A program made the translations under genes and the position numbers. Of a stretch of 64,000 nt of DNA, positions 1-64,000 are shown piece after piece. A model generated the notes under the pieces. It had not been told where the DNA came from and searched no databases. It worked only from the letters and a program-made list of their open reading frames with translations. Source of the stretch: Desulfurellales bacterium (GTDB lineage Bacteria > Campylobacterota_A > Desulfurellia > Desulfurellales > Hippeaceae). Each line of letters opens with the position of its first letter. Within the stretch, counting starts at the first letter, position 1. The stretch lies in assembly GCA_027008245.1 (NCBI GenBank), contig JALTCA010000066.1, forward strand, positions 18,688 through 82,687, in the 5' to 3' direction.

Positions 1-341
1 ATAGCATCCGCACCTTCCTTTTCTGCTATCTCTATCATCTTTTTTGTAATCAGAGGTCTTCCTAAAGCCGTGGCAAGTGGATATTTGCCCTCATAGAGTG
101 CACCGAACTTAAAAGCCTTCATAACATAATCTTTTAAAAATTCTTCCCTTATGTCTTCCACATAAGCTTTAGTAGCACCAACCTTAAGAGCTTTCTCCTT
201 TATAGGCTCAAGCTCTTCATTTTGACCGAGGTCAGCAGTGTATGTAATGACCTCACATCCGTATTTATCCTGCAACCACTTAACAATAACCGATGTGTCC
301 AAACCTCCAGAATAAGCCAAAACTACCTTTTTTACACTCAT
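1..341 (-). CDS. argG: Argininosuccinate synthase (5' part; runs off the window start)
   Basis: Manual translation from ATG at 341 gives [17 protein letters not shown]...[12 protein letters not shown]; ATGA overlap with argF stop. Confidence 0.95.
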
Positions 342-1270
342 AATCTATCCCTCCCTATTAATTTCATAATTACCGCAAGTTGTGCATACATCCTATTCTC
401 AGCCTCATCCCACACAACGGAGTGTTCTGAGTCAATCACGTCAGCAGTCACCTCTTCCCCTCTATGGGCAGGCAAGCAGTGCATGAAAATAAAACTACTT
501 TTTGCGTACTTTACCAATTCTTCATTAATCTGATATGGTCTTAACAACGCATGCTTCTTCTCTCTCTGTTCCTCTTGACCCATAGATGCCCAAACGTCTG
601 TGTATATAACATCTGCACCCCCGACAGCCTCAACAGGGTCTTCTGTAACTATAATATTAGCACCACTTTTTTTTGCCAAATCCTTAGCTCTATTTAAAAT
701 AAATCCATTAACAGCACAATCCTTTGGCGTTGCAATGCTTAAATCAAATCCCATAACACCTGCGGCGATAAGCCAAGAGTTTGCCATATTGTTTCCGTCT
801 CCAACATATGCTACCTTAATACTGTCAACACTACCCAATTTTTCTCCAATAGTAAACAAATCGGCTAAAACTTGACATGGATGCAAGAGATCTGTCAACG
901 CATTTATTACAGGAACAGACGAATGCTTAGCAAACAATTCGAGCCTTGAGTGCTCAAAAGTTCTAATCATTATAACATCCACATAACGTGATATAACGCG
1001 CGCTGTATCCTCAATGGTCTCACCTCTCCCAAGTTGTATATCACGAGTGGATAAAAATACAGCATCGCCGCCTAAACGTTTCATACCTACTTCGAATGAC
1101 AGCCTCGTCCTTGTAGATGACTTTTCAAATATCATGCCCAAAATAACGCCTTTTAAAGGTTTATATTCTGCTCCACTTTTAATTTGCTCTTTTATTTTTC
1201 TGGATAAATCAAGCAAATAAACAATATCATCCTTTGTCAAATCTGCCAAAGTCAAACAGTGATTAACCAT
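338..1270 (-). CDS. argF: Ornithine carbamoyltransferase
   Basis: STRTR, HPCQ, SMG and HCLP motifs; adjacent to argG. Confidence 0.97.
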
Positions 1271-1279
1271 AGTCCCCCC

Positions 1280-2014
1280 TTATACAACAACACACATTTT
1301 CTTTGTAGCAGGTTTCAATTTTCTCGTTCCGCCAGCCTCACTCACGACCCTTTTTGCAACCTCAATATCTGTTACAACGCTACCGCATAAGTAAGTGGCT
1401 TTGCCTTCAAAAATCCTCTTATCCATCGGAGTCGATGGGCCAACAATGGCAATAACCCTCGCATTCTTAGCAAGTTCAAGTAAGCTATCAATCGTTTTGT
1501 TGATAACAGACGTTGCCGTAATCAAAGCAACATTGGCTTTTTCAAGCTCAAAGTAAGCTGCATAGTCGGGCAATGCTTCATCTCTCAAACTCCGCTCACA
1601 TATTTTAAAGTTCTTTGTTTTTCTCTTTATTGGCTCAATTAAAGGAGAAAAATAACCAATCATGACAACATTGTCCTCAGGCTTTATCAAACTCACAACG
1701 TCTATATCCTTCTCATCGACACCACTGTTCAAAATTGCGTTTGCGCATGCCAAAGCCAAAGCAGAATCAAGCAGATTGTACGAAAAGATTTTTTCTATAA
1801 GAAATGACGCCTTTTTACCAACCAAAGAACCTGCTTCCTCTAAAACTGTACACGTTTTTATATCCAATTCCTTCACAAAGCTGTAAGACAATCCACAAAA
1901 TCCATTCTCAAGCTCAACCAACGTATATCCCAAACCAATCCTTACATCCCTAATCCTTAAATCTTTAGCTTTTTCTATGGAGAACTCATAAATTGCTTCA
2001 TGTATATACATCAA
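1280..2014 (-). CDS. DUF364/DUF4213 Rossmann-like domain protein
   Basis: 244 aa; VVMIGYFSP, ITATSVINKT, IVGPSTP motifs typical of the DUF364 family. Confidence 0.75.
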   Translation of the reverse strand: MMYIHEAIYEFSIEKAKDLRIRDVRIGLGYTLVELENGFCGLSYSFVKELDIKTCTVLEEAGSLVGKKASFLIEKIFSYNLLDSALALACANAILNSGVDEKDIDVVSLIKPEDNVVMIGYFSPLIEPIKRKTKNFKICERSLRDEALPDYAAYFELEKANVALITATSVINKTIDSLLELAKNARVIAIVGPSTPMDKRIFEGKATYLCGSVVTDIEVAKRVVSEAGGTRKLKPATKKMCVVV

Positions 2015-2334
2015 AGAAACTCCAAAACCCTATTCAATTTTTCCTCTACCTCGTCCATAGAAAAAACCCTGATAAACCTATAAACCTCTTTGCCCTCTAA
2101 AAATATACAAACTACCGGCACATTAAAAATGGAAAGTTCACCCGATAGCTCTTTCACATCATCAAGATAGATATTAGCTGTACTTACAAAGCCATCAAAT
2201 CTATTCATTATTTTCTCTTTCACGGGTTTACACGTTGCACAATCGTGGGTAGAGAACACGACCAAAACCGGTTTATCTGATGAAACAAAATTAAAAAAAT
2301 CTTCTTTAGACTTTAATTCAACCACTTGCTCCAC
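2011..2334 (-). CDS. Thioredoxin-family protein
   Basis: 107 aa, CATC (CxxC) motif and FNVP cis-Pro loop. Confidence 0.85.
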   Translation of the reverse strand: MEQVVELKSKEDFFNFVSSDKPVLVVFSTHDCATCKPVKEKIMNRFDGFVSTANIYLDDVKELSGELSIFNVPVVCIFLEGKEVYRFIRVFSMDEVEEKLNRVLEFL

Positions 2335-2387
2335 CTTAATATCAGTTGCCTACATTTTCTATAAGTTCTATGCAAAGTCAAGAAAAA

Positions 2388-2936
2388 CTAAAACGTTGGC
2401 GGATGATTAACCCAGATAACCTCTGTTTGGCCGTTGTATGGGTTGCGCCACCTATGAGGTAAATTTGAATTGTAAACAGCAGAATCCCCTTCATCTAAAA
2501 GATAAGTTTTACCCCCAACTTCCACCTCCAATTTACCCTTAAGTACAATAACAAGCTCTTCACCCGTATGGGAATGTGGAGTTGGGCCACTTGACGCCCC
2601 AGGTTCCAAGTACATATACAACGCTTCGATTGAGGTATCTGAAAATTGAGGTCTTAGCAGCTCATATCTTACCTTTGACCTTTTGTTTTCAAACTTTCCA
2701 CGATTAGCTCTTCTAACAACAATAGAATCTATAGGGGGCTCCCTTTCTTCAAACAAAGAGATAATGTTTATATCCAAAGCATCTGCAATGCGCCTCAAGC
2801 TTGAAATTGTTGGGGATACAAGGTCACGTTCAACCTGAGATAAAAAACCCAAGGAACACCCTGACCTTTTACTTAAATCTCTCAAGGTCATATTTTTGCG
2901 TAGCCTAATCTCTCTAATCTTACCACCTATTTTCAT
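2388..2936 (-). CDS. XRE-family transcriptional regulator with C-terminal cupin domain
   Basis: N-terminal HTH (LSQVERDLVSPTISSLRRIA) plus cupin HSHTGEE...PHRW. Confidence 0.92.
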   Translation of the reverse strand: MKIGGKIREIRLRKNMTLRDLSKRSGCSLGFLSQVERDLVSPTISSLRRIADALDINIISLFEEREPPIDSIVVRRANRGKFENKRSKVRYELLRPQFSDTSIEALYMYLEPGASSGPTPHSHTGEELVIVLKGKLEVEVGGKTYLLDEGDSAVYNSNLPHRWRNPYNGQTEVIWVNHPPTF

Positions 2937-2944
2937 AGCTTCGA

Positions 2945-2973
2945 AATATAGAACAAATAGGACTAAAAGTCAA
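2945..2973 (-). promoter_or_regulatory. Sigma70-type promoter of the XRE-cupin gene
   Basis: TTGACT-N17-TATATT ending 8 nt before the ATG. Confidence 0.6.
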
Positions 2974-2979
2974 TAAAAA

Positions 2980-3681
2980 TTAGTCTTCGCCTAAGTATCT
3001 CTTTCTTACTTCGTCGTTTTCAAGTAGGCCTTTTGCTTCGCCTTCAAGCGTTATTGCTCCGTTTTCTAGAACATATCCGTAATCAGCCAGCTTTAATGCC
3101 TGAGCAGCATTCTGCTCAACCAACAATATAGTTTTCCCCTGCTTGTTTAGCTCATTCAAAATATCAAAAACCTCAGACACAATTATAGGTGCTAAACCCA
3201 AACTCGGCTCATCAAGCATTAGTAGGTCTGGTTCACTCATTAATGCCCTTGCAATTGCCAACATCTGTTGTTCACCACCAGACAAAGTCCCAGCTTTTTG
3301 GTAAGCTCTCTCTTTCAAAATAGGGAAAAGCTCAAACATCTTTTCATACAATGGCTCTAACTCATTAATCTTCTTGTTAAATCCACCCATTCTTAAATTT
3401 TCGAGTACGGTAAGATTAACAAACACTCTTCTACCTTCGGGTACAAGCGCTACACCAAGTTTAGAAATTTCATGAGCAGGGTGTCTAATTATCTCCTTAT
3501 CACTAAACAGTATGCTTCCTTTGGGCTTAACTAAGCCAGCAATAGCTTTCAGTGTGGACGATTTACCTGCTCCATTCGCTCCTATCAAAGTGACAATCTT
3601 GCCATTTGGAACATTAAAACTAATTCCTTTTACAGCGTGTATCACTCCATAAAATACATTTAAATCTTTTACCTTAAGCAT
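2980..3681 (-). CDS. livF: Branched-chain amino acid ABC transporter ATP-binding protein
   Basis: GANGAGKS, VPEGRR, LSGGEQQM motifs. Confidence 0.93.
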   Translation of the reverse strand: MLKVKDLNVFYGVIHAVKGISFNVPNGKIVTLIGANGAGKSSTLKAIAGLVKPKGSILFSDKEIIRHPAHEISKLGVALVPEGRRVFVNLTVLENLRMGGFNKKINELEPLYEKMFELFPILKERAYQKAGTLSGGEQQMLAIARALMSEPDLLMLDEPSLGLAPIIVSEVFDILNELNKQGKTILLVEQNAAQALKLADYGYVLENGAITLEGEAKGLLENDEVRKRYLGED

Positions 3682-4447
3682 TGATATCTCCCAGATATGC
3701 CTTTATTACATCAGGATTTGTTCTTATCTCTTCTGGCTTACCCTCGGCTATTTTGACACCATGGTCCAAGACAGCAATTGTCTCACATAAGTTCATAACA
3801 AACTTCATGTCATGTTCAATCAAAAATACAGTTAAATTAAACTTATCTTTAATTTCCCGTATAAAATACATCAAATCAAGCGTTTCTTGCGGGTTCATTC
3901 CTGCTGCTGGCTCATCTAAGAGTAACAATTTAGGACCCGTTGCTAAAGCACGTGCAATTTCTACCTTTCTTCTTTCACCATACGGTAGCTCACTTGCTTT
4001 GAAATCAGCCTTATCAGCAAGCCTAACACTCTCAAGCAAAGCCATACCAGCTTCTTTCATCTCGTTCTCGTATTTATAGAACTTTGGTGTTCTTAAAATT
4101 GCATCTATAAGATTGTATTTTAGCTTGTGGTGAAAACCTGTTAAAACATTACCCAAAACAGATAGATTAGAAAAGAGCCTAATATTTTGGAAAGTTCTTG
4201 CCATGCCCAAGGACACTATCTTATAAGGTTTTAAACCCGTAATATCTTGGCCGTAGAAATGGATTTTTCCCTCTGTAGGGGTCAAGTTCCCCGTAATCAT
4301 GTTAAAAGCCGTTGTTTTACCTGCCCCATTCGGTCCAATGAGACCAAAAATCATGTGCTCCTTAATTTCTATAGAAAAATCCCTAACGGCGGTTAAACCA
4401 CCAAATCTCATGGTCAACCTATCACATTTTAGAATTATTTCACTCAT
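3674..4447 (-). CDS. livG: Branched-chain amino acid ABC transporter ATP-binding protein
   Basis: GPNGAGKT, RTFQNIRLF, LPYGERR, EHDM, AYLG. Confidence 0.93.
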   Translation of the reverse strand: MSEIILKCDRLTMRFGGLTAVRDFSIEIKEHMIFGLIGPNGAGKTTAFNMITGNLTPTEGKIHFYGQDITGLKPYKIVSLGMARTFQNIRLFSNLSVLGNVLTGFHHKLKYNLIDAILRTPKFYKYENEMKEAGMALLESVRLADKADFKASELPYGERRKVEIARALATGPKLLLLDEPAAGMNPQETLDLMYFIREIKDKFNLTVFLIEHDMKFVMNLCETIAVLDHGVKIAEGKPEEIRTNPDVIKAYLGDINA

Positions 4448-4453
4448 GGCAAC

Positions 4454-5491
4454 TTAAGCTCTCTTTCCTTTGATTTTATTAAATACCCAATCCCAGGAAA
4501 ATTCCTTCTGGCCCATTATTCCTTCTCTTGCAAATATCATTATAATAATTAACAAAATGGAAAACACCACCATCCTCATTCCAGGAATTCCAGGTATTTG
4601 CAATCCAAATATATTCATTGGTTGCTCGACAAATCTAAGAAGCTCGCTACCCCAGACAACGACCACTGTAGCTAAAGCCGTCCCTGTCATGCTACCCAAT
4701 CCACCGACAACGATAATAATTAAGAGTTCAAAAGTAAGGAAAAATGTGAAAACTGTTGGAGAAATAATTGTGATTAAGCTAGCCAACAGTCCACCGCCAA
4801 CACCTTCAAAAAAGGCTGCGGTTACGAACGCTATCTGTTTTATCCATAGAGTATTGATACCCATAGCAATGGCTGCATCCTCATCATCTCTGACCGCCTT
4901 CATTGCACGCCCAAACGCAGAATCCACAATTCTCATTATCACAATCATGGCAATTACAGCCCATATTGCGCACCACCATATATTTGTATAGGTTGGCAAA
5001 CCTTTAAGGCCCAATGAACCATTGGTTATTGTAATTGTATTGTTTGAAACAACCCTAATCGTGAGACCGAAACCCAACGTAACGATGGCAAGGTAATCTC
5101 CTCTAACCCTAAACACAGGAAATCCAAGCAAAAACCCTACAATGGCAGTTACAATGCCACCAATTATCAATGCAGGCAAAAACGACATATGTAGATTGGC
5201 AAGCCAAGGAACCATTGGCTCAATAATAAACATAGATTCTTTTTGTGCAGGCGTTAGGATTAGTATTGCCGTAACATATGCCCCTATAGCCACAAATCCA
5301 TTTGGCTCCAAAGAAAATTGCCCAGTAACACCGTTTATCAAGTTGTATCCTGCAGAGAGCATTAAAAATATTAATGTATCTTCCCACACCCTTACTGCAT
5401 AAGCCGTTAAATGGTTATTCCCCCACCACACAAACAGGAAAAAAACCAATATAGCCAGTATCGTTAAAATATTGTTTCTATCTATCTTCAT
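4454..5491 (-). CDS. livM: Branched-chain amino acid ABC transporter permease
   Basis: RGDYLAIVTLGF and GRAMKAVRDDE motifs; multiple TM helices. Confidence 0.92.
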   Translation of the reverse strand: MKIDRNNILTILAILVFFLFVWWGNNHLTAYAVRVWEDTLIFLMLSAGYNLINGVTGQFSLEPNGFVAIGAYVTAILILTPAQKESMFIIEPMVPWLANLHMSFLPALIIGGIVTAIVGFLLGFPVFRVRGDYLAIVTLGFGLTIRVVSNNTITITNGSLGLKGLPTYTNIWWCAIWAVIAMIVIMRIVDSAFGRAMKAVRDDEDAAIAMGINTLWIKQIAFVTAAFFEGVGGGLLASLITIISPTVFTFFLTFELLIIIVVGGLGSMTGTALATVVVVWGSELLRFVEQPMNIFGLQIPGIPGMRMVVFSILLIIIMIFAREGIMGQKEFSWDWVFNKIKGKRA

Positions 5492-5494
5492 GGC

Positions 5495-6391
5495 TTAGAA
5501 ACGCCCCCTCTCTAAGTCTTCGCCTAAAATGCCAGTTGGTTTAAACAAGAGAACAAAGATTAAAAACAAGAAGGCAAAAGCATCTTTATATCCCGCAAGG
5601 GCAGGAAATAATGCTACAACCAAAATTTCTGTAACGCCTATTATAAAACCTCCCAAAGCTGCACCAGTAACAGAACCTATACCACCCAAAACGGCTGCTG
5701 CGAATGCTTTAAGCCCTGGCATAATACCGATTAGAGGGTTGATAGCTGGATATCTCATAGCCCAGAAAATTCCACCCAAAGCAGCCAAAAAAGAACCTAA
5801 AGCAAAAACTAAAGATATTACTAAGTCAACATTAATACCCATAATTCTAACCGTATCAATATCAAAAGACAAAGCCCTCATAGCCATTCCGTATTTAGTC
5901 TTGTGCAAAATAAATAGCAGTATCAAGAGAAACGTTATGGCGACTATTGGTGTGATGATAGCGATATTTGGGAATATAACACCGTGTACATTTATTGCAC
6001 CTCCAAATATATCAGGAACAGGAAAAGCCTTTGGGACGCCACCATAAATTACAAGGAATGAATTTTCTAAGAAAAAGGATACACCAATCGCTGTAATAAG
6101 GGCAGATATTCTACTGGCATTTCTCAAAGGCTTATAGGCAACCCTATCAACGATTACGCCTACTAAAGCACTGGCAAGCATAGATAGCAGGAATGCAGCC
6201 CACCAGGGTAAAAAGAGCATTGCAATACCCGTAAAAGCGAAATACATTCCTACCATCATGATGTCACCATGAGCAAAGTTGATAAGTCTAATAACACCAT
6301 AAACCATTGTGTATCCAATAGCCACAAGACCATACAAACTGCCAAGCGATATACCGTTAACCAACTGTTGTAAAATAATCGTTAGATTCAT
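5495..6391 (-). CDS. livH: Branched-chain amino acid ABC transporter permease
   Basis: QQLVNG...AIGYTMVYG...INFAHG signature. Confidence 0.93.
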   Translation of the reverse strand: MNLTIILQQLVNGISLGSLYGLVAIGYTMVYGVIRLINFAHGDIMMVGMYFAFTGIAMLFLPWWAAFLLSMLASALVGVIVDRVAYKPLRNASRISALITAIGVSFFLENSFLVIYGGVPKAFPVPDIFGGAINVHGVIFPNIAIITPIVAITFLLILLFILHKTKYGMAMRALSFDIDTVRIMGINVDLVISLVFALGSFLAALGGIFWAMRYPAINPLIGIMPGLKAFAAAVLGGIGSVTGAALGGFIIGVTEILVVALFPALAGYKDAFAFLFLIFVLLFKPTGILGEDLERGRF

Positions 6392-6414
6392 TTTACCCCA
6401 CCAATAAAATTTTT

Positions 6415-6440
6415 AAGGGGGGCTTTTAAAGCCCCTCCTT
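6415..6440 (-). other. Intercistronic stem-loop between livJ/K and livH (mRNA stabiliser or partial terminator)
   Basis: AAGGGGGGCTT-TTA-AAGCCCCTCCTT inverted repeat; U-tract is on the + strand, not on the sense strand. Confidence 0.55.
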
Positions 6441-6451
6441 TTTTTGTTTTT

Positions 6452-7585
6452 TTAAGGATTAACCGTTGTTACGTATACAAACTTACCGTCTTTAACTTTC
6501 CTGATAACAGCGCTCTTGATAGCGTTTCCAGTTTTTGGATTAATCGTGATAACGCCTGTTACGCCTTTGAAGCCTTTTGTGTGTCTTATGTAATAATTAA
6601 TCTTCTTAGATGTTGCTTTGCAGCCACCAGCTTCGTTTATAGCATTTACTAAAATAAAGTATGCATCAGCACCAAGTGCTGCCATTGCATCGGGAGGAGT
6701 GTTGTATTTTTTCTTGAAAGCTTTGACAAATTTCACTGTTAAAGGCGTAGCTGCTGCGTGAGGGTCAAAATGTGTTGTAAATGTTAAACCATTAACGGCT
6801 TTTCCACCGATTTTAATTAATGCTTCAGCTTCAGCGCCGTCACCTGCCATAATTGGTTGATTTAAACCGTACTGTCTGGCTTGGCGCGAAAACAGAGCCA
6901 ACTCTTGATAATAAGATGGCATATAAATCACATCTGGATTCTTGGACTTTATGTCAGAAATTTGTGCAGAATAGTCCTGATCTGTAGACTGGAAAAACTC
7001 TACAGCAACAACTTTGCCACCCAATTTCTTATATGCATCCATGAATGCATGAGCCAAACCAACTGAATAATCTTGGTCTCTTTCAATCATGACAGCTGCT
7101 GTTTTTGCATGGAGATTATTCCAAATGTATTTTGCAGCAACTTTACCCTGGAATGGGTCGATAAAACAAGCCCTTGAAATGTACTCCTTACCCTTTGTCA
7201 CAAGTGGGTTTGTTGCAGAAGATGTAATCATAGGGATGTGGTTTTTTTCTGCAATTGGCGCACCTGCCATTGTATCAGAGCTTGTAATAGCTCCGATAAT
7301 GGCTTTTACATGGTTGTCTGTGATGAGCTTACTTACTGCATTTGCTGTTTCAAGTTTCATACCCTTATTGTCCAACAGAATGAGTTTAATTTTGCAACCG
7401 TCTTTCGTTGCAGGTTTCATAGAGTGGGCTAACTGGGCACCCTTCCAAGCACTTTGACCAAATGCTGCAACAAGACCTGTCATAGGCCAAACTACACCAA
7501 CCTTAATCTCCTTAGCAAAGCTTGCACTTGCCAAGAAGGTCAAGGCCACTAACACCGCTACTAGCGAGCTTAACAATCGCTTCAT
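6452..7585 (-). CDS. livJ: Branched-chain amino acid ABC transporter substrate-binding protein (LivJ/LivK family)
   Basis: Signal peptide, SATNPLVT, RACFIDPFQG, GVTG motifs; AGGAGG RBS. Confidence 0.9.
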   Translation of the reverse strand: MKRLLSSLVAVLVALTFLASASFAKEIKVGVVWPMTGLVAAFGQSAWKGAQLAHSMKPATKDGCKIKLILLDNKGMKLETANAVSKLITDNHVKAIIGAITSSDTMAGAPIAEKNHIPMITSSATNPLVTKGKEYISRACFIDPFQGKVAAKYIWNNLHAKTAAVMIERDQDYSVGLAHAFMDAYKKLGGKVVAVEFFQSTDQDYSAQISDIKSKNPDVIYMPSYYQELALFSRQARQYGLNQPIMAGDGAEAEALIKIGGKAVNGLTFTTHFDPHAAATPLTVKFVKAFKKKYNTPPDAMAALGADAYFILVNAINEAGGCKATSKKINYYIRHTKGFKGVTGVITINPKTGNAIKSAVIRKVKDGKFVYVTTVNP

Positions 7586-7615
7586 AGCTCACCTCCTTAA
7601 TAATTTGTTAATAAG

Positions 7616-7644
7616 TTTATAGAGTATGAAAAAAAGCTTGTCAA
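7616..7644 (-). promoter_or_regulatory. Sigma70-type promoter of the liv operon
   Basis: TTGACA-N17-TATAAA about 30 nt upstream of the start codon. Confidence 0.7.
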
Positions 7645-7920
7645 GATAATAATTTTTGTTTTTTAGTTTTATATTGTGAAAATACTAAAAAATGTTTGAC
7701 ATCTAAAACAAAAAGCATCTTTACAAAATAGAGGCTCTAACAACCAATTATGAAATTCTTAATTTATCTTAGTGAACATTGTAAAATTTAGTATAAATTT
7801 TTTTATCTTATTGACACTTGTTAAATATCGAGTGCAATTATTGAAACAATAGCGATATTGACGATGCAGTGCTTATTTGATATAAAGTGAAAAATTGCAA
7901 ATAAAAAAAGGGGGGGTTGG

Positions 7921-10900
7921 ATGAAAATCAAAAAAATACTCTGCGCCAACAGGGGTGAAATAGCTATCAGAGTTTTTAGGGCAGCAACCGAATTGGGCAT
8001 AGGAACTGTAGCTATTTACTCAAAAGAAGATAAATATTCCCTACATAGATACAAAGCAGATGAAGCATATCGCGTAGGAAAAGGATTAGGTCCTGTTGAA
8101 GCCTACCTTAATGTAGATGAAATTATAGATGTTGCTTTAAGACACAATGTCGATGCTATACATCCAGGCTACGGATTCTTATCCGAATCTGCTGAGTTTG
8201 CCCAAAAATGTGCCGATGCAGGATTAATATTCATAGGGCCAAAGCCAGAGGTTATTAGGTTGTTCGGAGATAAATTATTATCAAAGCAGTTGGCTAAAAG
8301 ATGCGGCGTTCCAGTCATAGGAGGCTCAGACGGCAACGTCAACTCACCCCAAGAAGTAAAACAGATAGCAAAAGAAATCGGCTATCCAATAATGATGAAA
8401 GCAACCGCCGGAGGAGGCGGCAGAGGCATAAGAATTGCTTACAACGACAAAGATGTTGACGATAACTTCGATAGTTTGAGGCGTGAGGCAAAAAAAGCCT
8501 TTGGCAAAGACGATGTTTTAGTCGAAAAATACCTACCATCCCCCAAGCACATAGAAATTCAAATATTGGCCGACAATCATGGAAATATAGTGCACATGTA
8601 CGAGAGAAACTGTTCAATCCAGAGAAGACATCAAAAGATGATAGAGATAGCTCCTTCTCCAAATCTGCAATTAAACATTTTAGAAGATCTATACGATGCA
8701 GCTTTAAGAATAGGTTATGAATCAGGCATTACATCTGCAGCAACGGTTGAGTTTTTGGTTGATGGTAATGATTTTTATTTTTTGGAAGTAAACCCAAGAA
8801 TACAGGTTGAGCATACAATAACAGAGCTAATCACAGGAATTGACTTAGTTCAGTCTCAAATCTTGATAGCAGAAGGAAAAAAATTTACGGACGAACAGAT
8901 AGGCATATATTCACAAAGCAGCATAAGAAAAGAGGGATATGCAGTTCAATGCAGAATAACCACAGAAGACCCAGAAAATAACTTTATGCCGGATACAGGC
9001 GAGATACAAGCGTACAGAAGCCCTGCTGGATTTGGTGTCAGATTGGATGCTGGCAGTGCATACGCCGGCGCAAGAATCTCCCCCTATTATGATTCACTGT
9101 TGGTTAAAGTCTCCACATGGGCATTAACTTTTGATAAAGCCGTTAAAAAAATGCAAAGGGTTTTAAGAGAGTTTAGGATAAGAGGCGTCAAAACAAATAT
9201 ACAATTTTTAGAAAACGTTGTTGAACACCCAAAATTTATAAGAGGAGACTTTGATACAAACTTTATAGACACAACAAAAGAGCTTTACAAAATCCCAAAA
9301 AGAAGAGACAGAGGAACAAAGGTCTTAAAGTTCTTGGCAAACAACATAGTAAACAATCCATCTAACTCAAACATAAATACCAAAACCTTGCCTAAAATCC
9401 CTGCATATAGGGAAAAATTTGGCTCAAAAATTCCAAAAGGCTGGAAGGATATATTAAACAAAGAAGGTGTTAGTGGTATACTAAAGAGAATTAATGAATC
9501 AAAAGAGGTATTAATAACAGACACAACGTTCAGAGACGCCCACCAGTCGTTGCTTGCTACAAGGTTAAGAACCCTAGACATGTTAAATATTGCAGATTTA
9601 TATGCCTACCATTTGAACAATATATTCTCACTTGAGATGTGGGGAGGTGCAACGTTCGACGTGGCTTACAGATTTTTAAAAGAGTCGCCGTGGGATAGGC
9701 TAAATAAATTAAGACAAAAAATACCAAACATCCTATTTCAGATGCTTTTTAGGGCATCAAATGCTGTTGGTTATACAAATTATCCAGATAACGTAGTCAA
9801 AGAATTCATAAAGGAATCCGCAAAAAATGGTATAGATGTGTTTAGAATTTTCGACTGTTTCAATTGGATCGAGCAATTAAAACCAGCAATGGAAGAGGTC
9901 AAAAATCAGGGTAAAATTTGCGAAGCAGCCATTAGCTATACAGGCGATATATTGGATAAAAACAGAAAGAAATATACGCTCGATTACTACGTTAAATTAG
10001 CAAGAGAGCTAAAAGAGGCCGGAGCAGACATCATTGCTATCAAAGATATGGCTGGGCTTGTAAAACCATACGCAGCTAAGGTATTAGTCAAGGCAATAAA
10101 AGAAGAAACAAACCTGCCAATACATTTTCATACACACGACACAAGCGGAAATGGTGAAGCAACAGTTTTAATGGCAATTGAAGCAGGAGCAGACATTGTA
10201 GATTTGGCTATGAGTTCCATGTCTGGCCTAACAAGCCAACCTAGTCTCAATTCTATAGTAGCAGCACTCAAGCATACAGATAAAGCGTCAAGTATAAATT
10301 TAGAAAAAGCCCAAGAGGTTGCCAACTATTTCGAAAAGATAAGAAAATACTATGTTTGTTGTGAAACAGGACTTAACGCTCCAACAGCAGAAGTTTACGA
10401 GCATGAAATACCAGGCGGCCAGTATTCAAACTTAGTAGTTCAGGTAGAAAGCTTAGGATTAATAGATAAGTGGGAAAAAATCAAAAAGATGTACAAAAAG
10501 GTAAATGACCTTTTTGGCGACATAATAAAGGTTACCCCATCATCCAAAGTGGTCGGTGATTTGGCTTTATTCTTAGTTCAAAATGACTTGGAGCCAGAGG
10601 ATTTATATACAAAAGGAGTATCCTTATCCTTCCCTGATTCCGTTGTCAGCTTCTTTAAAGGCATGATAGGACAACCGTATGGAGGATTCAATGAAAAGCT
10701 TGCAGAAATCGTGTTAAAGGGCGAAAAACCAATAAAAGACAGACCAGGGAAACTTTTACCGCCGTTCGACTTTGACAAAGCGGACAAGGAGCTGCAAGAG
10801 CTCTTTAAACGCAAATTTAGCAAAAATGAAATCCTATCCTACGCTTTATACCCAAAAGTGTTTATAGATTATGTACACTTTGTAAACGAATACGGTGACG

Positions 10901-11349
10901 CTTCTGTTTTGGATACAAGGTCATTTTTTTATCCATTAAATAACAACGAGGAAATAGAGGTTGAAATAGAAGAAGGAAAAACGTTATTCATAAAATATCT
11001 AAACACCTCAGAGCCAGATAAAAAGGGTTATAGAAAGGTAACGTTTGAGCTAAATGGCCAAACAAGAAGTGTGGAAATAAGAGATAAAAATATAGCAACA
11101 AAGGTAAAATCTAACACAAAGGGCGACATGAACAATCCTTACGATATATGTGCAATGATGCCAGGAAAGATAGTAAAGATACTGGTAAAAACAAAAGATA
11201 AAGTAAAAAAAGACGATTTATTGGTCGTTACGGAAGCCATGAAGATGGAAACAAAGATAAAAGCTTCCACCGACGGTGTAGTCGAAAAAATCTACCTTAA
11301 AGAAGGAGAAACCATAGAAGCAGGGGACTTAATCATAAAGTTAAAGTAA
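7921..11349 (+). CDS. pyc: Pyruvate carboxylase (single chain BC-CT-BCCP)
   Basis: ANRGEIA, HPGYGFLSE, RDAHQSL, HFHTH and biotin-acceptor EAMKM motifs; 1142 aa. Confidence 0.97.
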   Translation: MKIKKILCANRGEIAIRVFRAATELGIGTVAIYSKEDKYSLHRYKADEAYRVGKGLGPVEAYLNVDEIIDVALRHNVDAIHPGYGFLSESAEFAQKCADAGLIFIGPKPEVIRLFGDKLLSKQLAKRCGVPVIGGSDGNVNSPQEVKQIAKEIGYPIMMKATAGGGGRGIRIAYNDKDVDDNFDSLRREAKKAFGKDDVLVEKYLPSPKHIEIQILADNHGNIVHMYERNCSIQRRHQKMIEIAPSPNLQLNILEDLYDAALRIGYESGITSAATVEFLVDGNDFYFLEVNPRIQVEHTITELITGIDLVQSQILIAEGKKFTDEQIGIYSQSSIRKEGYAVQCRITTEDPENNFMPDTGEIQAYRSPAGFGVRLDAGSAYAGARISPYYDSLLVKVSTWALTFDKAVKKMQRVLREFRIRGVKTNIQFLENVVEHPKFIRGDFDTNFIDTTKELYKIPKRRDRGTKVLKFLANNIVNNPSNSNINTKTLPKIPAYREKFGSKIPKGWKDILNKEGVSGILKRINESKEVLITDTTFRDAHQSLLATRLRTLDMLNIADLYAYHLNNIFSLEMWGGATFDVAYRFLKESPWDRLNKLRQKIPNILFQMLFRASNAVGYTNYPDNVVKEFIKESAKNGIDVFRIFDCFNWIEQLKPAMEEVKNQGKICEAAISYTGDILDKNRKKYTLDYYVKLARELKEAGADIIAIKDMAGLVKPYAAKVLVKAIKEETNLPIHFHTHDTSGNGEATVLMAIEAGADIVDLAMSSMSGLTSQPSLNSIVAALKHTDKASSINLEKAQEVANYFEKIRKYYVCCETGLNAPTAEVYEHEIPGGQYSNLVVQVESLGLIDKWEKIKKMYKKVNDLFGDIIKVTPSSKVVGDLALFLVQNDLEPEDLYTKGVSLSFPDSVVSFFKGMIGQPYGGFNEKLAEIVLKGEKPIKDRPGKLLPPFDFDKADKELQELFKRKFSKNEILSYALYPKVFIDYVHFVNEYGDASVLDTRSFFYPLNNNEEIEVEIEEGKTLFIKYLNTSEPDKKGYRKVTFELNGQTRSVEIRDKNIATKVKSNTKGDMNNPYDICAMMPGKIVKILVKTKDKVKKDDLLVVTEAMKMETKIKASTDGVVEKIYLKEGETIEAGDLIIKLK

Positions 11350-11380
11350 GCATTTCTTGATAAGAGCCTGTCCAATTCAA

Positions 11381-11409
11381 TTGACAAAGGCTAACTACTT
11401 TAGTATTTT
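11381..11409 (+). promoter_or_regulatory. Sigma70-type promoter of ribD
   Basis: TTGACA-N17-TATTTT ending 7 nt before the ATG. Confidence 0.55.
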
Positions 11410-11416
11410 TTAAATC

Positions 11417-12505
11417 ATGAACCAAGATGAAATTTACATGAAAAGGGCTATCCAGTTAGCAAAAAAAGCAAAGGGTGGGACATGCCCTAATCCTTTGGTT
11501 GGTGCGGTTATAGTCAAAGACGGGAAGATAATAGGCGAGGGATATCACAAAAAAGCCGGCCTACCACACGCAGAGATAGAGGCAATAAATTCTGTAGAAA
11601 ATAAGGCTCTCCTTAAGGGAGCAACGATATACGTAAACCTTGAACCTTGCAACCATTACGGTAGGACTCCACCTTGCTCCATTGCAATCATAAAAAGCGG
11701 TATAAAACGTGTTGTTATAGGCATGAGGGACGTTAACAAAAAAGCAAGTGGAGGTGTAGAACGTCTAAGGTCAGCAAGTATTGATGTCAAAGTCGGCGTT
11801 TTAGAAGATGAAGCAGTGAGCTTAAATGAGGTTTTTATTGAAAACACAGTCAACAAAAAGCCATTTTTCATAATGAAAGCTGCAATGTTTTTAAACGGGT
11901 GCATCTCAGCAAAAGGCGGCGTTTCCAAATGGATAACCTCCGAAAAATCAAGAAGGTTGGTTCATAAATTGAGAGGTACGCATAGCGCCGTTTTGGTTGG
12001 TATAAACACGATTCTAATGGATGATCCACTGCTCACATGCAGAATCAAAGGATATAAACAGCCCAAGCGCATAATATTGGATAAAAATCTAAAGATTCCT
12101 CCGACAGCAAATATCTTTAGCCAATATCCAGACAACGTTTATATAGTAACATCAGAACAATCAGACCACGCAAAAAAGAGGGTTTTACGGGCAATGGAGG
12201 TAAACATCATAGAATGCAATTTAAAAGATAATGATTTTGACCCTTCAGACCTATCAATGAAACTATTAGAAAATAATATTTGTTCTTGCCTTGTAGAGGG
12301 CGGCAGCAGAACACATGGATATTTTCTAAAAAACAAACTTTACAATAAAGCTTATTTATTCTACGCCCCAAAAATTACAGGCTCTTACGGAGCATTCAAC
12401 GTTGCCGGATTTGAAGCAGCAAAAAAACCAAATGAGGCGATAGAACTGAAAAATTCAAAATGTAAACGCATTGAAAACGACATATTAATCGAGGGATATT
12501 TTTAA
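11417..12505 (+). CDS. ribD: Riboflavin biosynthesis deaminase/reductase
   Basis: PNPLVG, HAE, LEPCNHYGRTPPC, VEGG motifs. Confidence 0.96.
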   Translation: MNQDEIYMKRAIQLAKKAKGGTCPNPLVGAVIVKDGKIIGEGYHKKAGLPHAEIEAINSVENKALLKGATIYVNLEPCNHYGRTPPCSIAIIKSGIKRVVIGMRDVNKKASGGVERLRSASIDVKVGVLEDEAVSLNEVFIENTVNKKPFFIMKAAMFLNGCISAKGGVSKWITSEKSRRLVHKLRGTHSAVLVGINTILMDDPLLTCRIKGYKQPKRIILDKNLKIPPTANIFSQYPDNVYIVTSEQSDHAKKRVLRAMEVNIIECNLKDNDFDPSDLSMKLLENNICSCLVEGGSRTHGYFLKNKLYNKAYLFYAPKITGSYGAFNVAGFEAAKKPNEAIELKNSKCKRIENDILIEGYF

Positions 12506-13134
12506 TGTTCACTGGCATAATTGAGGATGTAGGCAAAGTTTATAGCATCAACAGCATAAAAAGTGGTATTAGGTTGACTGTGGGCTCGCAATTAACAGAT
12601 GAACTTAAATTAGGCGACAGTGTAGCCATAAACGGTGCATGCTTAACGGTCACAGAAAAAAACAAAAACACTTTTGGCGTGGATGTTTCCTTTGAAACGC
12701 TCAACAGAACAAACATAGGCTCTCTATCTTCAGGTAGCATGGTAAATTTAGAAAGGGCTCTTAAATTATCAAACAGACTTGACGGTCATATAGTTTTAGG
12801 ACATGTGGATACAACAACCAGAATCATAAGTCTAAATAAGATTGGTGACTTTTATGTCCTTTCAATTGCAACAGATGCATACATATTTAATCACAGCGTA
12901 GAAAAAGGGTCTATTGCCGTTGATGGAATTAGCCTAACCATAGCAGAACTTAACAATAGTTCATTAAGCATCGCCGTAATACCATTCACATACGAAAACA
13001 CAAATTTAAAATACAAAAAGCCAGGGGATAAGCTAAATATAGAGGTTGATATAATAGGCAAATACGTCGAAAAATTTACAAAAAAATCAAATGGCCTTAC
13101 AGAAGAGTTTCTAAAACTACACGGATTTGCTTGA
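12505..13134 (+). CDS. ribE: Riboflavin synthase (alpha chain; RibE/RibC)
   Basis: N-terminal MFTGII, GACLT, GHIVLGHVD. Confidence 0.95.
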   Translation: MFTGIIEDVGKVYSINSIKSGIRLTVGSQLTDELKLGDSVAINGACLTVTEKNKNTFGVDVSFETLNRTNIGSLSSGSMVNLERALKLSNRLDGHIVLGHVDTTTRIISLNKIGDFYVLSIATDAYIFNHSVEKGSIAVDGISLTIAELNNSSLSIAVIPFTYENTNLKYKKPGDKLNIEVDIIGKYVEKFTKKSNGLTEEFLKLHGFA

Positions 13135-13140
13135 ATTAAT

Positions 13141-13169
13141 TTGAAACAATCACCAACCTATTATAAAAT
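13141..13169 (+). promoter_or_regulatory. Internal sigma70-type promoter upstream of ribBA
   Basis: TTGAAA-N17-TAAAAT in the 68-bp gap. Confidence 0.55.
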
Positions 13170-13202
13170 GCCTATGACTTTTTAAGTAAGGAAGGTGGCG
13201 TT

Positions 13203-14408
13203 ATGTTTGCAAGTGTTGAAGAAGCGGTTAGTGAGATTAGATCGGGTAAAATGATAATAATGGTCGATGATGAGGATAGGGAAAATGAGGGCGACTTTGT
13301 AATGGCTGCCCAATTTGTTACGCCAGAATCAATAAATTTCATGGCAAAACATGGACGAGGACTCATTTGCTTGCCCATGGACGAAAAATTAATAGAAAAA
13401 CTCAACCTAAAACTCATGACAGTTGATGAAAATGACAAATTCAAAACGGCATTTACAGTATCAATCGATGCACATCCTAAATTCGGTGTAACAACGGGTA
13501 TATCTGCTTTTGATAGGGCTACAACAATTCAAACAGCCATAAGACCCGATGCCAAGCCGGAGGATTTATCTAGACCTGGACATGTATTTCCCTTAAGGGC
13601 AAAGAAAGGTGGTGTGCTGGTTAGGGCTGGACATACAGAAGGTAGTGTAGATTTAGCAAGAATGGCAGGTCTAATTCCAGCTGCGGTGATTTGTGAAATC
13701 ATGAACGACGACGGAACAATGGCGAGAAGATCACAGCTTGAAGAAATAGCAAAGAAATTTAATCTCAAGATGGTTACAATAGCAAGCATTATCGAATACA
13801 GAATGAAGAACGAACGGTTAATCGAAAGAACGGCAGAGGCAGACCTGCCAACAAAATACGGACACTTCAAAATAATCGTATATAAAAACAAAGTTGACGA
13901 TTTCGAGCATGTAGCCTTGGTTAAGGGGAAGATTAATAAAAACGAACCAACGTTGGTTAGGGTTCATTCATCATGCTTGACTGGCGACATTTTGGGTTCC
14001 CTACGTTGCGATTGCGGAGACCAACTACATACTGCTATGGAAATGGTAGAAAAAGAAGGAAAAGGTGTTGTTTTATACATGCAGCAGGAAGGAAGAGGTA
14101 TTGGCTTAACCAATAAAATCAAGGCATATGCGCTGCAAGACCAGGGATACGATACGGTAGAAGCCAATGTTAAGTTGGGATTCAAACCCGACTTGAGAAA
14201 CTACGGCATTGGCGCGCAGATACTTGTGGATTTGGGTATAGGCAAAATCAGACTTATGACAAACAATCCCAAAAAAATTGTAGGGCTTGAGGGTTACGGA
14301 TTGGAAATTGTGGAACGCGTACCGATAGAAATTGACCCAAACAGTGTTAATAAGTGTTATCTCGAAACAAAAAAGGAAAAAATGGGGCATCTTTTAACAA
14401 AGGTTTGA
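13203..14408 (+). CDS. ribBA: Bifunctional DHBP synthase / GTP cyclohydrolase II
   Basis: [37 protein letters not shown]. Confidence 0.96.
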
Positions 14409-14419
14409 GGAGTTGAACT

Positions 14420-14878
14420 ATGAAGATTATCGAAGGCAAATTAGACGGAAGCGATGTTAAAGTCGGTGTTATAGTTAGCAGATTTAACAGTTTTATAACT
14501 ACAAAATTATTGGATGGAGCAGTGGATGCTTTTGTAAGACACAACGGCAATAAGGATAACATGACTGTTTATATGGTTCCTGGGGCGTTTGAAATCCCAA
14601 TGTTACTTTCTAAGCTTGTTGATAAAGAGTACGACGGTATATTGTGTCTTGGTGCAGTAATAAGAGGTGCAACACCACATTTTGACTTTGTTGCCAATGA
14701 AACTGCAAAGGGTATAGCACAAATATCCTTAAAAGGAAAAATACCAGTATCATTTGGCATACTAACGACAGACACCATAGAGCAAGCCATAGAACGCGCT
14801 GGGACAAAAATGGGAAATAAGGGCTTTGATGCAATGGTCGCCCTTTTAGAAATGATTAACCTCTATAGAAATATTTAA
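14420..14878 (+). CDS. ribH: 6,7-dimethyl-8-ribityllumazine synthase
   Basis: VPGAFEIP, GAVIRGATPHF, GNKG. Confidence 0.97.
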   Translation: MKIIEGKLDGSDVKVGVIVSRFNSFITTKLLDGAVDAFVRHNGNKDNMTVYMVPGAFEIPMLLSKLVDKEYDGILCLGAVIRGATPHFDFVANETAKGIAQISLKGKIPVSFGILTTDTIEQAIERAGTKMGNKGFDAMVALLEMINLYRNI

Positions 14879-14880
14879 AT

Positions 14881-15282
14881 ATGTCAAGGAGAAGGGCGAG
14901 AATAGCAGCAGTTCAGTACATATACGCCAAAGAATTCGGCAGTAAGGATGAGCCTTATTCCTTTATTGAATTTGTTGGCAAACCGAAGAAAGAAAACGAC
15001 AAGATATTCTCAAAGAAGTTAATAGAAGGAACAATAAAGAACCTTCCATATATAGACACACTTATAAAGAATTATGCCGAATCAGGAGACGATATAATGT
15101 CCCTTGTGGACAAAGCAATTCTAAGGGTGGGTATATATGAGCTTCTGTTTTTAAAAGAAACGCATCCAGTTGTAGTGATAAACGAGTATGTAAACATAGC
15201 AAAAGAACTTTCTAAAGAAACATCAAAGTCTTTAATCAACGCCATCTTAGACAAAGTTTACAAGGGAGAATATGATGAATGA
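14881..15282 (+). CDS. nusB: Transcription antitermination factor NusB
   Basis: RRRAR N-terminus, DKAILR, VVINE, INAILD; follows ribH. Confidence 0.92.
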   Translation: MSRRRARIAAVQYIYAKEFGSKDEPYSFIEFVGKPKKENDKIFSKKLIEGTIKNLPYIDTLIKNYAESGDDIMSLVDKAILRVGIYELLFLKETHPVVVINEYVNIAKELSKETSKSLINAILDKVYKGEYDE

Positions 15283-15991
15283 AAAAATTATCGTTGCATT
15301 AGACCTAAGAGGATATGATGCAATTCTAAATTTGATAGACAAGCTTGAAGAAGCTGTTTGGTTTAAAGTTGGGGCAGTTAACTTCACGGCCTATGGAATA
15401 AAGCTTGTTGAAGAGCTAAAAAAACGAAAGAAAAAGATTTTTTTAGACCTTAAATATCATGACATACCGAACACAGTCAAAGAAGCTGTCTATGCGGCAA
15501 GCGAACTCGGGGTTGATATGCTCACGATACACTCAATCGGTGGAATAGAGATGATGATAGCTGCTCAAGAAGCAGTAAAAGAGTTTGAGATAAAACACAA
15601 CAAAAAGGGAGCCCAAATACTCGCGGTTACTGTTCTAACAAGCATGAATAATGAAAATTTAAAAAGGGACATGTTCGTTAACATGAGTGTAGAAGAAACG
15701 GTTCTTAAACTTGCCAATAACGCCTTTAAGGCGGGTATCAGCGGGCTTGTAGCAAGCGCAAAAGAGACGAAACTGATAAGGGAAAATTTTGGCGAGTATT
15801 TTACGATAGTTACACCCGGGATAAGGCCTTCATGGGCATCTAAAAACGACCAAAAAAGAATCGTCACTCCAAAAGACGCAATAGAATTTGGTAGTAATTA
15901 CATCGTCATAGGAAGGCCAATATACAATGCGAACAACCCACAAGAGGCATTTGACAAAATTAGAAAGGAGCTAAACGATGTTAACGCCTGA
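15272..15991 (+). CDS. pyrF: Orotidine-5'-phosphate decarboxylase
   Basis: DLKYHDIPNTV, VTPGIR, IGRPI. Confidence 0.96.
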   Translation: MMNEKIIVALDLRGYDAILNLIDKLEEAVWFKVGAVNFTAYGIKLVEELKKRKKKIFLDLKYHDIPNTVKEAVYAASELGVDMLTIHSIGGIEMMIAAQEAVKEFEIKHNKKGAQILAVTVLTSMNNENLKRDMFVNMSVEETVLKLANNAFKAGISGLVASAKETKLIRENFGEYFTIVTPGIRPSWASKNDQKRIVTPKDAIEFGSNYIVIGRPIYNANNPQEAFDKIRKELNDVNA

Positions 15992-16565
15992 AGAAGCACT
16001 TGAGATTTACAAAAAACGCAACGCTTACCTGCAGGGGCATTTTTTACTATCAAGTGGGCTACACAGCGAGTTTTATCTGCAAAGCGCTTTAGTATTGCAA
16101 TATCCACATGACGCATGGAAATTATGCTCATCCATAGCAGAGCATTTCAAAAATGAAAAGATTGATGTTGTAATTGCACCAGCTATGGGAGGAATACTCG
16201 TTTCTTATGATGTGGCAAAAGCATTGGGTGACAACGTAAGAAGTATTTTTGCAGAAAGGGTCGATGGGAAGCTCACATTAAGAAGGGGCTTTACAATTGA
16301 CAAAAACGATAGGGTTTTAGTTGTAGAAGACGTTGTCACAACAGGAAAAAGCTTAAATGAAACGCTTGAAGTTGTAAGGCAATATACAAACAACATCGTT
16401 GGAATAGGAGCTTTGGTTGATAGAGGCGGAAATTTCGACCCACAAAGGCTTGATTATTTTCCTTTGATTAAATTAAAAATCGAAAACTACGAGCCAAACA
16501 ATTGCCCCCTATGCAAAAAGGGTGTGCCTCTTGAGAAACCCGGCAGCAGATTTTTAAAAAAATAG
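15978..16565 (+). CDS. pyrE: Orotate phosphoribosyltransferase
   Basis: GHFLLSSG, LRRGF, VEDVVTTG PRPP loop. Confidence 0.95.
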   Translation: MLTPEEALEIYKKRNAYLQGHFLLSSGLHSEFYLQSALVLQYPHDAWKLCSSIAEHFKNEKIDVVIAPAMGGILVSYDVAKALGDNVRSIFAERVDGKLTLRRGFTIDKNDRVLVVEDVVTTGKSLNETLEVVRQYTNNIVGIGALVDRGGNFDPQRLDYFPLIKLKIENYEPNNCPLCKKGVPLEKPGSRFLKK

Positions 16566-16567
16566 AA

Positions 16568-16594
16568 CCCGGCTCAAAGCCGGGCTTTTTATTT
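16568..16594. terminator. Probably bidirectional intrinsic terminator between convergent pyrE and degP
   Basis: CCCGGCT-CAA-AGCCGGG followed by CTTTTTATTT. Confidence 0.75.
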
Positions 16595-17968
16595 CTGAAT
16601 TGTAATGAATATATGGGTATTGCCACGTATAACATCCAAGAAAATCACATTTTTAGCATTTTTAATCATTTTCTTAAACTCAGCCAAATTTTCTACTCTC
16701 TTATAATTTAGCTTTACTACAACATCTCCAGGCTTGAGACCGACCATATATGCAAAAGAACCCTCCTCAACACTAACTATGACAACACCTTCCTTAGTTT
16801 TTATTCCAAATTTCTCTGCTAATTGAGGCGTAATGTTTGATACAGAAAATCCATAATCCGTCTTGTAAACTTCATTTCCGTTTGCACTAATCGAGAGGTT
16901 TTTAGGTCTCTCTCCTAACTTAACTTCAATGCTCATCTTGTGATGATTTCTTATCACGCCCAGGTGAATTTTTGTTCCCGGTCTAAAGCTCGATATGATA
17001 TACGGCAAATCGTAGGAAGATTTCAGAGCTTTACCGTTCACACTAACAATTATATCACCCGGTTTTAGCCCTGCCTTGTAGGCTGCTGTATTCTTAAACA
17101 CTTGAGAAATTATGGCACCGTGTGTGTCTCTTAAACCTAAACCTTTGGCCGCCTCAGGTGTTAACGGTTGAATCATTACTCCTAAATAGCCACGTTTTAC
17201 CTTTTCTCCTTTCATTAAATATGGCAATTCGTTTTTAATCATATTAACTGGGATAGCGAAGCCTATGCCCTGTCCATTCGCCATAATTGCAGTGTTCATG
17301 CCAACAACTTCACCCTTCATATTTACAAGCGGACCGCCAGAGTTACCCGGGTTAATCGCCGCATCTGTTTGCAAAAAGTGATCAAACGGCCCTTCTCCAA
17401 TCACTCTACCCTTTGCTGATATAATACCAACTGTAACAGTTCCGTTTAGACCAAAGGGATTTCCAACTGCGACCACCCAATCCCCAACTTGAATATCATC
17501 AGAATTGCCAAGCTTTAAAGTTGGCAGCGGCTCTTTAGGGTCAATCTTAATCAGAGCAATATCGGCCTTAGGGTCTGTTCCAACAACCTTTGCCTTATAA
17601 ACATCGCCTGAATTCAGTATTGTAACGCGTATATCTGTTGCACGCTTTATCACGTGATAGTTAGTCAAAATATAACCCTTCTTAGAAATTATAAAACCAG
17701 AGCCTAAAGCATGGATTTTTCTCTTTACAACTGGAGGACCAAAGTTGTTAAAGAAATTTTTAAAAAAGAAATCAAAAGGAGTGTTTTGATTAAAATTAAA
17801 ATCGCTAAAAGGATTTTGGTATTTTACAACCTGTGTAGTAGAAATATTTACTACTGCCGGCAAAACCTTTTTTGTAACATCCCTAACATCCGGCAAGTTT
17901 GAAGCAAAAGAAAAAGAACTTGTCATTAAAAAGAGTAAAAGTAGAGCATAAACCTTAAGTTTTCTCAT
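16589..17968 (-). CDS. degP: Periplasmic serine endoprotease, DegP/DegQ (Do) family, two PDZ domains
   Basis: TNYHV, DIAL, TDAAINPGNSGG; start placed at ATG 17968 after GGAGGTG. Confidence 0.93.
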   Translation of the reverse strand: MRKLKVYALLLLFLMTSSFSFASNLPDVRDVTKKVLPAVVNISTTQVVKYQNPFSDFNFNQNTPFDFFFKNFFNNFGPPVVKRKIHALGSGFIISKKGYILTNYHVIKRATDIRVTILNSGDVYKAKVVGTDPKADIALIKIDPKEPLPTLKLGNSDDIQVGDWVVAVGNPFGLNGTVTVGIISAKGRVIGEGPFDHFLQTDAAINPGNSGGPLVNMKGEVVGMNTAIMANGQGIGFAIPVNMIKNELPYLMKGEKVKRGYLGVMIQPLTPEAAKGLGLRDTHGAIISQVFKNTAAYKAGLKPGDIIVSVNGKALKSSYDLPYIISSFRPGTKIHLGVIRNHHKMSIEVKLGERPKNLSISANGNEVYKTDYGFSVSNITPQLAEKFGIKTKEGVVIVSVEEGSFAYMVGLKPGDVVVKLNYKRVENLAEFKKMIKNAKNVIFLDVIRGNTHIFITIQK

Positions 17969-17977
17969 AAGCACCTC

Positions 17978-18178
17978 CTAAATCACCAAGTTTTTTATTT
18001 TTATTGCCTTTATGTCATCCTTAATCTCTAAAAACAACTTTCCAGACCTTGCCACTTCTACCATCCTATTAGAATCTGCTATCTTAAATTGACCTAAAGA
18101 AAAACCTGTTGGAAAAACCTGAGCATTTATCACAAAAGCCATCGTAAAAATGCTGCTCAACACTAACCCTCGCCTCAT
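17978..18178 (-). CDS. Small hypothetical protein with signal-peptide-like N-terminus
   Basis: Strong AGGAGGTG RBS, 66-aa ORF, stop abuts degP RBS. Confidence 0.55.
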   Translation of the reverse strand: MRRGLVLSSIFTMAFVINAQVFPTGFSLGQFKIADSNRMVEVARSGKLFLEIKDDIKAIKIKNLVI

Positions 18179-18205
18179 TTCTCACCTCCTCAATCTTTTG
18201 GAAAA

Positions 18206-18239
18206 ATTATAAAAATGGAAGATTACAGAAAGATTACAA
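18206..18239 (-). promoter_or_regulatory. Putative OmpR-family binding site (TGTAATCTT direct repeat, 11-bp period) plus -10 TATAAT
   Basis: Minus strand TTGTAATCTTT CTGTAATCTTC CATTTT TATAAT upstream of the small ORF and degP. Confidence 0.6.
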
Positions 18240-19640
18240 TGTAGATTTTTTAAACCTAACAGAAACAGTAGTGCCTTTTGACGGCGTGCTTTTTATAAAA
18301 ATCTCGCCTTTGTGCAAATCAACAATTTTTTTAGCAATGGATAAGCCCAAACCAAAGCCCTCCGTGGTCTTGGAACGCGATTTGTCAACCCTATAAAAAC
18401 CTTCAAAAATTTTGTCCAACTCAACTTCTTCTATCCCAATACCCGTATCTTTAACAGTTATCTCACATTTGTTGTCTACACTTGCTACCCTTATCAGAAC
18501 TTTACCGTTTTCAACATTATACTTGATTGCATTGTCAATCAAATTCACGAATAATTCTTCTAAAAGATTCCTATCCCCCTCAATTAAACAATCATCTTCA
18601 ATATCTAAGTCAACATCAACTCCTCTACTTTCTGCTTTATGTCTCAAAAGTCCTATTGCACTCAAAATAGTATCTCTTGAACTCACGCTTTCTGAAAATT
18701 TGTGGTCTAATGCCTCTAATCTTGACAGTATAAGCATTTTATCAATTAGCTGCGTCATCTTAGAAATCGTCTCTTTAACCAACCTCAAAGCCTTTTTGTA
18801 ATCTTCGCTACTTCTTTCTTTTCTCAAAGCCAAATCGCACTGCATCTGTATCACAGAGATTGGGGTTTTCAACTCATGAGAGATATCAGATATAAATTGT
18901 TTTTCCCTTTTAAAAGCCCTATTCAATCTCTCCAATAGAGAATTGAATGAATCAATAACGTCTTTCAGTTCATTTGGCATATTTTCTATATAAACTTTCC
19001 TATCAAGATTATGCTCAGTTATGCTTCTTATCTGCTTGCTCAAATCCTCTAAAGGGCTCAATGCACTATGAGAAACATAAAAACCTAAGGCAGCGGATAT
19101 TATGAGTATAAAAAACAGCGTTAAAAAGATTAAGATTTCAAACCTCAACAACATATCTCTCTCGTCCTTAACATTGTAAGCAACCTGTATAATCATCTTA
19201 TCATTTTTATCCTTAAAATTAACAAGTCTGACAAACTGGCTCCCAACCTTTACCGTTTCAAATTCACCCATACTTTTATCGTAAGGAAGAGTTAAATCGC
19301 CCAAAGATGTGGATTTCTCTATAAGTTTCCCGTCATCAGTGCGCAATTGAAAATAGTATTTTGAATAGACTGAGGAATAAATCCACAACTGGGCTTTAGA
19401 TAGGTCAATCTCAAATCGCCTTCCATAAGCGTTAGAAAACGAAAACCTAATCGTTGTTGACCGAATAAGCTTATCCAACTGCATAGCTTTTTTCTTTAAA
19501 CTTATATCTATTGGCTTGTAAACAATGCTTTTCAAATAAAAAATAAAAAATATAGCCAGAGCACCAAGCACGACACCAATTATGGCAACGTACAAAAGTA
19601 TTATCCTCGACTTTATAGAGTTAAGTCTAAAATTTGTCAT
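18234..19640 (-). CDS. HAMP-containing sensor histidine kinase (CusS/CzcS/CpxA-like)
   Basis: Two TM helices, HAMP, SHELKTP H-box, NLIDNAIKY, DTGIGI, GFGLGL. Confidence 0.93.
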   Translation of the reverse strand: MTNFRLNSIKSRIILLYVAIIGVVLGALAIFFIFYLKSIVYKPIDISLKKKAMQLDKLIRSTTIRFSFSNAYGRRFEIDLSKAQLWIYSSVYSKYYFQLRTDDGKLIEKSTSLGDLTLPYDKSMGEFETVKVGSQFVRLVNFKDKNDKMIIQVAYNVKDERDMLLRFEILIFLTLFFILIISAALGFYVSHSALSPLEDLSKQIRSITEHNLDRKVYIENMPNELKDVIDSFNSLLERLNRAFKREKQFISDISHELKTPISVIQMQCDLALRKERSSEDYKKALRLVKETISKMTQLIDKMLILSRLEALDHKFSESVSSRDTILSAIGLLRHKAESRGVDVDLDIEDDCLIEGDRNLLEELFVNLIDNAIKYNVENGKVLIRVASVDNKCEITVKDTGIGIEEVELDKIFEGFYRVDKSRSKTTEGFGLGLSIAKKIVDLHKGEIFIKSTPSKGTTVSVRFKKSTL

Positions 19641-20305
19641 CCCTTCACCATATATCCAGCGCCCCTAACTGTGTGTATCAGCTTTTTATCGAAATCTTTA
19701 TCAATTTTACTCCTTAGGCGAGCAACCAGAACATCCACAACATTACTATCGAAATCGTAGTTGTAATCATAAATGTGCTCGACAATATCCATTCTAGAAA
19801 GAAGCTTATTTTTGTTTAATACCAAATACTCGAGCAATGCATATTCTTTGGATGTCAACTCTATAGCTTTGCCTAATCTTTTTACCTCATGAGTATTGAG
19901 GTCTAACTCCAAATCAGCAACCCTAACAACGCTTTTTGCCTCCCCAAAAGACCTTCTCAAAAGAGCCCTTATGCGGGCGAGAAGCTCATCAAATGAAAAT
20001 GGTTTCGTAAGGTAATCATCAGCTCCACTATTTAGGCCTAAAACCTTATCCTCTGTTGCACTTTTTGCTGTCAGCATCAATACAGGCGTTTTTACGCCCT
20101 CATTCCTTAAATCCCTAACTATTTCAAAACCATCTTTTTTGGGAAGCATTATATCTAAAACCACAACATCATAGGGTTCATTGGCGGCTAAATCAAAACC
20201 CTCTTCCCCATCATAAGCCACATCCACGCTATACCCCTCATCTTCCAAACCTTCCTTTATTAATTCAGCTAAGGAAACCTCATCTTCAACAACCAAAATC
20301 CTCAT
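19637..20305 (-). CDS. OmpR-family response regulator (CusR/CzcR-like)
   Basis: VVEDE, LDIMLP, GADDYLTKPF, winged helix IHTVRGAGY. Confidence 0.94.
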   Translation of the reverse strand: MRILVVEDEVSLAELIKEGLEDEGYSVDVAYDGEEGFDLAANEPYDVVVLDIMLPKKDGFEIVRDLRNEGVKTPVLMLTAKSATEDKVLGLNSGADDYLTKPFSFDELLARIRALLRRSFGEAKSVVRVADLELDLNTHEVKRLGKAIELTSKEYALLEYLVLNKNKLLSRMDIVEHIYDYNYDFDSNVVDVLVARLRSKIDKDFDKKLIHTVRGAGYMVKG

Positions 20306-20502
20306 GTCTTCATATTACAACAAAAAACATTACAAAACGATGAAAATTTCACACCAGCACACCCAATTAGCTGCTACTAAAAACTTGAACTTCAAGGCAA
20401 AAAGCTTATTATAAGGTAACAGAAAATTTAAAGAATGAGTACATTGATGCATACGAAAATGTTGAACTGTTTTTAAAACAAATATTGGTAGGAGGTGATT
20501 AA

Positions 20503-21198
20503 ATGCCAAAAATTACTTTATTAGGTCACTCTGCGGTATTATTGGAAGGTAAAAAAACAAAGTGCATCATAGACCCCTTTATAACCGGAAACCCAGATAT
20601 AACATATGACTTAAAACCATCTGATATTAAGGTTGACTATGTAATTGTAACACACGGCCACGGAGACCATCTCGGTGATGCTATTGATATAACAAAAAAC
20701 AACGACGCAACACTCATAGCACCTTATGAGCTTGCTGTATTTTGCCAAAACAAAGGTGTAAAAAAATTAAACCCCATGCACATCGGCGGTTCAAAGAGAT
20801 TTGGTGACGACTTATGGGTAAAATTGACTATTGCACATCACGGAAGCGCATTCGTTGATGACAACGGAAACATAACATACACCGGCAACCCTTGCGGAGT
20901 TGTTGTGGAGCTTGATGGCAAGAAGATTTATCACTCCGGAGACACAGGCCTATTTATGGATATGCAGCTAATCGGTGAACTCGGTTTAGATGTGGCTATG
21001 TTGCCAATTGGCGACAATTTTACAATGGGTCCTCAAGATGCTGCAAAAGCTGTAGAGTTCTTAAAACCAAAAACTGTAATTCCTATGCACTACAGTGCCT
21101 GGGATATTATAAAACAAGACCCGAATGAGTTTGTAAAATTGGTAGGAGACAAGGCAGAAGTTAAAATACTCAAACCCGGAGAATCAACAGAAATCTAA
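20503..21198 (+). CDS. UPF0173 metal-dependent hydrolase (metallo-beta-lactamase fold)
   Basis: LGHS, DPF, THGHGDH, YHSGDT, LPIGDNFTM, IPMHY. Confidence 0.9.
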   Translation: MPKITLLGHSAVLLEGKKTKCIIDPFITGNPDITYDLKPSDIKVDYVIVTHGHGDHLGDAIDITKNNDATLIAPYELAVFCQNKGVKKLNPMHIGGSKRFGDDLWVKLTIAHHGSAFVDDNGNITYTGNPCGVVVELDGKKIYHSGDTGLFMDMQLIGELGLDVAMLPIGDNFTMGPQDAAKAVEFLKPKTVIPMHYSAWDIIKQDPNEFVKLVGDKAEVKILKPGESTEI

Positions 21199-21199
21199 C

Positions 21200-21219
21200 G
21201 GAGGGTCACCCCTCCTTTT
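21200..21219 (+). terminator. Intrinsic terminator
   Basis: GGAGGG-TCAC-CCCTCC followed by TTTT. Confidence 0.65.
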
Positions 21220-21475
21220 ATTTTTGAAGCACAACGTTTAAAAAAAGAATCAGAAAAACTACAAAAGATAAAAGGGCTAATTTTTTATTATTTTCCTTTA
21301 AATAGTAGCCTGTCAAATAAAGGAACCCTAAAGCAGGCGAAAAAATCAACAAAAATGCCCCATAACTTGCAATTGAAAAACACCTCAAATTTGCAAAGTG
21401 GCATCCAAATCCCACCGCCATAACAGTAAAACTTAGATAAAACAGTGCTTTAAGTAGAACGCTAAAGAACTTCAT
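21218..21475 (-). CDS. Small membrane protein (DUF1634-like partner of TauE/SafE)
   Basis: 85 aa, three hydrophobic segments, overlaps the TauE stop. Confidence 0.6.
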   Translation of the reverse strand: MKFFSVLLKALFYLSFTVMAVGFGCHFANLRCFSIASYGAFLLIFSPALGFLYLTGYYLKENNKKLALLSFVVFLILFLNVVLQK

Positions 21476-22272
21476 CTTACAGACCTCAAAAACATCTCCA
21501 AAGCTATAACTAAAAGCACAAAGGCAAAAATTTTCTTTAAATCATCGCTTTTTAGTTTAGAATGCAAATATACGCCTACTTTTGCTCCAATATAGGCGCC
21601 AATTAAACTAACAAAAGCGTAAAATGGGTTTAAGCTGCCATGTTTAAAATAAACATAAGCCGATGCAGAGGCTGTAATTCCAATCATAAAGCTACTTGTA
21701 GCAGACGCTACTTTCATCGGCAATTTACACACCTTTGCAAGTATCGGTACCTTTAAAACGCCTCCGCCGATGCCAAACATACCAGACGATATGCCTGCGA
21801 TGAATGATATAGGGTAAGCAAAAAACAAATTTTCTACGTTATAAAAAACCTCTCTGCCTATTTGAGGGTCAAAATATGAATACTTTCCATTAGTTTTATC
21901 AAAGCTATCTTTACCCTTGCCCTTGAGCATCAAAAAAACCACAAAAACTAAAAATATTGAAAAAAGGAGCGTTAAGAGCCTGTGGTTAATATTTAAAGCC
22001 ACAAAACTGCCTGCAATAGCGCCCAATGTTGTTGCAAGCTCAAGCGTAAAACCCAAAGGCAGATTTAGGGCTTTACTCTTTATATGTTTTGAACTCACTA
22101 GCATGCTCAAACCGATAATGGTAAAAAGGCTTATGGCAACGGCCTGTTGGATTTTCATTTTAACAAGCAAAACAAAAAGTGGAACCATCAAAATTCCACC
22201 ACCAATGCCGAGTAATCCGCCAATCGAAGCTGCAACTGAGGTGATCAACAATATATAAACATAATCAATCAT
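21472..22272 (-). CDS. TauE/SafE (TSUP) family sulfite/sulfur-compound exporter
   Basis: Repeated GLLGIGGG / GMFGIGGG motifs, ATSSFMIG. Confidence 0.9.
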   Translation of the reverse strand: MIDYVYILLITSVAASIGGLLGIGGGILMVPLFVLLVKMKIQQAVAISLFTIIGLSMLVSSKHIKSKALNLPLGFTLELATTLGAIAGSFVALNINHRLLTLLFSIFLVFVVFLMLKGKGKDSFDKTNGKYSYFDPQIGREVFYNVENLFFAYPISFIAGISSGMFGIGGGVLKVPILAKVCKLPMKVASATSSFMIGITASASAYVYFKHGSLNPFYAFVSLIGAYIGAKVGVYLHSKLKSDDLKKIFAFVLLVIALEMFLRSVR

Positions 22273-22870
22273 TCTTTTTGCTCCTCAAAAGATATAATAC
22301 ACCAATCAAAAGCAAAATCAACAAAACCGAGGTGTTCACCCTGCTCAAAACAGACGATACGTAATCCCATCTACTTCCAAAAAAATATCCAACACCCACA
22401 TAGGCAATGCCCCAAAGTATTCCGCTTGTTATTGCCCAAATAAAAAATTCAGGTCTATTCATTTTAAAAACGCCTGCCAAAAATGGCACAATAGGTCTCA
22501 ATGCACCAACAAATCTACCAAAAAACACGCTTATACCACCATACTTCCTAAAAAACTCAATACCTCTCTCGATAATTTTTTCATACTTCTTTAAAATAGC
22601 CTTATCCTTTAAATCATCATAAAACCAAATAGCTAAGTAAAAACTTACGATATCGGCAAATACTGCACCCAAAACTGCACTTAAAATGGTTGTATAAATA
22701 TTGATAATACCTTTCGAAGCCAAGTATCCACTGCCTACAGAAAACACCGCACCAGGCACAAACTCACCTAAAAATGCAAACGACTCTAAAAATGAGATAA
22801 GAAAAACCAAACCATATAAAAGCAAATGATTATTTTTTACGGATTCTAAAAAAGCCAAAGTTTCATTCAT
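22265..22870 (-). CDS. DedA family membrane protein
   Basis: FLES...VPG, FFGRFVGALR, AGVFKM motifs. Confidence 0.9.
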   Translation of the reverse strand: MNETLAFLESVKNNHLLLYGLVFLISFLESFAFLGEFVPGAVFSVGSGYLASKGIINIYTTILSAVLGAVFADIVSFYLAIWFYDDLKDKAILKKYEKIIERGIEFFRKYGGISVFFGRFVGALRPIVPFLAGVFKMNRPEFFIWAITSGILWGIAYVGVGYFFGSRWDYVSSVLSRVNTSVLLILLLIGVLYLLRSKKND

Positions 22871-23571
22871 TTTTTGAAATAAAGCAAATACTCTTGATTA
22901 CCCTGTTTCCCCTTAATGGGCGACTTTAACGAGCCTTTGAACTCAAAGCCTAAACCTTTGGCAAACTCAATAAGTTCCTTCATGGTTCTATCCACAATCT
23001 TTTCATCCCTCACAACACCCTTTTTAACATTATCCCTTCCCACTTCGAACTGAGGTTTAAACAGTGCAACAACACCGCCACCTGCTTTCACAAGCTCAAA
23101 AACCTTTGTTAAAACCAATCTCAACGATATGAAACTCACATCTATTGAGGCAAAATCAAACATAATCTCGCATTCAAAACTTCTTATATCGGTTTCTTCA
23201 AATAAAAATACTCGACTATCGCCCCTTAAGCTATCATGAAGCTGACCTTTTCCAACGTCCACAGCATAGACTAATTTAGCACCATTATTTAATAAACACT
23301 GAGTAAAACCACCCGTCGATGCACCAACATCTAAACACATATTGTCTTTAACAGAAATACCAAACCCATTCAGAGCTGCTTCCAGCTTTTCACCTGACCT
23401 ACTTACATACTTTAACTCTTTCAAAATCAATACTTTTTGATTTTCAACGTCTAAAGAAGGCTTGAAAACTACTTTCCCGTCTACTTCAACCAAACCACGT
23501 TTTATCAGCTCAACCGCCCTGCTTCTGCTTTCTGTATAGCCGTTTTTGAAAAGAAATTTATCAAGTCTCAT
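22867..23571 (-). CDS. tlyA: TlyA-family rRNA 2'-O-methyltransferase
   Basis: S4 domain MRLDK, YVSR, DVGASTGGFT, DVSFISL, KPQFE, GNQE. Confidence 0.92.
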   Translation of the reverse strand: MRLDKFLFKNGYTESRSRAVELIKRGLVEVDGKVVFKPSLDVENQKVLILKELKYVSRSGEKLEAALNGFGISVKDNMCLDVGASTGGFTQCLLNNGAKLVYAVDVGKGQLHDSLRGDSRVFLFEETDIRSFECEIMFDFASIDVSFISLRLVLTKVFELVKAGGGVVALFKPQFEVGRDNVKKGVVRDEKIVDRTMKELIEFAKGLGFEFKGSLKSPIKGKQGNQEYLLYFKK

Positions 23572-25632
23572 TTAAGTGCGGTGGGACAGTAGATTTTTCC
23601 TCTTTCTCAAAAGTAAAATCAACTCTTGTGTGCTACCAACTTCCTTTGAGTCAATATGCACAGTTGTAAAACGCAAATTTTTAGGGCAATTTACAATCTT
23701 TTTAACACGGTCAGCCAAATTTAGCAAAAAACTATCAACACTGCTGAGTCGACTTTCGCAAACAAAAACAAATGAGTCACCGCCATACCTTGTAAAATAT
23801 TTGCATCCAAGTTCACTTAAATTTTTAACCGTGTCGGCCACTTTTATCAAAAGCATGTCGCCCTTTTCGCTTCCACACTCTATATTTATGGAATCCATAC
23901 CTTTCACATCAACCATGTAAGCTCTAAAACCATTCCCACCCTTAATCAAGTCGTCCAACTTTCTCAACAACGTTGACCGTGTCAATAAACCCGTCAAGCT
24001 ATCAATATGAGAGAACTTCCTTTTATACTCATCAAACGCTTTAGGTATCAACGAACTCTCACCCAACTCAATCGCCTCTTCGAAACTATCAACTAAAACA
24101 TCCAAAGCTCTATTCAAGATTTTCTTATCGAGATGACCTTCCTCACTAAGCATTATCTCTATTGCCCTTTTAGGCTCAAAAGCCCTTCTATAAGGCCTCG
24201 ATGTTGTGAGCGCGTCAAACACATCGGCCACAGCCAAAATTCTAGCACCCTTGCTGATTTTTTCACACATCAAGCCATCAGGATACCCTCTGCCGTCACA
24301 CCTTTCATGGTGATGCCTAACCATCTTTGCAATAGTCTTTAAATCCTTCAAACTTTTAAATTGGTCTACAATTTTATAAGACAAAACGGGGTGGTATTTA
24401 ATCATCTCATATTCTACATTTGATAATTTTGAGGGCTTCATCAAAACAGCATCCGGCACACCTATTTTGCCAACATCGTGCAAAAGGCCTGCAACGTAGA
24501 TTTTGTCTGCAAATTTCTTATTCAATCCAAGCTTATGGGCAATTCTTTTTGCATAGAATGCAACCCTTTGAGAGTGTCCTTTTGTGTAAACATCCCTCAT
24601 CTCTATTGTCATAACAAAACTATTAATTATTTCCTCTTCATTCTCTGTTACAACCTTGCTTAATCTACTAAACTCAAAGCTCATGCTTAATAACTGGAAT
24701 AGCCTTTTGGTTATCAACTTCACTATATTTACATCATAAAGTGAAAAATACATATCTGTTTGATAACCATAACCAAACACGCCCTCCAACCGCCCATTAT
24801 CCCAAACTGGTACAATGAGAACATTTTTTATACCAAACCGTTTATACACATCCTCTAAACATTTAGGAGATTTATTAGACATACCATAAACAAAAACAGC
24901 TGGAGCTTTTAGTCTTTCTTGATACATTCTGTAAACAAGCAAAGATTCAATATCTTTAGTTTTTCTAAATTTAACAAAACCGGTGTTTTCATCATTCGTT
25001 GCAAAAGAGTAAATACCATATTTTGGATAGATTAAACTTATGGCTTTTGCCTTCGTAAGGTTCATTATTTTTCCTAAATTATTCACAAGCCATACTCTCA
25101 ACGTGTCTTTATCTATACTATCAGGCAAATCAACATCCAGTCTAACAATCTCTTTCTCTAAAAGCTCCCTATAAACAGCATTTTCTATAATTCTTGAAAT
25201 AAAAGGAGAAATAACTTTCATTTTTTCCAAGTCATCATCGCCAAACACCCTTTTTCTTTTGAAAGATTCCAATGCAATTACCGAATTAAATTCTGTGTTT
25301 AGGCTATAGATAAAAACCGACTTTAAGCCAACTTTCTTCCACATAGGGTTAGCAAGTTTATCCTCTTGGTAGTTTTGAACGATGCAATACCCCTTCCTAA
25401 TAGATCTCTCGAAACAAACGTTGTTATGCTTGGTCTGCCTATATAATTTGAGAATATCCAGCGAGTTTTCTTCAAAAAAGGATGAGGTTTTAGCAAAAGT
25501 TATGTCAAAATCCTTTAGAGCAACAACGCTAACAGCGTCTACATTAAAATAGTCCGCAACTCCATCTAAAAATTCGCGCTCAATTCCGCTTTTCATTAAA
25601 AGGTTAATTAATTCTATCAAGCCTTTATCCAT
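23572..25632 (-). CDS. GAF-HD-GYP c-di-GMP phosphodiesterase with C-terminal degenerate GGDEF domain
   Basis: YTKGHSQRV, LLHDVGK, HHERCDGRGYP, DVFDALT; C-terminal DSLTGL...RYGGDSF. Confidence 0.9.
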   Translation of the reverse strand: MDKGLIELINLLMKSGIEREFLDGVADYFNVDAVSVVALKDFDITFAKTSSFFEENSLDILKLYRQTKHNNVCFERSIRKGYCIVQNYQEDKLANPMWKKVGLKSVFIYSLNTEFNSVIALESFKRKRVFGDDDLEKMKVISPFISRIIENAVYRELLEKEIVRLDVDLPDSIDKDTLRVWLVNNLGKIMNLTKAKAISLIYPKYGIYSFATNDENTGFVKFRKTKDIESLLVYRMYQERLKAPAVFVYGMSNKSPKCLEDVYKRFGIKNVLIVPVWDNGRLEGVFGYGYQTDMYFSLYDVNIVKLITKRLFQLLSMSFEFSRLSKVVTENEEEIINSFVMTIEMRDVYTKGHSQRVAFYAKRIAHKLGLNKKFADKIYVAGLLHDVGKIGVPDAVLMKPSKLSNVEYEMIKYHPVLSYKIVDQFKSLKDLKTIAKMVRHHHERCDGRGYPDGLMCEKISKGARILAVADVFDALTTSRPYRRAFEPKRAIEIMLSEEGHLDKKILNRALDVLVDSFEEAIELGESSLIPKAFDEYKRKFSHIDSLTGLLTRSTLLRKLDDLIKGGNGFRAYMVDVKGMDSINIECGSEKGDMLLIKVADTVKNLSELGCKYFTRYGGDSFVFVCESRLSSVDSFLLNLADRVKKIVNCPKNLRFTTVHIDSKEVGSTQELILLLRKRKNLLSHRT

Positions 25633-25639
25633 GCTTTAA

Positions 25640-25667
25640 CTATTACACAAAAAGCATTTTGTGTCAA
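25640..25667 (-). promoter_or_regulatory. Promoter with embedded palindromic operator upstream of the HD-GYP gene
   Basis: TTGACA-N16-TAATAG; perfect ACACAAAA-N4-TTTTGTGT at 25645-25664. Confidence 0.5.
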
Positions 25668-25832
25668 TTTAAACGCTTAGCCAATATCATTTCACACTGC
25701 CGTATTAGTTTATTTTTTTAAAAAAGCTTAAAAAATGTTGACTTATTTATTTTTTTATATAAAATTAAGGTTGTGAAATCACTTTTTAAGGGGGTGAAAC
25801 AGAGAAAAAGGTTGAAAAAAGTACGAAAAGAC

Positions 25833-25861
25833 TTGACAAAGAATGGAAGTGGGCTTATTAT
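25833..25861 (+). promoter_or_regulatory. Sigma70 promoter of porin paralogue 1
   Basis: TTGACA-N17-TATTAT. Confidence 0.75.
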
Positions 25862-25906
25862 GTCACGCGATGAATTAAGGAAAAACTTTGTAAGGAGGTT
25901 TTAAGC

Positions 25907-27220
25907 ATGAAAAAAAGGTTGATTTCATTGGTAGCAGCAGCAGCATTGGTAGGTGGTGTAGCTGTAGCAGGCGCTCCACAGGTTGCAAAGGCCGGAACGG
26001 TAACAGTAAAGGGTGATACGCAGGCTACGTTGTATGGCTTTGTATGGGCAGAGTATAACTGGGCAAACAAAATTGAACCTGGCCTCTTCGGGGAAACAGG
26101 TGCTGACTATGCGAATATGCCGATGCCTGAAGATGCTAAAAATTACACTACAGCCAAGAAAACAAATGCTAGTGCCGACAGCTGGGTAACGAGGATTGGC
26201 TTTGCTTTCAAAAATGAGGATGCAGGACTTACAGGAAGAATAGAAGGCGGTTTCTTTCACGGAACGAACTTTAGGCTAAGAAGAGGTTACGTACAGCACA
26301 ATTTTGATAATTTCTACGTACTCGTTGGCCAAGAGTGGATTTTGGAAGAAAACTTCGCTTCTATAAGTGCAGGATTTACACCGCCAGTTGGTTGGGATGA
26401 AGGAATTTTAAGGGTTCCACAAGTAAAAATTGGAACAAAGATGGATCTTGGCAGTGCGAACCTAGACTTTGCCATAGCTTTTGAATGGGGTAACAAAGCG
26501 GCAGTTTCATCTTCGAAGGCAAATAATGCATTAGAAGTAAACAGATATACCGTACCAACTACAGCTGCTAGGGCTATCTTGCACTTTGACACAGGTTTCG
26601 GCGCACCAGCTAAATTCTACGCATGGGGTGCAATGATACCTGTATATGTATCCAACAAAGCTTATGTGAAAGCGGGAGCCGTTTATTCCCTTGATAACAC
26701 TACAGGAAAAATTGAGCCTGATGCTGCCCACAAGGTAGCAGCAGGTAGTTTAGTCTCAGATAAATCTGAAACATCATATGCATTTGGTTTAGGCATAAAA
26801 GTTCCTGTATCTATGGTTACTATTGGAGCAAATTATGAATATTCCGATGGTGCTACCAATTATGCAGGAGCAACTTCTTATCAACCAGCAAGTTATTATG
26901 TCGATAACAAGGGTGGCGTGCAAGATACTGAAATGTATGCATATAATGTAAATCTTACTGTAGCACCAATGCCATGCGTAGCCGTTGGAGCTGAGTATGA
27001 TTATGCAGAATTTAAAAACAACGATATATTTACGAATGGCGATAAGCCAGATGTAAAGACAATTGTAGGCAACGTAAAAGTTAAAACAACTAAACACACA
27101 ACTTTAGTGCTGGAATGGAGACACTTTAAAGCTGAAGATTTCAATGCACTTCCAACTGGCACGGCTGATGACAGCTTTAGCGGCAACCAGGTGTTTGTAC
27201 GCTATATGTACGTATTCTAA
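25907..27220 (+). CDS. Outer-membrane beta-barrel protein / putative major porin (DcaP-like), paralogue 1
   Basis: Signal peptide, LYGF, FRLRRGYV, LVGQEW, RVPQV, C-terminal beta-signal YMYVF; AAGGAGG RBS. Confidence 0.75.
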   Translation: MKKRLISLVAAAALVGGVAVAGAPQVAKAGTVTVKGDTQATLYGFVWAEYNWANKIEPGLFGETGADYANMPMPEDAKNYTTAKKTNASADSWVTRIGFAFKNEDAGLTGRIEGGFFHGTNFRLRRGYVQHNFDNFYVLVGQEWILEENFASISAGFTPPVGWDEGILRVPQVKIGTKMDLGSANLDFAIAFEWGNKAAVSSSKANNALEVNRYTVPTTAARAILHFDTGFGAPAKFYAWGAMIPVYVSNKAYVKAGAVYSLDNTTGKIEPDAAHKVAAGSLVSDKSETSYAFGLGIKVPVSMVTIGANYEYSDGATNYAGATSYQPASYYVDNKGGVQDTEMYAYNVNLTVAPMPCVAVGAEYDYAEFKNNDIFTNGDKPDVKTIVGNVKVKTTKHTTLVLEWRHFKAEDFNALPTGTADDSFSGNQVFVRYMYVF

Positions 27221-27244
27221 GAAAAGTACAATTTAAATGCTGCT

Positions 27245-27282
27245 AACCCGTGGACTCTGAGTCCACGGGTTCTTTTATTTTT
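27245..27282 (+). terminator. Strong intrinsic terminator after porin 1
   Basis: AACCCGTGGACTC-T-GAGTCCACGGGTT followed by CTTTTATTTTT. Confidence 0.85.
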
Positions 27283-27469
27283 CCTTAACCGCAATTTAAA
27301 ATAAATTTTACAAACATAGATTATAACCTCCCCAGAAATTTATGAAGGGGAGGTAAAGTATGAAGAAAAAACTACTTTCTTGTAAGAACCGTGGCTGTCC
27401 TTTTTTGTTTTGTATTTTAACCAATACTCCATACTTCCATATTGCAGTTAAAAATACAGAACAAAAGAC

Positions 27470-27498
27470 TTAACAAATCAAAACACAAGTTATATTAT
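27470..27498 (+). promoter_or_regulatory. Sigma70 promoter of porin paralogue 2
   Basis: TTAACA-N17-TATTAT in the same context as the porin 1 promoter. Confidence 0.6.
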
Positions 27499-27532
27499 TG
27501 TAGTTAACAGAAAACATTTGGAGGGAATTATC

Positions 27533-28843
27533 ATGAAAAGATTCATATTTACGGTTGCAACTTTAACGTTGGCTTTTACGCCTTTAGCTACACATGCCGC
27601 TTCTCTAACCACCAAAGGCTCAACACAAGCCACAATCCACGGTTTTACTTATACTGAGTTTGCATGGGATAAACAGACAACAGGCCTGCCAGACCTATCA
27701 AACATGCCAGAGCCCGATCCAAACTCATCTGCCAAATACAACACACCTTTATACAAAAACACATATAACGAAGTAAACTCACAGGCAGAATCTTGGCTAA
27801 CAAGGATTTATCTTGGGTTTAAAAATCCTGATGCAGGAGTTAAAGGCTTAATCGTGGGGGATTTTAAGGGAAAATCCGACGATGGAAACAGAGGCAGTTT
27901 CAGAATGAGACAGGCATGGGTTGAGCATGATTTGAATAATTTTAAAATTAGAATAGGCAAGGCGTATATACTGGAGGAGATATTCTCATCTATTAGTCTG
28001 GCTTCAATTAAACCTGCAGGCTTTCAGGATATAAAGATGAAAAGAGTACCGCTTGTCAGGGTCAGTAAAGCCATAAATCTGGAAAAAGCCAGCATCAGCT
28101 TTGCACTTGCATTTCAATCAGGAAACAAGTTAGCGGTCAGTTCAGGCAAAGACACAAAAAACAACGCTCTATTTGTTGATAGATACACAATTCCATATCC
28201 CGCAGCAAGAGTAGTTGCAACGTTTGACACAGGTTTTGGTGCACCAACAGAGGTTTACACATGGGGAGTAGTTATACCAGTGTATGTTTCAAATAAAGCT
28301 TTTGTCAAAGATGGAGCCGTTTATACACTTGATAACACTACAGGAAAAATTAAACCAGATTCCACTCACAAAGTTGCAGAGGGTAGTTTAGTTTCTGACA
28401 AATCTGAGGTTTCTTATGCATTTGGCGTAGGACTGAGATTGCCTGTTTACACATTTAAGTTAGGTTTCAACTACCACCACACTGACGGTGCAACAGGCTA
28501 TTCAGGTTTAACAGACTTCGAACCTGCAAGCTACTACTTAAGCAAAAACGGCGGAATAGAGAAAACCTCAACAAACACATTCAACATAAATGTCGTTTTT
28601 AAGCCAACAAAATCAATTTCTTTTGGTGGTGAGTACGACCATATGAAATTTGATAGCAACATCTTTCCATCTGATCCAAAAGTGGAGACATTGATAGGCA
28701 ATGTAAAGATAAAGACCACAAAAGTTACCATGCTTGGTATTGAGTGGAGACACATAAAGGCAAAGAATTTTGATGTTGTTGGCGCGGGAGATGATGAGTT
28801 TTCAGGAGACCAAATATATGCAATTTACAAATACCTATTCTAA
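27533..28843 (+). CDS. Outer-membrane beta-barrel protein / putative porin, paralogue 2
   Basis: Aligns end to end with 25907-27220; C-terminal YKYLF; start at ATG 27533 after GGAGGG. Confidence 0.75.
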   Translation: MKRFIFTVATLTLAFTPLATHAASLTTKGSTQATIHGFTYTEFAWDKQTTGLPDLSNMPEPDPNSSAKYNTPLYKNTYNEVNSQAESWLTRIYLGFKNPDAGVKGLIVGDFKGKSDDGNRGSFRMRQAWVEHDLNNFKIRIGKAYILEEIFSSISLASIKPAGFQDIKMKRVPLVRVSKAINLEKASISFALAFQSGNKLAVSSGKDTKNNALFVDRYTIPYPAARVVATFDTGFGAPTEVYTWGVVIPVYVSNKAFVKDGAVYTLDNTTGKIKPDSTHKVAEGSLVSDKSEVSYAFGVGLRLPVYTFKLGFNYHHTDGATGYSGLTDFEPASYYLSKNGGIEKTSTNTFNINVVFKPTKSISFGGEYDHMKFDSNIFPSDPKVETLIGNVKIKTTKVTMLGIEWRHIKAKNFDVVGAGDDEFSGDQIYAIYKYLF

Positions 28844-28880
28844 AAAAGAAAAAGCCCCTCAAAGATTACAAGAGGGGCTT
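28842..28880 (-). terminator. Intrinsic terminator after speE (possibly bidirectional)
   Basis: AAGCCCCTC-N11-GAGGGGCTT with a T-tract on the minus strand. Confidence 0.65.
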
Positions 28881-28884
28881 ATAT

Positions 28885-29748
28885 TTAATCATTCTCCAAA
28901 ATCTCTCTCACATAGTTTGGCAAAACAAACGCTGCTTTGTGGATTTCGGGATTGTAGTATTTAAGCTTTAAATTTAGTTTTTCGAATCTCTCCTTATCAA
29001 ATCTCTCCATCGGATGTTTATCACCCTTCCAAGCAATGGAAAAAGCCCAACAGCCTGAAGGATAGGTAGGAATAGCAGCTTGATAAATAGTCGCTTTATC
29101 CTTGCCAAACGCCTTTCTCATGTTGTTAACAGATCTCATCATCCATTTTGCATCATAGTATGCATTTTCAGCCTGCGCTACAACTATCCCACCATCACGC
29201 AAGATGTTTTTCACATTAGAATAGAATTCAGAGTTAAATAATCCCTCTGCAGGACCAAATGGGTCTGTTGAATCAACAATAACAACATCGTAAAGATTAG
29301 CTTTTTCTTTCACATATTGAATGCCATCGCCAATAATCAAATTCACATTATCCTGTTTAAAGCCGTTACCCACAAATGGTGTATATTCCATTGAATTTTT
29401 AGGCACAATCTCGTCTATCTCTACATCATCAATTCTTTCAAGGTATGTATGCCTCGATACTTCCCTTGCGCTTCCGCCGTCTCCACCACCGATAATCAAA
29501 ACGCTTTTTGGATTTTCATGGGCAAATAGCGGAAGATGGGTTATCATTTCATGATAAACAAACTCATCTCGTTCCGTATACATTATAAATCCATCAAGTA
29601 ACATAACTCTGCCGAATTCGTAAGTATCCAAAATATCAAGTCTTTGCAAATTGCTGTATTCTGTATGTAAAACCTCTTTTACCTTAAACGTGAAACCGCA
29701 GTTGTCTGTGTATTTCTCAGTAAACCACAATTCTGGATTAAAAGGCAT
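28885..29748 (-). CDS. speE: Polyamine aminopropyltransferase (spermidine synthase)
   Basis: YHEMI, IIGGGDGG, VDSTDP, PTYPSG. Confidence 0.95.
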   Translation of the reverse strand: MPFNPELWFTEKYTDNCGFTFKVKEVLHTEYSNLQRLDILDTYEFGRVMLLDGFIMYTERDEFVYHEMITHLPLFAHENPKSVLIIGGGDGGSAREVSRHTYLERIDDVEIDEIVPKNSMEYTPFVGNGFKQDNVNLIIGDGIQYVKEKANLYDVVIVDSTDPFGPAEGLFNSEFYSNVKNILRDGGIVVAQAENAYYDAKWMMRSVNNMRKAFGKDKATIYQAAIPTYPSGCWAFSIAWKGDKHPMERFDKERFEKLNLKLKYYNPEIHKAAFVLPNYVREILEND

Positions 29749-29762
29749 TTCAACCTCCGCAC

Positions 29763-29801
29763 AAAAAAATAGGGCTATGAGTTTTTGAAACCCATAGCCC
29801 T
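29763..29801 (-). terminator. Intrinsic terminator-like hairpin after the oor operon
   Basis: AGGGCTATG...CATAGCCCT inverted repeat with an A7 run on + (U-tract on -). Confidence 0.6.
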
Positions 29802-29831
29802 TTTAGTGTTAAATCTTTTTTGTTTATCGAG

Positions 29832-30392
29832 TTAGCCTTCCTTTTTAAATTTTTCCCCAATTTCCAAGCCCATATCAAAGGCTTTCATATTCATATCCAA
29901 AAATCTCTCCGGAACTTCTTCTTTTACAGTTTCTCTAACCGCACTAATATCCAAAACATGCGTCAATCCAACACAAATTCCAACAGCCAAAATATTCATT
30001 GTAACAACATTGCCTATTTCATATTTAGCCACTTTAACAAGAGGATACTCGTAGATTTTATAAAGATTTTTGTCTTCGGCTGGAACTGTAACAAGACCAG
30101 AATCGACCAAAACATCAGCGCTACTTTTTAAATCCCCTTTGTAGGCATCGTAAGCCTTCTGATGGGTTGCTAAGAAAAAATCAACATTAGTGGACTCAGC
30201 GAATACAATCGGCGTATCGGAAATTATAATATCAGCCTTTGCTGCACCACCCCTAACCTGAGAGGTGTATGTTGGAACTTGGGTAGCATAATAACTTGTA
30301 TGGAAAACAGCTGCATGGGCAAGTATACTTCCTGCAGTCAAGGAACCTTGTCCACCAACTCCCGCAAATCTTAATTCATAATGAAATCCCAT
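29832..30392 (-). CDS. oorC: 2-oxoglutarate:ferredoxin oxidoreductase gamma subunit
   Basis: AGVGGQG, YTSQVRGG, NMKAF. Confidence 0.88.
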   Translation of the reverse strand: MGFHYELRFAGVGGQGSLTAGSILAHAAVFHTSYYATQVPTYTSQVRGGAAKADIIISDTPIVFAESTNVDFFLATHQKAYDAYKGDLKSSADVLVDSGLVTVPAEDKNLYKIYEYPLVKVAKYEIGNVVTMNILAVGICVGLTHVLDISAVRETVKEEVPERFLDMNMKAFDMGLEIGEKFKKEG

Positions 30393-30404
30393 TTTCTTAC
30401 CTCT

Positions 30405-31352
30405 CTATAGTTTTTTCCACTCTTTTAATGGTGTTTCAACATCATAAGGATACAGTTTCTTTAACTCTTCCCCTGTAATTTTATATTTGTCATCCTCCGT
30501 TAAAGTACCTTTAACATATTTAGCCCAATACTCATCACTTGCCTGAGCTTTCTCAACGAGACTCTTGTAAGCCTCTGTGAGTTCAGGTTTACTTTCATCC
30601 TTATGCAAAACGCCTGTTACAAACTTGCCCTTAAGCTCCTCTTCACTCATTCTCTTAGCTTTAGCAGAACTTACGAGGAAGCTCTTCATGTGCTCAAGCA
30701 ACTTAGCAGGGTCACCTAATTTATTTCTTCTTCCAAAGTTAATAGGGCATGGGCTGAAAACGTCAATCAGAGCAAAACCTTTATACTCAAGACCCTCTTT
30801 TATTAGCTTTTTCAATCTTGTAGGATCTCCAGCAAATCCCCTTGCAACATAGCCTGCACCTGCTCCTATTGCCATCTGGCAAACATCAATTGTTGGCTCA
30901 AATGTTCCTCTTGGAGCCGTGGATGCCTTAGCCCCAGGAGGTGTCGTACATGAGTGTTGTCCACCTGTCATTCCGTATATCCAGTTGTTAATCAAAACAA
31001 CTGTAACATCAATATTTCTCCTACATGCATGAAGCAGATGGTTTCCACCGATATGAACGATATCGCCATCACCACCAAAAACAAACACATGTTTATCTGG
31101 GTGGCTCATTTTAATTCCTGCTGCAACAGCAATCGCCCTTCCATGAATTGTGTGTAGGGTGTGAAAATCAACGTAACCTGTAACCCTCGCGGCACAACCG
31201 ATACCAGAAACCATAGCACAATCATCCTTGCTCCAGCCCAGCTCATCAATAGCTTCAAGGTAACACTTCAAAACTATACCGTCACCACAGCCTGGACACC
31301 AGTAAAGCGGCATTTTGTCCATTCTTAGGTATTTTGTATAATCTACAGCCAT
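30405..31352 (-). CDS. oorB: 2-oxoglutarate:ferredoxin oxidoreductase beta subunit (TPP-binding)
   Basis: WCPGCG, SGIGC, GDGD, YGMTGGQ, SPC. Confidence 0.9.
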   Translation of the reverse strand: MAVDYTKYLRMDKMPLYWCPGCGDGIVLKCYLEAIDELGWSKDDCAMVSGIGCAARVTGYVDFHTLHTIHGRAIAVAAGIKMSHPDKHVFVFGGDGDIVHIGGNHLLHACRRNIDVTVVLINNWIYGMTGGQHSCTTPPGAKASTAPRGTFEPTIDVCQMAIGAGAGYVARGFAGDPTRLKKLIKEGLEYKGFALIDVFSPCPINFGRRNKLGDPAKLLEHMKSFLVSSAKAKRMSEEELKGKFVTGVLHKDESKPELTEAYKSLVEKAQASDEYWAKYVKGTLTEDDKYKITGEELKKLYPYDVETPLKEWKKL

Positions 31353-32548
31353 TATTCGCCTCCTCCAAACCTCTTTAACTCTTCATTGGTCAAGCCTATC
31401 TCAACCCTCTTTGATGGATTCTTAATCTTATCATAAATCTGGGATGGCCTTATTAACACACCAGCTGCTTGATTTACACCGTATACAGGTACTTTGCCGC
31501 CTACCACCCTTTCAACTTCCAATAGGTATTGACCCAAGTTCATCTCAGCAACGATAACGTTTTTAACCTTAGATGCTATGTCCCTAATCTGCTCCTCTGG
31601 TGATGGCCACAGTGTTAATGGCCTAAACATACCAACCTTGATTCCCTCTTCCCTTGCCTGGTCTATTGCAACCCTTGCTGCTTCAGCTGTCGAGCCGTAG
31701 GCAATGATACACGTTTCAGCATCATCCATCTTGTAATACTCGTATTTTAGAATTTCGTCTAAGTGGTTGGAAATCTTTTTATACATTCTCTCCAAAAGCC
31801 ACTGAGTGTACTTAGGCTCAACTGTCGGAAACCCAGTCTTATCATGAATCAAGCTTGAAAGATGATATCTATAGCTCTTTCCATCATCTGTCCACCATTT
31901 TGCCAAAGGTGGAACTTCGTAATTGTAGTCATACGGATAATAGTTATCTGGGTCAACATCTGGTTGAGTTCTATCAACAATCTCTACTTCTTCAGGGTCA
32001 GGTATGTAAACCTTTGTATGCAAGTGAGAAAGCGAACCATCCGTTAATAGCACAACTGGTTGCCTGAATTTCTCTGCCAAATTGAAAGCCCTAATGGTCT
32101 CAAAAATAGCCTCTTGTGCATTACATGGAGAGAGAGCGATTATAGGATGGTCGCCGTGCGTTCCCCATCTTGCCTGCATAACATCCTGCTGCGATGGTCT
32201 TGTTGGCAAACCTGTAGACGGCCCTCCCCTCATAACATTAACCACTACAAGGGGAACTTCAAGCATACAAGCCATACCCAAAGCTTCCTGCTTTAGGGAA
32301 TAGCCAGGGCCACTTGTACATGTCATAGCCTTAACGCCACTTGCAGTAGCACCCACGCAGGCATTTATGCTTGCAATCTCATCTTCCATCATCATGAAAG
32401 GCAAACCCTTCTCGGGCATAATCTTTGAAAGCCTTTCAGGCACCTCACTGGATGGGGTTATTGGGTATCCAGCATAAAACCCCAAACCAGCCACTAAAGC
32501 AGCTTCAGCAACAGCCGCGTTTGCATTTAAAAATGCAATCCTTCCCAT
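31352..32548 (-). CDS. oorA: 2-oxoglutarate:ferredoxin oxidoreductase alpha subunit
   Basis: YPITP, EDE, TSGPG, RGGPSTGLPT, EMNLGQ. Confidence 0.9.
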   Translation of the reverse strand: MGRIAFLNANAAVAEAALVAGLGFYAGYPITPSSEVPERLSKIMPEKGLPFMMMEDEIASINACVGATASGVKAMTCTSGPGYSLKQEALGMACMLEVPLVVVNVMRGGPSTGLPTRPSQQDVMQARWGTHGDHPIIALSPCNAQEAIFETIRAFNLAEKFRQPVVLLTDGSLSHLHTKVYIPDPEEVEIVDRTQPDVDPDNYYPYDYNYEVPPLAKWWTDDGKSYRYHLSSLIHDKTGFPTVEPKYTQWLLERMYKKISNHLDEILKYEYYKMDDAETCIIAYGSTAEAARVAIDQAREEGIKVGMFRPLTLWPSPEEQIRDIASKVKNVIVAEMNLGQYLLEVERVVGGKVPVYGVNQAAGVLIRPSQIYDKIKNPSKRVEIGLTNEELKRFGGGE

Positions 32549-32557
32549 TGATTCCTC

Positions 32558-32830
32558 CTATTTACTCTTTGTAATCAAATTACCCTTACTATCCTCAAAC
32601 GTTAGTTCCACACCGATATCCTCAACAGTGATAGCAAAGTCAGGACATATGTCCTCACACATCTTACACCTAATGCAATCCTCAGGTCTCACAACTTTAG
32701 CTGTAGTGCCCATCCACACATGCAAATCCTCGACCATTTCCAAAACGTTTTTTGGACAAACATGCACACATAAACCGCAACCTTTACATAAATCGTAATT
32801 AACCTCAACAGGCATGCGTTTCTCAGCCAT
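32558..32830 (-). CDS. oorD: 2-oxoglutarate:ferredoxin oxidoreductase delta subunit (2x[4Fe-4S])
   Basis: CKGCGLCVHVCP and CIRCKMCEDICPDFAI. Confidence 0.88.
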   Translation of the reverse strand: MAEKRMPVEVNYDLCKGCGLCVHVCPKNVLEMVEDLHVWMGTTAKVVRPEDCIRCKMCEDICPDFAITVEDIGVELTFEDSKGNLITKSK

Positions 32831-32884
32831 CCTCACCTCTCCTTTTACTCAAAAATTGAAAAGGGGCAAGCCCCCTGCTTTTCA

Positions 32885-35119
32885 TTAAATCTCTTCCACG
32901 ATTTCATTTAATACTTCGCTAGGCCTCATAACCTTTTCAAGAATGCTTTCATCAGGCCAATAATATCCCTTTATATCGTAAGACTTACCCTGAGCACCAT
33001 CCAAGTCTTTTATAATCTTTTCTTCATTTTCTGCAAGTTTTTTGGCAATCGGCCCAAATTTTTCCTTCAATTCCTTGTCCTCGTCCTGATTGGCCAGAGC
33101 CTCAGCCCAATACCTTGCAAAGTAGTAATGCTCACCCCTTGAGTCAAGCTGGTGAACCTTCCTGCCTGGCCACTTTTGGTTTGCAAGCACTTTTGCCATG
33201 GCATCGTCAACAGCCTTAGCCATAATTTCTGCTTTCTTATTTCCATATTTCTGGCCGATAAACTCAAGAGATGCAAAGATTGCACCAAACTCTCCCATAG
33301 AATCCCATCTTAGGTGGCCTTCATCAATAAGCTGCTGGGCATGTTTAGGAGCAGAACCACCGGCACCTGTTTCAAATAAACCGCCACCAGCAAGAAGTGG
33401 AACGATAGAAAGCATCTTTGCAGAAGTTCCAACCTCTAAAATTGGGAATAGGTCTGTCAAGTAATCTCTCAAGGCATTTCCAGTCACAGAAATCGTATTC
33501 AGTCCTTTTCTAATTCTTTCAAGTGAAAATCTCATAGCCTCAACAGGCTTCATAATCCTTATATCTAAACCCTCTGTATCGTAATCCTTCAAATACTCTT
33601 TAACTTTTTTAATAAGCTCAGCGTCGTGAGCCCTATTCTCATCAAGCCAGAAAATAGCAGGGTCACCTGTAGCTTTAGCTCTTCTAACAGCCAAGCCTAC
33701 CCAATCTTTAATAGCCTCATCTTTGGCTTGGCAGCCCCTCCAAATATCACCTTTCTCAACCTTATGTTCAATCAAAATATTACCGTTTTCATCAACAACC
33801 CTAAAAGTTCCGTTCGCTGGCGCAATAAACGTCTTATCGTGGGAGCCGTATTCCTCTGCTTTCATAGCCATCAATCCAACGTTTGACACATCGCCCATTG
33901 TTGTTCTGTCAAACTGGCCGTTTCTTTTGCAGTCTTCTACAACCTCTTTATAAATTGTTGCATAACATCTATCCGGGATAAGGGCCTTTGTATCGTGAAG
34001 CTGGTCATCTTTGCCCCACATCCTACCGCCATCCCTAATCATTGGAGGCATTGAAGCATCAATTATGATTAAATTAGGTGCATGGAGGTTTGTTATGCCC
34101 TTTCTTGAATCTACCATAGCAAGTTCAGGGTTTTTCTCATAAACCTTTTCTATGTCAGCTTCAATCTCTTTTCTCTTATTCTCAGGCAACTTTTGTATTC
34201 TTGCGTATAAATCACCTAATCCATTGTTCGGGTTTACACCCAATTCTTCAAATTCCTTTTTGTATTTCTCAAACACATCCTTGAAATAAACCTCAACCAT
34301 ATGTCCGAACATCACAGGATCTGAAACCTTCATCATGGTAGCTTTCAAATGAAGTGACAGTAGCACACCCTTTTCTTTTGCATCCTTTATTTGCTCATCA
34401 TAAAACTTCCTCAAGTCCTTGACACTCATGTAAGTGCCATCAAGTACCTCACCCTTAAGTAGGTGAAGTTCTCTCATTACCTGCTTGTTGCCATTTTCAT
34501 CAATAAACTCAATCTTTACATCCGTCTCCTTATCTGTTGTAAAGGATTTTTCGTGCTCATAGAAATCACCGCCATCCATATGAGAAACGTGAGTTTTAGA
34601 ACCATCAGGCCAATCTTGCAATGGTAAACCCATGGAATCTGGGAACTTTGCGGCAAACTCTTTAACAGCTTTAGGCAATCTCCTGTCTGAATTACCCTGC
34701 CTCAAAACTGGGTTAACGGCACTTCCCAAAACCTTAGCATACCTATCATGAATCTCCTTTTCCTTTTCATCCTTCGGTTCTTCTGGATAATCTGGAACGT
34801 TATAACCCTTTCCTTGAAGTTCCTTGATAGCGGCTTTAAGCTGAACAACAGAAGCTGAAATGTTAGGCAACTTAATTACATTTGCCTCAGGGTCATTAAC
34901 TAAATCCCCCAAATAAGCTAAATCATCATTAACCTTTTGGTCTTCCTTTAAATACTCAGGAAACGTAGCAAGTATTCTACCTGCAAGAGAAATATCCCTA
35001 ACCTCAACATCCACATCTGCATGCTTTAAAAACCCTTTAATAATAGGCAACAATGAAAATGTTGCAAGGTAGGGAGCTTCATCTGTTTTAGTCCATACCA
35101 TTTTAGCTTTTCCTGCCAT
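32885..35119 (-). CDS. icd: Monomeric NADP-dependent isocitrate dehydrogenase
   Basis: [45 protein letters not shown]; start at ATG 35119 after GGAGAG. Confidence 0.96.
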
Positions 35120-35304
35120 AGTTTCTCTCCTTTCATATGACATTTTATTTTTAACTATCATTAAATTTCCTTAACTACACAAGCATTTCACAAATTTCCG
35201 CACTTGGTATACATCAATAATTAACAACTGTCAAGCAGTAATTCTTAAAACTTGACTTTTTACGCCTTATAATGCATCCTTTATTGGGAGTGGGAGGTGA
35301 TTTT

Positions 35305-35931
35305 TTGATTAGTCCAAACATTTTTTTGATGGTAGTGCCATTCTTGGTAGCCGTCGTTTTTCATGAAGTAGCACACGGTTATGCTGCATACAAATTAGGT
35401 GACCATACTGCAAAAATGGCCGGTCGTCTGACGCTAAACCCGATATCTCACATAGACCCTATAGGAACTATATTTCTACCGGCAATACTGATAATCTTTC
35501 ATTCTCCTGTGCTTTTTGGTTGGGCAAAGCCCGTGCCGGTAAACTTTTTCAACCTAAGAAACCCTAAACGAGATTCGGCCATCGTAGCTGCAGCTGGCCC
35601 TGTTACAAATATTGTATTGGCAGCCCTATTTGGCATAACATACAAATTTCTCTTGTTCTTACCTATACCAACAGCGTTGATGAACCCTTTGGCAATAACC
35701 TGCATGTACGGAGTGCAGCTTAACCTTATATTCGCATTTTTTAACTTAATTCCTATTCTGCCACTTGATGGAGGTAGGATTCTTGCAGCGTTTTTACCCC
35801 CAAGGTGGGCGTATAATTTCTCTAAAATAGAGCCCTACGGCGTATGGATTGTGATGGGACTTTTATTCTTGGGGATTTTTAACTTTATTTACTACATATT
35901 TGTATTACCCTTGACCAATTTGTTTCTATAA
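35305..35931 (+). CDS. Site-2 protease family (M50) membrane metalloprotease
   Basis: HEVAH, GWAKPVP, AAGP, FNLIPILPLDG; TTG start at 35305 after GGAGG. Confidence 0.92.
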   Translation: MISPNIFLMVVPFLVAVVFHEVAHGYAAYKLGDHTAKMAGRLTLNPISHIDPIGTIFLPAILIIFHSPVLFGWAKPVPVNFFNLRNPKRDSAIVAAAGPVTNIVLAALFGITYKFLLFLPIPTALMNPLAITCMYGVQLNLIFAFFNLIPILPLDGGRILAAFLPPRWAYNFSKIEPYGVWIVMGLLFLGIFNFIYYIFVLPLTNLFL

Positions 35932-36957
35932 ATGGTAGAGTTAATGAAAGAAGCGTATTTATACGAAAGGCTAAATAATAACAACATTCAATGCAATTTA
36001 TGCTCCTTCAAGTGCAAGCTGTCAGATGGTCAAAAAGGCATCTGTGGCGTTAGAAAAAACGAGAAAGGCACGCTATATTCACTCGTTTATCCCAAAACTA
36101 TAGCGAAAGCTGTAGACCCAATAGAAAAAAAACCCCTGTTTCACTTTCTACCCGGCACAAAAGCCTTTAGTATTGCAACAGTGGGCTGCAATTTCAAATG
36201 CCTATTCTGCCAGAATTGGGAAATAAGCCAATATCCACTGGAATACGGTAAAATTGTAGGTGAGTATTATCCACCCGAAAAGGTTGTGGAGGATGCTTTA
36301 GCTACAGGTTGCAAAAGTATAGCCTACACATACACAGAGCCAACGATATTCTTTGAATACGCTATAGATACGGCCAAAATTGCAAAAGAAAACAGCTTAA
36401 AAAATATTTTTGTAACTAACGGATATATGACAAAGGAAGCTATAGACATGATGGCCGGCCTAATTGACGCTGCAAATGTAGATTTAAAGTCATTTTCAGA
36501 TTCATTTTATTCAAAAATCTGTGGCGGTGCGAGGCTCAAACATGTTTTAGAATCCATAGAATACATGAAAGAAAAAGGCATTTGGGTAGAACTCACAACC
36601 CTTATCATACCTGGTTTAAACGACAATTACGATGAAGCTAAAAAAATAGCTGAATTCATATACCAAACAGACCCATCGATACCGTGGCATATCAGTAGAT
36701 TTTACCCAACATACAAACTTACCAATATCCCGCCGACACCTGTACAAACAGTGAAAGATATTAGACAAATAGGCTTATCGGCTGGGCTCAAATACGTGTA
36801 TACAGGCAATATTTTGGATGACAAAGGGGAAAATACGTACTGTCCAAAATGTGGAGAACTTTTGATTTCAAGATTTGGTTTTGAGATTAAACTAAACAAC
36901 ATAAAAGATGGAAAATGCCCCAAGTGTGGCGAAAAAATTGATATAGTGTGGAGTTGA
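35932..36957 (+). CDS. amrS: AmmeMemoRadiSam system radical SAM enzyme
   Basis: DPIEKKPLFHF, CNFKCLFCQNWEISQ, YTYTEP, C-terminal CPKC pairs. Confidence 0.92.
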   Translation: MVELMKEAYLYERLNNNNIQCNLCSFKCKLSDGQKGICGVRKNEKGTLYSLVYPKTIAKAVDPIEKKPLFHFLPGTKAFSIATVGCNFKCLFCQNWEISQYPLEYGKIVGEYYPPEKVVEDALATGCKSIAYTYTEPTIFFEYAIDTAKIAKENSLKNIFVTNGYMTKEAIDMMAGLIDAANVDLKSFSDSFYSKICGGARLKHVLESIEYMKEKGIWVELTTLIIPGLNDNYDEAKKIAEFIYQTDPSIPWHISRFYPTYKLTNIPPTPVQTVKDIRQIGLSAGLKYVYTGNILDDKGENTYCPKCGELLISRFGFEIKLNNIKDGKCPKCGEKIDIVWS

Positions 36958-37475
36958 AAGTGAGGCTTTTATTTGAGGAAAAGGAAATCAGTGAAAAAAT
37001 AAAGGATTTGGCCAAAACTATCGATGAAATTGTAAAAGAGAACGAAGGAAAAACAGTAGTACTCTACATAGAGAAAGGTGGAAAACCGTTCTTTGAGAAA
37101 CTGTTAGGTTCCATGGAAACAAAACCGCTAACAGATTCTATAAGGGTAAAGAGTTACGAGGGTGTTAAAAGTTCAGGAAACATACGCTGGCTAAAAAAAC
37201 CCTCTGTTGATTTAAAGGGTAAAACCTGCATCATTGTAGACGATATTTTAGACACTGGAAAAACAATAAAGAAGGTGAAAGAGTACATATTGGAAAATGG
37301 TGCGAAAGATTGCAAAATATGTGTTGCAGTCAATAAACACGAAAGAAGAGAAGAAGATATAGAGCCAGACTACTACCTGTTTGACTTAGATGAAGGATTC
37401 ATCGTTGGGTTTGGCATGGATTACAACGAAAAATACAGAGAGTTGCCCTCAATATACATAATGGGCGAACAGTAG
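36948..37475 (+). CDS. hpt: Hypoxanthine-guanine phosphoribosyltransferase
   Basis: KSY loop, IVDDILDTGKT, FIVGFGMDYNEKYRELP. Confidence 0.85.
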   Translation: MELKVRLLFEEKEISEKIKDLAKTIDEIVKENEGKTVVLYIEKGGKPFFEKLLGSMETKPLTDSIRVKSYEGVKSSGNIRWLKKPSVDLKGKTCIIVDDILDTGKTIKKVKEYILENGAKDCKICVAVNKHERREEDIEPDYYLFDLDEGFIVGFGMDYNEKYRELPSIYIMGEQ

Positions 37476-37494
37476 CTAAAAAATCAAAGCAGAT

Positions 37495-38487
37495 ATGACA
37501 ACTTTAAACAGAAGGTGTGTTGTATTATATTCTGGTGGGTTGGATAGCTTACTTTCTTTGGTAATAATGAAAAATTTAGGGTTCGAAGCCATACCGCTTT
37601 TTATAAAAACACCTTTTTACAACAAAAACACAAATTTACTCAAAAAACAACTAGAGCCCTTTGGCGTAAAATTAGCAGTAAAAGAGGATTTTAAAGGATA
37701 CATGAGCATGCTAAGAAATCCTCGTTTTGGTTATGGTAAAAACCTAAACCCATGTATAGATTGTAAAATCTTCTTCTACAAAAAGGCAAAAGAGTTAATG
37801 GAAGAAACACAGGCAAGTTTCGTTGTAACAGGTGAGGTATTAGGGCAAAGGCCAATGAGTCAGCGCTCATACACAATACTTAGAACAATAGAGAAACAGT
37901 CAGGTTTAAGCGACTTGGTTTTAAGGCCGTTATCTGCGCAGTGCTTACCAGGGACAAAAATGGAACAGGAAAGCATAGTTGATAGAGAAAAACTTTATTG
38001 CATACAAGGAAGAGCAAGAAAAAAACAGTTAGAGTTGGCACAAAGCCTGGGAATAAAAAATTTTGAAAGTCCGGCTGGAGGATGCCTTTTGACTGACGTA
38101 CAGTTTAGCGCCAGATTAAAAGAAACAATGAACAGAAAAGAGGAATTTTATAACCCTAAAGCCATAGAGCTATTACACATAGGGCGACATTTTAGGATTG
38201 ACGGATTTAGGTTTGTGGTATCAAGAAACGAAGATGAAACCAAAGAACTACTTGAAAACTTTGATTTTTTACCAATTGTAATGTGCCTAAATGAACCAGG
38301 TGCAGTAGGTGTCTTTTTAAAGGAACCTCACATGGATACCATAATAAAAGGAGCTTCTATTGTAAAAAGATATTCTAGAAAAGCTCAAAGTTTGATATTT
38401 AAAGGCTCAAGGGAATTTATTATTGATATAAAACCGATGGGGGACGAAGAAATTAACAAGTACAGAATCGGAGGAATAAATGCTTGA
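37495..38487 (+). CDS. PP-loop ATPase, ThiI/MnmA-related putative tRNA sulfurtransferase
   Basis: [36 protein letters not shown]. Confidence 0.78.
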
Positions 38488-39544
38488 GGAGAAGCTTAAA
38501 GAAATACAGGAAAGATACAAAGAGATAGAAGGAAAGCTCTCAGACCCGAACATAGTAAACGATATGAAAGCCTATAAAGAACTCAGCTCAGACCTAAAAA
38601 AACTCACACCAATAGTAGAAAAGGCAAATGAATACGAGAACATTTTAAGCCAAATAAAAGAAAACGAAGAGCTATTAGAAGATGAAGAACTTAAAGAGTT
38701 GGCTAAAGAGGAACTGAAAGAATTAAAAGAGCGACTATCACAACTGGAGAATGAAATAAAGATTTTGCTTCTGCCTAAAGATGAAGCTGACGACAACAAC
38801 GTAATTTTAGAGATTAGGGCAGGAACAGGCGGAGAAGAGGCAGCACTGTTTGCAGCAGACCTTTTTAGGATGTATTCAAGGTTTGCAGAAAGAAAGGGTT
38901 TTAAAATAGAAGTATTGAGCAAAAGTATGTCAGATACTGGAGGATTTAAGGAAATTATTGCGGAAATCAAGGGCAAAGGTGCATATTCGCTATTCAAATA
39001 CGAAAGCGGAACGCATAGGGTGCAAAGAATACCTGTAACAGAATCTCAAGGCAGAATACATACCTCGGCGGCAACGGTGGCCGTTCTGCCCGAAGCAAAA
39101 GATATAGATGTTGAAATCAACCCCGAAGACTTAAGAATTGATGTGTTTAGGGCAAGTGGACATGGTGGGCAGCACGTAAACACAACAGACTCTGCCGTTC
39201 GCATAACACACCTACCAACAGGAACTGTTGTAAGTTGTCAAGATGAAAAATCACAATATAAAAATAAAGAAAAAGCCATGAAAATACTAAAATCGAGGCT
39301 TTATGACCTCTATAGAAGACAAAAAGAACAAGAGAGAGCTGAAGAGAGGAGGTCACAAATTGGCTCAGGCGACAGATCTGAACGTATAAGAACATACAAC
39401 TTCCCTCAAGGTAGAATTACAGACCACAGAATAAACTTGACTTTGTATAAACTTGACAGCATTATGGAAGGTGAACTCGACGAGGTAATTGAGGCTTTGA
39501 CTGTGGATGACCAAGCAAGAAAATTAAAAGAAAGCGGATTATAA
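38480..39544 (+). CDS. prfA: Peptide chain release factor 1
   Basis: GTGGEEA, PVT anticodon loop, GGQ, RTYNFPQ. Confidence 0.97.
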
Positions 39545-39553
39545 GGAGATAAA

Positions 39554-40645
39554 ATGGGTTTTAAATGCGGTATAGTTGGCCTGCCAAATGTAGGAAAATC
39601 AACAACATTCAATGCCCTAAGTAAGGCAAATGCTGAAAGCTCTAACTTCCCTTTTTGCACAATAGACCCAAACGTTGGCATAGCAACAGTAAAAGATGAG
39701 CGTTTGTATAAACTGGCAGAACTGGTTAATCCTAAAAAAATCACGCCTCCAACAGTAGAGTTTGTCGATATTGCAGGCTTAGTAAAGGGTGCAAGTCAAG
39801 GGGCAGGCTTGGGCAATAAATTTCTATCACACATTAGAGACGTTCAGGTTATAGTACATGTGGTTAGATGTTTCGAAGATGAAGACATAGTGCATACAAT
39901 GGGAGATGTTAACCCAAAAAGGGACATAGAGGTTATAGACTTAGAGCTGATACTTGCAGACCTTCAAACCATTGAAAACAGAAGCAATAAACTTTCAAAA
40001 CAGGTAAAAACTGGGGATAAAAAATCAAAAGAAGAACTTGAGATTTTAGGAAAATTCAAGGAAATTTTAGAAAGTGGAAAACCTCTGAGAACGCAGGTTT
40101 TTAACGAAAAGGAGCTAAACATAATAAAAGAACTTAAACTGTTAAGCGCCAAGCCGGTTATCTATGTGGCAAATGTATCAGAGAACGATGTGAGAGGCAA
40201 TGAGTATTCCAACGAGGTTCAAGAAATAGCTAACAAAGAAAGCGCACCTGTTATTGTGCTGTCAAGCAAAGTAGAAGAACAAATAAGCAGGTTAGACGAA
40301 GAGGAAAAAAGGGAATTTATGGAAATGCTTGAAATAGAAGAATCCGGATTAGAAAAACTAGCTAAAGTTGGATATAAAATGCTTGGCTTAATCACGTTTT
40401 TTACAGCTGGACCAAAGGAGGTAAGGGGTTGGACAATAACCAAAGGCACGACGGCAAAAGAGGCAGCTGGTGTAATACACAGCGACATAGAGAGAGGCTT
40501 TATAAGGGCTGAAATAATAAAATACGATGACTACATAATTTGCGGCGGAGAAAAAGAAGCCAAAGAAAAAGGGCTAATGCATTTGGAAGGCAAGGATTAC
40601 ATAATGCAAGATGGCGATGTAGTCTATTTTAGGTTCAACGTATGA
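39554..40645 (+). CDS. ychF: Redox-regulated ATPase YchF
   Basis: GLPNVGKST, FCTIDPN, DIAGLVKGAS, FIRAE, FRFNV. Confidence 0.97.
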   Translation: MGFKCGIVGLPNVGKSTTFNALSKANAESSNFPFCTIDPNVGIATVKDERLYKLAELVNPKKITPPTVEFVDIAGLVKGASQGAGLGNKFLSHIRDVQVIVHVVRCFEDEDIVHTMGDVNPKRDIEVIDLELILADLQTIENRSNKLSKQVKTGDKKSKEELEILGKFKEILESGKPLRTQVFNEKELNIIKELKLLSAKPVIYVANVSENDVRGNEYSNEVQEIANKESAPVIVLSSKVEEQISRLDEEEKREFMEMLEIEESGLEKLAKVGYKMLGLITFFTAGPKEVRGWTITKGTTAKEAAGVIHSDIERGFIRAEIIKYDDYIICGGEKEAKEKGLMHLEGKDYIMQDGDVVYFRFNV

Positions 40646-41556
40646 GAGTAATTAGGGACATATACAAGCCGTGTTATATAAAAAAACCGGTTATTGCTTT
40701 AGGTAATTTTGATGGAATACACCTGGGGCATCAAGCACTAATAAAAGAGACAGTTAGGCGTGCAAATAAAAATAGCGGAACGCCTGTTCTTTTTACCTTT
40801 TATCCGCATCCAATAAAGGTAATAAAAAACATAAACGAGCCATTTTTAATTCAAACGTTTAAAGAAAAGGCGAAGATTGTTGAGAGCTTTGGTATAGAAA
40901 CGATAATATGTGCAAGGTTTACAAAGGAGTTTGCTCAATTAGACCCAGAGTACTTTATCAAAAAAATACTTGTAGAGAATTTGGGCGTTGAGGCGGTATG
41001 TGTAGGTCACAACTATACCTTCGGTAAAAAAGGTGTAGGAACAACAAAAACCCTAAAGGAGTACGCTTTAAAATACTCTTTTGATGCCATTGTTATACCA
41101 CCTGTTAAAATAGAAGGAATTGTTGTCAGCTCAACAAAGATAAGGGAGTTCTTAAGAAATGGGCTTATCGCTAACGCAAACGAGTTTTTAGGCAGAAAGT
41201 ACACGATATCGGGCATAGTAAAAGAGGGCGATAGGCGCGGTAAATCGTTAGGATTTCCAACGGCAAATATATATCCGAAGAACGAAATTCTGCTTCTAAA
41301 TGGTGCTTATGCAGCTTATGCCTATATTGACTCAAAAAAATACAAAGCGGCCGTAAACGTGGGTGTAAATCCAACATTTAGAGGAACTCTAAAACACATA
41401 GAGGCGCATTTGATAGGGTTTAAAGGAAACATATATAGAAAAAAGATAAAAATAGAGTTTGTAGATTTTATAAGAGGCGAGAAGGCTTTTAAAAAGATAG
41501 ACGAGCTTATCAAGCAAATCAACTCAGACATAAAAAAGATAGAAAAAATGCTATAG
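40642..41556 (+). CDS. ribF: Bifunctional riboflavin kinase / FAD synthetase
   Basis: GNFDGIHLGH, VSSTKIR, GFPTAN, NPTF. Confidence 0.95.
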   Translation: MRVIRDIYKPCYIKKPVIALGNFDGIHLGHQALIKETVRRANKNSGTPVLFTFYPHPIKVIKNINEPFLIQTFKEKAKIVESFGIETIICARFTKEFAQLDPEYFIKKILVENLGVEAVCVGHNYTFGKKGVGTTKTLKEYALKYSFDAIVIPPVKIEGIVVSSTKIREFLRNGLIANANEFLGRKYTISGIVKEGDRRGKSLGFPTANIYPKNEILLLNGAYAAYAYIDSKKYKAAVNVGVNPTFRGTLKHIEAHLIGFKGNIYRKKIKIEFVDFIRGEKAFKKIDELIKQINSDIKKIEKML

Positions 41557-41564
41557 GTGATGAA

Positions 41565-43013
41565 ATGGTTTTTGAAAACTTGCACGAATACTTAGACGCC
41601 CTAAAAAAGAAAGGCGAGCTTATTGTAATAAAGGAAGAAGTTGACCCAGTTTATGAAATGGGACAGATAGCAGACAGATTAATTAAAGGAAAAGGCCCCG
41701 CTGTGTTATTTAAAAAACCGAAGGGAAGCGACATCCCTGTAGTAATGAACATGTTCGGCACCAAAGAGCGCACAGAATTCGCACTGAACGTTGAAAACTT
41801 AGACGACCTTGGAAAAAGGGTGGAAGAACTGGTTAACGCTGAAATACCGTATAACTTTTGGGATAAGCTGAAAAACATAGTAAAGCTAAAAGAGTTCAGC
41901 AAATACATACCAAAAATTGTAAAAGATGCACCATCTCAAGAGGTAATAATAGACGATGTTGACCTATCTAAACTGCCCATCTTAAAAACTTGGCCAAAAG
42001 ACGGAGGCAGGTTTATAACCCTACCACTTGTTTTTACAAAAAACCCAATAACGGGCAAACAAAACTGCGGCATGTATAGAATGCAGATGTTTGATAAAGA
42101 CACAACCGGCATGCATTGGCACATACACAAAGACGGGGCTCATCATTTTAGGTGGTACAAACAAAAAGGTGAGGTTATGCCGGTTTGCGTGGCAATAGGC
42201 GCAGACCCCATAACGATCTATACGGCGACAGCACCGCTACCTGAAGATGTAGATGAAATGTTGTTTACTTCATTTTTAAGGAGAAAACCAATAAAACTTA
42301 TCAAAGCAACACTTTCAGATATTTTAGTTCCTGCGGAGGCTGAAATTATTTTAGAGGGTTATGTTGACCCAAATGAGCCATCGCATTTGGAAGGACCTTT
42401 TGGCGATCATACAGGGTATTATTCACTTGAGGATTACTACCCTGTTTTTCATATAAAACGTATAACGATGAGAAAAAACGCTATATACCCGGCAACAATA
42501 GTCGGAAAACCGCCAATGGAAGATTGCTTTTTAGGAAAAGCTACAGAGAGGCTGTTCTTGCCAATTATTAAAAAAATACTGCCTGAAATTATTGATATAA
42601 ACCTTCCTATAGAAGGAATTTTTCACAACTTCGCATTTGTCTCTATAGACAAGCAATATCCCGGTCATGCTTTCAAAGTCATAAATGCCCTTTGGGGTTT
42701 AGGTATGATGAGCTTAACAAAAATCATAGCTGTTTTTGATAAAAATGTTAATGTGCAAGATATTGGCGAGGTAATTTGGAGATTAGGCAACAATATAGAA
42801 CCACAGAGGGACATAATATTTACAAAAGGCCCATTGGATGTTTTAGAACATGCCTCAGACATACCGTTTTTAGGTTCAAAAATGGGTATAGATGCAACAA
42901 AGAAGTGGAAAAGCGAAGGGTTTTCAAGGAAATGGCCAGACGACATAGAAATGGAAAGCAGCGTAGTTTCAAAAATGGATAAGCTGTTGAAAAAATACTG
43001 GAAAGGGGGTTAA
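41565..43013 (+). CDS. UbiD-family menaquinone biosynthesis decarboxylase (futalosine pathway type)
   Basis: WPKDGGRFIT, GMHWHIHKDG, EGPFGDHTGYY, GKPPMED, GIDAT. Confidence 0.9.
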   Translation: MVFENLHEYLDALKKKGELIVIKEEVDPVYEMGQIADRLIKGKGPAVLFKKPKGSDIPVVMNMFGTKERTEFALNVENLDDLGKRVEELVNAEIPYNFWDKLKNIVKLKEFSKYIPKIVKDAPSQEVIIDDVDLSKLPILKTWPKDGGRFITLPLVFTKNPITGKQNCGMYRMQMFDKDTTGMHWHIHKDGAHHFRWYKQKGEVMPVCVAIGADPITIYTATAPLPEDVDEMLFTSFLRRKPIKLIKATLSDILVPAEAEIILEGYVDPNEPSHLEGPFGDHTGYYSLEDYYPVFHIKRITMRKNAIYPATIVGKPPMEDCFLGKATERLFLPIIKKILPEIIDINLPIEGIFHNFAFVSIDKQYPGHAFKVINALWGLGMMSLTKIIAVFDKNVNVQDIGEVIWRLGNNIEPQRDIIFTKGPLDVLEHASDIPFLGSKMGIDATKKWKSEGFSRKWPDDIEMESSVVSKMDKLLKKYWKGG

Positions 43014-43015
43014 AA

Positions 43016-43684
43016 ATGAACGTAATTGATGCTGTAAAGACAAGATTTTCTGTAAGAAAATTTTTGGATAAGCCTGTGGATAAGGAATTGGTGTATAAAA
43101 TTTTGGACATCGCACGATGGTCTCCATCTGGACATAACTTGCAACCGTGGGAAGTAGCCGTTGTAATGGGTAGAAAGAAAGATGAATTATCAGAGAAATT
43201 GATTGAAGCTGTGAAGAATAAAGCCGAGAGAAAATATGACTATTTTTATAGCCCAAAAGTGTTACCAGAGCACATAAACGCAAGAAGAAAACAATGTAAT
43301 ACGCTTGTCTTTGAGCACAAAGGTATAGACCCTAAAAACGATAAAGAAGCGCTCATGGAACACATACTTGAGAATTTTAGATTCTTTGGAGCACCTGTAG
43401 CCCTAATCATTATGAGAGAAAAAGAGTTAGGAGAACCATCTTATATAGATTTAGGCATATTTGGCCAAACAATTATGTTAACTGCCTTGGAGTTTGGACT
43501 AGCTACATGCGCACAAACCTCCGTGGCAGCGTACCCCTATGTAATTAGGGATGTTTTGGGGATTCCAGAAAACAAAATGATAGTTTATGCCATTGTTCTC
43601 GGATACCCAGACATGGATGCACACATCAACAAGCTCAGAATGCCACGGGATGAGGTTGATAAATTCGCTACATTCTACGAATAA
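43016..43684 (+). CDS. Nitroreductase family protein
   Basis: RFSVRKF, SPSGHNLQPW, FFGAP, GLATC, LGYPD. Confidence 0.9.
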   Translation: MNVIDAVKTRFSVRKFLDKPVDKELVYKILDIARWSPSGHNLQPWEVAVVMGRKKDELSEKLIEAVKNKAERKYDYFYSPKVLPEHINARRKQCNTLVFEHKGIDPKNDKEALMEHILENFRFFGAPVALIIMREKELGEPSYIDLGIFGQTIMLTALEFGLATCAQTSVAAYPYVIRDVLGIPENKMIVYAIVLGYPDMDAHINKLRMPRDEVDKFATFYE

Positions 43685-45838
43685 ATGACCAAAAACACTT
43701 TAATAGAAACGCTTAATAAACTAGAAAGCTCCCTGTTTAGGGAGCTTTTTTTTAATAACAAAAAAGAAGCAGAAAAACTTTTAAAAAAACAAGAATCGAT
43801 TTTAAAGTTCAAAAAAACTGCAAACTGGCTTTTAAAGGACATAAATTCATTAAACCTATCAAAAAGAATAATAGAAACACTTAAAAATAGAGGTATCGGT
43901 AAGATACTCGATTTAGTTTATCTAAAACCTTTGAGGGTTGAAGATTATGCGTTTAAAAACCCTAAGGAGGTAAAAAACGGCGATTATGTAGCAATTAAAG
44001 GCATTGTCGTCTCAAAAAATAGGGGAAACCGGGTTCTAAGTTTAATAGTCAACTCCCAAGGTATACACATAAGGTGTAACTGGTTTAACATCACACCGTA
44101 TCTTAGAAAACTCATAAACTCTATAAACCTTGGAGATGAGCTTGTATTTTTGGGAAAAATAATTGTTGACGGGTTTATCCGGCAGCTCAATCATCCAAAG
44201 ATAGAAAATCCAAGAGATTTTGAGGAATTCAAGAAAATTGTATATCCATCTGTAGGTAATTTGAGAAATTCCACAATTCAAAAAGTCATAAGCCAAGCTT
44301 TGGAAATAGCTCCTAAAAAACCTTATGAATGGTTGCCGTACTCATCCATTGTAAAAAACGACCTATGTTTTTTTAGTGAAACTTTAGAGCAGATGCACAC
44401 TGCAGGCAATTTTGACAATATAGATAAAAGATTAAAGTACGAGGAGCTGTTCTTGCTTCTCTTTGCGCTAAAATTACAGGAGAAGAAACTCAAAAGCCAC
44501 ACAGCACCGTCTATAACAGTTAATAAAGAATTTTTAAAAGAAATCAAAAAAACCCTGCCGTTTCAGTTAACAAATGGACAAGCCAAGGCTTTAGAAGAGA
44601 TATTGAATGATTTAAAAAACGACAGACCTATGCTTAGGCTCTTGCAGGGCGATGTAGGATGCGGCAAAACCATAGTGAGCTTAATTGCAGCCTTAATTGT
44701 AGTGAAAAACGGCTATCAAACAGCCATAATGGCACCAACCCAGCCCCTTGCTACACAATTTTTCGAGCAAGCAAAATCGCTTTTTGAAAAGTTTGGATAT
44801 TCTGTAGAACTTTTGATTAGTCCAACTAAAAACAAGAAAAAGATATATGAACAACTAAAAAACGGTGAAATAAACTGCATAGTAGGCACTCATGCCCTCT
44901 TGCAAGAGAATGTGGAGTTTAAAAAGTTGGGCTTTATCGTTATAGACGAGCAACATAGGTTTGGAGTTGAACAGAGAAAGACATTATCAAAAAAAGGGAG
45001 TTTTCCGCATGTTCTCATAATGAGTGCAACCCCTATTCCGAGAAGCTTGTCAATGGTGCTCTATTCAAAAGCATCTCTAAGTACAATAAAAGAAAAACCA
45101 AAAAACAGAGGAAAACTAACAACGCTTCACTTTTTCAAGAAAGATTCAAAAAAAGCCTATAAAATAGCCATTGAAGAGATTAGAAAAAAACACCAAGTTT
45201 ATGTAATCGCACCGCTAATTGAAGAATCTGAACATTTTGAAAATGTAGAAGCGGCAAAAAGGTTGTTTGAGTCTTTGAAAAGCACTTATTTTAAGAATTT
45301 TAAAATATCGCTTCTCCATGGCAAGTTGAAGAGCGAAGATAAAGAAAAAATGATACTTGAGTTTAAAGAAGGAAAAATAGACTGCCTTGTGAGCACAACG
45401 GTTGTAGAAGTCGGCATTGATTCACCTAATGCAACTGTCATTATAGTAGAAAATGCCGAAAGATTCGGTTTATCTCAACTTCATCAACTAAGAGGACGCG
45501 TTGGTAGGAGCAATTTAGACAGTTACGCCATTTTTATAACAGACAACAAATTAACGGATAACGCCCGTAAAAGAGTAAGAGCGCTTTTAAAAACAAACGA
45601 TGGATTTGAAATAGCGGAAATGGACTTTAAGCTGAGGGGCTCAGGAGAAATCTTAGGAGTAAAGCAACATGGCAGAGACCTTGTATACACAGATATTATA
45701 AAAGACAAAGAATTGATAAAAAGTGTTAAAGGTGATGTTGAAACATTAATTGAAAAGGATTATCCTTTTAGCGAAGGGTTGCTGAAAATTATGAACTACA
45801 AATGGGAGAAAAGGCTTAATTACATCAATGTGGGGTGA
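43685..45838 (+). CDS. recG: ATP-dependent DNA helicase RecG
   Basis: QGDVGCGKT, DEQHRFG, SATPIPR, QLRGRVGR, TRG motif. Confidence 0.95.
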   Translation: MTKNTLIETLNKLESSLFRELFFNNKKEAEKLLKKQESILKFKKTANWLLKDINSLNLSKRIIETLKNRGIGKILDLVYLKPLRVEDYAFKNPKEVKNGDYVAIKGIVVSKNRGNRVLSLIVNSQGIHIRCNWFNITPYLRKLINSINLGDELVFLGKIIVDGFIRQLNHPKIENPRDFEEFKKIVYPSVGNLRNSTIQKVISQALEIAPKKPYEWLPYSSIVKNDLCFFSETLEQMHTAGNFDNIDKRLKYEELFLLLFALKLQEKKLKSHTAPSITVNKEFLKEIKKTLPFQLTNGQAKALEEILNDLKNDRPMLRLLQGDVGCGKTIVSLIAALIVVKNGYQTAIMAPTQPLATQFFEQAKSLFEKFGYSVELLISPTKNKKKIYEQLKNGEINCIVGTHALLQENVEFKKLGFIVIDEQHRFGVEQRKTLSKKGSFPHVLIMSATPIPRSLSMVLYSKASLSTIKEKPKNRGKLTTLHFFKKDSKKAYKIAIEEIRKKHQVYVIAPLIEESEHFENVEAAKRLFESLKSTYFKNFKISLLHGKLKSEDKEKMILEFKEGKIDCLVSTTVVEVGIDSPNATVIIVENAERFGLSQLHQLRGRVGRSNLDSYAIFITDNKLTDNARKRVRALLKTNDGFEIAEMDFKLRGSGEILGVKQHGRDLVYTDIIKDKELIKSVKGDVETLIEKDYPFSEGLLKIMNYKWEKRLNYINVG

Positions 45839-45841
45839 TTT

Positions 45842-46627
45842 ATGAAAGTTGCTGTTGGGCAGTTAAATGTCTCACCTGGAGACGTTGATAGAAATTTTAA
45901 GAGAGGCGAAAACTTGATAAAGCAGGCAAAAGACGAAGGGTGCAAACTCATACTTCTGCCAGAGGTATGGACAACGGGATTTCCTTTCAAAAAATTAAAA
46001 GACCTATCCACCACCACTCCACAAATACTTGAAGAAATCAAAAAATTGTCTAAAGATATTATGGTTTGCGGGACATACATAACGGATAGCTCAAACTCGG
46101 ATAAGGTTTTTAACACCTTTTATGCTATTTTAAACGGTGAGGTAGTTTTCTCATACAAAAAAATGATGCTGTTTGGACTTACAGGTGAAGACAAAAATTT
46201 CGACAAAGGAGACTTAGGTCAAAAAAATACATTTAAAGCTTTAGACACTACATTTGGGGTTAGCATATGTTATGAGCTAAGATTCCCAGAGATCTTTAGG
46301 CGATCAAGCTTTGCCGGAGCGCTAATACATCTAAGCCCAGCTATTTGGCCTAAAATCCGCCTTGACCATTGGCTGGTTTTAAGTAGGGCAAGGGCTATAG
46401 AAAACCAACTTTTCTTTCTCACTTCCAATGGAGTTGGATTAAGTGACAAATGGGAAATAGGGGGTCATTCTACAATATACGACCCATGGGGTGAGGTTAA
46501 ATCTCAGATAAAAAACGAAGAAGGCTTAGCGATAAATGACATAGTGCTGGAAACAGTGGAAGATACAAGGGAAAAGCTTTCTTCTCTAAAAGACTCAATA
46601 GCAGCCTTTGGAAAACTATATTCCTGA
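45842..46627 (+). CDS. Carbon-nitrogen hydrolase (nitrilase superfamily, omega-amidase-like)
   Basis: LPE, YKK, ICYELRFPE triad, RARAIENQ, DPWG. Confidence 0.9.
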   Translation: MKVAVGQLNVSPGDVDRNFKRGENLIKQAKDEGCKLILLPEVWTTGFPFKKLKDLSTTTPQILEEIKKLSKDIMVCGTYITDSSNSDKVFNTFYAILNGEVVFSYKKMMLFGLTGEDKNFDKGDLGQKNTFKALDTTFGVSICYELRFPEIFRRSSFAGALIHLSPAIWPKIRLDHWLVLSRARAIENQLFFLTSNGVGLSDKWEIGGHSTIYDPWGEVKSQIKNEEGLAINDIVLETVEDTREKLSSLKDSIAAFGKLYS

Positions 46628-46708
46628 ACAATGGCAGCAAAACATTTGCCTTGGCTTCTTTTAAACTTTACAATAAATAACGATTAACTTAATTGCGAAG
46701 GATTGAAG

Positions 46709-48739
46709 ATGGATATATTGAAAACCACAAAGAAAGTCAAATATTTAAATGTTATTCTAAACGATAAACCATTCGAAAAAAACATAGATGCCCTGTTTGG
46801 CGGGTTTCGTGAGCTATTAGCTATAACCTTCGTATCGTCACCAAAATTTTTCTTCGACTTCGTCACGAAGCACGGATTTCAAGAAGTAAAACTCATAATT
46901 GGCATAGAAGACAACGACATAAATGATAAATTCAACTTAATAAACCCCGAACCCCAGTTTGAATTTTTTAAATCGCTCCCACAGGAAATCATAGACAAGA
47001 TTAAAAACAACGAAATACAGGTTAGATATAGCAAATTGGGCATAACCATTCACTCTAAGCTATTTATACTGAAAAATGACCAAAAAATACGGGCAATTAT
47101 GGGTTCTGCCAATTTAACCCAAAAAGCACTGTCTGGAAAAAACCAATTTGAAGAGGTTATCGCATACGATGAGACATACAATCCAGATTTAGTAAAACTC
47201 ATGATTGATAGGTTTGAACATATATGGTCTGAATCCATAGATTATGTGCCAGAAAGGCTTAAAAAAGAAAATAAAACTACAATACAGGTATTCTCAACAA
47301 ACACAGCATTAGACTTACTGAAAGAAAATTTAAGCAAATTGAGTATCGCCGGTGTTTCATCCCAAGCATTAGAGGAATTGATGAACGAAAGCAATGTAGA
47401 AACAGATATGGTGGAATACAAAAAAGAATACTTAACAAATAGCAAAGATATAATAAACACACTAACTAAGAGAACCAAAAAAGGGGTTTTGCTGGTGTCA
47501 CCCAGAGAAATCCCTAAGAAACAGCAACTTATATCGGTTAAGATAACACGGCTTAGTAGGAAATCTGATGAATTAGACTTAAGAAGAGAAGTTGTTTACA
47601 ACGAAACAGATGATATGCTTTATATAGGGAATGGCGAAACTGACTCCTTCGAGCAGTATTCAAAACCAATCGACGAAGAAATAATAATAACTTTTATAAA
47701 GAAAATAAATATGTTTGTTGAGGCATATGAAAAATTCACCATCGGTAGCAAAAAATTGTATTCCAAGCAGAGGGTTTTTGAGGCAATACTATATGCTTTC
47801 AGCTCACCATTTGTATGGAAAATCAGACAGATACATGCAAAAAACAAGGGAAGGGATACGGCATTATCTGATATACCACCGTTTTTAGTAATTGCCGGTC
47901 AAGCTTGGACAGGCAAAACACACCTGCTTGAGTTCATCAGCAGATTACTTGGAACACAGGGCAGGTATTTTCACTATAACACAGATATAAAACCAGCAAA
48001 TGTCAGGGATTACTTCTTCTCAGAAAATATATTTCCCATCTTAATAGACGAAATAACAAAGGACTACTTTACAAGCTCATCTGCTTCAGCTACCAAAGGA
48101 GAGAGTTTTGTAAAAAGCATAACAAATTCATTAAGCGGAAAGCACCCATGTTTAATAGCAACAACAAACACCGAGTTCAACGCAAATATGCAAATAATCA
48201 GAAGAATCTACTACCTACAAATTAATAAACCTTTTGATAAAACCAAGAAATCTCAAACTGATGACTATTTTAGCGAAGTTATAGAAGGAATTGATGATTC
48301 CTTGTTCAAAGACTTCTCGTTTAGATTCTCACAGCAGGTCAAAAACGAAGAGAATGTCGTAAAAAACGGGGATTATCTGAACTTAACTAGAAAGATATTT
48401 GAAGAATACTTCAAAACGGCAAAAATCGAAAAGCCCGATTACTTCATCGATAAACCGCTGCTTGATTACTACCACAGGGGAAGTTTTATGTGGAAAAACC
48501 TATTCCAAACAAAAAGAGAGGGTTTCAAAATTCAAGAAAATATGGTCATTGTTGACCCAACGGTTGTTTTTAATGGTGACAGAATAGAAAAAGAAAAAGC
48601 TAAAAAGTTCTTAGATATAGGAGTGATACTGGAAGATAGCGTAGTGCTGGTTTTAGATAAGGATAAATTCTTTGATTTTATAGATTTAAACAAAAAAACC
48701 GGACTTTTTGGAAAAATAAGTAGCTTATTTAAAGCTTAA
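46709..48739 (+). CDS. PLD-family (HxK) nuclease domain fused to a P-loop/AAA+-like NTPase domain
   Basis: IHSKLFIL...GSANLT...NQFE; Walker A GQAWTGKT, Walker B ILIDE, IATTN, IIRRI; ATG 46709 (TTG 46703 alternative). Confidence 0.8.
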   Translation: MDILKTTKKVKYLNVILNDKPFEKNIDALFGGFRELLAITFVSSPKFFFDFVTKHGFQEVKLIIGIEDNDINDKFNLINPEPQFEFFKSLPQEIIDKIKNNEIQVRYSKLGITIHSKLFILKNDQKIRAIMGSANLTQKALSGKNQFEEVIAYDETYNPDLVKLMIDRFEHIWSESIDYVPERLKKENKTTIQVFSTNTALDLLKENLSKLSIAGVSSQALEELMNESNVETDMVEYKKEYLTNSKDIINTLTKRTKKGVLLVSPREIPKKQQLISVKITRLSRKSDELDLRREVVYNETDDMLYIGNGETDSFEQYSKPIDEEIIITFIKKINMFVEAYEKFTIGSKKLYSKQRVFEAILYAFSSPFVWKIRQIHAKNKGRDTALSDIPPFLVIAGQAWTGKTHLLEFISRLLGTQGRYFHYNTDIKPANVRDYFFSENIFPILIDEITKDYFTSSSASATKGESFVKSITNSLSGKHPCLIATTNTEFNANMQIIRRIYYLQINKPFDKTKKSQTDDYFSEVIEGIDDSLFKDFSFRFSQQVKNEENVVKNGDYLNLTRKIFEEYFKTAKIEKPDYFIDKPLLDYYHRGSFMWKNLFQTKREGFKIQENMVIVDPTVVFNGDRIEKEKAKKFLDIGVILEDSVVLVLDKDKFFDFIDLNKKTGLFGKISSLFKA

Positions 48740-48768
48740 AAACAACAAAAAGCGCAAGACCTCAAATT

Positions 48769-49047
48769 TTAAGAGGCCTGCGCAACTTTCTTGTGATATC
48801 TCTCATAGAGGCGGGAAACCAAACGAGAAGCCTTATTCTCATGAATTATGCCTTTTGAGCAAATCTTTCTTATTGCCCTTTCTGCTTCTTTGAGCTGTGT
48901 TTCTAACGCTGCTTTATCCGTTTCTGTTTCTATCATCGTCCTCGTTTTCTTTAAAATGTTTTTAAGCCTTGTTCTATAGGCTTTGTTTCTCATATATCTT
49001 TTCTTATTTTGCCTTGCCCTTTTCTCTGCAGACTTGTGATTAGCCAC
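48769..49047 (-). CDS. rpsT: 30S ribosomal protein S20
   Basis: MANHKSAEKRARQ...KGIIHENKASR. Confidence 0.96.
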   Translation of the reverse strand: MANHKSAEKRARQNKKRYMRNKAYRTRLKNILKKTRTMIETETDKAALETQLKEAERAIRKICSKGIIHENKASRLVSRLYERYHKKVAQAS

Positions 49048-49259
49048 TTACCAAACCCCCTTCTACCTAAATTTAAAGCAACATTTTATTATCACAACAC
49101 TCTATATTTGTCAAATTTTTACTAAAAATAATGGTAAATTTGAGAAAAATTGATTTTTAAAGAATAAATGAAAAAATCAATATTATTTATATTTATTTTG
49201 ATTTATTTCTTGTTATTTCATAATATATTGACTTGAAAATTAGAGAAAAAGGAGTATTG

Positions 49260-49286
49260 TTAGCACTCGAGAACGATGAGTGCTAA
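49260..49286 (+). promoter_or_regulatory. CIRCE element (HrcA operator) upstream of groES
   Basis: Exact TTAGCACTC-N9-GAGTGCTAA; TTGAAA-N16-TATTGT promoter directly upstream (49233-49260). Confidence 0.97.
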
Positions 49287-49310
49287 CAAAAACTAAAAGG
49301 AGGTGGGAAA

Positions 49311-49574
49311 ATGGCATTCAAGCCTTTAATGGACAGGGTTTTGGTAGAACCACAGGATTTAGAGCAGAAAACGGAAAGCGGAATTATCATTCCAGACACA
49401 GCAAAGGAAAAACCACAGCAAGGTGTGATTGTAGAAATTGGAGAAGATGTGGAAAAGGTAGAAAAAGGCGACGTTGTAGCTTATGAAAAGTATGCAGGCA
49501 ACGAAATAAAAATTAATGACAAAAAGTACGTAATTCTCAAAGAAGACGAGATTTTAGGAAAATTCGTCGATTAA
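49311..49574 (+). CDS. groES: Co-chaperonin GroES
   Basis: KPLMDRVLV, SGIIIPDTAKEKPQ. Confidence 0.97.
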   Translation: MAFKPLMDRVLVEPQDLEQKTESGIIIPDTAKEKPQQGVIVEIGEDVEKVEKGDVVAYEKYAGNEIKINDKKYVILKEDEILGKFVD

Positions 49575-49584
49575 AAAACAATAA

Positions 49585-51237
<1,653 letters not shown>

Positions 51238-51259
51238 AAACCAGAACATTTGCAAAACC

Positions 51260-51298
51260 ACCCGGTGCATCTCTAAAGGTGTGCCGGGTTTTTTATTT
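51260..51298 (+). terminator. Intrinsic terminator after groEL
   Basis: ACCCGG...CCGGGT stem followed by TTTTTATTT. Confidence 0.75.
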
Positions 51299-51913
51299 AA
51301 CAAAAGGATTATACTTCTTTTCGTGACCAATCGTTGTCAGCTCACCGTGGCCGGGAAAAACAGAGGTGTCATCAGGTAGGCTTAAAAGCTTTCTTAAACT
51401 TTCCATTAATGCCGCATAATCACCACCCTGTAAATCCCACCTACCAACGGATTCAAAAAACAGCGTGTCTCCGCTAAATAAAATCTTTTTCTTTGGTTCA
51501 TACAAACAAATAGACCCAGGTGTATGCCCTGGCGTGTGAATTACAGTAAATTTTGAATTACCAACATTTATTACATCGTCATCATTAAGGACAATATCCG
51601 GTTTTGGTGATTCCTTAATATATACCCCAAAAACTCTGGCTTCTAAATGTGCCATTTTTAAACAACTGACATCATAATAACCAATTGCGAGTGGAGCATT
51701 ATATTTTTCTTTAAAATAAGCATTTGCTCCCACGTGATCAAAATGACAGTGCGTGTCTACTATTACAACAACACTCAAACTATTTGAGTCAATAAAAGAA
51801 TCTATAGAGCTATCATTTTCAGCTGGGTCTATTATCATCGTCTCGTTGGTTTTCTCATCGACGTAAACATAGCAATTAGTTAATAACCCACCAACAGCAA
51901 ACCTTTTAACCAT
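51293..51913 (-). CDS. MBL-fold metallo-hydrolase (glyoxalase II/YcbL-like)
   Basis: THCHFDH, HTPGHTPG, SGDTLF, PGHG, NPF. Confidence 0.9.
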   Translation of the reverse strand: MVKRFAVGGLLTNCYVYVDEKTNETMIIDPAENDSSIDSFIDSNSLSVVVIVDTHCHFDHVGANAYFKEKYNAPLAIGYYDVSCLKMAHLEARVFGVYIKESPKPDIVLNDDDVINVGNSKFTVIHTPGHTPGSICLYEPKKKILFSGDTLFFESVGRWDLQGGDYAALMESLRKLLSLPDDTSVFPGHGELTTIGHEKKYNPFVK

Positions 51914-51926
51914 AATTCACCCAAAT

Positions 51927-51964
51927 AAAAAAGCCCCCTATTCACCAACAAATTAAGGGGGCTT
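51927..51964 (-). terminator. Terminator-like hairpin closing the MBS operon
   Basis: AAGCCCCCT-N16-AGGGGGCTT with a T6 run on the minus strand. Confidence 0.6.
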
Positions 51965-51988
51965 ATCTTTAATTTTCAAAGAGCTAAA

Positions 51989-52528
51989 TCAATAGCTTTT
52001 TTGAAATATTCCGCTTATAAAAGCTCCTCCAGATTCTGTAACCAAACCATAAACAGATAGAAACTTCTTTTTATTTTCTTCTATGCTTTTAATTTGCTCT
52101 TCTTTTGTATTATTATCATCCATTAGAACGAGAACTACATCGCCAACTTTTAGTTCATCGGCTCTCAAGAGCATCTCTTCTCCACCGCGTTTTATGGGAA
52201 TTTGATGTGATATTGTAACTACAGTCTGCTTAGTCTCTGTTTTAACAACAAGCAAAGGCTCGTAAGACACTCTTCTAATTATTTCCAAAACCCTTTCAAA
52301 TCCATTTTTACTATAAACTTGAAAATCCTCATTTATATCCTTTAGCCAAATATCCTCAGCCTTTGCCGCTAACCTCTCTGCGGGTTTTACTAATTTAAAC
52401 AAATTCCTTATTGTAAAACTGCCTGTCTTATTATCGTACTTCACAATAACCGTTTCATTCTCAGAATAACCATTATAAAAACGGTCCCTTATAGGCTCTC
52501 CAAAGTATATTTTATCTCTTAATTCCAT
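51989..52528 (-). CDS. Stand-alone Hint (mini-intein-like) domain protein lacking splicing residues
   Basis: Block A-like GYSENETVIV, block B VVTISHQI (TxxH), ADELKVGD, block F-like VYGLVTE, block G-like GIFQKS; GGGGA RBS, 8 bp after upstream stop. Confidence 0.7.
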   Translation of the reverse strand: MELRDKIYFGEPIRDRFYNGYSENETVIVKYDNKTGSFTIRNLFKLVKPAERLAAKAEDIWLKDINEDFQVYSKNGFERVLEIIRRVSYEPLLVVKTETKQTVVTISHQIPIKRGGEEMLLRADELKVGDVVLVLMDDNNTKEEQIKSIEENKKKFLSVYGLVTESGGAFISGIFQKSY

Positions 52529-52536
52529 GATTCCCC

Positions 52537-54354
52537 CTATTTCTTTGTTCTCAGGTATCTATCAATACCAATAGCAGCCCTATGACCGTTAGCTATAGCA
52601 GATATTGCATCTCCTCTCGATGTTTCAACAAGGTCTCCACCTGCGAATACTCCAGGAATGGTTGTCTCTCCGTATTCATCAATCTTAATCTTTCTTCTTG
52701 GAGTAAATTCTAATTTATCAAGCAATTCTTTTGGTACGAAGGACAAATCGTACATCTGACCCACAGCCTCAACAATGTAGTCACCCTCGAGCACTTTCTT
52801 CTGGTCTTCATAGAAAGCTGGATTAAACCTATGGTTTTCATCAAATACGTATTTAACCTTCTTTACCTCAAGTCCTCTAATTTTTCCGTTTTCATCCAGT
52901 AATACTTGATTTGGACCCCAACCTGGATTGAATATTACTCCTTCTTCGAGCGCACCATCTATCTCTTCCTTTGAAGCAGGCATTATATCCCAATCTTCCA
53001 AACTTACCATCTGTACCATCGTTCCTTCACCGCCATAAGCCATCTGCTGCAACCTAACAACAGTTCTTGCTACGTCCATAGCAACGTTACCACCACCTAT
53101 GACGATAACCCTCTTCGAAATTTCTCTTCTGCCCTCAATTTTAACCTGCCTCAAGAATTTTATAGCCTGTATTACATCTTGGTGCTCTTCTCCCTTAAGA
53201 TTTATGTAACGGCCGAAAGATAAACCAACGCCTATATAGACAGCATCATAATCTTCTAATAGCTCCTCAAATGAAATATCCTTGCCAGCTTCTGTATTAA
53301 GCCTTATCTCTACACCCATATCCTCTATGTGTTTAATCTCTTTATCCAACTCATAAATAGGAAGCCTGTACATTGGTATGCCGCTTGCTAAGGCACCACC
53401 TGCCCTTTGCCCCTTCTCAAATATTGTCACAGAGTGACCCATAGTGGTCAGATGGTATGCACATGACAAACCACTTGGACCTCCACCTATTATTGCAACT
53501 TTCTTACCCGTTGGCGGCATCTTTTCTATTTCAACATCCTTGTAGCTCTCTAACTGGTCAGTAGCATATCTCTTCAGCCACATAATCAAAACAGGCTCGC
53601 CTCTGTAGTTGTAAACGCAGGCATCTTGGCATCTATGAGTACAAATCCTACCACATATACCAGGTAGTACATTGTCCTCAAGCATATATTTAACGGATTT
53701 CTTGTTATCCTCATCAAATATGGCCTGTATGTACTCAGGAATTTTCATGTGGGCTGGGCATCCCTGCATACATATACCGCATCCCAAGCAACGCATAGCC
53801 TCTTTCAATGCCTGTTCCCTTGTAAAGCCCTTTACAATTTCTTCGAAAGTCTTCTTTCTGACATCGGGCTCTAACTCTTCCATCTTCTCGGGTTCAAGCA
53901 TTAGAGGTGTAATCTCGTCGCTTTGCGTATATCCTATCTCCCTTTCCTGCTCTGCTAACGGAACCCAATTGAATGCATCTGCATCAGGAGAAACATAGAT
54001 TAAATCCTTGGACATCTTTAAAGAGCCCGTTGGACACATTTCAACACACAAGGCGCAGAAAGAGCATCTGCCATAATCTATCTTTGGTCTAACAGGATTT
54101 GCACCAACCTTATTTTTATCGATAGGGTGTATATTTGACGGATCAACCATTGTAATGGCTGCACACGGACATATATCTCTACAGTTTCCGCAACCAATAC
54201 ACTTGTCAACGTCATTTATATGTAAACCTCTAAATCTATCCGGAACAGGTTTTTCCTCATACGGATACCTTAAGGTATGAGGCTTTTTAAACAGATACTT
54301 TATAGATGAAAGCGGCTTTAGAAAACTTCCATTCTCATATTCTTTTATATTCAT
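52537..54354 (-). CDS. MbsN/NuoI-like 2x[4Fe-4S] subunit fused to GltD/SudA-like FAD-dependent pyridine-nucleotide oxidoreductase
   Basis: YPYE...RFRG, CIGCGNCRDICP, CSFCALCVEMCP; then EAMRCLGC, CGRIC, GGGPSG, GGGNVAMD, FAGGD. Confidence 0.9.
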   Translation of the reverse strand: MNIKEYENGSFLKPLSSIKYLFKKPHTLRYPYEEKPVPDRFRGLHINDVDKCIGCGNCRDICPCAAITMVDPSNIHPIDKNKVGANPVRPKIDYGRCSFCALCVEMCPTGSLKMSKDLIYVSPDADAFNWVPLAEQEREIGYTQSDEITPLMLEPEKMEELEPDVRKKTFEEIVKGFTREQALKEAMRCLGCGICMQGCPAHMKIPEYIQAIFDEDNKKSVKYMLEDNVLPGICGRICTHRCQDACVYNYRGEPVLIMWLKRYATDQLESYKDVEIEKMPPTGKKVAIIGGGPSGLSCAYHLTTMGHSVTIFEKGQRAGGALASGIPMYRLPIYELDKEIKHIEDMGVEIRLNTEAGKDISFEELLEDYDAVYIGVGLSFGRYINLKGEEHQDVIQAIKFLRQVKIEGRREISKRVIVIGGGNVAMDVARTVVRLQQMAYGGEGTMVQMVSLEDWDIMPASKEEIDGALEEGVIFNPGWGPNQVLLDENGKIRGLEVKKVKYVFDENHRFNPAFYEDQKKVLEGDYIVEAVGQMYDLSFVPKELLDKLEFTPRRKIKIDEYGETTIPGVFAGGDLVETSRGDAISAIANGHRAAIGIDRYLRTKK

Positions 54355-54365
54355 AATATCACCCC

Positions 54366-55469
54366 TTACCTATCAAATTCAGGAGGACAAACGTCCAAGC
54401 TTACTAAAATGTGAGAAACATCTGCGAGCCTTTGACCTACAAGTAGCCTTTCAGCTATTGTAAACATATGCACATGAGAAGCTCCCCTAATAGTTACCCT
54501 ATACGGTCTACCTGTACCATCACTCACCATATAGAATCCATGCTCACCCCTTGCAGATTCCACCTTTGCATAAGCTTCACCTGCCGGAACACGCCATTTA
54601 AGCGGGTTAGGCATTTTTTCCCATACTGGACCCTTCTTAGGCATCTTCTTTATAGCCTGCTCTATAATGTTCAAACTATTTTCAAACTCCCATCTCCTTA
54701 TCATTGCCCTTGCCCATGAGTCGCCATCTGTCAATGTAGGTACTTCAAAATCTATATACTCATAAGCAGCATAAGGGTCATCCTTTCTTACATCTTGTGC
54801 AACACCTGTAGCCTTTAGAACAGGTCCTGTTGCACACCACTCAATGGCTTGCTCTTTAGAAATTACAGCAACTCCTCTTGTTCTCTGTTTGAACATTATG
54901 TTTTTGAAAAATATATTGTCGTAATCAATCAATTTATCCCTTAAATATCTAACATACGAAAGAACTTCATCTTCCCAACCAGGTGGTGTATCCCTCCTAA
55001 CTCCACCGGGCCAAATGTACATGTGATAAACCCTAACTCCACAGATCTCAGCAAACAAATCCAAGGCGTAATCCCTATCACCAACACTCCATTGCGAAAG
55101 CGTGTAAAGACCTAATGTTGCAGCAAAACCACCCATCCAAAAAAGATAGGCTGCAATTCTTGCCATCTCAAGAACTATAGTTCTTAAATATTTAGCTCTC
55201 TCCGGTATCTCAACACCCATCAAATCCTCAACAGCCATAGCGTAGGCTGCTTCGTTAATATCTGGCTCAGGAACGCAGATACGAGGTATCAACGCCAAAT
55301 TTTGTATGTAGTACCTATTCTCCATTGACTTTTCAAAGGCTCTATGCAAGTACCCTGGATCTCCCTTGGCTGACACAACAGTATCGCCCTCTAACTCAAG
55401 CTTAACAGAAAAGTTACCCGGAATTCCAGGGTGGTTTGGACCTATAAATAGTTCATAAGTTCTACTCAT
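54366..55469 (-). CDS. MbsL/MbxL (NuoD-like) catalytic subunit
   Basis: GPNHP, GYLHRAFEK, RICVPE, C-terminal DVCPPEFDR; no NiFe CxxC pairs; start at ATG 55469 after GGAGG. Confidence 0.88.
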   Translation of the reverse strand: MSRTYELFIGPNHPGIPGNFSVKLELEGDTVVSAKGDPGYLHRAFEKSMENRYYIQNLALIPRICVPEPDINEAAYAMAVEDLMGVEIPERAKYLRTIVLEMARIAAYLFWMGGFAATLGLYTLSQWSVGDRDYALDLFAEICGVRVYHMYIWPGGVRRDTPPGWEDEVLSYVRYLRDKLIDYDNIFFKNIMFKQRTRGVAVISKEQAIEWCATGPVLKATGVAQDVRKDDPYAAYEYIDFEVPTLTDGDSWARAMIRRWEFENSLNIIEQAIKKMPKKGPVWEKMPNPLKWRVPAGEAYAKVESARGEHGFYMVSDGTGRPYRVTIRGASHVHMFTIAERLLVGQRLADVSHILVSLDVCPPEFDR

Positions 55470-55947
55470 TTTCATCCTCCGAGTGTCTGAATACGTAATG
55501 TTCATTACAATACTTTACTGAATCGAAGTCTTTCCTCATCGGAGGCATATCCTTCCAGTTTTCCAAGATAAATGGCTTTCCTGCATCCTCATTGCCTTCA
55601 ACCTTAATACCAAACATCTCTGCAACTTCCCTTTCCCAATTGTGTGCAGGTGGATAAATCTTATCCGCAGTATCAATTACAGGATTATCCCTATCAATCC
55701 AGACTCTAACAATTACATTGATTTTCTCTTCCCTCTCGTAGAGCACATAAAATATCTCAAACTTTCCCTCATTTATTCTATCTACAACATTCATGAAGGA
55801 CAATTGCGTGATATTTAAAACATTCTTCATGTAATACAACGTATCTATAACCCTATCCTTATCAACATCCACAAATACCCTATTGTGTCTTTGAACTGTA
55901 ACCTCAACTCCATCTATTCCCTTAATCCTCTCCACCAAATCCATCAT
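55462..55947 (-). CDS. MbsK/MbxK (NuoC-like) subunit
   Basis: WEREVAEMFGI, PPMRKDF. Confidence 0.88.
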   Translation of the reverse strand: MMDLVERIKGIDGVEVTVQRHNRVFVDVDKDRVIDTLYYMKNVLNITQLSFMNVVDRINEGKFEIFYVLYEREEKINVIVRVWIDRDNPVIDTADKIYPPAHNWEREVAEMFGIKVEGNEDAGKPFILENWKDMPPMRKDFDSVKYCNEHYVFRHSEDENE

Positions 55948-56456
55948 CCCAGCACCTTCCTTTGATTCTCTTTATAGTAGGCAAGGTTCCTTTTGTAACG
56001 TTTATATCCATCAGCTTTTCCTTGATCTATCATATCCATCAAAGTCCTAAATGATGTAATTATGGCTTCTGGTCTCGGCATACATCCAGCTATATACAAG
56101 TCAACAGGAATGTATCTATCCAACCTCTTTATGACGGAGTAGGAGTCCCAGTAGACACCACCGTTAATTGGGCAAGAACCAAAACCTATAACATATTTCG
56201 GATCAAGCATCTGCTCATACACGGTTATAATACGCTTTAAGGTTTTTATATTAACATAACCTGTAACCAAGAGAATATCAGATTGTCTTGGAGTAACGAA
56301 AGGTGCCAAACCGAATCTCGACATATCGTACCTTGACGTCATAGTTGGAGGAAGCTCAACCGCCCCACATCCAGTACAGTAATGTATCATCCAAAGAGAA
56401 CGCTTTCTCAGCATATTTGCTATGGTCTTAGCTTGTTCCTCGGTTAGTCTATCCAT
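55944..56456 (-). CDS. MbsJ/MbxJ (NuoB-like) [4Fe-4S] subunit
   Basis: CTGCGAVE, PRQSD, GSCPINGG, IAGCMPRPE. Confidence 0.9.
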   Translation of the reverse strand: MDRLTEEQAKTIANMLRKRSLWMIHYCTGCGAVELPPTMTSRYDMSRFGLAPFVTPRQSDILLVTGYVNIKTLKRIITVYEQMLDPKYVIGFGSCPINGGVYWDSYSVIKRLDRYIPVDLYIAGCMPRPEAIITSFRTLMDMIDQGKADGYKRYKRNLAYYKENQRKVLG

Positions 56457-56469
56457 AAACCTGACCTCC

Positions 56470-57357
56470 TTACTTAACCAACACTATGATAAGACTAATT
56501 AATGCAACAACTGTAGGCCATTTCCAAAAGAAACGTACTGCGTCATCTATTTTAAACCTCGGATATACTTCGTCAAACATCATCATTATAAAAAACACCA
56601 CAAACATTTTCACATAGAACCATAAGATGTTAGTTGCACCACCTAAAAACAAATCAACAAACAAGGCTATTTCAATGTAAATGTGGAAAGCATGGTTTAT
56701 AACAAGAAAACCGAGGTGTTTTCCACCATATTCAACCATAGGTCCTGTTGCAACCTCATGCGGAGCTGTAACAATATCAAATGGATGTTCACCTAAAGCA
56801 CCATACGACACAACGAATCCAACAATGGCAGAAAGCGGTAAAGACCATAAAGCCCAATGACCATGAGCTTGAGCAGCAACTATATCGGCCAAATTCGTTG
56901 TGTGATAGTAAAGCACTACAGATATGATTATTATTACAAATGGTAAATCGTAACCAAACATTAAAGTCAGCGCCCTTGATATACCTATGCTTGCATTGGG
57001 GTTAGCGGATTCACCAGCACCCAAAGCCATTCCCAAAGAGCCAATTACCATCATATACATAAGTGCTATTAAATCACCAGAACCAGTAAAAAGTTTCACT
57101 CCTGCAACAGGTATGAAAAGAACCGTCAAAATTGAGCCAGCCAATGCTATTACAGGCCCCAAACTATACATAACACCGTGTGTTATATTTCCTTCCTTTA
57201 AAAGTAACTTCAATATATTGTAAATAGGCTGTATGATAGGGGGACCGTACCTTCTCTCTATCCTCGCAGACACCTTAAGCTTAATCATCATAAAAGACAA
57301 TCCTACTAAAAAGGCAAATATCGGCGCTATTATTGCAAAAAAGATTTTATCTACCAT
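56470..57357 (-). CDS. MbsM/MbxM (NuoH-like) membrane subunit
   Basis: ARIERRYGPP, PFD, GPMVEYGG, PRFKID. Confidence 0.88.
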   Translation of the reverse strand: MVDKIFFAIIAPIFAFLVGLSFMMIKLKVSARIERRYGPPIIQPIYNILKLLLKEGNITHGVMYSLGPVIALAGSILTVLFIPVAGVKLFTGSGDLIALMYMMVIGSLGMALGAGESANPNASIGISRALTLMFGYDLPFVIIIISVVLYYHTTNLADIVAAQAHGHWALWSLPLSAIVGFVVSYGALGEHPFDIVTAPHEVATGPMVEYGGKHLGFLVINHAFHIYIEIALFVDLFLGGATNILWFYVKMFVVFFIMMMFDEVYPRFKIDDAVRFFWKWPTVVALISLIIVLVK

Positions 57358-59243
57358 ACCTTACCTCCCAACAGTACAAAAGCGGCAGCCAAAGTAACAA
57401 TTATAACGATATAAGCGTTATACGTTTCCAAATTTCCCGTGTAAATTCTTCTCATATAGTAATCTCCAAATACCTTTACAGCCTCCACCCAGTAGTTATA
57501 AACTTTTTCTATACTCCATTTAAAGATAGGCTTTATTACCCTACCAAATGACATATAGAAGCCATAGCTGTAGTTATACTTCAAGTCCTCGGTAACAATC
57601 TGACCAGAAGCGTAGTTGTCGTATTGGGAAACCTTTCTTGATTTGGGGAACAAAAGGAACAAAATCCACATAGCAACAAATGCTATAGCAAGTATCGATA
57701 CAATATTGACTGTCACCAAAGCTCCCATAGCTGTACCTTGGGGGAATCCAAACAAATTGTAGGCAATAGGTTTAAATCCAAAGAAAACCATTCCTTTAAC
57801 TATCACATTCATGGCCAAACCGGGCATAACACCCAAAACAATTGTCAAGAGAGCTAAAACCCATATAGCTATCTGCATTAGAATAGGTACATCCTTAACA
57901 TTCTCGTACTTCTTCGGTAACTGCCCAAGGAAAATAGAATGAACCAACCTATATACATATAAAAACGCACCTGTTGATCCAACAAAAGCCATTATCAACA
58001 GGAAAACCTCCTTCTTTTGGAGCAATGCTTCATAAATCATCCATTTTGAAACAAATCCATTCAAAGGAGGAACACCCGCCAAAGCTATGATACCCAAAAG
58101 CAATGCAACAAAACTAAACGGCATTTTTCTTATAAGCCCGCCAAGCTCACTCAAATTCCTCGTTCCCGTTCTGTATATAACGGCACCTACAACCAAGAAC
58201 AAAAGACCCTTAAAAATTGCATGGTTCAATGCATGGAACAAACCACCTGCAACACCCAAAGATGTACCTGTGGCAATTCCAAGAACCACATATCCTATTT
58301 GTGATATGGAAGAGTAAGCCAAAAGTCTTTTTGCATCTTCCTGCATTATTGCCAAGAACGTTGCAAGCACAATGGATAAAGCAGCAAGCCATTGAATAAT
58401 GTAAAGCAAAATAGGTGTAGAAAACACAGACGGCATCAATGAGCTTGCCAATTTAACAGACACAAGACCATATAAAACAATAAATAAACCGTATGCACCC
58501 ATTTTTATGAGAACACCAGACAAAAGGGGCGATACTGGCGACGGTGCCTCGGAGTGTGCGTCAGGCAACCATGTATGTAAGGGCATAACGGCTGCTTTCA
58601 CAAAGAAGCCTATAGCCAAAAGTACAACTGTCCATATAACAAATGTTGGAGATGAATGCAACAACACGTTTGCTACGTCTGCATAAACCAAGCTATGAGC
58701 CTTTGCATACAACATAGCCATTGCCAAGAACATCGCATAAGCACCTATAACACTCATGATTATGTATTTATAGCCTGCCGCCATAGACCTCTTGCCACCG
58801 TGTATAATTAGGAAATATGAAGTCCAGCTCATTATCTCCCAGAACATAAAGAACGTGATTAAATCGCCTGCTAATACAATACCTACCATTGCTCCTTCGA
58901 CAAAGAGGAGATACATATAGTAGGCATCCAATTTTAGCTCATCTTCTTCTTTTCTCATGTCGTCTATAGAAAATAACACAATCAAGAATGACGCAGATGT
59001 CACAATGAATAAGAAGAGCCATGTTATTGGGTTGGTTTGGAGTATCAGATCGGAACCAAACAACTTGCCCCACACAATGCCTTTAGTTGAAACATTGTAA
59101 TAACCTATAATCTCAAAAGCAGTCGCAAAAGAGAAAACTATAGCTATAAGATTTCTTATCCATCTATGGATTTTTCCTCCTATAAACGCCAGCAATCCAC
59201 CTATAAAAGGTGTTGCAAGCAACAATTCAAGGGATGCATTCAT
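57351..59243 (-). CDS. MbsH'/MrpA-D-like antiporter membrane subunit
   Basis: FWEIM, PLHTWLPDAHSEAPSP, LLAYSSISQIG, PPLNGFVSK. Confidence 0.88.
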   Translation of the reverse strand: MNASLELLLATPFIGGLLAFIGGKIHRWIRNLIAIVFSFATAFEIIGYYNVSTKGIVWGKLFGSDLILQTNPITWLFLFIVTSASFLIVLFSIDDMRKEEDELKLDAYYMYLLFVEGAMVGIVLAGDLITFFMFWEIMSWTSYFLIIHGGKRSMAAGYKYIIMSVIGAYAMFLAMAMLYAKAHSLVYADVANVLLHSSPTFVIWTVVLLAIGFFVKAAVMPLHTWLPDAHSEAPSPVSPLLSGVLIKMGAYGLFIVLYGLVSVKLASSLMPSVFSTPILLYIIQWLAALSIVLATFLAIMQEDAKRLLAYSSISQIGYVVLGIATGTSLGVAGGLFHALNHAIFKGLLFLVVGAVIYRTGTRNLSELGGLIRKMPFSFVALLLGIIALAGVPPLNGFVSKWMIYEALLQKKEVFLLIMAFVGSTGAFLYVYRLVHSIFLGQLPKKYENVKDVPILMQIAIWVLALLTIVLGVMPGLAMNVIVKGMVFFGFKPIAYNLFGFPQGTAMGALVTVNIVSILAIAFVAMWILFLLFPKSRKVSQYDNYASGQIVTEDLKYNYSYGFYMSFGRVIKPIFKWSIEKVYNYWVEAVKVFGDYYMRRIYTGNLETYNAYIVIIVTLAAAFVLLGGKVW

Positions 59244-59244
59244 T

Positions 59245-60735
59245 TTATAGACCTCCTAACTTTAAAGCAATGTTAATGTAACTTTTACTCATGAGGTCGT
59301 TAGCAACATGATGCGTAAGATTGATAATTGGAGTAGGGTACAAACTTATGAAAATCAATATCAACCCCAATATGGTGAACGAAATTAATATTCCTGCAGG
59401 TGCTTCTTTTACTTGTAAATCTTCAGAAGGTTTGCCAAAGTACATATTTTGCAAAAGTTTGAAGAAGTAAGCCCCCTCTACAACAGACATCAGTAGTATG
59501 ATAACAACCGAAGCTATCATTAAAAAGTTTTGTTGTTGTAACGCAGCAAATATTATTTTTAATTTGCTCCAAAAGCCAAAGAAAGGAGGCAAACCCATCA
59601 AAGAAAACGCACCTATAGCCAAAAAGAACGATGAAAACTTCATCTTTCTTCCGAGGCCAGCAAAATCTTCAATCTTTCTTGACCCAATCCTTAATATCAT
59701 ACCGCCAGTAACCAAGAACAATAGAGCCTTAGATACAGAATGATTGATTATCTGCATAATGGAACCTTGAAAACCATTGGTAGAATCCAAAGCAAACGCA
59801 AAGAAAAACAATCCTGTCTGACCTATAGTGGAGTATGCAAGCATCCTTTTTATATCCTGCTGGAAGTAAGCAGAAACCTCTCCGAATATCAAAGTCAGCA
59901 AGCCAAAGAAAAGCATAATTGTGTATATCTCTTTATAATCAAACATCAGGTTTGTAAGCCTATACAGTGCGTATATCGCTGCTGTAGTCATAATACCTGA
60001 AAGTATAGCAGAGACAGAAGATGGGGCAGCAGGGTGCGCATCTGGCAACCATGCATTTAATGGGAATAGAGCTCCCTCTATACCTAAACCAATAAAAATC
60101 ATGGAATATGCCAAAAACTTCTGTTGGAACGTTAAATAAGCACTTCTTTGGGCTAAATCCACCATATTCAATGTTCCAGTAGCAGCATACAACATTATTA
60201 TCCCCACAAGCAACAAAGAACCACCAATGGAACCCATAACTAAGTATTTGAAACCAGCTTCAACAGCTCCTTGGTCTCTGTGAAACCCAACAAGACCAAA
60301 TGCAGCAATAGAAGTTACCTCAAATGCAACAAAAAGGTTGAAAATGTCACCTGTGACAATCATCCATATAATTCCTGTTACAAGGAGTGTGAAGAGAGCA
60401 TAATATCTCTCCTGAGGCTCCTCATCAATATAAGAAACATTATATATAGAAACCAAAAAACCTAAGACAGAACCTATACCTGCAAGAATAAGAGAAAGTC
60501 TATCAACTACAATGTCAATGGCCAACGGTGGCTTAAAACCAGCCGTTGTTGACATAACCATACCTTTCCCTAAAACCTCAGGTATCAATTGGTAAATCAC
60601 AATTAGATCAATACCAAAAGCAATAATTGGAAGATACTTCACGATGCCCTTAAAAAACGAGGAAAACAAGACCGCTAGAAATACAAAAAAGAGTGGAACC
60701 GCTATCAATAATATTGGATGTGCTGCGCTTACCAT
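59245..60735 (-). CDS. MbsH/MrpD-like antiporter membrane subunit
   Basis: DIFNLFVAFE, WLPDAHPAAP, MLAYS, PPFFGFWSK. Confidence 0.88.
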   Translation of the reverse strand: MVSAAHPILLIAVPLFFVFLAVLFSSFFKGIVKYLPIIAFGIDLIVIYQLIPEVLGKGMVMSTTAGFKPPLAIDIVVDRLSLILAGIGSVLGFLVSIYNVSYIDEEPQERYYALFTLLVTGIIWMIVTGDIFNLFVAFEVTSIAAFGLVGFHRDQGAVEAGFKYLVMGSIGGSLLLVGIIMLYAATGTLNMVDLAQRSAYLTFQQKFLAYSMIFIGLGIEGALFPLNAWLPDAHPAAPSSVSAILSGIMTTAAIYALYRLTNLMFDYKEIYTIMLFFGLLTLIFGEVSAYFQQDIKRMLAYSTIGQTGLFFFAFALDSTNGFQGSIMQIINHSVSKALLFLVTGGMILRIGSRKIEDFAGLGRKMKFSSFFLAIGAFSLMGLPPFFGFWSKLKIIFAALQQQNFLMIASVVIILLMSVVEGAYFFKLLQNMYFGKPSEDLQVKEAPAGILISFTILGLILIFISLYPTPIINLTHHVANDLMSKSYINIALKLGGL

Positions 60736-61070
60736 TTCAAACTCCTTATCTTCTTGATATCAAGAGTTTTGTAATACCTGTATAAAAGTACTACAAAAGC
60801 CACAGCCAATGCCAATTCAGAGGCATCTATAACTATAGCCGTAAGGGTTAAAGCCTGAGGTATTGGGTCTACCATGGTATTCGGGTTCAAGCCAACTCTT
60901 GAGAATATAGGTGCTGTTCCATGGTTCATATAACCTATGCTTATAATCAGAAGATTCACACCCGAAGATAGGAAATCTAATCCAATAATTATTTTTATAA
61001 GATTACTCTTAACCAAAACAGCATATAAACCTATGGCAATCAAAAGCAAAGAGCTTACATAATATATCAT
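60729..61070 (-). CDS. mnhC: MbsG / Na+/H+ antiporter subunit C
   Basis: NLIKIIIG, DPIPQALTLTAIVI. Confidence 0.85.
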   Translation of the reverse strand: MIYYVSSLLLIAIGLYAVLVKSNLIKIIIGLDFLSSGVNLLIISIGYMNHGTAPIFSRVGLNPNTMVDPIPQALTLTAIVIDASELALAVAFVVLLYRYYKTLDIKKIRSLKW

Positions 61071-61780
61071 TCCTCACCTCCGTGGTACATAACATCGCTC
61101 ATTACATCATCTATAATTCCAGCAAATTCAGAGGCGACTTTAAAACCAATTGCGATGTAAATTATTGGAAGAATACCAGCACTTACGAGAGTATTGAAAG
61201 TACCCATTGGCAGGAAGTTGTAAAGGAAAGAAACCTTAGGTGTCAATAGTCCATACAAACCAAGACATACAAATGTAAGTCCTGCCAAGCCTTCAATAGC
61301 AGCAAGCCCTTTTCTCTTAAGCCTGTAACCAGGATAAGCAAGATACAACAATAGGAATCCGGATGCAATTATCGAACCCCCTTGGAAACCTCCACCCGGT
61401 GTCAAGTGTCCATGTACAAAGATGTAGGCGCCAAACAACAAAATAAACGGGAATACAATACGGGAACCGACACGAACAACAAAATTCGGTTTGATTTCAA
61501 TTTTTTTCTTTCTTCTATTCTCTCCTATCATATACAGCAGAATGCCAACTCCGGCAGCTGCGGCAAACAAAACAGAAACCTCACCTAACGTATCAAAACC
61601 CCTGTAATCCAAAACAACAGAGGTTACTATGTTTGCTGCACCTGTTTGTTGCACACCATGATCAATATAGTACTTACCCACTGTCATTTTGTTCTTACCA
61701 AAGGGAAAAGCAGCGAAAAACAACACTAAAGAGAGAACGATAATCGCAAGGAATATCGAGTAAACTACTTTTCTAATCAT
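61067..61780 (-). CDS. mnhB: MbsE(F) / Na+/H+ antiporter subunit B
   Basis: NIVTSVVLDYRGFDTLGE, HGHLTPGGGFQGG. Confidence 0.85.
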   Translation of the reverse strand: MIRKVVYSIFLAIIVLSLVLFFAAFPFGKNKMTVGKYYIDHGVQQTGAANIVTSVVLDYRGFDTLGEVSVLFAAAAGVGILLYMIGENRRKKKIEIKPNFVVRVGSRIVFPFILLFGAYIFVHGHLTPGGGFQGGSIIASGFLLLYLAYPGYRLKRKGLAAIEGLAGLTFVCLGLYGLLTPKVSFLYNFLPMGTFNTLVSAGILPIIYIAIGFKVASEFAGIIDDVMSDVMYHGGEE

Positions 61781-62016
61781 TCTTCTCTCCTTTCGGTTTG
61801 TCTAATTCCTATGACGTAGATAATCATGACTAGGGCCGCCCCTATGCTTGCCTCTGCCATAGCAACATCTGGAGCCTGCAAGAGTAAAAACAACACAGAG
61901 ATAATTAAACTAACAGCACCCATGGCAATGACAGCAGCTATAAGGTTTTTAAGCTCTATAGCCAAAATCGATAGTACAATCATAAATATTATCAGCACCC
62001 AGGCAACATAAATCAT
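61777..62016 (-). CDS. MbsD / DUF4040 (MbhD-like) small membrane subunit
   Basis: LQAPDVAMAEASIG. Confidence 0.85.
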   Translation of the reverse strand: MIYVAWVLIIFMIVLSILAIELKNLIAAVIAMGAVSLIISVLFLLLQAPDVAMAEASIGAALVMIIYVIGIRQTERREE

Positions 62017-62360
62017 TTTGCTTCCTCCTTCTCATCTTCAGCAAAGAATTCCTTTGCTTCATCCACAACCGTTCTTTCATCCAGAGGAACACCCGTTTTG
62101 TATGCAGCTCTCATCAAGGCACTTGACCCAATGGGTGCTGTAAGAAGTATAAATATAGCAACAGAAATACACTTAATAAACCAATCTGGATGTAAAATAC
62201 CTACCCCTATAACCGAAGAAAAGGCACCCAGGGTTGTGGATTTTGTAGAAGCTTGCATTCTCGTATAAAGGTCTGGAAACCTAACAAGACCGTAAGAACC
62301 TAAAAGCAAAAATATAGCGCCGAAATACAGGAAAAAATAACCCACTATCTCTCGTAGCAT
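62013..62360 (-). CDS. mnhG: MbsC / Na+/H+ antiporter subunit G
   Basis: GLVRFPDLYTRMQASTK, LTAP, RAAY. Confidence 0.88.
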   Translation of the reverse strand: MLREIVGYFFLYFGAIFLLLGSYGLVRFPDLYTRMQASTKSTTLGAFSSVIGVGILHPDWFIKCISVAIFILLTAPIGSSALMRAAYKTGVPLDERTVVDEAKEFFAEDEKEEAK

Positions 62361-62362
62361 AA

Positions 62363-62620
62363 CTACAACCCCCTCTCAATAAACCTGGCAACAATCAACA
62401 CGCCAATGAATGAAAGGATAGCGTAAACCAAAGCCACATCTATATAAATGTAGCGATCAAATACCATTGCAAAGAAAACAAATAGAGCTACACTAACAGT
62501 AGTAAAAACATCCAAAGCTACAGTTCTGTTCGCAACATCAGGCCCTACTACCATTCTTACAACAGATAAAAGCAACGCTATGCCCGCTATTCCCACAAAA
62601 ATCCATTCCAGCACGCTCAT
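62363..62620 (-). CDS. mnhF: MbsB / Na+/H+ antiporter subunit F
   Basis: GPDVANRTVALD, DVALVYAILSF. Confidence 0.87.
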   Translation of the reverse strand: MSVLEWIFVGIAGIALLLSVVRMVVGPDVANRTVALDVFTTVSVALFVFFAMVFDRYIYIDVALVYAILSFIGVLIVARFIERGL

Positions 62621-63123
62621 CCGAATATCTCCTTTAAAAATTTCTCAAATGGTGCTCCAATCTCTCTTGTTGCTCCCTCTTCACTTGCATCTTTAACATA
62701 AATCCAGTGAATCAAAAGTGTGTCGTCTTTAGCATCAATAGTGAGCGTTCCAGGTGTCATTGTTATGGAATTAGCCAAAGATAATTTTCCGGAATCTGTC
62801 TTAAGGTTTGTTTTCACCTTAACTATGCCCGGTTTAATAGGCATACTCGGGGACAACACCCTATATGCAACATCAAAATTGGCAAGGAGTATTTGCCACA
62901 AATAGTAGGGAATGTAGATAATCAAGTAGATAATACGTTTAGGTGAAAAATGGGCTAAACCATGTTCGGACAAATATTCTGAACCCAGAAGAGCTACCAA
63001 AAAAGAAACAACAAAACCAACCACAAGTTCATCTTTACGTAAAGTGACAGTCAGCATCAGCCAAGATGCAAACATAATTACAAGCGTAAAGACAAACCGA
63101 CTAAGCTTCCCCGCTTTCCCCAT
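62617..63123 (-). CDS. mnhE: MbsA / Na+/H+ antiporter subunit E
   Basis: ANFDVA, PGIV, ANSITMTPGT, LIHW. Confidence 0.88.
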   Translation of the reverse strand: MGKAGKLSRFVFTLVIMFASWLMLTVTLRKDELVVGFVVSFLVALLGSEYLSEHGLAHFSPKRIIYLIIYIPYYLWQILLANFDVAYRVLSPSMPIKPGIVKVKTNLKTDSGKLSLANSITMTPGTLTIDAKDDTLLIHWIYVKDASEEGATREIGAPFEKFLKEIFG

Positions 63124-63156
63124 ATCATCACACCTCCTTTTTTTCCTTCAAGCGCT

Positions 63157-63184
63157 ATTCTACTTTTCAGAAAAAATTAGTCAA
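63157..63184 (-). promoter_or_regulatory. Sigma70-type promoter of the MBS operon
   Basis: TTGACT-N16-TAGAAT about 33 nt upstream of the start; GGAGGTG RBS. Confidence 0.6.
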
Positions 63185-63314
63185 GGCTTTGCTGAACATT
63201 TAACAGCTCCGTTAGTATCACACATACTATTTTACTATGAACCAACAGTTCATTTCCTTTTCAAAAGTTTATTTACCTTTACAAACATTTAAATTATAAT
63301 CTTAGCGTGCAACA

Positions 63315-63758
63315 TTACTCAACTATTATACATTTATCAACTTTTTCCTTTATCTTCTCTATATAAGGCGCAATATCTTCACTTGTTACAATTTTCTCTA
63401 TAGGACCCCGTTCCTCCAATGGTATTATGAAAGTTCCTACTTTGTTATTTTCGATAAAATCAAAAATAACTTTTGACATCTTGCCTTTCAATTCAATTCT
63501 ATTGACGTTTACGATACCGTTATCTTCCCTTAAGAGGTTTTCCATCTTGTCAAATATAGCCTCTCCTATGTGTTCAAGCCCCTGCTCAAGTTCTTTCTCC
63601 AAATAAGCTGTGCCTCCGCCAGCAAAAAAGTCTGTATCGTTAACAAAGAGAAGATGAACAGTGTCTATATTTTCCTCTTTTGCAATTTTACTCGCCATTT
63701 TGACAGCTCTTTTACAAGAAGGACAATCCTTAACCAAAACCACAAGCTTATATTCCAT
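63315..63758 (-). CDS. Universal stress protein-like protein with N-terminal CxxC
   Basis: USP-like layout (KLVVLV..S.RAV..A...A....VHLLFV...G...I...C-terminal IIVE); CPSC; follows an ArsB/NhaD permease. Confidence 0.6.
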   Translation of the reverse strand: MEYKLVVLVKDCPSCKRAVKMASKIAKEENIDTVHLLFVNDTDFFAGGGTAYLEKELEQGLEHIGEAIFDKMENLLREDNGIVNVNRIELKGKMSKVIFDFIENNKVGTFIIPLEERGPIEKIVTSEDIAPYIEKIKEKVDKCIIVE

Positions 63759-63761
63759 CTT

Positions 63762-64000
63762 TTAACCTCCTATAAACAGCCAGATCATACTAATGACTAT
63801 AGAAACAAACGTTGCAGGTGCACCAACCTTTAAGAAGCGCTTGAACGTCACTGGATATCCAGCCTTCTCCATTATACCCGCTGTAACAACGTTGGCACTT
63901 GCACCGATCAAAGTACCATTTCCACCCAAGCAAGCCCCTAAAGACAAAGCCCACCACAGTGTATTGCCGGCATGTGGAATTGTCTGGCTTAAATACCCTA
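63762..64000 (-). CDS. ArsB/NhaD (SLC13-like) ion transporter, C-terminal part (runs off the window end)
   Basis: LWWALSLGACLGGNGTLIGASANVV...TFKRFLKVG signature. Confidence 0.85.
   Translation of the reverse strand, partial: GYLSQTIPHAGNTLWWALSLGACLGGNGTLIGASANVVTAGIMEKAGYPVTFKRFLKVGAPATFVSIVISMIWLFIGG

Follow-up and report, generated by a model that had tools for sequence, protein, structure and literature searches.

A predicted Hint-fold protein without splicing residues encoded at the end of MBS-type operons in Desulfurellales and Caldisericota

Gene content of the locus

The window, i.e., the whole 64,000-nucleotide stretch of contig JALTCA010000066.1 (GenBank assembly GCA_027008245.1, Desulfurellales) that was analysed, carries an MBS operon on its reverse strand. 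In the direction of transcription, this operon comprises mbsA, B, C, D, E, and G for Mrp-type small membrane subunits (60729..63123), the two antiporter-like subunits mbsH' and mbsH (57351..60735), the NuoH-like membrane anchor mbsM (56470..57357), mbsJ (55944..56456), the NuoC-like mbsK (55462..55947), mbsL (54366..55505), and a 605-aa mbsN-gltD fusion that joins a NuoI-like part with two [4Fe-4S] clusters to a GltD/NfnA-like Fe-S flavoprotein (52537..54354). The set of 13 genes is thus complete from mbsA to mbsN, including both antiporter-like subunits, and it is followed on the same strand by a stand-alone Hint-fold gene of 179 codons as the 14th gene (51989..52528), which was identified from the ORF list, its translation, and the predicted structure. 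In the PDB, MbsL and MbsJ both match chains of structure 6u8y best, with E values of 5e-120 for MbsL, including both cysteines, and 4e-71 for MbsJ, including the CxxC motif. Cys77 and Cys373 of MbsL align with Cys85 and Cys385 of Pyrococcus furiosus MbsL, and the CTGC of MbsJ aligns with C25-C28 of its counterpart; the accessible text of the P. furiosus study gives MbsL Cys85/Cys385 and MbsJ C25-x-x-C28 as the diagnostic residues (PMC7684303). Judged by gene set and diagnostic cysteines, the operon is of the MBS type, in agreement with the initial annotation of the Hint gene as the last cistron of a respiratory MBS operon.

The 13-gene set is common to the window, the MBS of P. furiosus (6u8y), and the Mbx of Thermotoga maritima, whereas the MbsN-GltD fusion and the 14th, Hint-fold gene distinguish the window from both. 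As far as the accessible texts go, the T. maritima Mbx has 13 subunits (PMC9431562), and the complexes of both organisms are described without a Hint subunit (PMC7684303, PMC9431562). A bacterial MBS of 13 genes has also been reported, in a study whose main text never mentions "intein" or "Hint" (PMC10356935), and lineage-specific extra subunits of related complexes are mentioned in the accessible part of a further paper (PMC8165549).

Several other genes flank the operon. On the same strand, mbsA is preceded by a Usp-like gene and by one for a 560-aa transporter-like protein (window 63315-64000; L100:2450-5444); ahead of these, another antiporter-like membrane gene is situated at the end of the contig. 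A 678-aa ORF at 46703-48739, which differs from its housekeeping neighbours, combines an N-terminal HKD-like motif (phospholipase D nuclease) with a later P-loop, and it is possibly a defence gene. The gene next after the Hint gene, again on the same strand, encodes a metallo-beta-lactamase fold; this neighbour is kept in the Desulfurellales loci and absent from the Caldisericota loci examined.

The reading frame of the Hint gene (52528-51989) and all motifs quoted from it in the initial annotation are present in the sequence. Its ATG lies 8 nt past the stop of the 605-aa fusion gene. The ribosome binding site originally ascribed to the gene exists as a Shine-Dalgarno-like AGGGGG (52533..52538, reverse strand), with the correction that it overlaps the stop codon of the fusion gene and that the 8 nt are the distance between stop and ATG; relatives of the gene have AGGAGG or a similar motif. 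Likewise, the proposed terminator of the operon can be read from the sequence as a hairpin with a 9-bp GC-rich stem, a 16-nt loop, and a U-run (51923..51964, reverse strand). As a pattern scan did not report this element and the 76-nt region has a folding z-score of only -1.5, it is regarded as a prediction. Comparable hairpins with T-runs come after the Hint gene in most relatives, according to visual inspection without a count, and nothing in Rfam matched window positions 48000-64000. In locus L016, the Hint stop (10540) is followed closely by a direct repeat with a unit of about 30 bases in place of a plain hairpin, which possibly belongs to a CRISPR-like array.

Predicted fold, splicing residues, and relationship to NrdD inteins

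The Pfam family Intein_splicing matches the window protein below the threshold (E 5e-4) and 20 of 23 family members at E 0.01 or better. From the PDB, a profile of the family retrieved nothing but inteins (best E 2.7e-5), and the best single-sequence PDB match of the window protein is the KlbA intein (E 4e-4). Two AlphaFold2 models were obtained with pLDDT values of 85.9 and 86.1, with low confidence for residues 1-14 in one and 8-15 in the other. Foldseek matched the first model to mini-inteins (E 1e-11, TM 0.78), and structure comparison (VIA) resulted in a Z-score of 22.2 with an rmsd of 1.9 A over 155 residues; all matches above Z 7 are inteins or Hint domains, and unrelated folds begin at Z 4.6. 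AlphaFold2 modelling, Foldseek, and structure comparison (Z about 22) all place the protein among inteins, and a complete Hint fold, as suspected from the initial reading, is predicted for its 179 residues. Class 1 mini-inteins, namely PabCDC21-1 (6rpp), Aes123 PolB1 (9hth), and TvoVMA (4o1s), share the fold over residues 17-179 (Z 21.8-22.2, about 2 A) as well as the block order and the histidine at B:10.

In several structure alignments, model residue 20 corresponds to intein position 1 and residue 178 to the last intein residue, which sets the register to G20 = A:1, K177 = G:6, S178 = G:7, and Y179 = +1; the assignment of G161 to F:4 follows from the alignment to NrdD inteins. A conserved 19-aa extension modelled with low confidence thus takes the place of an N-extein (52472..52528), followed by Gly20, which is no nucleophile (52469..52471), His108 in block B (52205..52207), Gly161 (52046..52048), and, where His-Asn-(Cys/Ser/Thr) and a C-extein would be expected, Lys177-Ser178-Tyr179-stop (51989..52000; all on the reverse strand). 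Conservation was counted over 23 family members. Gly at A:1, His108 at B:10, Gly161 at F:4, Lys177 at G:6, and Tyr179 at +1, with the stop codon directly after it, occur in 23/23, and Ser178 at G:7 in 22/23, with Ala in the remaining one. Position B:7 is Ser in 18, Gly in 3, and Thr in 2 of the 23, so that the TxxH motif of block B described as intact is intact in the window protein but not across the family. His108 is the only canonical catalytic residue kept family-wide; no Cys is conserved, and the window protein has none at all.

With respect to the established intein classes, the protein shares the Hint fold with class 1 according to the predicted model, but Gly20 stands where Cys, Ser, or Thr is expected at position 1, Lys177-Ser178 replaces the C-terminal His-Asn, and Tyr179 and the stop codon replace a nucleophilic +1 residue and the C-extein. 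Nor is there a host protein, as in-frame stops lie close upstream at the loci inspected. A nucleophile at position 1 is likewise missing from the inteins of class 2 (KlbA) and class 3. According to the accessible text of one review, F:4 is Asp or Cys in active inteins, and class 2 inteins, which have Ala1, require Cys+1 and Asp at F:4 (PMC4031507), where the family has Gly20, Tyr179, and Gly161. The accessible part of another source gives Cys at F:4 as a requirement of class 3 together with a WCT motif (PMC7664689); here, F:4 is the invariant Gly161, and no Cys is conserved. Hedgehog-type Hint and BIL domains resemble the protein in their non-mobile Hint fold; unlike it, they carry a nucleophile at the N-terminus and process an adjoining domain, whereas position 1 is Gly in the family and only a 19-aa extension precedes it. 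A split intein does not match either, since a single chain spans the whole fold. By its residues, the protein fails the criteria of classes 1, 2, and 3, based on Gly at position 1 and F:4, the Lys-Ser-Tyr-stop end, and the lack of a host protein and of an endonuclease. The protein thus appears to be dead for splicing, as had been suggested from the Gly at A:1 and F:4, the Lys-Ser end, and the missing Cys, endonuclease, and C-extein.

The closest relatives outside the family are inteins of NrdD, which insert before a conserved Cys, often with a Thr-Tyr start, or at a neighbouring Cys1 site. They provide the best non-family profile matches (E 1.4e-20), and the NrdD Pfam family was found in 17 of the 28 non-family matches that were scanned out of 44. 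The alignment of the N-terminal half is nearly free of gaps, with G-Y-S-x-x-E facing T-Y-S/G-x-x-E, and Thr occupies the position of Gly20 in 14 of 24 non-family matches inspected. In contrast to the Hint protein, NrdD inteins are embedded in their host and keep Thr or Cys1, TxxH, Asp at F:4, and His-Asn-Cys. The boundary of the Thr1 intein in P0031 is fixed by the intein-free allele P0037. Hhalign favours the second, Cys1 intein of P0031, and it also detects a resemblance of the C-terminal end to the Hedgehog-type Hint domain P0065 (probability 94). The Hint gene likely stems from an NrdD-type intein, with the Thr1 and the Cys1 site as candidate donors. The N-terminal extension was also considered as a possible relic of an NrdD extein. 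In one of the 24 matches checked, NrdD P0067 shares all five residues of family positions 15-19, but three residues out of register with its Cys1; this five-residue motif was absent from all four phage NrdD relatives compared, and scans of viral sequences for it were empty.

Position 1 and its surroundings in NrdD inteins provided further observations. P0031, P0032, P0033, L023 (G034:C15), and others contain NrdD inteins with Thr1 and Cys at +1. Since the step-1 nucleophile is named as Cys1 or Ser1 in the accessible text of the review (PMC4031507), it may be worth examining natural inteins that start with Thr. For inteins with Ser1, an NX motif that includes a His is described in the part available (PMC10189870); in the column that we assigned to this residue, Thr1 NrdD inteins have K/R-H and the Hint family has Tyr89. 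The NrdD frame of L023/L024 (G034:C15) has 1866 codons and at least three inteins, two of them with endonuclease-sized inserts.

Family range, operon linkage, and selection

A single-sequence search yielded 26 full-length matches of 179-186 aa, and the family members, mostly of this length, have identities down to 40%. In a profile search covering 1.84 billion representatives, three proteins of 180-185 aa scored below E 1e-30, followed by the NrdD intein at 1.4e-20. No fused or longer forms were found in what was a weak search for them, the profile matches below E 1e-30 all being 180-185 aa long, and a search for viral and phage copies found none. The named loci belong to Desulfurellales and to Caldisericota or Cryosericota, and members are listed as "Hint domain-containing" or "hypothetical" in the databases, one of them (P0215) being WP_014452949.1 of the cultured Caldisericum exile.

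The mbsN-gltD fusion gene is located directly upstream of the Hint gene in all 50 loci examined, i.e., 49 fetched loci and the window, which amount to 30 distinct complete sequences and a truncated one. The two genes are spaced by -17 to +10 nt, and none of these loci has a Hint copy away from the operon. The complete A-to-N gene order together with the Hint gene was recovered in five further regions. Among 130 genomes searched, many of them incomplete, 20 have this MBS subtype, and all 20 carry the Hint gene; none with the subtype lacked it. In the class of the window, MbsL of at least 82% identity is present in 6 of 37 genomes, and the same six have the Hint gene, while the matches in a seventh genome (G034) are true inteins in an NrdD frame. 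In the phylum of genome G037, 14 of 93 genomes have MbsL of at least 65% identity and all 14 the Hint gene; a 15th Hint-bearing genome is represented by a short contig with the fusion gene upstream. The linkage to the mbs operon that had been proposed as a test is therefore constant in Desulfurellales and Caldisericota, but since it goes back to one acquisition, the genomes are not independent tests of it.

Selection was assessed by dN/dS (Nei-Gojobori). Of 17 pairs, 14 have values of 0.024-0.140 and one, with a dS of 0.06, has 0.21; the ratio is undefined for the other two, whose sequences are almost the same. Most dS values are near saturation, but three pairs with dS 0.14-0.97 have values of 0.034, 0.024, and 0.063. 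In dN, the Hint gene equals or slightly exceeds mbsK, which encodes a known subunit, and it changes faster than the fusion protein. Frames are intact and length is constant, and the signals for start and stop persist in members of only 40% identity. On the basis of these comparisons, the Hint gene is under purifying selection, without the neutral decay that would have spoken against the initial interpretation. That it is a stranded, decaying intein relic without function is a negligible option despite the loss of all splicing nucleophiles, as it is excluded by the intact frames, constant length, conserved start and stop signals, and dN/dS values far below 1.

Quick trees of the Hint gene and the fusion from 23 paired rows have five well-supported clades in common and differ in small details, e.g., the placement of L002. 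The six Desulfurellales rows nest among the Caldisericota rows in a quick tree rooted with six distant fusions, which suggests that the whole operon, with the Hint gene, moved between lineages.

Proposed role and alternatives

The Hint fold, purifying selection, and constant MBS linkage together provide good support for the proposed domestication of an intein fold. An intein fold without splicing residues, strong selection, and constant operon company likely reflects a genetic parasite that was recruited as a respiratory helper. With odds slightly better than even, the former intein, selected at the end of the MBS operon without its splicing residues, assists the soluble arm of the complex without catalysis, as an accessory subunit or an assembly factor. 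The action on the respiratory complex, as chaperone, binding, or sensing subunit, is suggested by gene context. In favour of an accessory subunit are the linkage in 50/50 loci, the co-occurrence in 20/20 genomes, the low dN/dS, the clades shared with the fusion, the conserved extension, and a linker segment absent from the fusion.

Few parts of the protein are as conserved as the extension, although it is modelled with low confidence in both monomers, and in this respect it may resemble a partner-binding segment. Its residues D5, I7, E11, D15, R16, F17, and N19 are invariant in 23/23 members, and conservation peaks at residues 3-25, 51-63, 85-90, and 174-179, which are rich in Arg, Lys, and aromatic residues. 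Regarding the linker, 937 NuoI-GltD fusion proteins were found, which separate into 15 close clusters of at least 65% identity and a large group that does not exceed 51%. Among the best 120 of the 937, the 15 closest fusions lack about 23 linker residues that are conserved in the 105 more distant ones. A possible course of events would be that an NrdD-type mini-intein gave rise to the Hint gene in a single event, that translation of the gene is coupled to the mbsN-gltD fusion, and that the protein binds the fusion protein via the extension and via conserved residues of basic or aromatic nature, where it possibly substitutes for the 23-residue linker missing from the fusion of this lineage. The full scenario, in which a parasitic NrdD intein became a structural MBS subunit that docks on the MbsN-GltD module, replaced the lost linker, and then passed between phyla with the operon, is plausible, with chances slightly short of even.

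Some observations do not fit an accessory subunit easily. A selected gene could ride with the operon without acting on its product. The Hint gene evolves faster than the fusion, and the invariance of His108 and Asn19-Gly20 is not obviously needed for structure. Furthermore, the contrast between a widespread fusion (937 proteins) and a small Hint family (26 matches) indicates that most such complexes apparently work without a Hint protein; judged by family size, the distant fusion group would lack the gene.

Linkage and selection would fit equally well with a separate ligand-binding or regulatory protein of sulfur respiration that would not belong stably to the complex and whose old pocket (His108, Lys177, Tyr179, Arg16, Trp61) binds a small molecule or electron carrier. 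The invariant polar and aromatic residues at or beside the former splice junctions in the sequence agree with such a pocket, but neither a Cys nor another redox-active residue is conserved, the fold matches, which are inteins or Hint domains above Z 7, hint at no ligand, and the tight coupling to the fusion gene would suggest a stoichiometric partner. We consider this explanation unlikely, albeit the best of the alternatives to an MBS accessory protein.

Even less probable is a selected job apart from MBS, e.g., on other inteins or on NrdD, for which the gene merely uses the promoter of the operon. This would suit the NrdD inteins as nearest relatives, and several genomes of the phylum of G037 have an NrdD split by long insertions. 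However, no off-operon copy exists in the 50 loci, no genome of the subtype is without the gene, and the genome of the window (77% complete) had no match to the NrdD and intein queries used.

Asn-Gly is a labile pair, and self-cleavage driven by Asn is known in other proteins. A residual reaction in which His108 activates the Asn19-Gly20 bond, Asn19 cyclises, and the 19-residue peptide is freed as a maturation step or switch would explain why Asn19, Gly20, Ser107, and His108 are conserved in 23/23 members. The His at B:10 is within hydrogen-bond distance of the same bond in several inteins, as stated in the accessible text of the review (PMC4031507). Nevertheless, A:1, F:4, G:6, G:7, and +1 are all non-canonical, as is B:7 in all but the two members with Thr, and His108 may be retained for structural reasons. 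Ser178 is replaced by Ala in one lineage (L010, P0017) and thus is no essential nucleophile. Residual self-cleavage is therefore a rather improbable explanation, slightly behind a job apart from MBS.

No description of a Hint protein in an MBS operon was found in the full-text literature within reach, which excludes most subscription journals. In the accessible parts of the papers cited here, Hint domains carry out peptide-bond chemistry on the chain to which they belong. If an accessory role is confirmed, a selected, nucleophile-free Hint protein would show the reuse of the fold as a binding module, a bacterial MBS subtype would gain an unrecognised component, and the Hint fold would have a purely binding role in energy conservation. 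The AXH domain may be a precedent for a non-catalytic Hint relative; in the Atlas, it came up for homologue P0008 alone and with a low score, and a literature search for AXH in this capacity found nothing. The proposed role is testable, as P0215 belongs to a cultured species.

The fusion protein itself has additional peculiarities. In the Hint-bearing group, an extra Cys64 and a Ser98 are located beside the [4Fe-4S] motifs, where distant relatives have Asn and Cys, respectively. The second Rossmann strand of GltD is usually followed by a basic motif that binds NADPH; both fusion groups have S-L-E at this site, which may point to the use of NADH.
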